This document shows positions 1-43,831 of a stretch of DNA of 43,831 bases, in pieces (the first letter of the stretch is position 1; every line of letters starts with the position of its first letter). The position numbers and the translations under genes were made by a program. The DNA is from Cyanobacteria bacterium P01_D01_bin.156 (GTDB taxonomy: Bacteria; Cyanobacteriota; Cyanobacteriia; Phormidesmidales; Phormidesmidaceae), in contig JBCCQQ010000053.1 of NCBI GenBank assembly GCA_039024555.1, forward strand, positions 1 to 43,831, read 5' to 3'. The notes beneath the pieces were generated by a model. The model saw only the letters and a program-made list of their open reading frames with translations. It made no database searches and was not told the DNA's origin.

Positions 1-101
1 CAGACAGCGACTGGTAATAACGCTGCATCTGGACTTCGATTTCAGCAGGATAGGACACGAGCACTTATTCTCTCAAATTACCTATTTCCCAGGTTACTCT
101 A
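1..101 (-). mobile_element. End of an ISAzo13-like insertion sequence with the 5' part of its transposase (runs off the left edge)
   Basis: The minus strand from GTG at 64 reads VLVSYPAEIEVQMQRYYQSLS..., resembling the N-terminus of cyanobacterial ISAzo13-family transposases (MQRxYQSLSEKDRRRYAA). The candidate IS terminus TAGAGTAACCTGGGAAATA starts at ~101. Not in the ORF track. Confidence 0.6.
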
Positions 102-285
102 ACCATAGAAATATGGATACTATAAAATCCTTCTTCCTAACAGTGTGCGAATAACCTCATCCTGGGGTGGTCGAAAACTGTCGTAACCCCAGATCTCCCT
201 AAAGCGTACTTCTACCTGTTGCCATGGTGTTGTAGTAACCATTCATGCCCCTGAGAACTGGCCCTAGGATGCCCCATAATACAAG

Positions 286-338
286 ACCTCTGATACTTTC
301 CTAAATCCCATATTTGGGTCCAGGCTAGTATCAGAGGT
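286..338. terminator. Long stem-loop 3' of the beta-barrel gene (terminator or mRNA-stabilising hairpin)
   Basis: Perfect 12-bp inverted repeat ACCTCTGATACT (286-297) / AGTATCAGAGGT (327-338) with an inner CCTAAAT/ATTTGGG stem, 50 nt past the stop at 388. Confidence 0.55.
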
Positions 339-387
339 TGCCATTGATTTATGTGCTGAGATACCGTGTCTTACATGTCAGGTTCTA

Positions 388-1002
388 CTAGAATAGGCCA
401 TCAATGTTGTAACCCAGGCCAATCATAAAGTGAACGGTAATGTCGTCTGCTAGGGTTACATTGCTTTGACCGTTGAGGGTAAAGCGTTCACTAAAGGGAA
501 TATCCACCCCTGCACTGACTAAAGGTGCAACGTCATCTTCTGTCGCATTAATGGCGATACCGCCGCCAACATAGGGATAAAGGCTAGCGTTTAGCACATC
601 GACAGGGGACTGAAAGTTAAATGTAATCGGTGCAAGTACGCCTACTTCATCGTTAATGATCACGCTGGGGCGCACAGCAAGCTGGGGCGCAACGCTAAAC
701 TTACTGATTACTGTTAGACCCACTTCTTCTAGGGCACCATCACCATCGCCAGTTCCTACACTGATGCCTAAACCTACAAAGTCGCTGGCTGTGCCATCAC
801 CACCGCGTACTCCTCGTTCCTGGGCAAGCTGTGGAGTCGTATCCTTTAGCTTTGCTGGATTAATCACATCGTTATTGAGACCTACATATGTCTCAGTTTG
901 AGCTTGTACAGCCATGTGTGATGTCATTAACAGCCCTAGGCTAATAGATATGGCCTTACATAGCTTTGCTGTGTCGTGTCGTAGCTGATTTTTAATAGTC
1001 AT
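388..1002 (-). CDS. Small outer-membrane beta-barrel protein
   Basis: Signal peptide ending AVQA, amphipathic beta-strand motifs (YPYVGGGIAI, SAGVDIPF, MIGLGYN) and a C-terminal Phe. Confidence 0.7.
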   Translation of the reverse strand: MTIKNQLRHDTAKLCKAISISLGLLMTSHMAVQAQTETYVGLNNDVINPAKLKDTTPQLAQERGVRGGDGTASDFVGLGISVGTGDGDGALEEVGLTVISKFSVAPQLAVRPSVIINDEVGVLAPITFNFQSPVDVLNASLYPYVGGGIAINATEDDVAPLVSAGVDIPFSERFTLNGQSNVTLADDITVHFMIGLGYNIDGLF

Positions 1003-1255
1003 TGTTTGTCACTCCTCTAACCAAAACAATTAACGTGTTTGGTCGGGCGGATTTAACTACCCGATACACCCACTGCAGTGTTGTTAAGCATGAACACGGC
1101 TATTAAAGGTATATCAAGTTTTTTCAACCTTTTGGCACAGCCCTTTGGCGTATTCTTGGTTGTGCAGCTTCAGTATAAAAAGAGCTTTAGCAAGCTATGC
1201 TCTATGCCTTAAAGGTTTTTGTATACAATTTGCTATTGCTATATGTCACCAAATC

Positions 1256-2194
1256 CTAGGCTTGCATGACATTCAGGATTTGGGCGGAGATAAAGGGCAG
1301 AATTGCTTCGTTGTTACTGTGTTCAGAACCCTCTGTAAATACAACTAACAGATAAGGATGGGCTCCATCAGCTTCAATGTAAGCCGCATCGTGACGTACT
1401 TTGCTAGTCAATCCTGCTTTGGACCATACTTGGGTCTCCATCGGTACACCGGCTCCCAAAAAGCCTGTGACCTGATTTTCAGGATCAGCAGCTAGTACCT
1501 TCGGATCTAAATCGCGAGTCATAAACCGCATCATCTTTTGGGAACGAGCTGCATTTACCGCCACACCACCAACGATGCTATGGAGTAAGCGTGCTGATGC
1601 CTCGGTGGTTAGCATATTGCGATTTTCATAGCTGTCTCCTAAAAATGCTCGCTCTCTACCATAGGGGCCATCGCACCAGGTTTTTTGGTTGGCATTGATA
1701 GTGGCGAGTTCTGGCCACTGCAGACTTTGCAGGTAGCGGTTGACGATATTACGCTGCTGCTTCCAGGTTTCAAACGGGCCGGGAGGGAGCTCAGGACCGC
1801 TGGTGGTGCCGGTTAATACGTCCATGACATATCCAGTGGCGTCATTGCTAGAGTCCACGATCATGTCTCGAATGGCGCGCTCTAGTTCTGGGCTGACCTG
1901 AGTCATGCCTCGTTCTAACCACTCGTGAATAGCTACCAAATAGAACAACTTGATAACACTGGCAGGATAAATCAGCTCCACACCTCTATAGCTGGCTCCC
2001 TTGGGCTGCTGTTTCCAGAAGTTGTCAGGGCTGAGGGCGCCGCCTGTATTGACGATATAGGGTGGCTCATAGGCCAGCCAGGTAACGGCGATTTGGTTTT
2101 GCGCCAGGTTTGGAAACCGTGCCCAGGTCAGGTCCAGCACCTGACTAAGTTGTTTTTGAAGGGCGTCGTCGGGTTGAAAAAATTTAGTGGTCAT
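1256..2194 (-). CDS. Serine hydrolase, class A beta-lactamase-like (cyanobacterial family)
   Basis: SxxK (ASVIKL), SDN-like (SSNDA) and KTG-like (SKAG) motifs. Start taken as ATG at 2194 (MTTKFF) to avoid overlapping the upstream gene. Confidence 0.85.
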   Translation of the reverse strand: MTTKFFQPDDALQKQLSQVLDLTWARFPNLAQNQIAVTWLAYEPPYIVNTGGALSPDNFWKQQPKGASYRGVELIYPASVIKLFYLVAIHEWLERGMTQVSPELERAIRDMIVDSSNDATGYVMDVLTGTTSGPELPPGPFETWKQQRNIVNRYLQSLQWPELATINANQKTWCDGPYGRERAFLGDSYENRNMLTTEASARLLHSIVGGVAVNAARSQKMMRFMTRDLDPKVLAADPENQVTGFLGAGVPMETQVWSKAGLTSKVRHDAAYIEADGAHPYLLVVFTEGSEHSNNEAILPFISAQILNVMQA

Positions 2195-2210
2195 GATTGA
2201 AATAGGTAGC

Positions 2211-2756
2211 CTACTTAAACCCTGGGTCTGTCCCTTTGCCTGCATGGACGAGGGCTAGCTGTTCGTACTTTTTGGCGTGGTCGATTAGGTCATCTATCTG
2301 TTCACTGGTGAGGGTTTTTCGAACTTTGCCAGGAACGCCGACGACTAAGGAGCCTCGGGGCACATCCTTGTTAACAACCGCACCTGCTCCGATAATGCTG
2401 CCTGCGCCGACCTGCACGCCGTTGAGGATAATGGCACCGATGCCGATTAGGCAACCGCGCTCAATATGCGCACTGTGGACAACGGCGCGATGGCCAATGG
2501 TGACATAGGCTTCGAGAATCGTGGGCTGGCCAGGGTCACCATGCAAAACTGCGCCATCTTGCACATTACTATGGGCACCAATACAAATTTGCTCGACATC
2601 GCCCCTAACAACGGCTCCGTACCAGATATTGGCTCCTTCTAGGACTTTTACATCGCCGATGACGGTTGCGTTAGGGGCGATAAAAGCTGCTTGAGAGATG
2701 TCTGGTGCAGGCCAGGTCTTGCCTGGAGAGGTGAGGATTGGGGATGGGATTTCCAC
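2211..2756 (-). CDS. Gamma carbonic anhydrase family protein (hexapeptide repeat)
   Basis: IWYGAVVRGD, NVQDGAVLH and TIGHRAVVHSA motifs with the three metal-binding His residues. Confidence 0.92.
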   Translation of the reverse strand: MEIPSPILTSPGKTWPAPDISQAAFIAPNATVIGDVKVLEGANIWYGAVVRGDVEQICIGAHSNVQDGAVLHGDPGQPTILEAYVTIGHRAVVHSAHIERGCLIGIGAIILNGVQVGAGSIIGAGAVVNKDVPRGSLVVGVPGKVRKTLTSEQIDDLIDHAKKYEQLALVHAGKGTDPGFK

Positions 2757-3119
2757 GGAATTACTTAAAAATCGTTAAGGTATCGGGGTTTTTCGCTGAA
2801 TTTTTAGTGCGGAATATCAGATTAGCTAGAATACTTTGCCCTGCTTAGGGTAGATATAAAATACGCTAGCTCACTCTCATCAAGGCTTTTGGGCTGAATA
2901 GTTGGTGTAAAGCTGCTTGGCCTTGATTCGGTAGCGATCGCACCGATAGTCACGGAGCTAACGATGCCTCCCGTTATAATAAGGCGAGTACAAGCCTAAT
3001 TGGCGTTGTCTAGGTCGCACCCTCCTGTGTTGCCGAAAAGAACGGTTTTCCTGGTCTCAAAATTGGGGTATTTGAGACTGGCCAATTTAGTTTGGGCGTC
3101 AATGTTTTGATAAAACCGC

Positions 3120-3629
3120 ATGATAAATTCTGCTTCTCAGTATCCGTTTTATGGGCCAGAGATTAAATGCCCCCACTGTCGGCAAATTATTCCGGCACTT
3201 ACGTTGACCGATAGCTACCTATGTACCCGCCACGGGGCATTTGAGGTAAGTCTTGACACCCATGATTTAGTGCATGTCCAATCGGGTCGCCATTGGCGGC
3301 AGTGGGATGGGGAGTGGTACCGGCAGCATACTCACCCAGATGGCATTCGATTTGAGATTCATGAGGCGCTGGATCGGTTATATACCGAAGGGTACCGAGC
3401 AACGCGGGTGATTATTGCAGAACGCTATCGCTCATTAGTAAAGTCCTATTTAGAGTACAGTACTCCCTGGCGTGGCCAGACCGACTCTACTAGCCCTCGC
3501 CTCTATGGTTTACCGGTTACCTTTAGCCCATCATCTAATGACGTCCCCCAGTGGGAGGTCATTAATTTTGATCTGGAAAAAGAACCTGGTGTACCCAATA
3601 ACTATCGATATCTAAAGTTTTTTGAGTAA
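3120..3629 (+). CDS. TIGR02652/DUF2396 family cyanobacterial protein
   Basis: YPFYGPEIKCPHCRQ...YLCTRHGAF and RQHTHPDGIRFEIHEALDRL signature. Divergent from the gamma-CA gene, the usual cyanobacterial arrangement. Confidence 0.85.
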   Translation: MINSASQYPFYGPEIKCPHCRQIIPALTLTDSYLCTRHGAFEVSLDTHDLVHVQSGRHWRQWDGEWYRQHTHPDGIRFEIHEALDRLYTEGYRATRVIIAERYRSLVKSYLEYSTPWRGQTDSTSPRLYGLPVTFSPSSNDVPQWEVINFDLEKEPGVPNNYRYLKFFE

Positions 3630-3654
3630 GTCGTAGTTCCGGTCATAAGCCATT

Positions 3655-4068
3655 ATGCATCATGCATCTATCCGCACGGCAGACATTCACCGGGCAATTG
3701 CTTTTTATGAGCTGCTTGGATTTGAGGTGATTGAACGATTTACCGCTGGTATAACCCTGGCCTGCTGGATGGAGGGACTGGGGGGGCGTGTTGAACTAAT
3801 CCAGGTACCCGAACCTGCACCAACGGCAGACGCCTTTAGTGATGAGCACTACACTGGGTACTATCACCTCTCCTTTGACTTGACCCAGGCGATCGACAGT
3901 TTGCCTGGTTGGTTGGAGCAGTTGCAGCAACAGGCAGTCACTCAAGGGAAATCTATAACTGTGCTTTTGGCACCTCAGCAGCAAATGATCGGGGCAAGTG
4001 TGTATGAAGTTGCTTTTATCGCTGATGCTGATGGTCTGCCACTAGAGTTTCTGCGTCGCTTAAAATAA
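3655..4068 (+). CDS. VOC (glyoxalase-like) family protein
   Basis: MHHASIRTADI, GYYHLSFD and DADGLPLE motifs. Confidence 0.88.
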   Translation: MHHASIRTADIHRAIAFYELLGFEVIERFTAGITLACWMEGLGGRVELIQVPEPAPTADAFSDEHYTGYYHLSFDLTQAIDSLPGWLEQLQQQAVTQGKSITVLLAPQQQMIGASVYEVAFIADADGLPLEFLRRLK

Positions 4069-4076
4069 TTGGCTTA

Positions 4077-5420
4077 ATGGGTTTGGTTCCGTTCGCGAAT
4101 AATTGGGCATATCTGGATATTGAGCTGGGCTGGCTTGAGCGTTTATTGCTAGTGGCCGTATCCCAACAAAAGAAAAATCTAAAATCAGTCGCGCGGGTGG
4201 CTAAAAACTCCTCGGATAAAGCGACCAGCGATTGGTGGCAAGGGCTAGTGACGATTACGACTAACCGTGCCTATGACGATACTGCCCCGAAAGCAGGTAG
4301 TGGGCCTTCTTTGGGGTATCAGAAAACCTTAGACCAGCGCATTACCCTGAGTCGAGCCAGTAAAGTGGCGTTAGGTCTGCCTGCTATGCAGACAGGGCTA
4401 GGGCTGAGTTTGTTTGAGAAAAAGCTGGTGCTGATGGCGTTAGCGCCTGAGGTACAGGTACGCTACGGCAAGCTATACCACTATTTGCAGACCGGTACTC
4501 ACTGTACCAAGGGGTCGTTGCCGACACTGGACCTGGCGTTGCGGATACTCTGTCGGAATGATGCGGAACGACGGCTAGCACGTACTCGATTGGCAGGGAG
4601 TAATTCACTTCTAGAACGGCGAGTATTACACTGTGTTGGGGAATCTTCCACATTGCTGGGTAGTCAACTGCGACTGGCAGATGAATGGATTGATTACTTA
4701 TTAGCGGAAAATCCAGATCCGAGCTGGCCCATGCGGTTTGTGATGACGGATCGTTTTGCCCAGCGCTGTCGGGTGAAAATATCATGGTCCGAGCTCGTGC
4801 TAGCGGATGCGGTCAAGACCCAGTTGGAGTTGGCCACAGCCCAGACGGCATCCAGAGTTTTGCTGGTAGGTGAGACGGGGGTGGGGAAAGACCAGGTTGC
4901 GATCGCACTTGCCGCGCATCTGAACCGTTCTCTCTACAGTCTGGACCTGACTCAAGTTCCCCAGTCTGATTGGCATGCCTGTCTCAAAGAATTAAATAAT
5001 GCCAAATATTCAATTGTGCTACTCAAGGGAGCACATCGCTGGTTAGGGCGCGCATCATCTACATCAATTGATCAGGCTCTTTTGCAAAAATGGGTTAACC
5101 AATCATCGGCACATATTGTGTGTACTGTGCAGCATCGACACTTGGTCCGTCGCCATTGGCGACATCAGCTCACTGTAATTGATGTTCCTAACCCTAACGC
5201 TGACCTACGTCTGCAGCTATGGAAACAGGCATTCCCCAACGGTGTAAAATCCATGGGCAAAGTGCGTTGGCAGACGTTAGCAGAGGTATTAGAACTGGTC
5301 CCTGGCAAAATTAAAGCTGTTGGTCAGACGGCAACTAAACTGGCTGGAAACGAATCGGTTACCATTGACCATTTGCAGCAGGCTTTAGACCAGCAAGGCT
5401 ACGCTTGGAAACTGCGCTAG
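4077..5420 (+). CDS. AAA-ATPase-like protein with a degenerate ATPase domain
   Basis: Walker A-like GETGVGKD (4869-4892), a WSELVL pre-AAA motif and an RLQLWKQAFP lid. The central region resembles the helical domain of Afp15-like ATPases. No acidic Walker B. Confidence 0.7.
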   Translation: MGLVPFANNWAYLDIELGWLERLLLVAVSQQKKNLKSVARVAKNSSDKATSDWWQGLVTITTNRAYDDTAPKAGSGPSLGYQKTLDQRITLSRASKVALGLPAMQTGLGLSLFEKKLVLMALAPEVQVRYGKLYHYLQTGTHCTKGSLPTLDLALRILCRNDAERRLARTRLAGSNSLLERRVLHCVGESSTLLGSQLRLADEWIDYLLAENPDPSWPMRFVMTDRFAQRCRVKISWSELVLADAVKTQLELATAQTASRVLLVGETGVGKDQVAIALAAHLNRSLYSLDLTQVPQSDWHACLKELNNAKYSIVLLKGAHRWLGRASSTSIDQALLQKWVNQSSAHIVCTVQHRHLVRRHWRHQLTVIDVPNPNADLRLQLWKQAFPNGVKSMGKVRWQTLAEVLELVPGKIKAVGQTATKLAGNESVTIDHLQQALDQQGYAWKLR

Positions 5421-5428
5421 CAAGCCTA

Positions 5429-6775
5429 TCAGATTTGTTTTTGAGCTTGGATAAAGCTATCTACTTCCAGCTGTAGCCATTCTTTTTCTGATAGTGATAG
5501 CGATGTCCCAAATTGGTGGCTGTATATACCAACCCTCAGGGCCAAGGTTTTCACTGGATAGTCATTTCTCAAAAATACGGTTTCCAGGACCATGCGCTCT
5601 AGGTCGTCTGCGCTGCCCTGAGCCACCTTTTGCCACAGCAAAAATTTGCGTTTTAGACAGTATTCTTGGGAGTCGATCACCAGAGAGACCCGTTCTAATA
5701 TGGTCCACAGGGTTCTCCAGGCGATACCCAATCCCACTAGCCAAAAGGGTACAAAAAATACGACTGCTGCTGCTAGCGGGAAAAATGGCAGCACGGCTAG
5801 ACCCACAAACCAAGCGATGGCATTCCAAGCCACAGCCAGGGTGACATGGCCTCGAGCCGCAGCTTTTTGGAGACCAGTAGGTGGCACGTTCAGGGATAGG
5901 TGACGTCGGTCCCTATGAAGTTGAATTCTACTGCCAGCGGGCTGTGGTGTTAGGGGCTGAAGTTCCGTGGGATCGGATAAGGCTAGGAGTGCTGCGCTGG
6001 CCGACTCAAATCGATCTTCCATCAGCGGTTCAATTAATCTATCCAGCCAGGTGGCAAACGATGGGGATAGGGAAATCACGGGGCGAAAGTCGATGGTCAA
6101 GCGTTTTTGGGGCAAATCTCCTGGGTGCTGATGGGTGAGTAGTGCCAGTAAGGTGGTGCCTAATCCATAGAGATCTGTAGTGGGAAAGGCGTTTCCCCGA
6201 AATTGTTCGGGGGCCATATAGCCAAAGGTGCCAACGACGGTGCTACCACAGGCAATAGTGTTTTGGTAAACGGTTTGAACCGCCCCAAAGTCCACTAAAA
6301 AGATACGGCCATCATCACTGCAAATGATGTTCTGGGGTTTAATGTCCCGATGAATAATTGGAGGGTTAAGACTATGGAGATATATCAGTACCTGCAGAAT
6401 TTCGGTGCCTATATGACTGGCATCGGCTTCAGAAAACCGATGGTCTGCTGCAATCATCTCGGCTAAGGATTTACCTGGGGCCAGTTCTTGAACAATATAG
6501 AAGTAGCGATCGCGTTCCGTATCTACCTGGAAATAATCTACGTATTGAGGAATTGCTGGATGGTTTAGATTCTTCAGAACCTGTGCTTCCCGCTCAAACA
6601 ATTCTAGCTTTTTCCAATCGCTCAGGCTTTTAATGGATAGCTCTTTAAGAGCTACGGAATCACCGTTGCTAGTGTCCTTAGCCATGTAGGTGATGCTGCT
6701 TCCCCCCTGGCCCAGGATCGATAGAATCCGGTAGCGATTAAGGATAATTGAACCAGATGGCTGAGCATCGTGCAT
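5429..6775 (-). CDS. Hanks-type Ser/Thr protein kinase with C-terminal transmembrane helices
   Basis: LGQGG, VALKEL, HRDIKPQN, DFG and GTFGYMAPEQ motifs, then a hydrophobic hairpin near residues 310-355. Confidence 0.93.
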   Translation of the reverse strand: MHDAQPSGSIILNRYRILSILGQGGSSITYMAKDTSNGDSVALKELSIKSLSDWKKLELFEREAQVLKNLNHPAIPQYVDYFQVDTERDRYFYIVQELAPGKSLAEMIAADHRFSEADASHIGTEILQVLIYLHSLNPPIIHRDIKPQNIICSDDGRIFLVDFGAVQTVYQNTIACGSTVVGTFGYMAPEQFRGNAFPTTDLYGLGTTLLALLTHQHPGDLPQKRLTIDFRPVISLSPSFATWLDRLIEPLMEDRFESASAALLALSDPTELQPLTPQPAGSRIQLHRDRRHLSLNVPPTGLQKAAARGHVTLAVAWNAIAWFVGLAVLPFFPLAAAVVFFVPFWLVGLGIAWRTLWTILERVSLVIDSQEYCLKRKFLLWQKVAQGSADDLERMVLETVFLRNDYPVKTLALRVGIYSHQFGTSLSLSEKEWLQLEVDSFIQAQKQI

Positions 6776-6889
6776 GGGAGACCGTCACCAGAGACTAGGT
6801 ATATCATCAACGTTCCCGAGCAAATTTCTGCTGTTACGACTTGTTTGTACGACGTTACCTAGAAAGGCTGCTGTACGTTTTACAGATAA

Positions 6890-7021
6890 ATTTCCAAAAA
6901 AAGTACCCTGCGACCCGAAGGTGCAACAGGGTAGGGGCAACAGTTAAACGCTTGTGCTGTAAACAGAATCGCTTAGATGACTGTTTTGGAGAGTTGTTCT
7001 ATGCCGGTTTTTAGAATGTCC
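6890..7021 (-). ncRNA. Putative small RNA, copy A of a tandem pair (5' end may extend to ~7140)
   Basis: Repeated at 7217-7348. Ends in hairpin TACCCTGTTGCACC-TTCG-GGTCGCAGGGTAC followed by T7 on the minus strand. No conserved coding frame. Confidence 0.6.
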
Positions 7022-7216
7022 CAAATGTGTGCGAGAAAAAGTGAGTAATATCCTCCAGGAAATCAGGAAGGTTGATGGAGGTGAATGCAGTCCAATTGTT
7101 TGAACCAAAACGGTCTGATTCCCTACCGGTGAATACGTTTCAACCCCTTATATAAGAATTCCTTTACCTTTTTTCTGATGCCTGTAAAGTCTCTGCAGGG
7201 GGTGATTAGGACTTTC

Positions 7217-7348
7217 ATTTCCAAAAAAAGTACCCTGCGACCCGAAGGTGCAACAGGGTAGGGGCAACAGTTAAACGCTTGTGCTGTAAATAGAATCGCT
7301 CAAGTGAATCTCCTCAGCAGTTGTTGTATGCCGGTTTCTAGAGTGTCC
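7217..7348 (-). ncRNA. Putative small RNA, copy B of a tandem pair
   Basis: 83/84 identity to copy A in the 3' block and 27/30 in the 5' block, with the same UUCG terminator. Confidence 0.6.
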
Positions 7349-7400
7349 ATAACCCTTGTATAGCCTTTGTTTCAAGGGTGTGACCTTTAACACGTAGAAC

Positions 7401-7416
7401 AGTGATCGAAATCACA
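7401..7416. promoter_or_regulatory. CRP-family binding site (TGTGA-N6-TCACA type)
   Basis: The minus strand reads TGTGATTTCGATCACT, versus the CRP/SyCRP1 consensus TGTGATCTAGATCACA. Confidence 0.6.
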
Positions 7417-7548
7417 TAATCTGTATTGGACGTTTTCAAAATCTATGCTTGTTTATTAAACATGGACTTAAGGTTCTAGGCTCAATAGCTCTATTTTTTG
7501 AGTAGTCTAAGGCATATTGACGGTAAAGCAAGTGCCTATACCCACTTG

Positions 7549-7592
7549 GCTCTAACATCTATGGAACCCCATGGATGTTAGAGCACTTTTTT
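7549..7592 (+). terminator. Intrinsic terminator-like hairpin
   Basis: GCTCTAACATCTATGG-AACC-CCATGGATGTTAGAGC (16-bp stem, one G-U pair on the plus strand) followed by ACTTTTTT. Confidence 0.65.
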
Positions 7593-7659
7593 ACAACCGC
7601 TAGCCTAATCTAGTGCCTGTAAGCAATGAAAGGCCTGATGCGTTGCTAATTGGCTGTTG

Positions 7660-8367
7660 TCAATTAGTGTCCGATGGAGAACCGAATCGATAGCCTTTAC
7701 CGTAAACGGTATTAATTAAAACTGCTTCGCCGTCATGTTCTACTTTGCGTCGTAACAACCGCATCTGAGCCGCTAGGGCATTACTACTGGGCTGTGTCGT
7801 TGTGCCCCAAACGGCATCATAAATCTGTTGGTGGGTGAGCAACTGATTGGGGTGTTGCATCAAATATTTCAGAATATGAGCCTCTTTTTCAGATAGCTCA
7901 ATAGTTCGTTCAGGTAGAATGCCACCACCCCGCTTCGCGATTTGATTCGCACTATCCAGGGTTAAATCGTCATACTGGAGTGTTGTTGTTTGATTCTCTT
8001 CACGAATGGGTGGTCGTCGTAATAGCGCTCTCACTCGTGCTAACAGTTCTCGCAATTCAAAGGGTTTGACTAAATAATCATCGGCACCAGCATCTAAGCC
8101 CTCCACCCGATCATCTAATGTATCTTTTGCAGTGAGAAAAAGAACTGGGGTAGTTAACTGTTGCGATCGCAACTGCCGACACATTTCCAATCCGCTTAGT
8201 CCTGGCATCATCCAGTCCAGAATCAACAAATCGAACTTACCATCCACTGCCAAGGTATAACCTGTCTCTCCATCATGGGATACCTGCACGCTATACCCTT
8301 CTCTCTGTAGTACACGACTCAGGGGGTCGGTCAGTTCCACTTCATCATCGACCAGCAAAATTTTCAT
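7660..8367 (-). CDS. manR: OmpR-family response regulator, ManR-like
   Basis: Receiver domain (LLVDDE, LILDWM, KPF) plus winged helix. ELTDPLS and PSSNALAAQMRLLRRK resemble Synechocystis ManR (Slr1837) as recalled. No cognate kinase is adjacent. Confidence 0.7.
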   Translation of the reverse strand: MKILLVDDEVELTDPLSRVLQREGYSVQVSHDGETGYTLAVDGKFDLLILDWMMPGLSGLEMCRQLRSQQLTTPVLFLTAKDTLDDRVEGLDAGADDYLVKPFELRELLARVRALLRRPPIREENQTTTLQYDDLTLDSANQIAKRGGGILPERTIELSEKEAHILKYLMQHPNQLLTHQQIYDAVWGTTTQPSSNALAAQMRLLRRKVEHDGEAVLINTVYGKGYRFGSPSDTN

Positions 8368-8379
8368 TGATGATGCGAA

Positions 8380-9594
8380 TTAGTCAGGCAAGTCGTATTG
8401 CTCAACAATCTTTTTGGCGTAGCTAGGTACATGCTGCTCCAGTTTTTCAGGATGATTGCGCTTTACATAGAGATAGTTACGGGTGAAATGAGAATCGATG
8501 GAAAAGCGAGCGTATTCCAGCCCTTTGGGGCCTACTTTCTCAATGACTACACCCATTAGCTTGGCTGCCCACATGGGGAGCGTGACGCCCTTGTCATAGG
8601 CAGGAATGCTATTTTGTACTGCCTGTTTGCGATCGCCCTTCGACATCACTGGCTGAGTTTCTAGCTGGTCCGTAACCAGGTCTAGCATTTCCTGCCCAGT
8701 ATCGTTGCGCACCACCACCCACTGCCAACCAAAGGGAGCCCCCATATAGCCTACGACTAAGTCAGCGAGAGAATTTACATAATCAAAACAACTCATGCAG
8801 GAGGGGGCAAACACATCCTTGAGCTGGTTTGTCTTTAAGCCAAAGAAGGGGACTTTTTCGATGGAACCATCTTCATGCTTAAAGTGCACCCGAAAGTCTT
8901 GCATAAATTCGTAGTGCACCACCGTCTCTGGTGAGCGACTAGTGGTGTCCAGAAATTTTTGCAGCCCCGCTCGGCTGACATTGTCCACACAGGGAGTGCC
9001 TAAAACGTATAGCTTTTCAAGACCTAGCTCATGCTGAACAGCCCGCAAAGCCTGAATCTGACAGCCCACTCCAATGGCCAACAGTCGTTTCATTCCAGAC
9101 TGCTCCACCTGATCCAAAATAGACAAATTTGGCGATAGGGTTGGTTTGTTTACCCGTGCTGCCAAAATATCTTCTGGAGTTTTGGCAATTACCGGCATGG
9201 GCTGAAACCGATCTTCCTTAGTGTTTTGTACACAGACCACCCCTTCCACTAGGCCACGGTTCAGCATTTCAATGGCGATGGAACTGACAATGCCAGTCCA
9301 CTGGGCTCCTTCGATGGGCTCCGTTTTGCGGGCAGCCATCATCTGCTGATGCACACCAAAGTAAACGTCATTTTCGTTATCTAAGTCTCGACTGCGACCG
9401 TGGTTTTGCTCCTCCAAGTCAGGTACCTGCTGATTGATAAAGGCACAGGCTTCCTTAACGTAGTGAATGTAGGAAGTATCACAGAGGCCGCAGTCGCTAC
9501 ACAGCTCTTTGGCCGGACGCGCGGCCCCTCGACGTAGACCCTTTGATTTCTGGTGGGCTTTAGAGGCAGATGGAGAAGAAGACGCCAGGGTCAT
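8380..9594 (-). CDS. bciB: Ferredoxin-dependent 8-vinyl (divinyl chlorophyllide) reductase, F420 hydrogenase beta-subunit family
   Basis: RPAKELCSDCGLC, GAQWTGIVS, GVGCQIQALR and SCMSCFDY motifs of Slr1923/BciB. Confidence 0.92.
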   Translation of the reverse strand: MTLASSSPSASKAHQKSKGLRRGAARPAKELCSDCGLCDTSYIHYVKEACAFINQQVPDLEEQNHGRSRDLDNENDVYFGVHQQMMAARKTEPIEGAQWTGIVSSIAIEMLNRGLVEGVVCVQNTKEDRFQPMPVIAKTPEDILAARVNKPTLSPNLSILDQVEQSGMKRLLAIGVGCQIQALRAVQHELGLEKLYVLGTPCVDNVSRAGLQKFLDTTSRSPETVVHYEFMQDFRVHFKHEDGSIEKVPFFGLKTNQLKDVFAPSCMSCFDYVNSLADLVVGYMGAPFGWQWVVVRNDTGQEMLDLVTDQLETQPVMSKGDRKQAVQNSIPAYDKGVTLPMWAAKLMGVVIEKVGPKGLEYARFSIDSHFTRNYLYVKRNHPEKLEQHVPSYAKKIVEQYDLPD

Positions 9595-9868
9595 AGGTTA
9601 TCGAGGATATTAAAAAAAGCTTGATGGGATGACTTATCGTTGCTGTTTAGGTCGCAACGGTACTGTTCTTATTATCCGTAAAGGTTGACTTTTTTTGCTA
9701 CCGAAGACTTTTTTATGAAGAAATAATACGACTGAGGTCGTTACTTTCCTAAAAGTCCGAAAAAACCCGGTTGTATCAACGAAAATGAAACGATCCAAAG
9801 AGGTGTTGGTAGGTAAAGTAGAGTAGCGTTCCCTTTTACGTCACCTTTCTACCGTTTTACCTGTCGAA

Positions 9869-12193
9869 ATGCTCTGCTGTTTAAATCCTGACTGCTTGGT
9901 ACCGGTCAATCCTGATGAGGTAACGGTTTGTCAATCCTGTGGCAGTCCTCTCACGGAATTACTGCGGAGTCGTTATCGTCCCCTCAAACCGTTAGGACAG
10001 GGTGGGTTTGGTAAAACCTACTTAGCTGAAGATGTGGATCGACTGAATACTCGCTGCGTCATTAAGCAGTTTGTTCGTCAGGCCAGTAATAAGACCTTCG
10101 ATAAGGCACTGACATTATTTAATCGAGAAGCTGTCCGACTGAATGAGCTAGGTGAGCATGCTCAAATTCCATCCCTGCTTGCCTACTTTGAGCATGACGG
10201 TAATTTTTACCTTGTACAGCAGGAAATAGAAGGGGATACCTTGCTGCAGGAGGTGAAAAAAGAAGGCCCGTTTGATGAGGAAAAAATCCGCAATTTATTG
10301 AAAAATATTTTGCCTGTTTTGCAGTTTATCCATGACCGTAATGTCATTCATCGGGACATTAATCCGACCAATATTATTTGCCGTCGCCAGGATAATAAGC
10401 CTGTTCTCATCGACTTTGGCATTGCTAAGCAGTTAGAGGATTCTCTACACGATAAGCAGGAACAGACGGGTACACGTATTGGTACTGAGGGATATTCTCC
10501 AATTGAGCAGCTACGCAGTGGTGAGGCGTACCCGTCGAGTGATTTATACAGTTTGGGAGCTACCTGTATCTGTTTAATGACGGGGCGTAAACCCGAAAAA
10601 CTTTATAGTCCTTTGGAAGGGCGCTGGCAGTGGCAGGAGCATGTGATTGCAGCGGGGCGTACGGTGACGGCTGAATTAGCAGCAATTTTAGACCGCATGC
10701 TCAAGGACTTTATCAATGAACGCTATCGTAGTGCGGCAGAAGTGTTGCAGGCCCTAGAGGCTTTACCCGCATACCATCGTTCAGTGCCAGGGTGGACCAG
10801 TCAAGGGCTAAATGATGGGGATAGCCTGATGTCGGAAGCCATTAGCACAGGGCAAACCGTTAGTCGTAATTTAAGTGAGCAGCTAATTTCTCAAGAACTC
10901 AATGCGGAGTTTAGCCAAGATCATCCCCCCACAGCTCCACCTGATAGAGCCCAATCATCGGGTGGCTCAAATCCGATCTCTCAGCCTAAATCGGGTCCGG
11001 TTTCCCAACCTAGATCAGGCCCGATTTCGAAACCTCCGCCCATTTCTCGACCCAGTCAGCCCCAGTCGGGTCCTGTTTCACGAAGGCGCTCGGGGCCTAC
11101 GTCAGCGGGTCGTTTGACTAGCCGTTCTTCGAATCCCATTAGTCAAGAAAAATCGGGCCGATTGGGGCGTACCTCTGGCCCTAGGAGTGCAGGCCGTAGC
11201 TCGGCTCGTCTGGGAGCTACTCCCAGTGGCTCATCTTTGGATGCTCTGGGAGATCGAATTTCTTCCGGTATTACCAAAAATCAGTCGTCATCTGGCGGCG
11301 ATACCTCTAACTGGGTTTGTATTTACACCCTTGAGGGGCATCGATCCTGGATTTCATCCGTGGCATTTAATCCCAAGTATGCGGTGTTAGCCAGTGGTGG
11401 CTGGGACGATACGGTGAATCTCTGGAATATTCAAACGGGAGAGTTAATTGCTTCTTTGCTGGGCCATGAGCGGGGGATCAATGATTTGGTCTTTAATCCT
11501 AGGGGGCAGGTGCTGGCCAGCTGCAGCGATGATGATACCGTCCGCCTCTGGAATATTGCTACAGGGGAGCCACTCCATGTCCTGAAAGGGCATCAACAGG
11601 ATGTGACATCCATTGCGATTGGTCGTCGAGGAGCCTTGTTGGTCAGTGGGAGTGAGGATCGTACCCTAGGTCTGTGGAATTTGGAGCAAGGTAAACTCTT
11701 AAAAGTGCTTTCGGGGAATGCGGGGATGATTCGCTGCGTAGACATTTCCCCTGATGAGGAATGGATCGTTAGCGGTGGCTTTGATAACAAGATTCGTCTG
11801 TGGCAGTTGGCGACCGGAGAAGTGTTTCGAGTACTCCCGGGGCACTTAAACTCGGTGAATGATGTGGCCATTAGTGTAGATGGCAAATTAATCGCGAGTG
11901 CGGGTAAAGACCGCTGTGTTAAATTGTGGAGCTTGCACACGGGGCATCTGATTCATACCCTTAAGGGCCATCGCGGTGAAGTGAATGCGGTGGCAATCTC
12001 GCCAGACCAGCGTACGGTGGTGAGTGTTGGCAGCGACAGTGCTGTTAAGGTTTGGAATGCCAAAACGGGAGAGCTGGTGGATACGTTTTTAGATCATGGC
12101 AATTCGGTAAGTGCGATCGCAATTCACCCCAATGGCAAATACATGGCCAGCGCTGGTGCCGATAAGACCATCAAAATTTGGCACAGAGAGTAA
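9869..12193 (+). CDS. Ser/Thr kinase with N-terminal 4-Cys prefix and C-terminal WD40 repeats
   Basis: CLNPDC...CQSCG prefix, LGQGGFGKTY, HRDINPTN, DFG, a Ser/Pro-rich linker and seven GH...W WD40 repeats. Confidence 0.93.
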   Translation: MLCCLNPDCLVPVNPDEVTVCQSCGSPLTELLRSRYRPLKPLGQGGFGKTYLAEDVDRLNTRCVIKQFVRQASNKTFDKALTLFNREAVRLNELGEHAQIPSLLAYFEHDGNFYLVQQEIEGDTLLQEVKKEGPFDEEKIRNLLKNILPVLQFIHDRNVIHRDINPTNIICRRQDNKPVLIDFGIAKQLEDSLHDKQEQTGTRIGTEGYSPIEQLRSGEAYPSSDLYSLGATCICLMTGRKPEKLYSPLEGRWQWQEHVIAAGRTVTAELAAILDRMLKDFINERYRSAAEVLQALEALPAYHRSVPGWTSQGLNDGDSLMSEAISTGQTVSRNLSEQLISQELNAEFSQDHPPTAPPDRAQSSGGSNPISQPKSGPVSQPRSGPISKPPPISRPSQPQSGPVSRRRSGPTSAGRLTSRSSNPISQEKSGRLGRTSGPRSAGRSSARLGATPSGSSLDALGDRISSGITKNQSSSGGDTSNWVCIYTLEGHRSWISSVAFNPKYAVLASGGWDDTVNLWNIQTGELIASLLGHERGINDLVFNPRGQVLASCSDDDTVRLWNIATGEPLHVLKGHQQDVTSIAIGRRGALLVSGSEDRTLGLWNLEQGKLLKVLSGNAGMIRCVDISPDEEWIVSGGFDNKIRLWQLATGEVFRVLPGHLNSVNDVAISVDGKLIASAGKDRCVKLWSLHTGHLIHTLKGHRGEVNAVAISPDQRTVVSVGSDSAVKVWNAKTGELVDTFLDHGNSVSAIAIHPNGKYMASAGADKTIKIWHRE

Positions 12194-12199
12194 GCACAT

Positions 12200-13021
12200 A
12201 TGCCAGAAGGTCCAGAAATTCGTAAAGCTGCCGATAAAATAGAGCGTGCCGTCAAAGCCAAGGTTGCCAGCGAAGTCTTTTTTGCATTTGAACATCTCAA
12301 ACCCTACGAAAGTGTATTGACGGGCCAAACCGTACGCCAGGTAGAAACCCGTGGTAAAGCACTCCTAATTCGCTTTGATAACAATCTCAGTATCTATAGC
12401 CATAACCAGCTTTATGGTGTGTGGATGGTCCGTAATGCCCATAACTATCCAGATACAAAACGGCAGCTGCGGTTGGCTATCCACAACGCTAAAAAATCCG
12501 CATTACTATACAGCGCGTCAGACATTGAAGTCCTCACTCCTGAGCAGATTCCCATCCATCCGTTTTTGAGTAAGCTGGGACCTGATGTGCTGAGTGCGAC
12601 GCTGCGTCCCCAACACATTCTTGAACTGTTGCTGGCAAAGAAAAATCAGCGTCGTCAGTTCACCACCCTGTATTTGGATCAGCACTTTTTAGCCGGAATC
12701 GGCAACTACCTGCGCAGCGAAATTCTTTATGTCGCGCGTATACATCCTCGTTTGCGACCCGTTGACTGTAGTGATGCCCAGCTAGAGGCTTTAGCTGAGG
12801 CAAGTATCGCGATTCCTTACCAGTCTTATCGCTACAACGGCATTACCAATGATCTGGATCTGGCTAATCAACTAAAAGCACAGGGCCAAAAGCGCTCCCA
12901 ATATCGTCACTGGGTGTTCAGTCGAGCGGGCCGACCCTGCCGTACATGTGAGACGCCCATTTTGAAAGACTTTGCCAGCAGTCGTCGTTTTTATTACTGT
13001 CCGGTGTGCCAGCCCCATTGA
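12200..13021 (+). CDS. nei: Endonuclease VIII (Fpg/Nei glycosylase)
   Basis: N-terminal PEGPE, YSHNQLYGVW, H2TH motif GIGNYLRSEIL and C-terminal zinc finger CRTC...CPVCQ. Confidence 0.92.
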   Translation: MPEGPEIRKAADKIERAVKAKVASEVFFAFEHLKPYESVLTGQTVRQVETRGKALLIRFDNNLSIYSHNQLYGVWMVRNAHNYPDTKRQLRLAIHNAKKSALLYSASDIEVLTPEQIPIHPFLSKLGPDVLSATLRPQHILELLLAKKNQRRQFTTLYLDQHFLAGIGNYLRSEILYVARIHPRLRPVDCSDAQLEALAEASIAIPYQSYRYNGITNDLDLANQLKAQGQKRSQYRHWVFSRAGRPCRTCETPILKDFASSRRFYYCPVCQPH

Positions 13022-13085
13022 CTTGAAGTATCCAAAAACTCTTCAGACTTTGGCCATAAAATAAAGATCGCGCTTAAATTTGGCC

Positions 13086-13769
13086 ATGGAGATCGCAAAT
13101 CACTATAGAACCCTAGAGCTTCACGAATCTGCTTCTCAGGCAGATATCAAACGGGCATACCATCGCTTGGCCAAACAGTACCACCCAGACAGTCGTCTGG
13201 ATGGGAGTGAAGATCATCAGCGTATTTCTGAGATTAATGCGGCTTACGAAGTCCTAGGGGATCCAGCTGCTCGTAAACGATATGACTTTCAGCGTAATGG
13301 TGGTAATCGAACTCAGCGGGCCAGTGATATTAGCGCCCATTATCAAAAACAGCGTAAAGCCAATAAAAAGGCTGATGATTCGCTGACTAATTGGATTCGG
13401 AGTGTTTATAACCCCATTGATCGTCTGATTAGTAAAATCATCAATCCCCTCAAATCAGAGATCCGCGCTCTGTCGGCTGATCCCTTTGATGATGAGCTGA
13501 TGGAAGTATTTCAAGAGTATTTAGAAGACTGTCGTGCATCTTTGGAAAAGGCCAAGCAAAAGTTTAAGTCCATGCCAAACCCATCTCAGGCGGCTAAGGT
13601 GGCAGCCAATGTGTATTACTGTCTCAATCAGCTAGAGGATGGCATTGAAGAGATTGAGCGGTTTACCTATACCTACGACGATAGCTATTTACATACAGGC
13701 CAGGAGCTGTTTCGCATTTCCAAACAACTCCGCCGCGAAGCTAAAGCTGATATGCAATCAATTTTGTAG
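13086..13769 (+). CDS. DnaJ-domain protein (type III J protein)
   Basis: J domain with HPD motif (YHPD) and a cyanobacterial C-terminal domain (LSADPFDDELM). ATG at 13086. Confidence 0.88.
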   Translation: MEIANHYRTLELHESASQADIKRAYHRLAKQYHPDSRLDGSEDHQRISEINAAYEVLGDPAARKRYDFQRNGGNRTQRASDISAHYQKQRKANKKADDSLTNWIRSVYNPIDRLISKIINPLKSEIRALSADPFDDELMEVFQEYLEDCRASLEKAKQKFKSMPNPSQAAKVAANVYYCLNQLEDGIEEIERFTYTYDDSYLHTGQELFRISKQLRREAKADMQSIL

Positions 13770-13886
13770 AGCTAGTCTGTCGAAGACTGGGGCTCCGTCT
13801 ACCTTCGAGAATCCCTTTGATAAAGAAAATACCCCCTTGGCACAAATTGTTACAATGGTCGTCTGCTTTTTATCTGCCGGTTTCCC

Positions 13887-15248
13887 ATGGCTTTGCCCGT
13901 TGTTGCAATTATTGGTCGTCCCAATGTGGGCAAGTCCACCCTTGTAAACCGTTTAGCCGGGGCACGGGAAGCAATTGTTTATGATCAGCCAGGGGTAACT
14001 CGCGATCGCACGTACCAGCCAGCTTTTTGGCAAGACCGAGAATTTATGGTGGTGGATACCGGTGGTCTTGTCTTCGACGACGACAGTGAGTTTTTACCCC
14101 ACATCCGCGAGCAGGCGATGCTGGCGTTGGCCGAGGCCAGGGCGGCAGTTTTTGTGGTGGATGGTCAAGAAGGTTTAAATGAAAGCGATCGCGAAATATC
14201 GTCTTGGCTTAGACAGCAATCCGTGCCTGTGCTGCTTGCCGTTAATAAGTGCGAATCTGAAGATCAGGGCCTGATCCAGGCTGCAGAATTTTGGGAATTG
14301 GGTCTGGGTGAACCTTACCCAGTATCAGGTATTCATGGAAACGGTACCGGAGAACTGTTAGACCAGCTGATTAGCCATTTACCCACCAGCGACGAAATCG
14401 AGGACGACGACGAAATTAAAGTTGCCATTGTTGGTCGTCCTAACGTGGGTAAGTCCAGTTTGCTGAATGCCTTTGTGGGGGAAAATCGTTCTATCGTTAG
14501 CGATATTTCTGGCACCACCCGCGACACCATCGACATGGTGGTTAAACGAAAGGAGACGGTCTACCGTCTGATTGATACCGCCGGTATTCGAAAAAAGAAA
14601 AACGTCAATTACGGTCCCGAGTTTTTTAGTATTAATCGTTCTTTCAAGGCAATTCGCCGTGCCGATGTAGTGTTGCTGGTCATTGACGCCCTGGATGGAA
14701 TGACTGAGCAAGATCAAAAACTAGCGGGTCGCATTGAAGATGAAGGACGTGCTTGCATCATTGTGGTCAATAAATGGGATGCCATTGAAAAGGATAGCCA
14801 CACCATTTATGAGTACGACAAAAAGCTGGGCGGTAAAATTTACTTTTTGGATTGGGCAACCCGCATCTATGTCAGTGCGCTGACGGGGCAACGGGTACCT
14901 AAAATTCTAGATGCTGTAGATGAGGCCGTGGTCCAACACCGTCGTCGTGTGAGTACCGCCGTAGTCAATGAAGTTTTAGAGGATGCTGTTAGCTGGCATT
15001 CTCCTCCCACGACTCGTCAGGGAAAGCAAGGTCGCATATACTATGGCACCCAGGTGGCGGTCCGGCCTCCGACATTCACGCTGTTTGTTAACTCTGGCAA
15101 ACTTTTCACCGATAACTATCGTCGCTACATCGAACGTCAGTTTCGTGAAAACCTGGGTTATGAAGGCACACCCATTCGTATCTTTTGGCGTGGTAAGAAG
15201 ATGCGCGATCTTGACCGAGAAAGTGCTAACCGTGCCACTAAGGTGTAA
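13887..15248 (+). CDS. der: Ribosome biogenesis GTPase Der
   Basis: Two tandem GTPase domains (GRPNVGKS twice, DTGG/DTAG, NKCE/NKWD) plus a KH-like C-terminus. Confidence 0.97.
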
Positions 15249-15260
15249 TTTCACGCTTCT

Positions 15261-16178
15261 ATGGATCTTCTCCGTTCCCTGCCAATTGGTCTCTACTTAG
15301 AACAGCCTAGAACTTGGTTGCATCGAATTGATGCTCGGGTCAAGTTGGCTTGGTTGTTGAGTTTTTTATTGACGCCAGTTTTAGCGAATATGACTTGGCG
15401 GGTTGCCTTAGTTGTCATCTTGTCGTTGCTTACACTAACGGCCCGTATCCCCTGGCGAGTGTGGCGACAACAGATGGGGGGGCTGTTACTGTTGTTTACC
15501 CTGGCATCGCTGCTGATCATGATTATGCCGGATGGTGTGGCTGTGATCACTCAGCCTCGTTGGCCCACACCGGAGGCGATCTCCAATCTTGATACGCCTT
15601 TTGAGACTGTTGGCAGTCTGCCATCGAGTGACTATCGTTACGTTATCCTGGATCTTCATTGGGTTCAGGTAACTCAAAAGTCATTCAAGCTAGCCATCAA
15701 AGTAGGAACGCTGTTATTTACTCTGATTTACAGTACAAACCTATTTCTGTTAACCACAGCCCCTGAAGAAATCACGGCGGCGTTAGAAGAACTGATGTCA
15801 CCGTTGCGCTGGTTTAAACTCCCCGTTACTGAAATTGCCCTCACCCTCACCCTGGCGTTACGGTTTATCCCTCTGGTTTTAGAAGAAGTGCAAAATCTAA
15901 TTCGTTCCGTGCGTACCCGTGCCATTAACTGGCGAAAACTGGGCTGGCGTCATGCTAGTCAAATTTGGTTGATGGTTGCTGAACGTCTCTTAGATAACTT
16001 ATTGCTACGGGCTCAGCAAATTGCCGGAGCGATGAAGGTGCGAGGTTTCACCACTCCAGAGCATCATCAGGTCCAATGGCATCAGCTACAGCTGCGTTGG
16101 TGGGATTGGTGCTTTATTCTCTGCCTAATTGCGTTTTGGTGGGGACGCTTTGTCTTAGGCAGCTATCCCACCACATAA
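15261..16178 (+). CDS. ECF transporter T component (CbiQ/Ycf92 family)
   Basis: MDLLRSLPIGLYLEQP start, LRFIPLVLEE and AMKVRGF motifs, multiple TM helices. Confidence 0.9.
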   Translation: MDLLRSLPIGLYLEQPRTWLHRIDARVKLAWLLSFLLTPVLANMTWRVALVVILSLLTLTARIPWRVWRQQMGGLLLLFTLASLLIMIMPDGVAVITQPRWPTPEAISNLDTPFETVGSLPSSDYRYVILDLHWVQVTQKSFKLAIKVGTLLFTLIYSTNLFLLTTAPEEITAALEELMSPLRWFKLPVTEIALTLTLALRFIPLVLEEVQNLIRSVRTRAINWRKLGWRHASQIWLMVAERLLDNLLLRAQQIAGAMKVRGFTTPEHHQVQWHQLQLRWWDWCFILCLIAFWWGRFVLGSYPTT

Positions 16179-16224
16179 CCTCTCTCCCATTGAAGTCTTT
16201 TGCCCATATTGTCCAGGTTTTGAT

Positions 16225-17667
16225 TTGGTTCTTTCCTCGTCTTTATCTCAATTACGCCTGTCTCCTAGGTACTGGCAACGACTAAACCTACAGCATTACA
16301 GTGGTGCCGATATTTTTGAAGCACTGTTTGCCGCTGATAAAATTGCCACCCTGTTAGAAAGTCCTGGTCATGTGGATGGAGCGTCGCAGGATTTGATTCG
16401 CTATTCCCTATGCGCTGGGGGACCACAAAACAGTGAAGGCCAATTACATTTATTTACTCCAGAAATAGGGGAGATTTTAACGACCCTGAATCAGTTGTTG
16501 AAGTATGGTCAGCAATCTTCTTTGGTCGCATCTGCTTCACCCGATGTGCCGCCTGAATATCTTCCTTTTCTCGGTGGCTGGCTTGGCTGGCTTGGTTTTG
16601 ACACTGCTTGGGAAATCGAAACGTTACCCTACCTCAATCCTGACTCTCTTCCGTTCCCTGTGGCTTATTGGTATGAGCCAGAAGAGTTTGCCATTCTTGA
16701 TCATCAACAGCAAGATCTATGGCTAGCGGCAACTACTCAGTCTGGATTAGTCGCTATGGCAAAACGAATTACCGCTTACCAATCCCATTCCCATAACGAT
16801 TACTCTCCCCGACAGGGGACTTCACGGATAACATTTTGTTCTGATCAGCACCAATTTGAAACGGCGATTCAGACGGCCAAAGACTATATTCGAGCAGGGG
16901 ATGTTTTTCAGGTGAACCTTTCCCTGCGGTTCCATACTGAAACTCACAGTTCTCCCTGGAAGCTATATCGTCAACTACACACCATTAACCCATCCCCATT
17001 TTCCAGCTATTGGTGCACACCTTGGGGGCAGGTTATTAGCTGCTCTCCTGAACGCTTAGTCCAATTGCAGCGGGATACTGCCCAAACTCGTCCCATTGCT
17101 GGGACACGCCCTCGGGGGAATACCCCTGTTCAGGACCGCTCTTTAGCCAAAACGCTTCAAAATAATCACAAGGAACGAGCCGAGCATATTATGCTCGTTG
17201 ATCTGGAGCGTAACGACTTGGGGCGAGTGTGTACTTGGGGCTCAATTGAGGTCAATGAACTTATGGTGATTGAGCGCTATAGCCATGTTATGCATCTTGT
17301 AAGTAATGTTATTGGTACCCTTCAGCCTAATCTCAATGCAGTGGATTTAATTCGCGCTACATTTCCTGGTGGGACCATTACTGGTTGTCCCAAGGTTCGC
17401 TGTATGGAAATTATTGAAGCATTAGAACCTGTGCGTCGGAGCTTATTTTATGGATCCTGTGGTTATTTAGATAGACGTGGTCAGTTGGATCTCAATATTT
17501 TGATCCGTACCTTACTCCTGGCTCCTATAAATACCCATACCCATCAGGTATGGGGGCAGGTAGGTGCAGGGATCGTTGCAGATAGCGATCCCCATCAAGA
17601 ATGGTTGGAATCCTTACAAAAAGCTAAGGCGCAGCTTCTGGCCCTAGGTGTAGGTCTTGAATCTTAG
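16225..17667 (+). CDS. Chorismate-binding enzyme, PabB/anthranilate synthase component I-like
   Basis: LLES, GDVFQVNLS, SPER, PIAGTRPRG, EHIMLVDLERNDLG and FPGGTITGCPK motifs. Start codon uncertain. Confidence 0.88.
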   Translation: MVLSSSLSQLRLSPRYWQRLNLQHYSGADIFEALFAADKIATLLESPGHVDGASQDLIRYSLCAGGPQNSEGQLHLFTPEIGEILTTLNQLLKYGQQSSLVASASPDVPPEYLPFLGGWLGWLGFDTAWEIETLPYLNPDSLPFPVAYWYEPEEFAILDHQQQDLWLAATTQSGLVAMAKRITAYQSHSHNDYSPRQGTSRITFCSDQHQFETAIQTAKDYIRAGDVFQVNLSLRFHTETHSSPWKLYRQLHTINPSPFSSYWCTPWGQVISCSPERLVQLQRDTAQTRPIAGTRPRGNTPVQDRSLAKTLQNNHKERAEHIMLVDLERNDLGRVCTWGSIEVNELMVIERYSHVMHLVSNVIGTLQPNLNAVDLIRATFPGGTITGCPKVRCMEIIEALEPVRRSLFYGSCGYLDRRGQLDLNILIRTLLLAPINTHTHQVWGQVGAGIVADSDPHQEWLESLQKAKAQLLALGVGLES

Positions 17668-18086
17668 GAATACTGGCGATTTAGTGAGTCGGATATATAT
17701 CGTTGCTGATTGATTGCCGATACGTTCGTCCTGAAGTTCAGCCAAGCTATATTCTTAAGATTTAGGATAAAACGTCATACACTCAACCAAGATTGTTTGA
17801 CTTTCACGGGTTGACTAGTATAGTGAGTCACATTTAGTAATTTAGGAGTTTTAACGGCATCCATAATCAGGTAGTGTTGCTGATCCCGGTTATGATTGCA
17901 TTTGCGAATCATGGTTTCCAACAGAGTACAAATTGATATATTCCATGCATCTAACGGGTATCTAATTGCTCCTCAAATCATCTATGCGGTCTGAATTTCA
18001 CCTAGAGAAGCCTTATACGTATCAGTATAAAATGTCCATTTGGCAGAGTACTTACTGTTCTTATCGTTATCGCACCCACCCCTTGA

Positions 18087-18359
18087 ATGAGCGCTGAAAC
18101 TTACCTTAACCACCCTGACTTTGGTCTCTTGTTTCGGATTTGCCTTGTGGATGGTGATAAAGAGCTATTCACCACTCTGTATGCCCAGAGATTATTTTTT
18201 CTGGCTACGGTAGATCGCGCGGCAGGCTTATTGTTTGATCCCATTGGTCGTACGGAGGCTCGTATGATGCTAGAAACTCGCCTGCGTATACTTCGCCAAG
18301 CCGGCCAGTACAGTGAATTTGAGCAGTTGAATAAGGTGTATAAACGCACGTTTCAATGA
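18087..18359 (+). CDS. pipX: PII/NtcA-interacting protein PipX
   Basis: ETYLNHPDFGLL and LFTTLYAQRLFF signature, upstream of a YggS-family gene. Confidence 0.95.
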   Translation: MSAETYLNHPDFGLLFRICLVDGDKELFTTLYAQRLFFLATVDRAAGLLFDPIGRTEARMMLETRLRILRQAGQYSEFEQLNKVYKRTFQ

Positions 18360-19072
18360 TCAATATGTCGTCAGAGTCTCAAGAAACGTCTCCGGATTTG
18401 TCTCTATGGCATAGTCAGTCTATAGCCCAGCGAGTTGCTCAGCTCATGCTCCCTGACCATGTAAAGCTAGTAGCTGTGAGCAAGACGTTTCCTGCATTAG
18501 CGATTCGGGCTGCCTATGCCGCTGGAATCCGAGATTTTGGAGAAAACAAGATCCAAGAAGCCGTTGCGAAACAGACAGAGTTGACTGATCTGACTGATAT
18601 TACTTGGCATTTTATTGGCCATTTGCAGACAAACAAGGTCCGTAAAGCGATTGAACATTTTGATTGGATTCACTCTGTTCATACGCTCAAACTCGCTCGG
18701 CGCATCGACCACATTGCCGCTGAGTTGAGCCGCTTCCCCATCTGTTGTCTGCAGGTAAAGCTGTTGGAAGATCCTAACAAGTATGGTTGGAGTGAGCCAG
18801 AAATCTGGCAAGCACTGCCGGATTTAAGTTCACTATCTCATATCAAGTTAGAGGGAATTATGGCTATTCCCCCCTATGGATTAGAGAAACAAGAAACTCA
18901 AAGGGTTTTTGAACAAGCCTATGGTTTGGGACAAGCCTTAAAAAGTCATCAGGAATATCCTTTGCCAATTCGTTACTTTTCCATGGGAATGTCCCAGGAC
19001 TTTCCGCTTGCGATCGCAGCAGGAGCCAATATCATTCGATTAGGAACTAGTTTGTTCGGCTCCCGTGGGTGA
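18356..19072 (+). CDS. pipY: PLP homeostasis protein (YggS/PipY)
   Basis: VAVSKT, FGENKIQE, WHFIGHLQTNK and SMGMSQD motifs. ATGA overlap with pipX. Confidence 0.93.
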   Translation: MINMSSESQETSPDLSLWHSQSIAQRVAQLMLPDHVKLVAVSKTFPALAIRAAYAAGIRDFGENKIQEAVAKQTELTDLTDITWHFIGHLQTNKVRKAIEHFDWIHSVHTLKLARRIDHIAAELSRFPICCLQVKLLEDPNKYGWSEPEIWQALPDLSSLSHIKLEGIMAIPPYGLEKQETQRVFEQAYGLGQALKSHQEYPLPIRYFSMGMSQDFPLAIAAGANIIRLGTSLFGSRG

Positions 19073-19500
19073 AGGTTTTAGCCCCTTGTGACTGTGCACT
19101 TGTCAAAAAAAGATCAAGAAATTAGACCTATTTTTGAAATTGGTGATTTTTTTTGATCAATTCGTGTATACTGTGGCTCAAAGTTATGCCCGAATGGTTG
19201 CCACCGGGTATTTCTCAGGGATGACTCAAGAGATTTCGATCTGTGAGTCTATTCAACAGTGACAAACGTTTTCTTTGTAACGACGTTTGTTCGTCCATTG
19301 CCGTTTGAGCGTAAGGGGCCTAAAGTTATCTTTGGTCTGAGTTGATGGCTAAGAGTTATCAGTAATTCCACCAGGATATTATTGATGCCCCAATCGTTAA
19401 CAGAGTCCACTTTAGTCTCAATCAAACTCTTAATTCTTTTAAGCCAAGCTTTGAGAGTTTCCTAGCCAAGTTAAGTAATAGCCATAACGGAGTTTCAGCC

Positions 19501-20139
19501 GTGAGCACCATTTTCACCAAGTTACGTGATTTTGTTGGCCTTAATGATCCGGCCGACTATGAGTATGAATATGACGAAATGGATGGCGAGGAGTATCAAA
19601 ATCTCTATGAGCAAGAGAATGTTGCTCCCCAGCCCCAGCCTCCGCAGCCAGCGACAGTAGCGGCATCTACCCCTGTTGAGCCTCGTGCCCCCCGTCGGCG
19701 CATTCGTGACCGAGTAATGTCTACAGATTCTGGTATGGTTCCTATGAATAATTCAATGAGTAGTGTTAGTAACGTGATTGGTATGCCTGGTGCAATTAAC
19801 GGTGTTTCCGAAGTCGTCGTCATGGAGCCCCGCTCTTTTGAAGAGATGCCTCAGGCAATTCAAGCGCTAAGAGAGCGTAAGTCTGTAGTCTTAAATCTCA
19901 CTATCATGGACCCCGACCAAGCTCAGCGAGCTGTGGACTTTGTTGCTGGTGGTACTTACGCTATGGATGGTCATCAAGAGCGTATTGGTGAAAGTATCTT
20001 CCTCTTTACACCTAACTGTGTTCAAGTCAGCATGCCAGTGGATGAGCTTGAAAATCTTCCTATGGAAGAGCCGCCTGCAATGCCTTCCGCAGCTCCCACT
20101 CCTGCTTGGGCAACTGAGCAAGTAGCGCGCATGGCCTAA
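19501..20139 (+). CDS. sepF: Cell division protein SepF
   Basis: EPRSFEEM...[31 protein letters not shown], in the conserved pipX-pipY-sepF-proC order. Confidence 0.95.
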
Positions 20140-20287
20140 TGCTTGCTGTAAAAATAGGTTGGGATGATCGAAGATCATCGCTTCATTAATCGGGTATCGT
20201 CCTGCCTATTGATTGGGTTGCCAAGGTTATCCGACCATTTCACGGTATTCTTAGGATGCTAAAAGTGTATTCGGAGGCTTTGGACCT

Positions 20288-21097
20288 TTGCCTGGTAAAC
20301 TCGGCATCATTGGCGGCGGTGTAATGGGAGAAGCTCTCTTATCCTGCTTGCTCTCTAAAGGCCTATATAAGCCAGACTCTATTGTGGTTGCTGATTTATC
20401 CCATGAGCGGAGGCAACTGCTGACTGAGCAGTATGGTGTGAACACCACCCATAGTAACCGTGAGGTGATCAATCAGAGCAGCGTGATTGTTTTGGCTATC
20501 AAGCCTCAAGTATTTGATAGCATTGCTCGTGATTTTGTTGGCATTGTGATCAGTGATCCGCCTCTCGTAATTTCCATTTTGGCTGGTGTATCGCTAACTC
20601 GTTTGGAGCAGGCGGTCCCTGGCTGGCCCGTCATTCGTGCTATGCCGAATACTCCAGCAACAGTTGGTTGTGGGATGACTGCAATTGCTGTTGGTAGTCG
20701 TGCCATTGCGGAACATGTGGCTACTGCTGAGCAACTGTTTTCCGCAGTTGGTGAAGTAGTCCGAGTAGCTGAGCCTTTACTGGATGGTGTGACTGGTTTG
20801 TCGGGTTCAGGTCCTGCCTATGTGGCAATTGTGATTGAAGCCTTGGCTGATGGGGGTGTGGCGGCTGGTCTGGCTCGCTCAACGGCTAATAAACTTGCCT
20901 TGCAAACGGTTTTAGGGACTGCTCAGCTCTTGCAAAAAACAGGTATGCATCCTGCTGTTTTGAAGGATCGGGTTACTAGTCCTGGTGGCACTACAATTTC
21001 GGGTATCGCTTGTTTAGAAGAATTAGGATTGCGCTCTGCTTTGATTGAAGCTGTGAGGGCAGCCAGTAGTCGTTCCCGTGAGCTGGGTAACCAGTAA
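20288..21097 (+). CDS. proC: Pyrroline-5-carboxylate reductase
   Basis: IGGGVMG, RAMPNTP, SGSGPAY and VTSPGGTT motifs. Confidence 0.96.
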   Translation: MPGKLGIIGGGVMGEALLSCLLSKGLYKPDSIVVADLSHERRQLLTEQYGVNTTHSNREVINQSSVIVLAIKPQVFDSIARDFVGIVISDPPLVISILAGVSLTRLEQAVPGWPVIRAMPNTPATVGCGMTAIAVGSRAIAEHVATAEQLFSAVGEVVRVAEPLLDGVTGLSGSGPAYVAIVIEALADGGVAAGLARSTANKLALQTVLGTAQLLQKTGMHPAVLKDRVTSPGGTTISGIACLEELGLRSALIEAVRAASSRSRELGNQ

Positions 21098-21157
21098 ACA
21101 AAGTGTGGAATTTGAGAACAGGCTTCTTTCAGAATTCCGAACTCCGAATTTATTTTT

Positions 21158-21790
21158 TTATGATTCTTGCGGCTTGCTTCCCAGTTTTGGTTCTGTTCCC
21201 GCCAGTAATCTGGAAATATTGCTGCGGTGACGCAGGATAACGTAGGCGCCTGCAAGGATTGCTAAGAGTTTGAATGGCAAAGGTTGACCTGTTAAAAACA
21301 TCAGTAATGGTGCGGCGGTGGCGGCGGAAATTGAGCCTAGGGAGACGGTGCGAGAAAGGCCAAATACCAAGCCAAAGATGACTGCTGTGCCTAAACCTGC
21401 TGTCCAGGATAAGGCTAGCAGGACACCGAGTCCCGTGGCTGCTGATTTGCCGCCTGTAAAGTTGAGCCAGATGGAGCGACTATGGCCCAACATGGCCAGC
21501 AGAGCTGTAAGGGTTTGGACCCATGTAGAGAATTCAGTGGATGCCCCCACTTGGTCCATGACCCACCGTGCAACCACCACAGCGATTAACCCCTTAAGTA
21601 GGTCAATGACCAGTACCGTAATACCGGCTTGTTTGCCGACAACACGAAAAACATTGGTTGCACCTGTGTTGCCAGAGCCATGTTCCCGAATGTCGATCCC
21701 TTTGAAGACTTTTGCGATCGCAAACCCGGTAGGTAAGGAACCCAACAGGTAGGCCAAGATTAATAAACCGCCCGCAATCCACCAAACCAT
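21158..21790 (-). CDS. plsY: Glycerol-3-phosphate acyltransferase PlsY
   Basis: YLLGS, DIREHGSGNTGATNVFR, GGKSAATG and RHRSNISRL motifs. ATG at 21790. Confidence 0.95.
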   Translation of the reverse strand: MVWWIAGGLLILAYLLGSLPTGFAIAKVFKGIDIREHGSGNTGATNVFRVVGKQAGITVLVIDLLKGLIAVVVARWVMDQVGASTEFSTWVQTLTALLAMLGHSRSIWLNFTGGKSAATGLGVLLALSWTAGLGTAVIFGLVFGLSRTVSLGSISAATAAPLLMFLTGQPLPFKLLAILAGAYVILRHRSNISRLLAGTEPKLGSKPQES

Positions 21791-21882
21791 AGCGAATATC
21801 TTCCGTATCAACCAAAACCCGATTTTAGTTTAGGAGGTTATGGTGTTTTGGAAAACCATTGGCTAGTGATCAACGAGCGTGT

Positions 21883-22833
21883 TTAGTAATAATAATTATC
21901 TTGAGAAGGGTTAGCTGGGTCTGGAGCAAAAATCAACCACAGAGGAAACTGCAATGCTGCCAGTGGTAATTTATCCTCCGATTCATCAATAATTATCATG
22001 GGCAGATAGCCATTATCCAGAAGACGTTCTGCCCGCTGAATCATTGCTTCAGGCGATTCGAATAGGGTAATGCCTTGGTTAGCACCAAAATCTCCCCGAG
22101 TCACCCCTAAGCAATCTTGTAGCCAACGCCGCCATTCTCCCAGGCGTTCAGGAGTATTGGCCAAGACTAAATTGCAAAGGCGATCACCATAGATTGCATA
22201 CAGTACTGAAATAGCGCCTGAGGCCACCAACACATTCTGTAGCCGGCTACCTAAACTTTTAACAGCCCCTCGACCCCCCTGGTTAAAAAACCAGTTGGAC
22301 ACCCGATCTGCATGGACCATTTCAAAGGTCCGACGCAGCTGCCAAGGTGGGCCATAGTAGTCGGGCCGTGTCCGATATTGGTCAATCAGGCTACGGACTC
22401 GTTCCCGTTGTTCCTCAAAGCGTTGATTGGAAAATGCCGGAGTGGATGGTATGGCCTCTTGGGCCATGGGTTGTGTCGTTTGGTTGACTGTGGGAGCGGG
22501 CGGAGCAGGTGCAAGGTCCAGTTCTTCTGCCGCCGTTGCTAAATCTTGTAGGCTACCTACCAAATAATCTTTAAAGCCCTGTAGACGAACAGATAGCTCC
22601 TGGGATGCTCCCGCAAATGTAGTGCGCATTTCGGCCTTGATACGGTCTCGACGACGCTCCAACTGCTCAATTTCCTGTTGTAATGCCTGACGTTGAGCCA
22701 ATAAATCCTGTAAACCTGTCTGGACCATACGCGCTACGTCGGCTTCTGCTTGCCGACTCGAGGATGATTGTAGCGGTGGTAGGGGACTGTTTTTAGAGGA
22801 CGGTATTAGTTCAGAAAACTCTTCAGGTGGCAT
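21883..22833 (-). CDS. DUF3086 family cyanobacterial protein
   Basis: Coiled coil, GFKDYLVGSLQDL and PDYYGPPWQLRRTF. Usual neighbour of plsY. Confidence 0.85.
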   Translation of the reverse strand: MPPEEFSELIPSSKNSPLPPLQSSSSRQAEADVARMVQTGLQDLLAQRQALQQEIEQLERRRDRIKAEMRTTFAGASQELSVRLQGFKDYLVGSLQDLATAAEELDLAPAPPAPTVNQTTQPMAQEAIPSTPAFSNQRFEEQRERVRSLIDQYRTRPDYYGPPWQLRRTFEMVHADRVSNWFFNQGGRGAVKSLGSRLQNVLVASGAISVLYAIYGDRLCNLVLANTPERLGEWRRWLQDCLGVTRGDFGANQGITLFESPEAMIQRAERLLDNGYLPMIIIDESEDKLPLAALQFPLWLIFAPDPANPSQDNYYY

Positions 22834-22898
22834 GCTGGTGACAATGTGACAATGTTTAGCAACAGACGCAAGGGACGATCAATTCTAAAACCGGTACA

Positions 22899-23294
22899 TT
22901 AATTGACCGAACCACTTTCCCCACAGTGTTGCTTCAGCTGCTTATGGAGCTCATCAGGGTTAAAGAGCATGGGCAAAAAGTGAATGCTCTTAACCTCACG
23001 GAAGTAAAACAATATGGGCGCAGGTGTCCAAAAAATGGCCCAAGCAGTCCATTCATCATAGGGAAAGTGTCGCAAAATCGTCGTTCCACGACATACCTGT
23101 AATTCCGTGTCTGTAAATGTTAGTCGGATGACTGTTGTTTGGATTAGTAAAAATCCCCCCAGCAGGGCAATCGCTAATCCAACCCAAGGTTGTATTAATG
23201 CCAACCCCAGTCCCAATATAAAAATAGCCAACGCTAATCGATAGTCGGGTGATAGCGTTTCTGCAACTGCAGGGGAAGAGACAGAAGCTTTCAT
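22899..23294 (-). CDS. DUF3119 family membrane protein
   Basis: Two TM helices, then ILFYFREVKSIHFLPMLF signature. Confidence 0.85.
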   Translation of the reverse strand: MKASVSSPAVAETLSPDYRLALAIFILGLGLALIQPWVGLAIALLGGFLLIQTTVIRLTFTDTELQVCRGTTILRHFPYDEWTAWAIFWTPAPILFYFREVKSIHFLPMLFNPDELHKQLKQHCGESGSVN

Positions 23295-23453
23295 AGACAA
23301 TTGAGTAAGATATGCATGGCACTTAAAACCTTAAACCAAAAAGTCACATATCGCTTTTGCGTGTATGGGTATACTTTAAACTGCAGCCGTCGTACACGAA
23401 AGCGATGCACGGTTGAATGGCTAGACGACCACGTCTACCTCAACCACAAGCCT

Positions 23454-23717
23454 CTAAAGCTCAGCCCGGATTGTAAAGGAATAATCTCCTCCAGGTTCTA
23501 GCTGGTAATCAAAGCGTTCTAAGAATCGCCCCAACGGTTCTTGGATTAACGCACGACCCAAAGACGGTTCTACAGTCAGATGCCCGCCTCGAAATTTCCA
23601 TTGAAACTGCCAGGCAAACTCATTGGCAATAACCTCGCCCTCCAGTTTGCCATGGTGCCAAGATTGATACGTAATACGAACGTGAGCAGTTGTTTCGGGT
23701 AAACGTTGAGCAGTCAC
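23454..23717 (-). CDS. DUF3146 family cyanobacterial protein
   Basis: LPETTAHVRI...SLGRALIQEPLGRFLE...DYQLEPGGDYSFTIRA. Confidence 0.85.
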   Translation of the reverse strand: MTAQRLPETTAHVRITYQSWHHGKLEGEVIANEFAWQFQWKFRGGHLTVEPSLGRALIQEPLGRFLERFDYQLEPGGDYSFTIRAEL

Positions 23718-23890
23718 AAGTAAATATTAGAAAAGAGGCTTTTAGGTTAAGATAGCTAGCTCTTTGTCCAAGAGCTAGCCTTCTCCATAGAAAAATTTGC
23801 TCTATTGTAAGTGCGAATAATCAGCCAGACTGTTCAAGACTCAGCTAAAAACGGTAGCCTAATAGGTATCGATTCGCTCGGACGCTGAAC

Positions 23891-24865
23891 GTGCCACCGG
23901 TTTCTAAGAACGTTCCTCAACAACAGAGCCTACCTATTAAACAGATTGGCAAAAAGGTTGGCATTATCTACAACGATGTCAAACCTGTCGCTTGCCAAGT
24001 TACTCAGGAACTCACAGTGAAGCTTGAGGCTTATGGGTGTCAGGTGGCGACGGCAACGGGATTAGGAGGCTTGTTAGGATATGCCGATGCTGAAAGGCCG
24101 ACACGGTTAATCCCGATTGATTCCTTAGTTCCAAAGAACTTTGATGATGCAATGGACTTTGCCATTGTCCTCGGGGGCGATGGGACCGTCCTTTCTGCCT
24201 TTCGTCAGGTAGCTCCGGCTGGAATTCCACTATTAGCAGTTAATACAGGGCATATGGGTTTTTTGACTGAAACCTATCTCAACCAGTTGCCCCATGTTCT
24301 GGAGCAGATACTGTTAGATAACTATCAGGTAGAAGAACGCACCATGATTGCGGTTCAGCTGGTACGGGAGGATAGCGTAATATGGGAAGCGCTTTGCCTG
24401 AATGAGGTGGTTTTAAATCGTGAACCCCTCACCAGTATGTGTCATTTTGAAGTGAACATTGGGCGCCATGCTCCGGTGGATATTGCGGCTGATGGTGTAA
24501 TTATTTCTACGCCGACGGGGTCCACAGCCTATTCTCTGTCGGCAGGGGGGCCAGTGATCACACCTGGAGTACCGGTTTTGCAGCTGATTCCGATTTGTCC
24601 CCACTCTCTTGCAGCCCGAGGTTTAGTGTTTCCCAGCGCTGAGCAGGTCACTGTGGCTTCGGCTAACCCTGATCCACTGGTGATGGTAGTAGATGGTAAT
24701 GCAGGGTGTTATGTTGCGCCTGGCGATGAGGTTCGTCTGCAAGCATCTAAATTGCCAGCAAAATTCATTCGTCTCAAAGATCCCGAGTTCTTCAAAGTGC
24801 TGCGGGAAAAATTAGGTTGGGGACTTCCCCATATCGCAAAACCAACATCGGTAGAACTGCCCTAG
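23891..24865 (+). CDS. nadK: NAD(+) kinase
   Basis: GGDGT, NE and [15 protein letters not shown] motifs. Confidence 0.95.
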
Positions 24866-25246
24866 AAAGGGTTTAGTGACTTATCTGCAGTAGAAAAAGT
24901 TGATGTGCTCCTGGGGGGCTGCTCCTGATGATAGTTAGTAATTTGTTACTTGTTGCTAACGAGTCTAAGCATTATGTTCGACGACTATATTCCGATCTGC
25001 TAAGGATTGACTTTTCATAGCCCTTTCCTTTCCAATTTCGGTGATCATCTACGACTAGGCTACTGACGGCCCTAATATCAGTAATTCAACGAAGGTACTC
25101 TCTTCGTCGAAATTATAAGAAATCAGATGGGGGTTTTCACAAGATAGCCAGATTGTTCCTAAATAGTTTTTGAAATTGTTCTGTTAGCTTCAAACACCTT
25201 TAGAGTGCCTGTGGCCTATATGATTCGTTGTCAGTCTTGAAAGTCT

Positions 25247-25573
25247 TTAAACTGTTGCATCCTGTCCAGCTACTTTCTTGATCAACAGCTGTATACCCAA
25301 TAACAACAACCCTAGAGCAGCAATACCAAATACACCTGCACCCAGTGCAACAATTCCTACTACCAATGTGCGTACTGCCGCTGAAATGTTGAGCACTACG
25401 GCTTTCTCGGAAACAATTGGTTTGGCTGCAAACGATGTAGCAATGGCAATCATCATGCGATAGCACAGAACACTGAATGTACCCGACACAGCTGCACCGG
25501 TGAAACAGCGCAAAGGAGTGGCCTGCTTTTTATTACCTTCGGTACTGGTTGACGTCTTTAGCGATTCAGCCAT
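25247..25573 (-). CDS. DUF3082 family membrane protein
   Basis: TPLRCFTGA and NISAAVRTLVVG signature with TM helices. Confidence 0.8.
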   Translation of the reverse strand: MAESLKTSTSTEGNKKQATPLRCFTGAAVSGTFSVLCYRMMIAIATSFAAKPIVSEKAVVLNISAAVRTLVVGIVALGAGVFGIAALGLLLLGIQLLIKKVAGQDATV

Positions 25574-25680
25574 TGCCCTAACCCTAATCTGGATTTTTAT
25601 TTTACTGCTACATGCTCCTATCCTGTGTAGCCTTTGACGGAACTGCTGTAAAATACCAACCTACTCAGATTCCACTATCT

Positions 25681-26544
25681 ATGCCGCGCCCTCGTAAACG
25701 TTTTGGTCAACATTGGCTACGTGATCCCCAAATTTTGAACCAAATTCTAGCGGCAGCGGAGCTTTCTAGTACGGATCGGGTCTTGGAGATCGGGCCTGGT
25801 CAGGGCGTATTAACGAAAGGATTAGTGCCGTTTACCCAAGCTGTTATAGCAGTGGAGGTAGACCGAGACCTTGTACATCAGCTGCGACAACAGTTTCAGG
25901 CATCGGAGCGTTTTCATTTAATTGAAGGGGATTTTCTAGATGTAGATTTACAGGCTGTTTTGGCTGATTATCCTAGTTTTCAGTTCCCTAATAAGGTCGT
26001 TGCCAATATTCCTTATTACATCACGGGGCCTATTCTTGAAAAATTGCTGGGTCAGCTCCATCAGCCCAATCCGCATCCCTATGAATCTATTGTGCTGCTA
26101 GTGCAAAAAGAAGTTGCGGATCGTCTGTCTGCTCAGCCTGGTTCTAAAATGTTTAACGGGTTATCAGTGCGGGTACAGTATTTAGCTGACTGTGAGTTGA
26201 TTTGTCCAGTGCCAGCCAAAGCGTTTAAGCCAGCACCCAAGGTTGAATCGGCAGTGGTGAGGCTGCGACCTAGACCATTTCCCCACCAGGCTGTTCAGCC
26301 TAAGCTTTTGAATACCTTGGTCAAACAGGGCTTTTCTCAGAAGCGAAAGATGCTGCGCAACAATCTTCAAAGCCTAATCGACCGTGATCGGCTCACATCC
26401 ATGCTAGAAGCGATGGAGATTAATCCCCAAGCGAGGGCGGAGCAGTTGAGTGTAGACAATTGGGTAACGTTGACAAATCAAATTGGCGAATCAACTTTGT
26501 TATCCAATAATCAATCTTCTACTACAGAAGAGATGGGTCACTAG
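25681..26544 (+). CDS. rsmA: 16S rRNA dimethyltransferase RsmA/KsgA
   Basis: PRKRFGQHWL, EIGPGQG and ANIPYYIT motifs. ATG at 25681. Confidence 0.96.
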   Translation: MPRPRKRFGQHWLRDPQILNQILAAAELSSTDRVLEIGPGQGVLTKGLVPFTQAVIAVEVDRDLVHQLRQQFQASERFHLIEGDFLDVDLQAVLADYPSFQFPNKVVANIPYYITGPILEKLLGQLHQPNPHPYESIVLLVQKEVADRLSAQPGSKMFNGLSVRVQYLADCELICPVPAKAFKPAPKVESAVVRLRPRPFPHQAVQPKLLNTLVKQGFSQKRKMLRNNLQSLIDRDRLTSMLEAMEINPQARAEQLSVDNWVTLTNQIGESTLLSNNQSSTTEEMGH

Positions 26545-26604
26545 AAAATAGCTGACCCTCACAAGGTGTTAATCTGCTTGTGGCAAACGGTTGGTTTAGG
26601 GGCT

Positions 26605-27561
26605 ATGGCGAGTTATACGCTGCTGTCGGCGGCAAAGATTAATCTATACCTAGAAATCATTGGGCACCGCTCTGATGGATTTCATGAAATGGCGATGGTG
26701 ATGCAAAGTGTAGATTTGTGCGATCGCATCACCTTGATGAGTCTTGCCACACCCATGCGCCGTTTGCAGTGCAATCACCCCCAGGTACCTACCGATAATT
26801 CCAACTTAGCCATTAAGGCAGTTGATTTACTTACCGAGCAATTTCCACATCTAATTAATCGGGGAGTAGACATCACCATCGAAAAAAATATTCCCGTTGG
26901 TGCCGGTCTAGCCGGTGGGTCTGGTAATGCTGCCGCCACACTAGTAGGGCTTAATCTGTTGTGGGAGTTAGGCCTGACCCAAATCGAGCTTGAAGAACTC
27001 TCTGCCAAACTGGGGTCTGATATTCCCTTTTGCATTCGCGGGGGGACTGCCATTGCCACGGGTCGCGGTGAGCTCCTTGACCCCATCGCTAGCCTCAGCG
27101 ATGTTTACGTCGTATTGGCAAAGTATGAAAGCCTTTCGGTATCCACACCTTGGGCTTACAAAACCTATCGGGCTAACTTTAGCGATCGCTATGCTGATAT
27201 CTCTGATCAGGCCACATTAAAAGAGCGTCAGCAGCGTGTGCATGCTGGCCCTATGGTGACTGCAGTCGTGAAAAAAGATGGGATTGCTATCGGGCAAAAT
27301 CTTTATAACGACCTGGAACGTGTGGTTTTACCGGCCTATGAAAAAGTTCAGCAGCTTCGAGATCGCATGGCTAGCCATGGTGGTTTTGGGACTATGATGT
27401 CCGGTTCTGGGCCAACCGTATTTACGTTAGCCAACACCCAACAAGACGCTGACGATATTTTGACCAACGTGAGGTCAGAACTGAGCGATCCCGACTTGAA
27501 ACTATGGACAGCCCGCTGCACGGGTACTGGTATTCGCCTTGCTTCTGAAACAAAAGGTTAA
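26605..27561 (+). CDS. ispE: 4-diphosphocytidyl-2-C-methyl-D-erythritol kinase
   Basis: AKINLYLEI, PVGAGLAGGSGNAA, GSDIPF and MSGSGPTVF motifs. ATG at 26605. Confidence 0.96.
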   Translation: MASYTLLSAAKINLYLEIIGHRSDGFHEMAMVMQSVDLCDRITLMSLATPMRRLQCNHPQVPTDNSNLAIKAVDLLTEQFPHLINRGVDITIEKNIPVGAGLAGGSGNAAATLVGLNLLWELGLTQIELEELSAKLGSDIPFCIRGGTAIATGRGELLDPIASLSDVYVVLAKYESLSVSTPWAYKTYRANFSDRYADISDQATLKERQQRVHAGPMVTAVVKKDGIAIGQNLYNDLERVVLPAYEKVQQLRDRMASHGGFGTMMSGSGPTVFTLANTQQDADDILTNVRSELSDPDLKLWTARCTGTGIRLASETKG

Positions 27562-27883
27562 TCGAGTCTGTTCAAGGACATTCATAGGGGTAGCATAACC
27601 TTCGGCCCTGTTGGCCCCCGTTGGATAGTTCGTGTATGGATGCACAATACAAATCATAGACTTTCAGCTCAAATTCTGGTCCACCCCGATTTGTATTTCT
27701 TATAATTGAATATGTGGTCGTACCGTGGCTGCTCCCCTGATGACAATTAACTAGGGCTGAAACGATACGATTCCTGGATAATCAGGATGTTTAGATAAGG
27801 CGCTATCTCTTACTGCTGTCAGCATTTCAAGTTTGTCAATCGGCACCTGTTTGCTAACCCTCCTAGCGATTGTGGAATAACGG

Positions 27884-28390
27884 ATGTCCCTTGTTTTTCG
27901 TCCTATTGATCTGCAAGCCCATGCCGAACTGTGTATTCACTTTCGGCGTGACGCCTTTATGTGCAGTTTTACAGACGGCGATAAACGCTTTGCCCTAGAG
28001 AGTGGTGAACGCGCCCAGGGCTATATTAAATGGCTCAATACCCGCATTAATGCTTGTCCCGAAAGCTGCGTTCATGTCTTTGATGGTCAGGAAATTATCG
28101 GTCAAATTGAAACTGAACTACGGGGGCAGGAAAAATTGGGCTATGTATATCTGTTTTATGTGATCCCCAGTCGACGTGGTCAGGGGTTTAGCGATCAGCT
28201 CCACGCTTATGTCATGCAGCTTTTTCAAGACGTGGGTGTGATTCGAGCTCAGCTATCAGTCAGTGCTTCCAACCAAGCTGCTATCAATTTTTATAAACGC
28301 CATGCTTGGGAGGATGTGGGGCCAAAAGCTGGCAATATAGATGTTCATTTGATGGAACGTGCCATTGAAGTTTTGGAACTCGTTGAGTAA
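27884..28390 (+). CDS. GNAT family N-acetyltransferase
   Basis: Acetyl-CoA binding motif FYVIPSRRGQG and NQAAINFYKRHAW. Confidence 0.88.
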   Translation: MSLVFRPIDLQAHAELCIHFRRDAFMCSFTDGDKRFALESGERAQGYIKWLNTRINACPESCVHVFDGQEIIGQIETELRGQEKLGYVYLFYVIPSRRGQGFSDQLHAYVMQLFQDVGVIRAQLSVSASNQAAINFYKRHAWEDVGPKAGNIDVHLMERAIEVLELVE

Positions 28391-28898
28391 TTTCTGAGGC
28401 TGCTGGGATCTCAGTAGATGATGAGACTTAGGCGAGTTTTGAGATTATTTTAGTTGCCAGAACCTGAATATTGAAAGTTGCTCTAGATTGTTTCATCCCT
28501 GCAGTTATTGGCGTTTTGGTCTATCTGAAGCTATGTTATGGCATCTGGAATGTGTCTGTTCACAACGCTAAGGGGGACTTGTGAAGTCATGTTGAAGAAT
28601 GCCTGTAGCCCTATTCTCATTTTGGTTGATGCGTACAATGAGATGTAGTAAGCAGATTAGCATTGCTGATATATGCGGTAGCTCGTCTGGCGCGTTTGCA
28701 GCTGATTGTGTTAGCCTGCAGTCTGACTCATGCTTGATTATCTAGCCACAAGTGGGTGCGATGTCAGGAAATCTAACCAGCTCTAGGTATTTTTGGGATT
28801 AAGCTCACTTACTACTTCCAACCGATATGCCCAAAGTATGTTTTGGAAGAGAGTTCAGGTTTACCTAGGGATGATGTATAGAAAGGGTAGTTCTTTGC

Positions 28899-29000
28899 AT
28901 GATTAACCTGAAAAGTCGATTGATCTGGCTTACCGAAACAGTAGCGATAGGTACCGGTTTACTGGTTTTGCTGGCTTGTGTCTTTGACTGGCTAATCTAG
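28899..29000 (+). CDS. Putative 33-aa single-pass membrane peptide (MINLKSRLIWLTETVAIGTGLLVLLACVFDWLI)
   Basis: ATG...TAG frame below the ORF-track cutoff. Basic N-terminus, long hydrophobic stretch, purine-rich AGAAAGGG upstream. Confidence 0.45.
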   Translation: MINLKSRLIWLTETVAIGTGLLVLLACVFDWLI

Positions 29001-29187
29001 TTATTATTTCTCAAAATTTAATAGAAAGCGTATTTTATTTCGTGATTATTGATGCGTTTGGTTAGAGGTTGTCAGCCCTTATCCAAACTATCCATAGAAA
29101 GTATGCAAGAAATCGATGCTTCTTGTCTCAATTCGTGCGCTAGCCTAGCGCTAAGGTTAGTGCTTGATAGAGACGGTTGCGATCGCT

Positions 29188-30093
29188 ATGAACTTGGGGA
29201 AGGTGAAGTTATCACAGTTACGAGCGCTAGTCGCTGTTGCCACCACTCAAAACTTTAGCGAAGCCGCCTTAGAACTTGATCTTAGTCAGTCTACAATCAG
29301 CCATAGCATTGCCACTTTGGAGTCGGAACTTGGCATAGTACTTATTAACCGTGGGCGTCATGGGGCTACCTTGACCCCCGTTGGTGAAAGTGTTTGTGGC
29401 AAATCCCGACAAATGCTGCAAGATCTGGAAGATATTGGCCAGTTAGCATCACAGGCTCGTGGTTTAGAAGGGGGCCACGTTCGCGTTGCTGCTTTTCGTA
29501 GTATGGCCAGCAACATATTGCCTCGCATTATTGCGAAACTGCATACCGAGTATCCTAATATTCAAGTCACCCTTACAGAGCTAGATGAATTGCGTGATTT
29601 TCAGCAAGCTCTGACCTCTGGAAAAATTGACATTACCGTCGCCGAGCTTCTACCTGCAGAAGACTTTGAAACCCTTTTACTGATCAACGATCCCTGTATT
29701 GGTCTGTTACCTCCCGATTGCCTCATCGATACTTCCCGCCTGAGTTGGGAGCATCTACATCAGCATCCCTTAATTACGTCTGTCCATGGCACTTGCACGA
29801 GTCGTCTCAATCGCGCTTTAAAGCAAGCGATTCCTCCCATTGAGGCAGCCTATCGTGTTCGTACCGATAGCACTATTGTGGGCATGGTTTCCCAAGGTTT
29901 GGGTATTGGTCTCATGCATGAGCTATCGGCCCATCCGATTCCGCAGGATGTCCGGGTAGTACAGTTGCCATTTCAGGTTTTTCGTCCCCTAGGCGTTTCC
30001 TGGTCTAAGGAAGCCCTTTTGTCACCAGCGGTCTATGCATTTCTAGAGATATTCAAAGCCTGGCAACGCCAGGTGTATCCAGCTACTGGCTAA
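29188..30093 (+). CDS. LysR-family transcriptional regulator
   Basis: HTH motif NFSEAALELDLSQSTISHSIATLESELG plus a substrate-binding domain. ATG at 29188. Confidence 0.93.
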   Translation: MNLGKVKLSQLRALVAVATTQNFSEAALELDLSQSTISHSIATLESELGIVLINRGRHGATLTPVGESVCGKSRQMLQDLEDIGQLASQARGLEGGHVRVAAFRSMASNILPRIIAKLHTEYPNIQVTLTELDELRDFQQALTSGKIDITVAELLPAEDFETLLLINDPCIGLLPPDCLIDTSRLSWEHLHQHPLITSVHGTCTSRLNRALKQAIPPIEAAYRVRTDSTIVGMVSQGLGIGLMHELSAHPIPQDVRVVQLPFQVFRPLGVSWSKEALLSPAVYAFLEIFKAWQRQVYPATG

Positions 30094-30361
30094 CGTTTCT
30101 TCGGGGCGTTTTCCACCACATCAGTACTCCGGTAATCAGTAGAGTTAAAAGCCCTGCTGCATTGAGAATAGGGTAAACAAATTCCAGATTGATGGTTCCA
30201 AATTTCCCCCGGTGTAGTTCCAGTAGCCAAAAAAAGTCTTGGGCACGGTTTGCAGCTACTGCAAACTGAAACGCTGTCCCCGTTGTTAAGGTAATCAAGA
30301 GGGGCAGTACCATGAAGGGGACCAGGGCACGATGCAACTGACGAATGCGATAAGCTTTCAT
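30083..30361 (-). CDS. Small PepSY-TM-like membrane protein
   Basis: RQLHR...LTTG, LLELHRG and LITGVLMWW match the His-containing helices of PepSY-associated TM proteins. Confidence 0.7.
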   Translation of the reverse strand: MKAYRIRQLHRALVPFMVLPLLITLTTGTAFQFAVAANRAQDFFWLLELHRGKFGTINLEFVYPILNAAGLLTLLITGVLMWWKTPRRNVSQ

Positions 30362-30696
30362 GAACGATTTTTTCGAGTATTGAGTTCTGTTCTTAATGCA
30401 ATCAGTAGCCAGGGTAGGACAATTAGGATCGTAAACAAGGATTCACCTAATCCAGCGGGCATGGCAGCAATGGAAGGTGGTGTAGTGGGCGCAGGTTCTA
30501 CCTCAGTCAGTACATTAGCTTCGGTCTGAGAACTTTCCGCTTTAGAATTGTCTGTTTCTGGTTGGGGATTATCTGGTGGGGTAGTTACCTTGGGCTGATC
30601 TGGACGACCATGGAGCTCTCCAGCGTGGGCTAGAACGGGAGGTATCAATTGATTGTTCGTAACCGTCGTTTCTAGGTTAAATAAGGTGATGGACAT
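30358..30696 (-). CDS. Hypothetical protein with HAGELH motif, Pro/Glu/Thr-rich linker and C-terminal TM anchor
   Basis: 112-aa ORF whose stop overlaps the next start (ATGA), directly behind a MerR-type promoter. Confidence 0.65.
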   Translation of the reverse strand: MSITLFNLETTVTNNQLIPPVLAHAGELHGRPDQPKVTTPPDNPQPETDNSKAESSQTEANVLTEVEPAPTTPPSIAAMPAGLGESLFTILIVLPWLLIALRTELNTRKNRS

Positions 30697-30749
30697 TAAC
30701 AGATTACGTTAATCAATAAGGTCGGCAAAGTTGGTTTCAGTCATCTATC

Positions 30750-30780
30750 ACTTTAACCCTATAGTTCACTCTAGAGCTAA
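30750..30780 (-). promoter_or_regulatory. MerR-type promoter/operator with a 19-bp spacer
   Basis: Minus strand TTAGCT-N19-TAAAGT. The spacer carries the dyad CTAGAGT-GA-ACTATAG. Divergent from the MerR gene. Confidence 0.75.
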
Positions 30781-30819
30781 GGGAGTATGGTGGAGACAGT
30801 TCTTGATCGCACACTACAT

Positions 30820-31236
30820 ATGACCGCTTCTTTGAAAATTGGTGCCCTTTCTAAACAAACCGATGTTGCGATAGGCGCTCTACGTTATTACGAGAGTTTG
30901 GGTTTATTGCGTTCAGAACGAGGAGATAACGGCTATCGTTATTATTCTCCGGAGGCGGTGCAGCAGGTGCAGTTTATTAAAAAAGCGCAGGCTATTGGAC
31001 TGTCGTTAGAAGAGATTAGTGACGTGTTAACACTCCATGAGAAGGGAGATACGCCCTGTGGCTTAGTACAATCATTATTACAAGAGAAGATTAATCAGCT
31101 GGAAGTTCAGATTCTTCAGATGACAGAGTTTAAGGCAGAGTTAGAAGAGTATCGCGATCGATGGGCCTCGAATCAGCCGCAGCCTGAGTCAGGGGAGATT
31201 TGTCCCCTAATTGAGACTGTCAGTCTAGACCCTTAG
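30820..31236 (+). CDS. Heavy-metal-responsive MerR-family regulator
   Basis: LKIGAL, LRYYESLGLL, NGYRYY and GLSLEEI motifs, with Cys in TPC and EICP. ATG at 30820. Confidence 0.92.
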   Translation: MTASLKIGALSKQTDVAIGALRYYESLGLLRSERGDNGYRYYSPEAVQQVQFIKKAQAIGLSLEEISDVLTLHEKGDTPCGLVQSLLQEKINQLEVQILQMTEFKAELEEYRDRWASNQPQPESGEICPLIETVSLDP

Positions 31237-31409
31237 AAGTTGTTTTAAGCTAGGAAGAGACGTCGGTTTTGATTGGTTATCCTGGTGCGTACCATAAAAT
31301 TCATCTAGGGTAACTTGCTGGGGGCCTACTACCCAGGCAACTCCGCGCTGCTTGGTCCATTACTCTGTGGGTAGGCTAGGTTGGGAGAAAATTATAGGAG
31401 AAAGCTAGG

Positions 31410-31838
31410 ATGCTACGGGGCAAAGTCGAGGTTGCGATCGCAATCATTCATCAGAATGACAAGTTTCTCATGCAGCTGCGGGACGACCTGCCGAATATTT
31501 TATTTCCTGGCCACTGGGGATTTTTTGGCGGACATATCGAACCGGGTGAAGATGCAGATACCGGCGTACTTCGGGAGCTATACGAGGAAATTCGCTATGT
31601 TCCTAAAAATATTACTCTCTTTGAAAGAGTAGAAGATGACGGAGTGATTCGCCATTTTTACCAAACTGAGTTAACCGTCCCCGTAGATAGTCTCGAACTT
31701 AATGAAGGACAAGACTTAGGACTATGCTCTATTGATGATATTCGGCGAGGCTATAAATACTCTTCTCAAATTGGTGAAGATAGACCCCTTGGCCATCCCC
31801 ATCAGCAAGCGTTACTGACGTTTATTGCTCGACGGTGA
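31410..31838 (+). CDS. NUDIX hydrolase
   Basis: Nudix box GGHIEPGEDADTGVLRELYEEI. Confidence 0.92.
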   Translation: MLRGKVEVAIAIIHQNDKFLMQLRDDLPNILFPGHWGFFGGHIEPGEDADTGVLRELYEEIRYVPKNITLFERVEDDGVIRHFYQTELTVPVDSLELNEGQDLGLCSIDDIRRGYKYSSQIGEDRPLGHPHQQALLTFIARR

Positions 31839-31946
31839 ATTTAATCAAAGTTGTTGTTGAACTTCTCTCAATCCGTACACTCCCGCTAATTTTAGGGGGC
31901 AGCTGGGCTAAAGAGTTATTGAGCGAAAATCAAGGCGATCGATATG

Positions 31947-31979
31947 AGAAAAGCCGATGGTGCGACAGCACCATCGGCT
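31947..31979 (-). terminator. Intrinsic terminator (minus strand)
   Basis: Perfect 12-bp stem AGCCGATGGTGC/GCACCATCGGCT with a 4-nt loop, followed by TTTCTC on the minus strand. Confidence 0.65.
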
Positions 31980-32252
31980 ACAACGTTATTGAGGTATTGC
32001 GAATAGCTATATGCCTGCCTATGCAGGACGACTATAAATTCATATTTACGTACATTTTTTTTAATTCGTCTAGGTTCTATCAGCGAGTTTATCTAGCTTT
32101 TACAGGCCGCTTCATAGACTGAATTTTGCGATATTTGCGAAGCTATAGCGGGGCGCACATCGTTTAAGCCATAGGCGATCGTTAATAGCTTTATATAGCC
32201 ATAGCGATGTATGGTGCAGTCTGGAGAATGTATTTATCCGTTTGTTATAGCG

Positions 32253-33332
32253 TTAGGCATTTCTGCTGCTAAATCGACGTAGTCCTATGCTTAAGAGACC
32301 TAATCCTAAAATGCCGGTGGGTTCAGGTACAGACGTAGATGGTTCATCCGAGTTGAATAGGTGAAGATGGGATTCACCAGCGCCGCTCAATGAACCTGCA
32401 ATTAAAGTGCCATTGATGTGACCGTTATTAAATTGAATGTCAGCATTGGGTGCCAGAATGCTACCCATCCAACCGACTTCTGAAATGCTGAGGTTGTTGG
32501 CTTCCTCAAAGTTAAAGAGGATATTTTGGCTGCGATCGCGACACCACATATGGACTGTACGGTCAGCGCCAGGATTGCAATCCTGCTCACCAAAGTAAAA
32601 ACCAAAGCCACCCAAGGCTAAACTGTCCCCTGCTACATTAATGATGGTCTTGGCCGTATCGGGTATATCAAAGGTTAGTTTTTTGAGATTGGCCAAAGCG
32701 TCAGCCGTGACATTAAAGACATTTTCTGTTGTATCCGTGCCGGTAAATGTGGCTAGGGTAGTATCACCGCCGTATTCTTCATAAAGAATGCGAGTCGTTG
32801 CCCCAGTAATGGTTTTAGCTAAGCCGCCAGCAATGGGTTGAATTGCCTCGGTGTAGCTGTTTCCTAAGGCCGCATCTGCAATACGCTGCGCTAGATTTTG
32901 CAAGTTCTTTCCTAGGGTGGCAAAGTTTAGAGGTGATTTCTGGGATAGTTCAGCGCGATGAATAATGGTGTTGTCATTCGCTCGAAACTCAAACCCGACA
33001 TCTTCAGTAACTGTCGCAGTTCCACCATAAACAGCATCACCGTAAACTTTGCCGTTGCTGAGGTCGATGTTACCGCCAACGACCAGCGTATTGCCATGTG
33101 CATCACCTCGCAGCCTTTCGCCAACGCCAAAGGTATTGGCGGTCAAGTTGCCACCGACGGCTAATTTACCCTGTACGTCGGTGTTGAACATATTGTAGTC
33201 ACCAAGAACAACAACGTTGTAGTCGGCGGCTTCTCCCAAGGAATAGCTAGCTGCATTCCCCTCAATAGGGTTAAGTGCGATCGCGCCTACAGCTAAAGAG
33301 ATTGCACATTGCCAGGTGCTTGGACGACTCAT
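32253..33332 (-). CDS. Choice-of-anchor A family surface protein with PEP-CTERM sorting signal
   Basis: Signal peptide, DVQGKLAVGGN and GSILAPNA...GTLIAGS...GESH motifs, C-terminal VPEP-TM-RR. Confidence 0.88.
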   Translation of the reverse strand: MSRPSTWQCAISLAVGAIALNPIEGNAASYSLGEAADYNVVVLGDYNMFNTDVQGKLAVGGNLTANTFGVGERLRGDAHGNTLVVGGNIDLSNGKVYGDAVYGGTATVTEDVGFEFRANDNTIIHRAELSQKSPLNFATLGKNLQNLAQRIADAALGNSYTEAIQPIAGGLAKTITGATTRILYEEYGGDTTLATFTGTDTTENVFNVTADALANLKKLTFDIPDTAKTIINVAGDSLALGGFGFYFGEQDCNPGADRTVHMWCRDRSQNILFNFEEANNLSISEVGWMGSILAPNADIQFNNGHINGTLIAGSLSGAGESHLHLFNSDEPSTSVPEPTGILGLGLLSIGLRRFSSRNA

Positions 33333-33664
33333 AGAAAAAAGTTTATGTGTAGGAAAGTTTATTGGCTGTTGCGATGCTTAGGTTTACTTACAGAAATTGC
33401 CTCGGTTGGGGCCTGTGGCACTGCGGTCAAATCGTTTCTCGCATGGCAACATATCACTTGTTTACATCTAAGAAGATTGTTCTATTCCCCGTTCTAACCC
33501 GGAGTATCTCTGAGATATAACCGTCTGATGTACTTAAACTTCCGCTAAATCACGGTAACATCCACAACACTGGATAGAACTTGCCCTAAACTTTACGGAT
33601 AGCTTTAAACATTACCCACATTTATCACTGTGGTTTTACCGTAGAGGAAACAGTAGTCAGGCCC

Positions 33665-35317
33665 ATGACTGAGGTGTCACCCCCAAAAAATATACCCCAG
33701 CCGCCGGAGGAAGGTCCCCCTTCCCTGTTACAGCAGTCTGCTCCTCCACCTAAGTTGCGGCCCTATCAGGTGGACTTGGTGAATGACCTCTATCGCAAAC
33801 TCAACGAGGGCCATAGTCGTATCGCTATTATTGCCGGTACCGGAGCTGGTAAAACCGTCATTAGTGGCCAAATTTGTGCACATGCTGAGTCTGCCGGTCG
33901 CAGACTAATGTTTTTAGTGCATCTGGATGTGTTGGTGGGGCAAACCTATGAAAAAATGCGCTCCTTTGGTCTAGACTGCGGTTTTATTAAGGCGGGTTGG
34001 CCAGAGAATCCCGACGCACCCATTCAAATCGCTAGTATTCAAACCATGGCTAAACGCCGTTGGTGGAAAAATTGGTCTGCAGATGTGGTGTTTTACGATG
34101 AAGGACATATCACCCTGTTTAGCCAAATTGGTAAACAGGTCATGCACAAAACTCACCCGGATGCGGTGCATCTGGTAATGACAGCCACACCGTTACGTTT
34201 AGGCAGAGAACAGCTGGGCGATGTGCTAGATACATTAGTGTCTTCACCGGTTCCCAGTGAGCTACAGCAGATGGGTTACCTGGCGCCACTCAAATATTTC
34301 AGTATGCCCATGGACAGTATGGCAAACCTGGAAAAGGTGAGCACCAAAGGGGGTGACTACGATGAAAAGGATCTGAAAACAGCGTGCGATCGCCCCGAAT
34401 TAGTGGAACGCATTGTTGAAGAATGGCAGCGGCTAGTACCGGGTAAACGCACCATTGCCTTTTGTGTAGATGTGGAACATGCCCGTAATGTCGCCAAAGA
34501 GTTTAGAAATGCAGGGATTGCGGCTGACACTGTCGATGGTAATACTCCCATTAAAGAACGTAAGCGTCTGTATGAAGCCCTAGGAACTGCTGACCTACTG
34601 GTGCTGACATCGTGTAACGTCATTAGCATTGGCTTTGATGAACCCAGTGTAGAAGTTGGTCTGATGCTGCGACCGACCAAGTCTAGTGCTCTGCACTTTC
34701 AACAATTAGGACGGGTGATGCGGATCTCTCCTCAAACAGGCAAACACTATGGCATCATTCTTGACCAAGCAGGCAATTTAGAACGTCTTGGCTTTCCTGA
34801 AGATATTCGAGAATATATTTTGCCCATCCGTAGCCAGTCTTCTAGTCAGGGTGGACCTGCACCTACTAAACCTTGCCCTGCCTGTGGTTTGATTGTTTAT
34901 TCATTTATTGTTAAATGCCCTGAATGTGGCCATCAGTGGGTTAACGATCGCCCTATTCTTTTAGAAGATATGGTACAGATTTATTCGTCTCAACAGGCCC
35001 ATCAAATCAACGATATTCCTACCCTGGTGCAGTTGTTCCATGGTCACCGTCGACGTGCATTTAAGGGGAACTATGCGCCCACCTGGGCCGAACACTCTTT
35101 TTGGGAACACACGGGCCGTAAGCCCCAGCCAGAGTGGTGCCGCGGCTCTATTTATGGCCATAACCCTAGCTGGGAACAGCAATTAACCTTTCTCGACTAT
35201 CTACGCAAAAAAGCCCGCCGTTTGGGTAAACGAGATGATTGGGTTGCCCACGAATTTGAAAAAGAAGTTGGCCCTGGCAGCTGGAAACAGCTTGCCATTC
35301 ATGATGGCATTGCCTGA
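33665..35317 (+). CDS. SF2 DEAD/DEAH-box helicase with zinc finger (RadD/phage-helicase-like)
   Basis: LRPYQ, AGTGAGKT, DEGH, TATP, GFDEP and QQLGRVMR motifs, plus CPAC...CPEC. Confidence 0.9.
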   Translation: MTEVSPPKNIPQPPEEGPPSLLQQSAPPPKLRPYQVDLVNDLYRKLNEGHSRIAIIAGTGAGKTVISGQICAHAESAGRRLMFLVHLDVLVGQTYEKMRSFGLDCGFIKAGWPENPDAPIQIASIQTMAKRRWWKNWSADVVFYDEGHITLFSQIGKQVMHKTHPDAVHLVMTATPLRLGREQLGDVLDTLVSSPVPSELQQMGYLAPLKYFSMPMDSMANLEKVSTKGGDYDEKDLKTACDRPELVERIVEEWQRLVPGKRTIAFCVDVEHARNVAKEFRNAGIAADTVDGNTPIKERKRLYEALGTADLLVLTSCNVISIGFDEPSVEVGLMLRPTKSSALHFQQLGRVMRISPQTGKHYGIILDQAGNLERLGFPEDIREYILPIRSQSSSQGGPAPTKPCPACGLIVYSFIVKCPECGHQWVNDRPILLEDMVQIYSSQQAHQINDIPTLVQLFHGHRRRAFKGNYAPTWAEHSFWEHTGRKPQPEWCRGSIYGHNPSWEQQLTFLDYLRKKARRLGKRDDWVAHEFEKEVGPGSWKQLAIHDGIA

Positions 35318-35504
35318 CACAGGATCCCATAACCTAAAGTCAAAGGGATTCATAAGTTTGGATCACTAGAATGTGAAATGAATTAGAATTAAAGTACAGC
35401 ACTACATCATACTCAAGTAGATGTAGTGCAAAAGCAAAAAGAGTCATACCAAAAACATCACTTTAATAATCTCTCAATCAGAGAGTCTGCTCTAATAAGA
35501 GAAT

Positions 35505-37538
35505 ATGGAACCTTTAGTTTTTACAGCTGTAACTATCCTAACCAGTACTATTTTTGAGAAGGCGGGTAGCAATGTTGGTAAGAAGCTAGTTGACTATCTT
35601 AAGCAACAACTTAATGAAAGTGCTACAGAAAATCAAAAAGCACATACAGCTCTTGATATACTAGAAAGTGGTGGGGATCGGAATGCATCTAATCAGACTA
35701 TAGAAGTCATTGCGGAAGCCGTTCAAGATAAAATAGATAAAGACCCAGAATTTGAGAATAATATTAGGGAAGAGCTAAAAACTCTTATACAAGAACTTAG
35801 AAAAGATAATCCGCAGCTTGCTAAGCAGATAGAAAGTCAAACAAAATCACTCGAAACACAAATTGTCAAAATTGATCAAGATGTAGAAGATATACGTAAA
35901 AAAATTGAGAATCTCATTAGAATTAATGTTGCTGAGGGAGATTTTGTTGGTAAAGATCCATATGTCCTCTCAGGAAATCAAAATGTTATCAACCAACACT
36001 TTTATTACAATGGAGATAACTTTATTGGTGATAATACAACTAATAGCGGTAGCTTTGAAGATGCAGAAGAAAAGACAGAAAGCTCTTCAAATCCCACTGC
36101 GTCTCGGTCTATAAACTCAGAAGGTACAGAAGTAATTAATGTCAGTATCAACAGCGTTAGCTCTATACAGGACAGGAAGTATTACACTAGGGTTTTAGCT
36201 CAAATAGGCCAAATAAAAGGAAAAATTACTCAGTATTTTACAGTAAAAAAGAGTATGGACGAATTAGATGAAATTCGTCAGCCTAGGCGTTTAGGCTCTC
36301 TGTATGTAAAGGAAGCTGTATTCGAAATTCCATTTTTCTTAGGGAGGTTTTCATTTCTTTGGAGAAGACCTGAGGAAATTCGAAAAAATGAAGAAAAACA
36401 TGACTTGACAGCTGAAGACTATTTAAAGGCTGTTCGGGATATTGAATCGCAGTTGCAAGCAAATGCATCACACGATGAAGCTCTTTTAAAGAGGCTTGGT
36501 AATATAGCCGATGAGATAAACTTCAATATTTCTACTCTGAATAATTCATTTATTTTAGCTATATATCCAGCATCTGCATGCCGTGAGCTTGTCGAAAATA
36601 TGGCCTCTAAAGTTGGATATAGAGAACTGCGTGAAGAAGCAGAAATGCATCTGAGTGTGATATCTAGATTAGTCGAAAAGTTGAACTATCTGGTTAAACG
36701 CTTTGACATAGAGAGATTAAATGAGAAGTCGCAAGATCCTCTTAAAGGCAATGTTTCTCCGGAAAGTATTGACGCTATTAGGCTACTAGTAAATTCGCTC
36801 AATAGAGCTGAAAACTCTCAGTCAGCGGAAAATATTATTAGCCTAGTTAGAGGTGTAAAAAATGAGAATGAATCTAAGAGTGTAAAGCCATTAGAAAAAT
36901 TAGACCAATCGAAAGCGGAAGATAATTCTGAGTCTCAAAGAATATATATTTTAAGCGATGAATCTCAGGCCACAATAGGTATGATGATTGATATTGAGAA
37001 AAGAAAATTGCTAGTTGAAAGTTTAGTTCAGCTAGATAGGAAGAGAAGAAATCAGACTACAAGCTTAGTTACGTTTGCAATTATTCTTGTGATTGGGCTT
37101 ATTGCTACAGGTGGGATTTTAAACGGACCACTATTTACAGTAGGAGATAAATCACTAGATTCACTTAAGCTACCTCTCCTTAATGTGCCTTGGCCAGTAG
37201 TTTTCTGGAGTTTTGTAGGCAGCTTTGCTGCTATGATCTATAGGTTTAACAGGCAGCCGATTCATGAATTTGGTAATGTTATAAAGTGGACTATTACTCG
37301 CTTAGTTCAAGGTGTGGTTTTAGGTTCGGCCTTTTATCTTATTCTTGTATCGGGGCTTGCATTATTAACAGGTATTTCACTTGAAACATCAGACAATGTT
37401 GCTCAAGATGAAATAGCAACAGAAGTGATTTTAGTTTTAACTTTCTTAGTTGGTTTTAGTGATCGATTTGCTGATACGATTTTCAATACACTTATCGATA
37501 AGTACATTGGTAGCTCATCAGAAGAAGGCCAAGCCTAA
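35505..37538 (+). CDS. Hypothetical coiled-coil protein with C-terminal four-TM domain
   Basis: 677-aa ORF in visibly AT-rich DNA. N-terminal helical/coiled-coil region, then four hydrophobic segments ending LTFLVGFSDRF. Confidence 0.75.
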   Translation: MEPLVFTAVTILTSTIFEKAGSNVGKKLVDYLKQQLNESATENQKAHTALDILESGGDRNASNQTIEVIAEAVQDKIDKDPEFENNIREELKTLIQELRKDNPQLAKQIESQTKSLETQIVKIDQDVEDIRKKIENLIRINVAEGDFVGKDPYVLSGNQNVINQHFYYNGDNFIGDNTTNSGSFEDAEEKTESSSNPTASRSINSEGTEVINVSINSVSSIQDRKYYTRVLAQIGQIKGKITQYFTVKKSMDELDEIRQPRRLGSLYVKEAVFEIPFFLGRFSFLWRRPEEIRKNEEKHDLTAEDYLKAVRDIESQLQANASHDEALLKRLGNIADEINFNISTLNNSFILAIYPASACRELVENMASKVGYRELREEAEMHLSVISRLVEKLNYLVKRFDIERLNEKSQDPLKGNVSPESIDAIRLLVNSLNRAENSQSAENIISLVRGVKNENESKSVKPLEKLDQSKAEDNSESQRIYILSDESQATIGMMIDIEKRKLLVESLVQLDRKRRNQTTSLVTFAIILVIGLIATGGILNGPLFTVGDKSLDSLKLPLLNVPWPVVFWSFVGSFAAMIYRFNRQPIHEFGNVIKWTITRLVQGVVLGSAFYLILVSGLALLTGISLETSDNVAQDEIATEVILVLTFLVGFSDRFADTIFNTLIDKYIGSSSEEGQA

Positions 37539-37542
37539 TTGA

Positions 37543-39041
37543 CTGGAATTTAGACATAAACTGTTTCCGAGCCATAGGAGATTGAATTTAGTCGATTGCC
37601 ATGATTGAGCAGTGGTGTTAGTGGCAAAAATCTGTCGTTATGCGACCTTCTTGGGTTTGAGTTTGGGTTTGGAGTAGGTCTTTTTTGCCGTGGGAAATCG
37701 CTTTCGAGGAGTCCGAGATTTGCCTGTTGGCCATCCGGGTGATTTTCCGCGAGGTTTCACATCCTGAGCAGGTGTCCCCAACGTGACCAAAAGTGATGCA
37801 AAGCCATTAGCGACCCGTCCAGGTGTGGGCTGAGCCAAGGGTTTCTGCCAGGGTAAGGTGTGGATGTCTCCCTCGTGTCGAGCGAGCCAAAGCTACCAGG
37901 TTATCAGCGGCATCAAGGTACTCCATGCAGCGGTCTGTGTGGCGGTGCCCAGATAGGGTAAACACCAATGTAATCGCTGCTTGATTAACCGATACCAGTG
38001 ATCCACACATAACCGTCGCAAGTATTCTTGTCAAAGAGTTTCCAGTTCTGGCAGGGACTCTCCAGTCGCCATCAACCAAAGGGGATGGTGTGTTCGATTC
38101 CCTTGAATATCAAGGTGTTCAACCAAAATTAGCTGCATCGAATGAGTGGTGGTTTTGCGAAAGTGAACATTGGCCCAACGACGCAGTCGCAGAGACCCTA
38201 ATTGTTCATCTACCAGGGTGCTTTGTTGGGTGGCGTCCCACCAGGTGCTTGAGTCATTGAGTGTGAATTTATCTCCATGCTTATGGGGATGTCCTCGCCC
38301 TGAATACTCTGGGGGTGTGCCATAGACCACTCGATTCGACCGCAGGCGCATCAGCTTATCACACTCAACCTCTGCCGTTAATTGAACAAAGCGAGCGCAC
38401 CCATATTCAGCATCCCATAATGACAACGGTCGCTCGTTCATTGCCTGACAGACCTGATTGAGTTGAAGAGCCGCTTTTTCTAGGGGACTCTCAAAACTGG
38501 TAATCCGCTCATGAGTAACGGCAGTGCCCAACTGCCTGATATCTCGGGAACACACACCAAGGTGCTATACCCCTGACCCAGGGTTACCGGTTTTGAGCCC
38601 GGAACCCAGGCAGGTTGGTGCTCATAGGTGCGCTCTTTCAAAGTCGGTGACCACAGGCGTGACCAAGCGGTATGGTCCCCAGCTAACACGAGTCGCTTTC
38701 CCTTAGGCAAGTAGTCTGTGTAAAGGCGCATCAATTTGTCGGCAGACGGCTCACTGCGCTCAAGCGTTTTGTAGAGGCTTGACCATTGACGGCGAAACAT
38801 CGGTGATAGCGACAGTTCCGCAAAGCTGGGCACGCTACTACTGGTGATGACGGCATCTATCAGGTCAAACAAGGCATCTCGTCCATTGCCTATCAAACCG
38901 TAGGCACGCTTGCGAAATGTTTGAAGTTCAGCAACACTTTTCATGGCATCTGAGATTGGTAGTGCTTTCCGAGATTCGCCCGTGGAGTGATCTGTCTCAA
39001 TGGCAGATCGCTCTCGTCGAGATTATTGGATTAAACTCCAG
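37543..39041 (-). mobile_element. Degenerate insertion sequence (IS4/IS701-like, cyanobacterial type)
   Basis: Contains the transposase pseudogene. Imperfect terminal inverted repeats CTGGAATTTA (37543-37552) / TAAACTCCAG (39032-39041). Confidence 0.75.
37638..38944 (-). pseudogene. DDE transposase pseudogene
   Basis: DALFDLIDA, ELSLSPMFRRQWSSLY, GDHTAW, WDAEYG, RLRSNR and PRGKSPG motifs. One frameshift near 38512 and two in-frame stops (TGA 38033-38031, TAG 37895-37893). Confidence 0.88.
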
Positions 39042-39288
39042 ACGGTTAATAAACAAACGCTAAACCGTGGAATAAAAACAGCGTTTTAGCTGAACTTAGA
39101 TTGTGCCACTCAAAAGTCTGGAAAACCTTATGAGGTAAAGGCTTTTAGAAATGACTATGGTGAAAAAGGTCAGGTAGTAATGTTTCTTCCGGATTGCTTA
39201 TTGGCGAGGTCGGTGTATGAGTCGACACCTTCTTAGTCTTGACAATATCCAGCGCCTATTTTTTCTCATCCAAACGCTTCAGACAACC

Positions 39289-40164
39289 ATGAAAATCGAT
39301 TTTCTAAAACAACCAACGATTTCAACCCGCTTTGCTCTCGGCTCTGTTCTGGTTTTAACAACTGTTAGCGTCTCTTTGTCAGCTGTCTCAGATGCTAAAG
39401 CTACAGTACGACGCGCCCTTCATGTTCGTCGTACCGTAGGCTCAGTAACCACCTTGGCGGGATATCGCAAAAGAACTCAGCCAGGAGATCAGCTTACAGA
39501 TGTGGGGCATGGGATTATTACAGGGCGTCGTGCCAGCGCAAATCTCAGAATCGATGGTGGTAGCGGTTCTATTGCAGTAGCACAGAATACCCACATGACC
39601 GTTGAACGATTATCGGTTTCGCCTAATGGTGGTTATGTCACAGTCTTAGATGTTGAGAGAGGACAGGCACGGGTGCAGGTACGTCCCTTTACCAACCCTA
39701 GTTCAAGGTTTGAACTGCGTACCCCTAGCGGTGTTGCTGCCGTACGAGGTACTGAATTTGGTGTATCGGTCTCAGAAGCAGGGAAAACGGGGATAGCTAC
39801 CCTAGAAGGTAAGGTTGAAGCTAGTGCTCAGTTTGTTGAAGTGCCAGTAGAGGCTGGTATGGTCTCTGTTATCAGACCGGGGGAAATTCCTACTCCAGCC
39901 AAGCCTTTAGATCGAACTTTAGATATTCAATGGAAACGTTATGAATGGAAAGATAATCAGCTTTACATCGAAGGATATGTTGATGCCGCAAACCTTTTGT
40001 TTGTTGCAGGGAATGAAATTCCCGTTAATCGTGCTGGTTACTTTAAGGCTGAAATTCGTTTGAAAAAGCGTACCCATCGAGTAAAAGCAACTGTAAAAAA
40101 TGCTGTGGGGGAAACACGCAATCATCACCTATTTCGTTGGATCACCCATAGATTTGATACTTAG
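39289..40164 (+). CDS. Exported FecR-domain protein
   Basis: Sec-type signal ending DAKA, FELRTPSGVAAVRGTEFGV FecR signature and a C-terminal Ig-like segment. Start is either 39289 or 39217. Confidence 0.85.
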   Translation: MKIDFLKQPTISTRFALGSVLVLTTVSVSLSAVSDAKATVRRALHVRRTVGSVTTLAGYRKRTQPGDQLTDVGHGIITGRRASANLRIDGGSGSIAVAQNTHMTVERLSVSPNGGYVTVLDVERGQARVQVRPFTNPSSRFELRTPSGVAAVRGTEFGVSVSEAGKTGIATLEGKVEASAQFVEVPVEAGMVSVIRPGEIPTPAKPLDRTLDIQWKRYEWKDNQLYIEGYVDAANLLFVAGNEIPVNRAGYFKAEIRLKKRTHRVKATVKNAVGETRNHHLFRWITHRFDT

Positions 40165-40426
40165 CTGAACAAAGCCGATTGAGAAGTACTGCGTTGTGCT
40201 TAACCCCATGGATTCCTTTATAAATCGTCCGGGCTATGTGTACTAGAGATGAATTCTATGCTGGTGGCTATTTGAAGTTCTTTTGAATTCCGAGTTATCC
40301 ACAATGCCTTGGGAAAAATAAATCAGTCAATAGATGTAACCTTTTTGCTTTCGCAAGCAGCATTGCTTCATGTGCTATCCCTGTGGCATTTGTATAAAAA
40401 GGAGCATCGTTTACTCTCTCAAATCT

Positions 40427-41299
40427 ATGGATATGCGTCTGATGGCACAAGCCCAGCGGCTAAATCGGCGGACCTTTGGCATGCTCATGGTCGCAACAAC
40501 CTTTGGAGTGATTTTTAAGTCCAGACTGGCTGCTGCAACTGACTATGACTACTCAGTGCGCTGGTTACGTATCAAGCGTGTGTCAGGCTCTGTAACTATG
40601 CTAAACGGACAACGTAAGAGCGCTAGTGTTGGAGACTATCTGCTATCAGAAGGTGAGGGATTGGTCACAGGCCGTCGTTCCACAGCTCACTTAGAAGTTG
40701 ACGATGGTATTGCTTCTGTGGCTGTGGCGCAAAATACAGAAATGACTATTCAGCAGCTATCCCTACAGTCAGATGGTTCCCGTGTCACGATTTTAGATGT
40801 ACCTCGGGGGCAGGCAAGGTTTCAAGTACGCCGATTTACTCACTCTAACTCTCGTTTAGAACTTCGTACGCCCAGCGGTGTTGCAGCGGTGCGAGGTACA
40901 AATTTTGGCGTTTTGGTAAACCAGCAAGGACAAACGAATGTGGCTACCCTAGAGGGCCAAGTAGATGTGAGTGCCCAAGGGGTTAGCATGCCCGTTACCA
41001 GTGGTACGGCATCGATTATTTATCCTGGAGAGGCACCTACAGCAGTTCGCTCGGTAGACCGTGAGCTTGATATTCGTTGGGAAGATTACGAGTGGCGAGG
41101 CGAGTCATTCTATATGGCAGGGTATGTTGATGCTGCCAATGTGATCCGAGTCAATGACCAGGAAGTAACCGTTGATCGGGCTGGGTATTTTGAACAAATC
41201 GTTGTCTTTGATCGTAAACGTCAGGTGGTCTCTATCATTGTGCAGAATCCCATGGGCGAAACACGCACCCATAGAGTCTTTCCTCGGGGAGAAGGCTAA
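40427..41299 (+). CDS. Exported FecR-domain protein (paralog) with Tat-like signal
   Basis: LELRTPSGVAAVRGTNFGV signature and NRRTFG...LAAA leader. Start uncertain (40427-40442 favoured over 40370). Confidence 0.85.
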   Translation: MDMRLMAQAQRLNRRTFGMLMVATTFGVIFKSRLAAATDYDYSVRWLRIKRVSGSVTMLNGQRKSASVGDYLLSEGEGLVTGRRSTAHLEVDDGIASVAVAQNTEMTIQQLSLQSDGSRVTILDVPRGQARFQVRRFTHSNSRLELRTPSGVAAVRGTNFGVLVNQQGQTNVATLEGQVDVSAQGVSMPVTSGTASIIYPGEAPTAVRSVDRELDIRWEDYEWRGESFYMAGYVDAANVIRVNDQEVTVDRAGYFEQIVVFDRKRQVVSIIVQNPMGETRTHRVFPRGEG

Positions 41300-43228
41300 A
41301 TGATGCTGGGGTGGTTGAAACATCATCAGTATCAAAAGAGGCAGGTGCGATCGCGCCAGCAATGGCTCCAACTGTTTCTAGGCCCTGGTTTAGCAGCAGC
41401 TGGTTTGGGAGTAGCATTGACGCTCTTAGGTGCTTGGAATCCACTAGAGCAGGGTGTCTACAATCGTTTATTCCATGTCCGTGAACAACTACATCCTCGA
41501 CAGTGGGATGATCGCATTGTTGTCATTGCCATAGATGAAGCCAGCTTAGATGAATATGGTAGCTATCCTTGGAATCGAAATCTTTACACAGAACTTCTGT
41601 ATCGGTTGACTATTGTGCAACCAGCAGCTGTTGGTTTTGACATTCTCATGGCCGAAACAACGCCAGAGGACGCAAACCTAGCAGAGGCTATTACCTACAG
41701 TCAGAATATTGTTCTTGCCGTTGGTGGTGACTACCAAGGCAACTTTATTGATGTGGCTGAAACCATTGCCCAACCCGCTAACAATTTCTTCTCTGTTGGT
41801 CATGTAAAACACATTACCGATCCCGATGGTATTAGTCGTCGTGCTTTTCTATATGAACGCTATAGGGACCAGGTCGCGGATAGTTTTGCTATTGCGCTCT
41901 TGAGAACCTATCAAGCTAGTCTCGAAGGAGTCATCAATCGTGACTTTGTTGCTGCCGAGACAATCACTCCGACTGTTCTCAAAAATAAGGAACAGTTTGA
42001 TCAGAATCGACCTGCTTGGATTAATTGGCCAGGGCCAATACCTCAAAAAGGCTATAATCATAAAGGTGTGAGAGTTCTATCTTTCCAAGAAGTGATGCAG
42101 AACGATGCTGTGCTCGATCAGCTGCAAAATAAGATTGTCTTAGTGGGATATACTGCAGCAGGTGTTGTCGGAACTCTAGAAGATCCATTAAAGACACCTT
42201 TTACAAGAACTATTCCAACGTCTGGAGTTTTTCTCCATGTTGCACTCATAGATAATTTGCTGAACAATCGTTTTCTGCAAGTGCTGTCTCAAAATTGGAC
42301 TCTGGTCATAGTGGTGCTGAGTAGTTTTGGAAGTAGTCTGGTTTTACGACCACTCAAATTAAGAGGCAGACTACTCTTTCTATTTGCGCTAATGCCAGTT
42401 TGGTTTATTGTTGCCTATGGTTGTTTTATCTCCACGAATTTTCTAATACCTATTGCTGCCCCTATCGGTACAACTCTGTTGGGTATGCTTTTCTTTCAAA
42501 TTGCAGAACAGCAGGAACGCCAAGCCCTTACGGATCTCTTTGCTATCAGTCTATCGCCACAAATGGCTGATTTTGTCTGGCAACATAAAGAGGAATTGCT
42601 GACCCAAGGCCAAATTCACTCCCAAGAGCTAACAGCCACGCTCCTCTTCACCGATATTCGTGGTTTTACTGGTATCAGTGAAACGTTGCCATCTGACAAA
42701 CTTCTAGACTGGCTAAATCGTTATTTTGAAGTCATGACTGAATGCATTATGGAGCATGGCGGTGTAGTGGATAAATATATTGGCGATGCTATCATGGCTG
42801 CATTCGGAGTGCCTGTTTCTAGGGTGGATGACGATGCTACTCAACAAGATGCTCTAGCTGCTGTTAAGGCCAGCATTGCCATGGTCAAAAAGTTAGAAGA
42901 GTTAAATCAAGAATTTCAAGATCAAGGATTACCTACTATCAGATTTGGTGTTGGTCTACACACAGGACCTGTTGTGGCTGGTACGGTAGGTAGTCGTAGC
43001 CGAGCTAGCTACTCTCTGTTTGGGGATACCGTGAATATCGCGGCGCGACTGCAGGACATGACCAAAACGCTTACGAAGAATTCTCCCTATCCGATTTTGA
43101 TGAGTGAAGCAACCTATGAGCAGGTAGCTGGCCATTGTACGATCATTACCGAAAAAGCCACGATTCAATTGCGCGGACGAACCGCACAAACAACGGTCTA
43201 TGCATTAGGTGAAATGCAAACCATCTAA
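41300..43228 (+). CDS. CHASE2-domain class III adenylate/guanylate cyclase
   Basis: CHASE2 motifs (IVVIAIDEASL, YPWNR, DPDGISRR, KIVLVG), three TM helices and cyclase motifs FTDIRGFT, DKYIGDAIMA, GDTVNIAARLQ. Confidence 0.93.
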   Translation: MMLGWLKHHQYQKRQVRSRQQWLQLFLGPGLAAAGLGVALTLLGAWNPLEQGVYNRLFHVREQLHPRQWDDRIVVIAIDEASLDEYGSYPWNRNLYTELLYRLTIVQPAAVGFDILMAETTPEDANLAEAITYSQNIVLAVGGDYQGNFIDVAETIAQPANNFFSVGHVKHITDPDGISRRAFLYERYRDQVADSFAIALLRTYQASLEGVINRDFVAAETITPTVLKNKEQFDQNRPAWINWPGPIPQKGYNHKGVRVLSFQEVMQNDAVLDQLQNKIVLVGYTAAGVVGTLEDPLKTPFTRTIPTSGVFLHVALIDNLLNNRFLQVLSQNWTLVIVVLSSFGSSLVLRPLKLRGRLLFLFALMPVWFIVAYGCFISTNFLIPIAAPIGTTLLGMLFFQIAEQQERQALTDLFAISLSPQMADFVWQHKEELLTQGQIHSQELTATLLFTDIRGFTGISETLPSDKLLDWLNRYFEVMTECIMEHGGVVDKYIGDAIMAAFGVPVSRVDDDATQQDALAAVKASIAMVKKLEELNQEFQDQGLPTIRFGVGLHTGPVVAGTVGSRSRASYSLFGDTVNIAARLQDMTKTLTKNSPYPILMSEATYEQVAGHCTIITEKATIQLRGRTAQTTVYALGEMQTI

Positions 43229-43281
43229 CATATATTTGGTCGTATCTAAATCATTATGGTTTGTGTATGCTCCTACTATCT

Positions 43282-43307
43282 ATGCTATCTAGCAAATTAG
43301 ATAGCAT
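43282..43307 (+). terminator. Hairpin downstream of the cyclase gene
   Basis: ATGCTATCTA/TAGATAGCAT 10-bp stem with only a weak T tail. Confidence 0.4.
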
Positions 43308-43597
43308 TCTCTGAGGGGTAATTTTTGAAGCTGTATAAGCTGTTTGACTGACGAACAAGATCTTTGTCCGATACCTTTTAAAGTGTTCACAGAGTCTTCA
43401 AGAAGTTATACGTAGGATCTCTCATACAACGTGTCCATGAGTCTTTGTAGTCTTAAATAACGAGGCTACAAATTTGTATAGTTTTTAGCTGCAATTTGAT
43501 AAGGCATCTTAATAACAACATGCTTTACTCAAAAGATGATTGATATCTGTTGGTATTAATCAACGTAACTACCCCTGTTATCGACTCAAGGTTTTCA

Positions 43598-43831
43598 ATG
43601 GTGCGTTTTAAGTTTAGCTACGATCCAGGTATATCGATAGAGCAACGCATCGGTTTTGAACTGGCTGCGCGTATTTGGGGAACTTACCTGACAGATGATA
43701 TTGCTGTCAATCTCCATATTGTTTCTACTGATGCCTTGGAAGGTGACGCTATTGGTGGCGCAATTCCTATATTTCATCAACAACATTATGGAGTTCTGAC
43801 AGAGTATCTTGAGCAAGATATCACTAAATCA
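43598..43831 (+). CDS. 5' part of a probable cyanobacterial metalloprotease-like protein (NF038122-like), truncated by the window end
   Basis: Open frame MVRFKFSYDPGISIEQRIGFELAARIWGTYLTDDIAVNLHI... runs to the edge and resembles the FxFxY-x8-IGFExAxxIW N-terminus of that family. Not in the ORF track. Confidence 0.6.
   Translation, partial: MVRFKFSYDPGISIEQRIGFELAARIWGTYLTDDIAVNLHIVSTDALEGDAIGGAIPIFHQQHYGVLTEYLEQDITKS

Follow-up and report, generated by a model that had tools for sequence, protein, structure and literature searches.

What is encoded by two closely similar 132-nt units whose divergence is concentrated in a single short block? The window—the whole 43,831-nt stretch of cyanobacterial DNA that was analyzed—carries two ungapped copies, at 6890–7021 (copy A) and 7217–7348 (copy B), offset by 327 nt. 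Our coordinates agree with those of the preliminary description of the pair, and a recount on the minus strand reproduced its block identities of 27/30, 7/18, and 83/84. Of the 15 mismatches, three are at unit positions 6, 11, and 23, eleven lie within 31–48, and one is at position 58; a concentration of 11 of 15 in one 18-nt window arose once in 200,000 random-placement trials. The preliminary description read this constant–variable–constant pattern as the scaffold of sibling minus-strand sRNAs that share a terminator and carry different targeting segments, possibly a guide-like system.

Folding of the 132-nt units was not better than that of shuffles (z = −1.5 and −1.1), a simple consensus scan of the window called neither the array promoter nor the array terminator, and BLASTN, proposed earlier as a check for further copies, found no third copy of the unit in this genome. 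The octamer GCGATCGC, which we take to be HIP1, was counted 2,557 times in this cyanobacterial genome. The array sits between the genes for an RppA-type regulator and a Ser/Thr kinase, each of which adjoins the RNA in 1 of 83 loci, the window's own:

7660–8367, minus strand: RppA-type response regulator, upstream neighbor, outside the unit; NCBIfam NF041734 above cut-off.
5429–6775, minus strand: Ser/Thr kinase, downstream neighbor, outside the unit.

Between the rppA stop and the array lies a perfect 16-bp hairpin followed by a T-run (7549–7592, plus strand), which would end transcription running antisense to the array.

Homologs supplied the comparison from which the unit could be dissected. 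By BLAST, each of the 21 same-genus genomes carries the unit, as 2–4 tandem copies. An exact 17-nt scan of a species collection returned 103 stretches: the named multicopy records were Leptothoe, Adonisia, and marine Leptolyngbya types, Phormidesmis types had a single copy, and of about two dozen stretches from outside the cyanobacteria, all but one weak row, which was dropped, failed the profile and were chance matches. We searched 151 cyanobacterial genomes with a covariance model built from only the RNA part and refined in one iteration; 47 of them, spanning 12 families, gave matches with E below 1e-6, with 19 of these 47 strong matches not training sequences. The model gave no strong match in families f2, f4, f5, f18, f20, and f22. 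Covariance model R1 matches the copy A RNA at E = 1e-16, copy A being itself a training sequence. A 12-nt exact pattern applied to 401 genomes was rejected as unspecific, the 30 loci inspected being chance matches.

Read against these homologs, each unit is probably a complete small-RNA gene, made up of a dyad operator, an unconserved spacer, a −10 box, and a predicted RNA of about 63 nt:

7327–7350, minus strand: copy B operator, a 24-bp dyad (10-4-10) spanning roughly −65 to −42 relative to the predicted start.
7298–7326, minus strand: copy B promoter spacer, 29 nt, including the variable 18 nt; low column information.
7292–7297, minus strand: copy B −10 hexamer GATTCT; the base two positions upstream is a conserved G.
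7223–7285, minus strand: copy B predicted sRNA, 63 nt, with the core at 7267–7279, the terminator hairpin at 7231–7260, and U7.
7000–7023, minus strand: copy A operator dyad, differing from copy B at 4/24.
6971–6999, minus strand: copy A promoter spacer, 29 nt; the variable block described earlier is 6974–6991.
6965–6970, minus strand: copy A −10 hexamer GATTCT, with A2/T6 conservation.
6896–6958, minus strand: copy A predicted sRNA, 63 nt, with the core at 6940–6952, the terminator hairpin at 6904–6933, and U7.

The RNA start is placed 7 nt after the −10 box. On this alignment, the variable 18 nt belongs to the predicted promoter spacer and stops 4 nt short of the −10 box, and the 30-nt constant block is mostly putative upstream operator. 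Differences between copies A and B number 4/24 in the operator, 12/29 in the spacer, 0/6 in the −10 box, 1/6 in the discriminator, and 0/63 in the RNA. Sibling minus-strand sRNA genes with a common terminator are supported, and different targeting segments are not, the predicted RNAs being identical at 63/63 positions. Likewise, the copy A stretch earlier taken for an sRNA segment complementary to a ribosome-binding site belongs to the operator and the spacer and is not included in the predicted RNA.

The promoter assignment rests on an alignment of 121 of 127 distinct rows (one non-cyanobacterial row and partial and weak rows were dropped), anchored on the 13-nt core so that core invariance is partly by construction. 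Peaks at A2 and T6 together with an upstream G are the signature of a sigma-70-type −10 box; in the 121 copies, A2 is conserved in 114, T6 in 116, and the upstream G in 111. The −10 box of the window copies is a weak consensus match. In 110 of the 121 copies, 45–46 nt separate the end of the operator from the core. Among 49 distant homologs, an A2/T6 hexamer (CACACT, GACACT, CATAAT, and the like) lies 29–31 nt after the operator in every one, against 8–13 of 49 in windows that start at offsets 5–17. Operator-to-core distance spans 41 to 55 nt in the same homologs; with hexamer spacing fixed while core distance varies, the constant quantity is operator-to-promoter geometry.

Operator and terminator each carry their own signature. 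The operator is a 24-bp dyad in which two pairs are complementary in 65 of 65 distinct sites and a third in 86%, with a symmetry score of 0.40 on the chosen axis vs. 0.14–0.30 on eight other axes. It is present in all 19 homologs recovered by the RNA-only model from outside its training set. In the terminator stem, double-sided changes occur at 10 of 10 pairs (62 distinct rows), and pairing stands at 92.7% vs. 35–53% when the stem is slid. The C(UUCG)G loop and U7 noted in the preliminary description are both present in the window sequence, but the UUCG loop is not retained in homologs.

This arrangement bears directly on the guide-like reading, in which ~130-nt scaffold RNAs would carry an exchangeable 18-nt targeting window. 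Concentration of the A/B divergence in a window of near-fixed length, arrays of 2–4 units across the genus, and two exact viral matches of the copy B 18-mer all speak for it. Yet the window lies between operator and −10 box at promoter spacing, upstream of the predicted RNA; the poorly conserved stretch is in fact about 25 nt long, and spacer length varies from 29 to 31 nt. Most families have a single copy of the RNA gene, and no effector gene recurs beside the RNA loci, whose neighbors are housekeeping genes that differ between lineages. The exact-match check against viral sequences returned nothing for the copy A 18-mer, and the two copy B matches have no flank similarity; a core-plus-stem pattern matched viral contigs eight times, never with a terminator.

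The history of the spacers also counts against guides. Across 63 same-genus copies, spacers fall into classes, with a mean identity of 0.48 within a genome vs. 0.81 to the best copy elsewhere; they are inherited between species, not newly acquired. Taken with the position of the variable segment and the missing effector linkage, this leaves a guide-like system highly improbable. Tiny peptide genes are, if anything, less credible still. The variable blocks do end in same-frame stops (TAA and TGA) and copy B has an ATG with a 16-codon ORF, but copy A has no ATG, all three first-block differences are nonsynonymous, and in the 63 same-genus copies the start is often absent, and premature stops or frame shifts affect many of the copies in which it survives. 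The peptide gene was rejected on this lack of a conserved reading frame.

For the small-RNA gene pair, the same 63 copies give a picture of how tandem units may evolve. RNA bodies show higher identity within genomes (0.84) than across genomes (0.77), a pattern that fits gene conversion. One promoter class has a second palindrome, TAnGC-N6-GCnTA, centered near −36 (L006–L023, first and third copies); it is degenerate in copy B of the window and lost in copy A. After tandem duplication in the genus, the RNA would thus have stayed the same while promoter spacers diverged and some gained this second palindrome, and the copies probably raise dosage or answer different signals. Short decayed partial cores beside intact units (L021 at ~2133–2176, L013 at ~2007–2033) indicate that array turnover is ongoing. 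In a named Leptothoe record (L098), a transposase-like ORF pair lies within the array and splits the first copy from the rest. A near copy of the RNA core occurs inside some promoter spacers (last or second copies of L011, L008, L021, L020, and L006; L231); these core-like words may represent a read-through decoy, an old duplication, or a DNA site.

The usual family locus places the RNA gene after genes for a NIL-domain ferredoxin and a membrane protein, facing an alpha/beta hydrolase gene. The genes that flank the RNA locus of relatives lie here on two other contigs (L293 and L294; G000:C39 and C25), indicating that the pair was relocated in this genome. Family f32 has a variant core, and its RNA gene is mostly divergent from hemB, with two cases upstream of prfC; the hemB/prfC-type genes bear the adjacent Nostoc PCC 7120 tags alr4380 and all4379, and from this gene context we read f32 as Nostocaceae-like. 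Alternatively, the 63-nt part might be just the 3′-terminal portion of longer transcripts, or an amplified but silent element bearing a terminator, a reading that gains from the same-strand gene upstream at the usual locus. Against it, operator and −10 box accompany the RNA through many gene contexts, divergent neighbors included, and the window pair lies away from the usual neighbors with both promoters intact, from which we infer that the promoters moved with the RNA. We regard this reading as quite improbable.

What, then, would such an RNA act on? Exact-complement scans of 20 genomes pointed to one gene: in three families the core complement lies just ahead of its AGGAGG and TTG start. The encoded protein has two LysM domains and an M23 domain (Pfam LysM and Peptidase_M23) with intact HxxxD and HxH motifs; its best NCBIfam matches, ActS, DipM, and NlpD, are all below cut-off. 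Orthologs occur in 124 of 151 genomes. We hand-chose 80 leaders, from 46 of 47 RNA-bearing genomes (one was omitted because a contig end cuts its leader) and from 34 genomes without a model match. A duplex with the genome's own RNA is predicted in 46 of 46 RNA-bearing genomes, with a mean of −22.9 kcal/mol and the weakest in G136 (−10.7 kcal/mol). The median pairing site runs from −36 to −22 relative to the TTG start, 7–9 nt (median 8) 5′ of the Shine–Dalgarno sequence.

Covariation between RNA and leader carries the case for pairing. The core change U5-to-C faces a leader G in three f23 and four f32 genomes, and compensatory leader changes occur at two positions in G178 and at one each in G156 and G166; a compensatory match in G130 was judged by eye. 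Exceptions are G168, with two mismatches, and four genomes that take the position-3 change as G-U. For the 42 of 46 genomes with gap-free alignments, pairing cells were counted with the register set by best pairing: at inner-core positions, RNA U lies opposite G in 25 cells and is mismatched in 1, RNA G lies opposite U in 5 and is mismatched in 4, and RNA A and C are Watson–Crick in 169 of 172 cells. This wobble asymmetry and the lineage-matched compensation are what RNA–RNA pairing is expected to produce. Cognate RNA–leader pairs beat permuted pairs in 20,000 of 20,000 shuffles, in which kin are not independent. Together these observations make the leader of the LysM/M23 (NlpD-like) gene a well-supported predicted base-pairing target of the 13-nt core.

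The target leader ranks 1 of 5,577 in this genome, with query and window picked after the target had been seen; an earlier scan placed the target gene 19th, via a different start codon, and an ATG-biased scan missed it and gave no 8-mer enrichment. A core-complement pattern followed by ATG found no common target in 26 family genomes, the pattern being blind to a TTG start. The site, at up to one mismatch, is present in 37 of 46 RNA-bearing genomes vs. 12 of 34 without a model match; in 5 of the 34, the Shine–Dalgarno sequence was unfound or probably misplaced. Rescanning 10 of these 34 revealed diverged homologs in G027 and G130, whose RNAs are, by eye, complementary to their own leaders and come with no dyad; seven of the rescanned genomes carry the site with no RNA found.

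These seven genomes speak for another account of the site: a real RNA whose core, like the leader site, is a DNA- or protein-binding motif (a shared operator, or a leader hairpin maintained for its own function), with the RNA having other targets or sequestering a protein. In many genomes the site contributes to a leader hairpin, and such a hairpin might conserve it independently of the RNA; core-like words recur inside some promoter spacers, and a second leader, described below, has its site inside a dyad. The wobble asymmetry and the lineage-matched compensatory changes fit RNA–RNA pairing instead, the distance from core to promoter is free, and the terminator lies directly 3′ of the core. 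On balance we consider a shared binding motif unlikely. The pair is likely to represent two genes of the same base-pairing sRNA, each with its own diverged promoter, with the LysM/M23 gene as predicted target.

For this sRNA pair, the predicted chain of events would begin with a dimeric activator binding the 24-bp dyad and RNA polymerase recognizing the −10 box 29–31 nt downstream of it, as the conservation pattern suggests. The resulting RNA of ~55–65 nt would end at the intrinsic terminator, whose structure is shown by covariation, and the 13-nt core in its unpaired 5′ part would pair in trans with the LysM/M23 leader. There the predicted leader structure takes in the Shine–Dalgarno sequence; across most families examined (L427–L506), the LysM/M23 gene retains both its TTG start and a structured AGGAGG, which suggests tight translational control. 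In standby-site logic, ribosomes load via a stretch adjacent to a structured site. Opening the ribosome site costs ~9 kcal/mol with the RNA present or absent (of 47 leaders, 18 open more easily once the RNA is bound, 11 less easily, and 18 show no change), so that ribosomes probably load via the upstream stretch that the RNA would cover. Pairing beside the Shine–Dalgarno sequence would most likely block ribosome loading and lower the level of the cell-wall factor. Folding does not decide between repression and activation; on this model we somewhat favor repression as the sign of regulation, and activation or stabilization would be the less probable outcome.

The search for an activator started from the operator. 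In this genome, the asymmetric operator matrix gave 548 matches vs. 427–498 for shuffled matrices, and the symmetrized matrix gave 43 intergenic matches at 12 bits vs. 16–33, neither yielding a clear regulon; operator plus −10 pattern across 91 genomes gave no common regulon among the 45 loci inspected. The strongest non-RNA dyad here (L290, G000:C30:18340–18363) precedes a LuxR/GerE-type gene and sits between it and a ureE-like gene. A dyad of at least 10 bits lies upstream of 9 of 32 LuxR/GerE-type genes, including the two that prompted the idea; the count is 0 of 31 on the downstream side, and permuted matrices give 0.9. Across 91 genomes, 24 have both this regulator family and the RNA, 54 have neither, 2 the RNA only, and 11 the regulator only; shared ancestry can explain much of this co-occurrence. 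The LuxR/GerE-type family is the best candidate activator of the dyad, an assignment made from sequence association that we hold as possible rather than probable. Separately, in G016 a LuxR/GerE-family gene (L401, ~807–819, minus strand) has a perfect core complement across its start codon, a possible feedback loop and the sole case of a core complement among the LuxR-family loci checked.

A second candidate target, ranking 2 in this genome, is a DVUA0089-family PEP-CTERM-like gene. Its leader (L292, G000:C45:34193–34993, minus strand) contains an 18-bp core complement within an imperfect dyad, a site retained in some genus relatives. Leaders of this family beat shuffles (P up to 0.025) in 10 of 16 cases within the genus, two of them with perfect 16–17-bp matches; none of the 22 other PEP-CTERM-like genes of this genome comes near the DVUA0089-family match.

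Apparently, then, this is an undescribed sRNA family, widely conserved in filamentous cyanobacteria, with a genus-specific tandem expansion. Few cyanobacterial sRNAs have a known target; here promoter, seed, and target site are defined by prediction, with pairing kept by compensatory changes across about a dozen families. A wider scheme, which we put forward tentatively, would run from a LuxR-type regulator through the sRNA to the level of a LytM factor, septal peptidoglycan remodeling, and cell–cell channels or filament breakage, with the marine genus adding identical RNAs behind differently wired promoters and a surface-protein target. If true, a core multicellular trait would come under control at the RNA level, via the LytM-factor class tied in Anabaena to septal nanopores and to communication between cells (PMC6463045). 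The locus also illustrates that a constant–variable–constant repeat can be operator, spacer, and gene instead of guide RNA.

Comparison with cataloged RNAs agrees with the earlier statement that no named family could be assigned: at gathering level, Rfam gave 0 matches in the window and only a tRNA in 20 homolog loci, and permissive scans of the window and of the homolog loci gave one chance-level match each. A search of sequencing runs listed no RNA data set holding the sequence, an outcome that carries no information on expression. The literature searched by sequence words or by topic held no description of the RNA. Searches of the supplements of PMC4734099, PMC3610870, and PMC5580265 did not return it (one unrelated row appeared in PMC4734099); PMC12873609 reports 409 novel cyanobacterial RNA structures, and its supplement may list it. 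The RNA may already be tabulated as an unnamed start site or structure in published tables.

Yfr1 offers a close functional parallel. As described in PMC6974561 and PMC4734099, it is a short, near-constitutive RNA of all cyanobacteria with an invariant unpaired motif, CACUCCUCACACC, and a terminator; in Nostoc it pairs with leaders of cell-envelope and peptidoglycan genes, mostly repressing them, with amiC2 activated. The RNA described here resembles it in shortness, invariant unpaired motif plus terminator, and predicted envelope-gene leaders (PMC6974561), but it lacks CACUCCUCACACC, gives no Rfam Yfr1 match, carries a conserved operator, and was not found in several of the families searched. 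NsiR1 (RF02399), described in PMC6596454, is likewise an sRNA of filamentous cyanobacteria whose short units are arranged in tandem; here, by contrast, there is no Rfam match, the two window promoters have no TCCGGA box, the array is not upstream of hetF, and the RNA is single-copy in most lineages. PsrR1/SyR1, named in the preliminary description as needing exclusion, is a trans-acting cyanobacterial sRNA of the translation-blocking kind. Its 131 nt match the 132-nt repeat by coincidence: the predicted RNA here is 63 nt with a cell-wall gene as predicted target, and the two Synechocystis sequences (PMC6596454), compared by eye, contain neither the core nor the operator block.

Neisseria NgncR_162/163 are tandem or multicopy sibling sRNAs sharing a seed. 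Vibrio Qrr and Listeria LhrC are also tandem or multicopy sRNA genes sharing a seed. The present RNAs differ from all three in being unrelated in sequence and in being identical or nearly so within a genome while their promoter spacers diverge. On the target side, the literature searched contained no sRNA control of Alr3353, the LytM factor of Anabaena PCC 7120, which interacts with AmiC1 and affects septal nanopores (PMC6463045). The predicted target described here is a LysM plus M23 protein, and it resembles this LytM factor.
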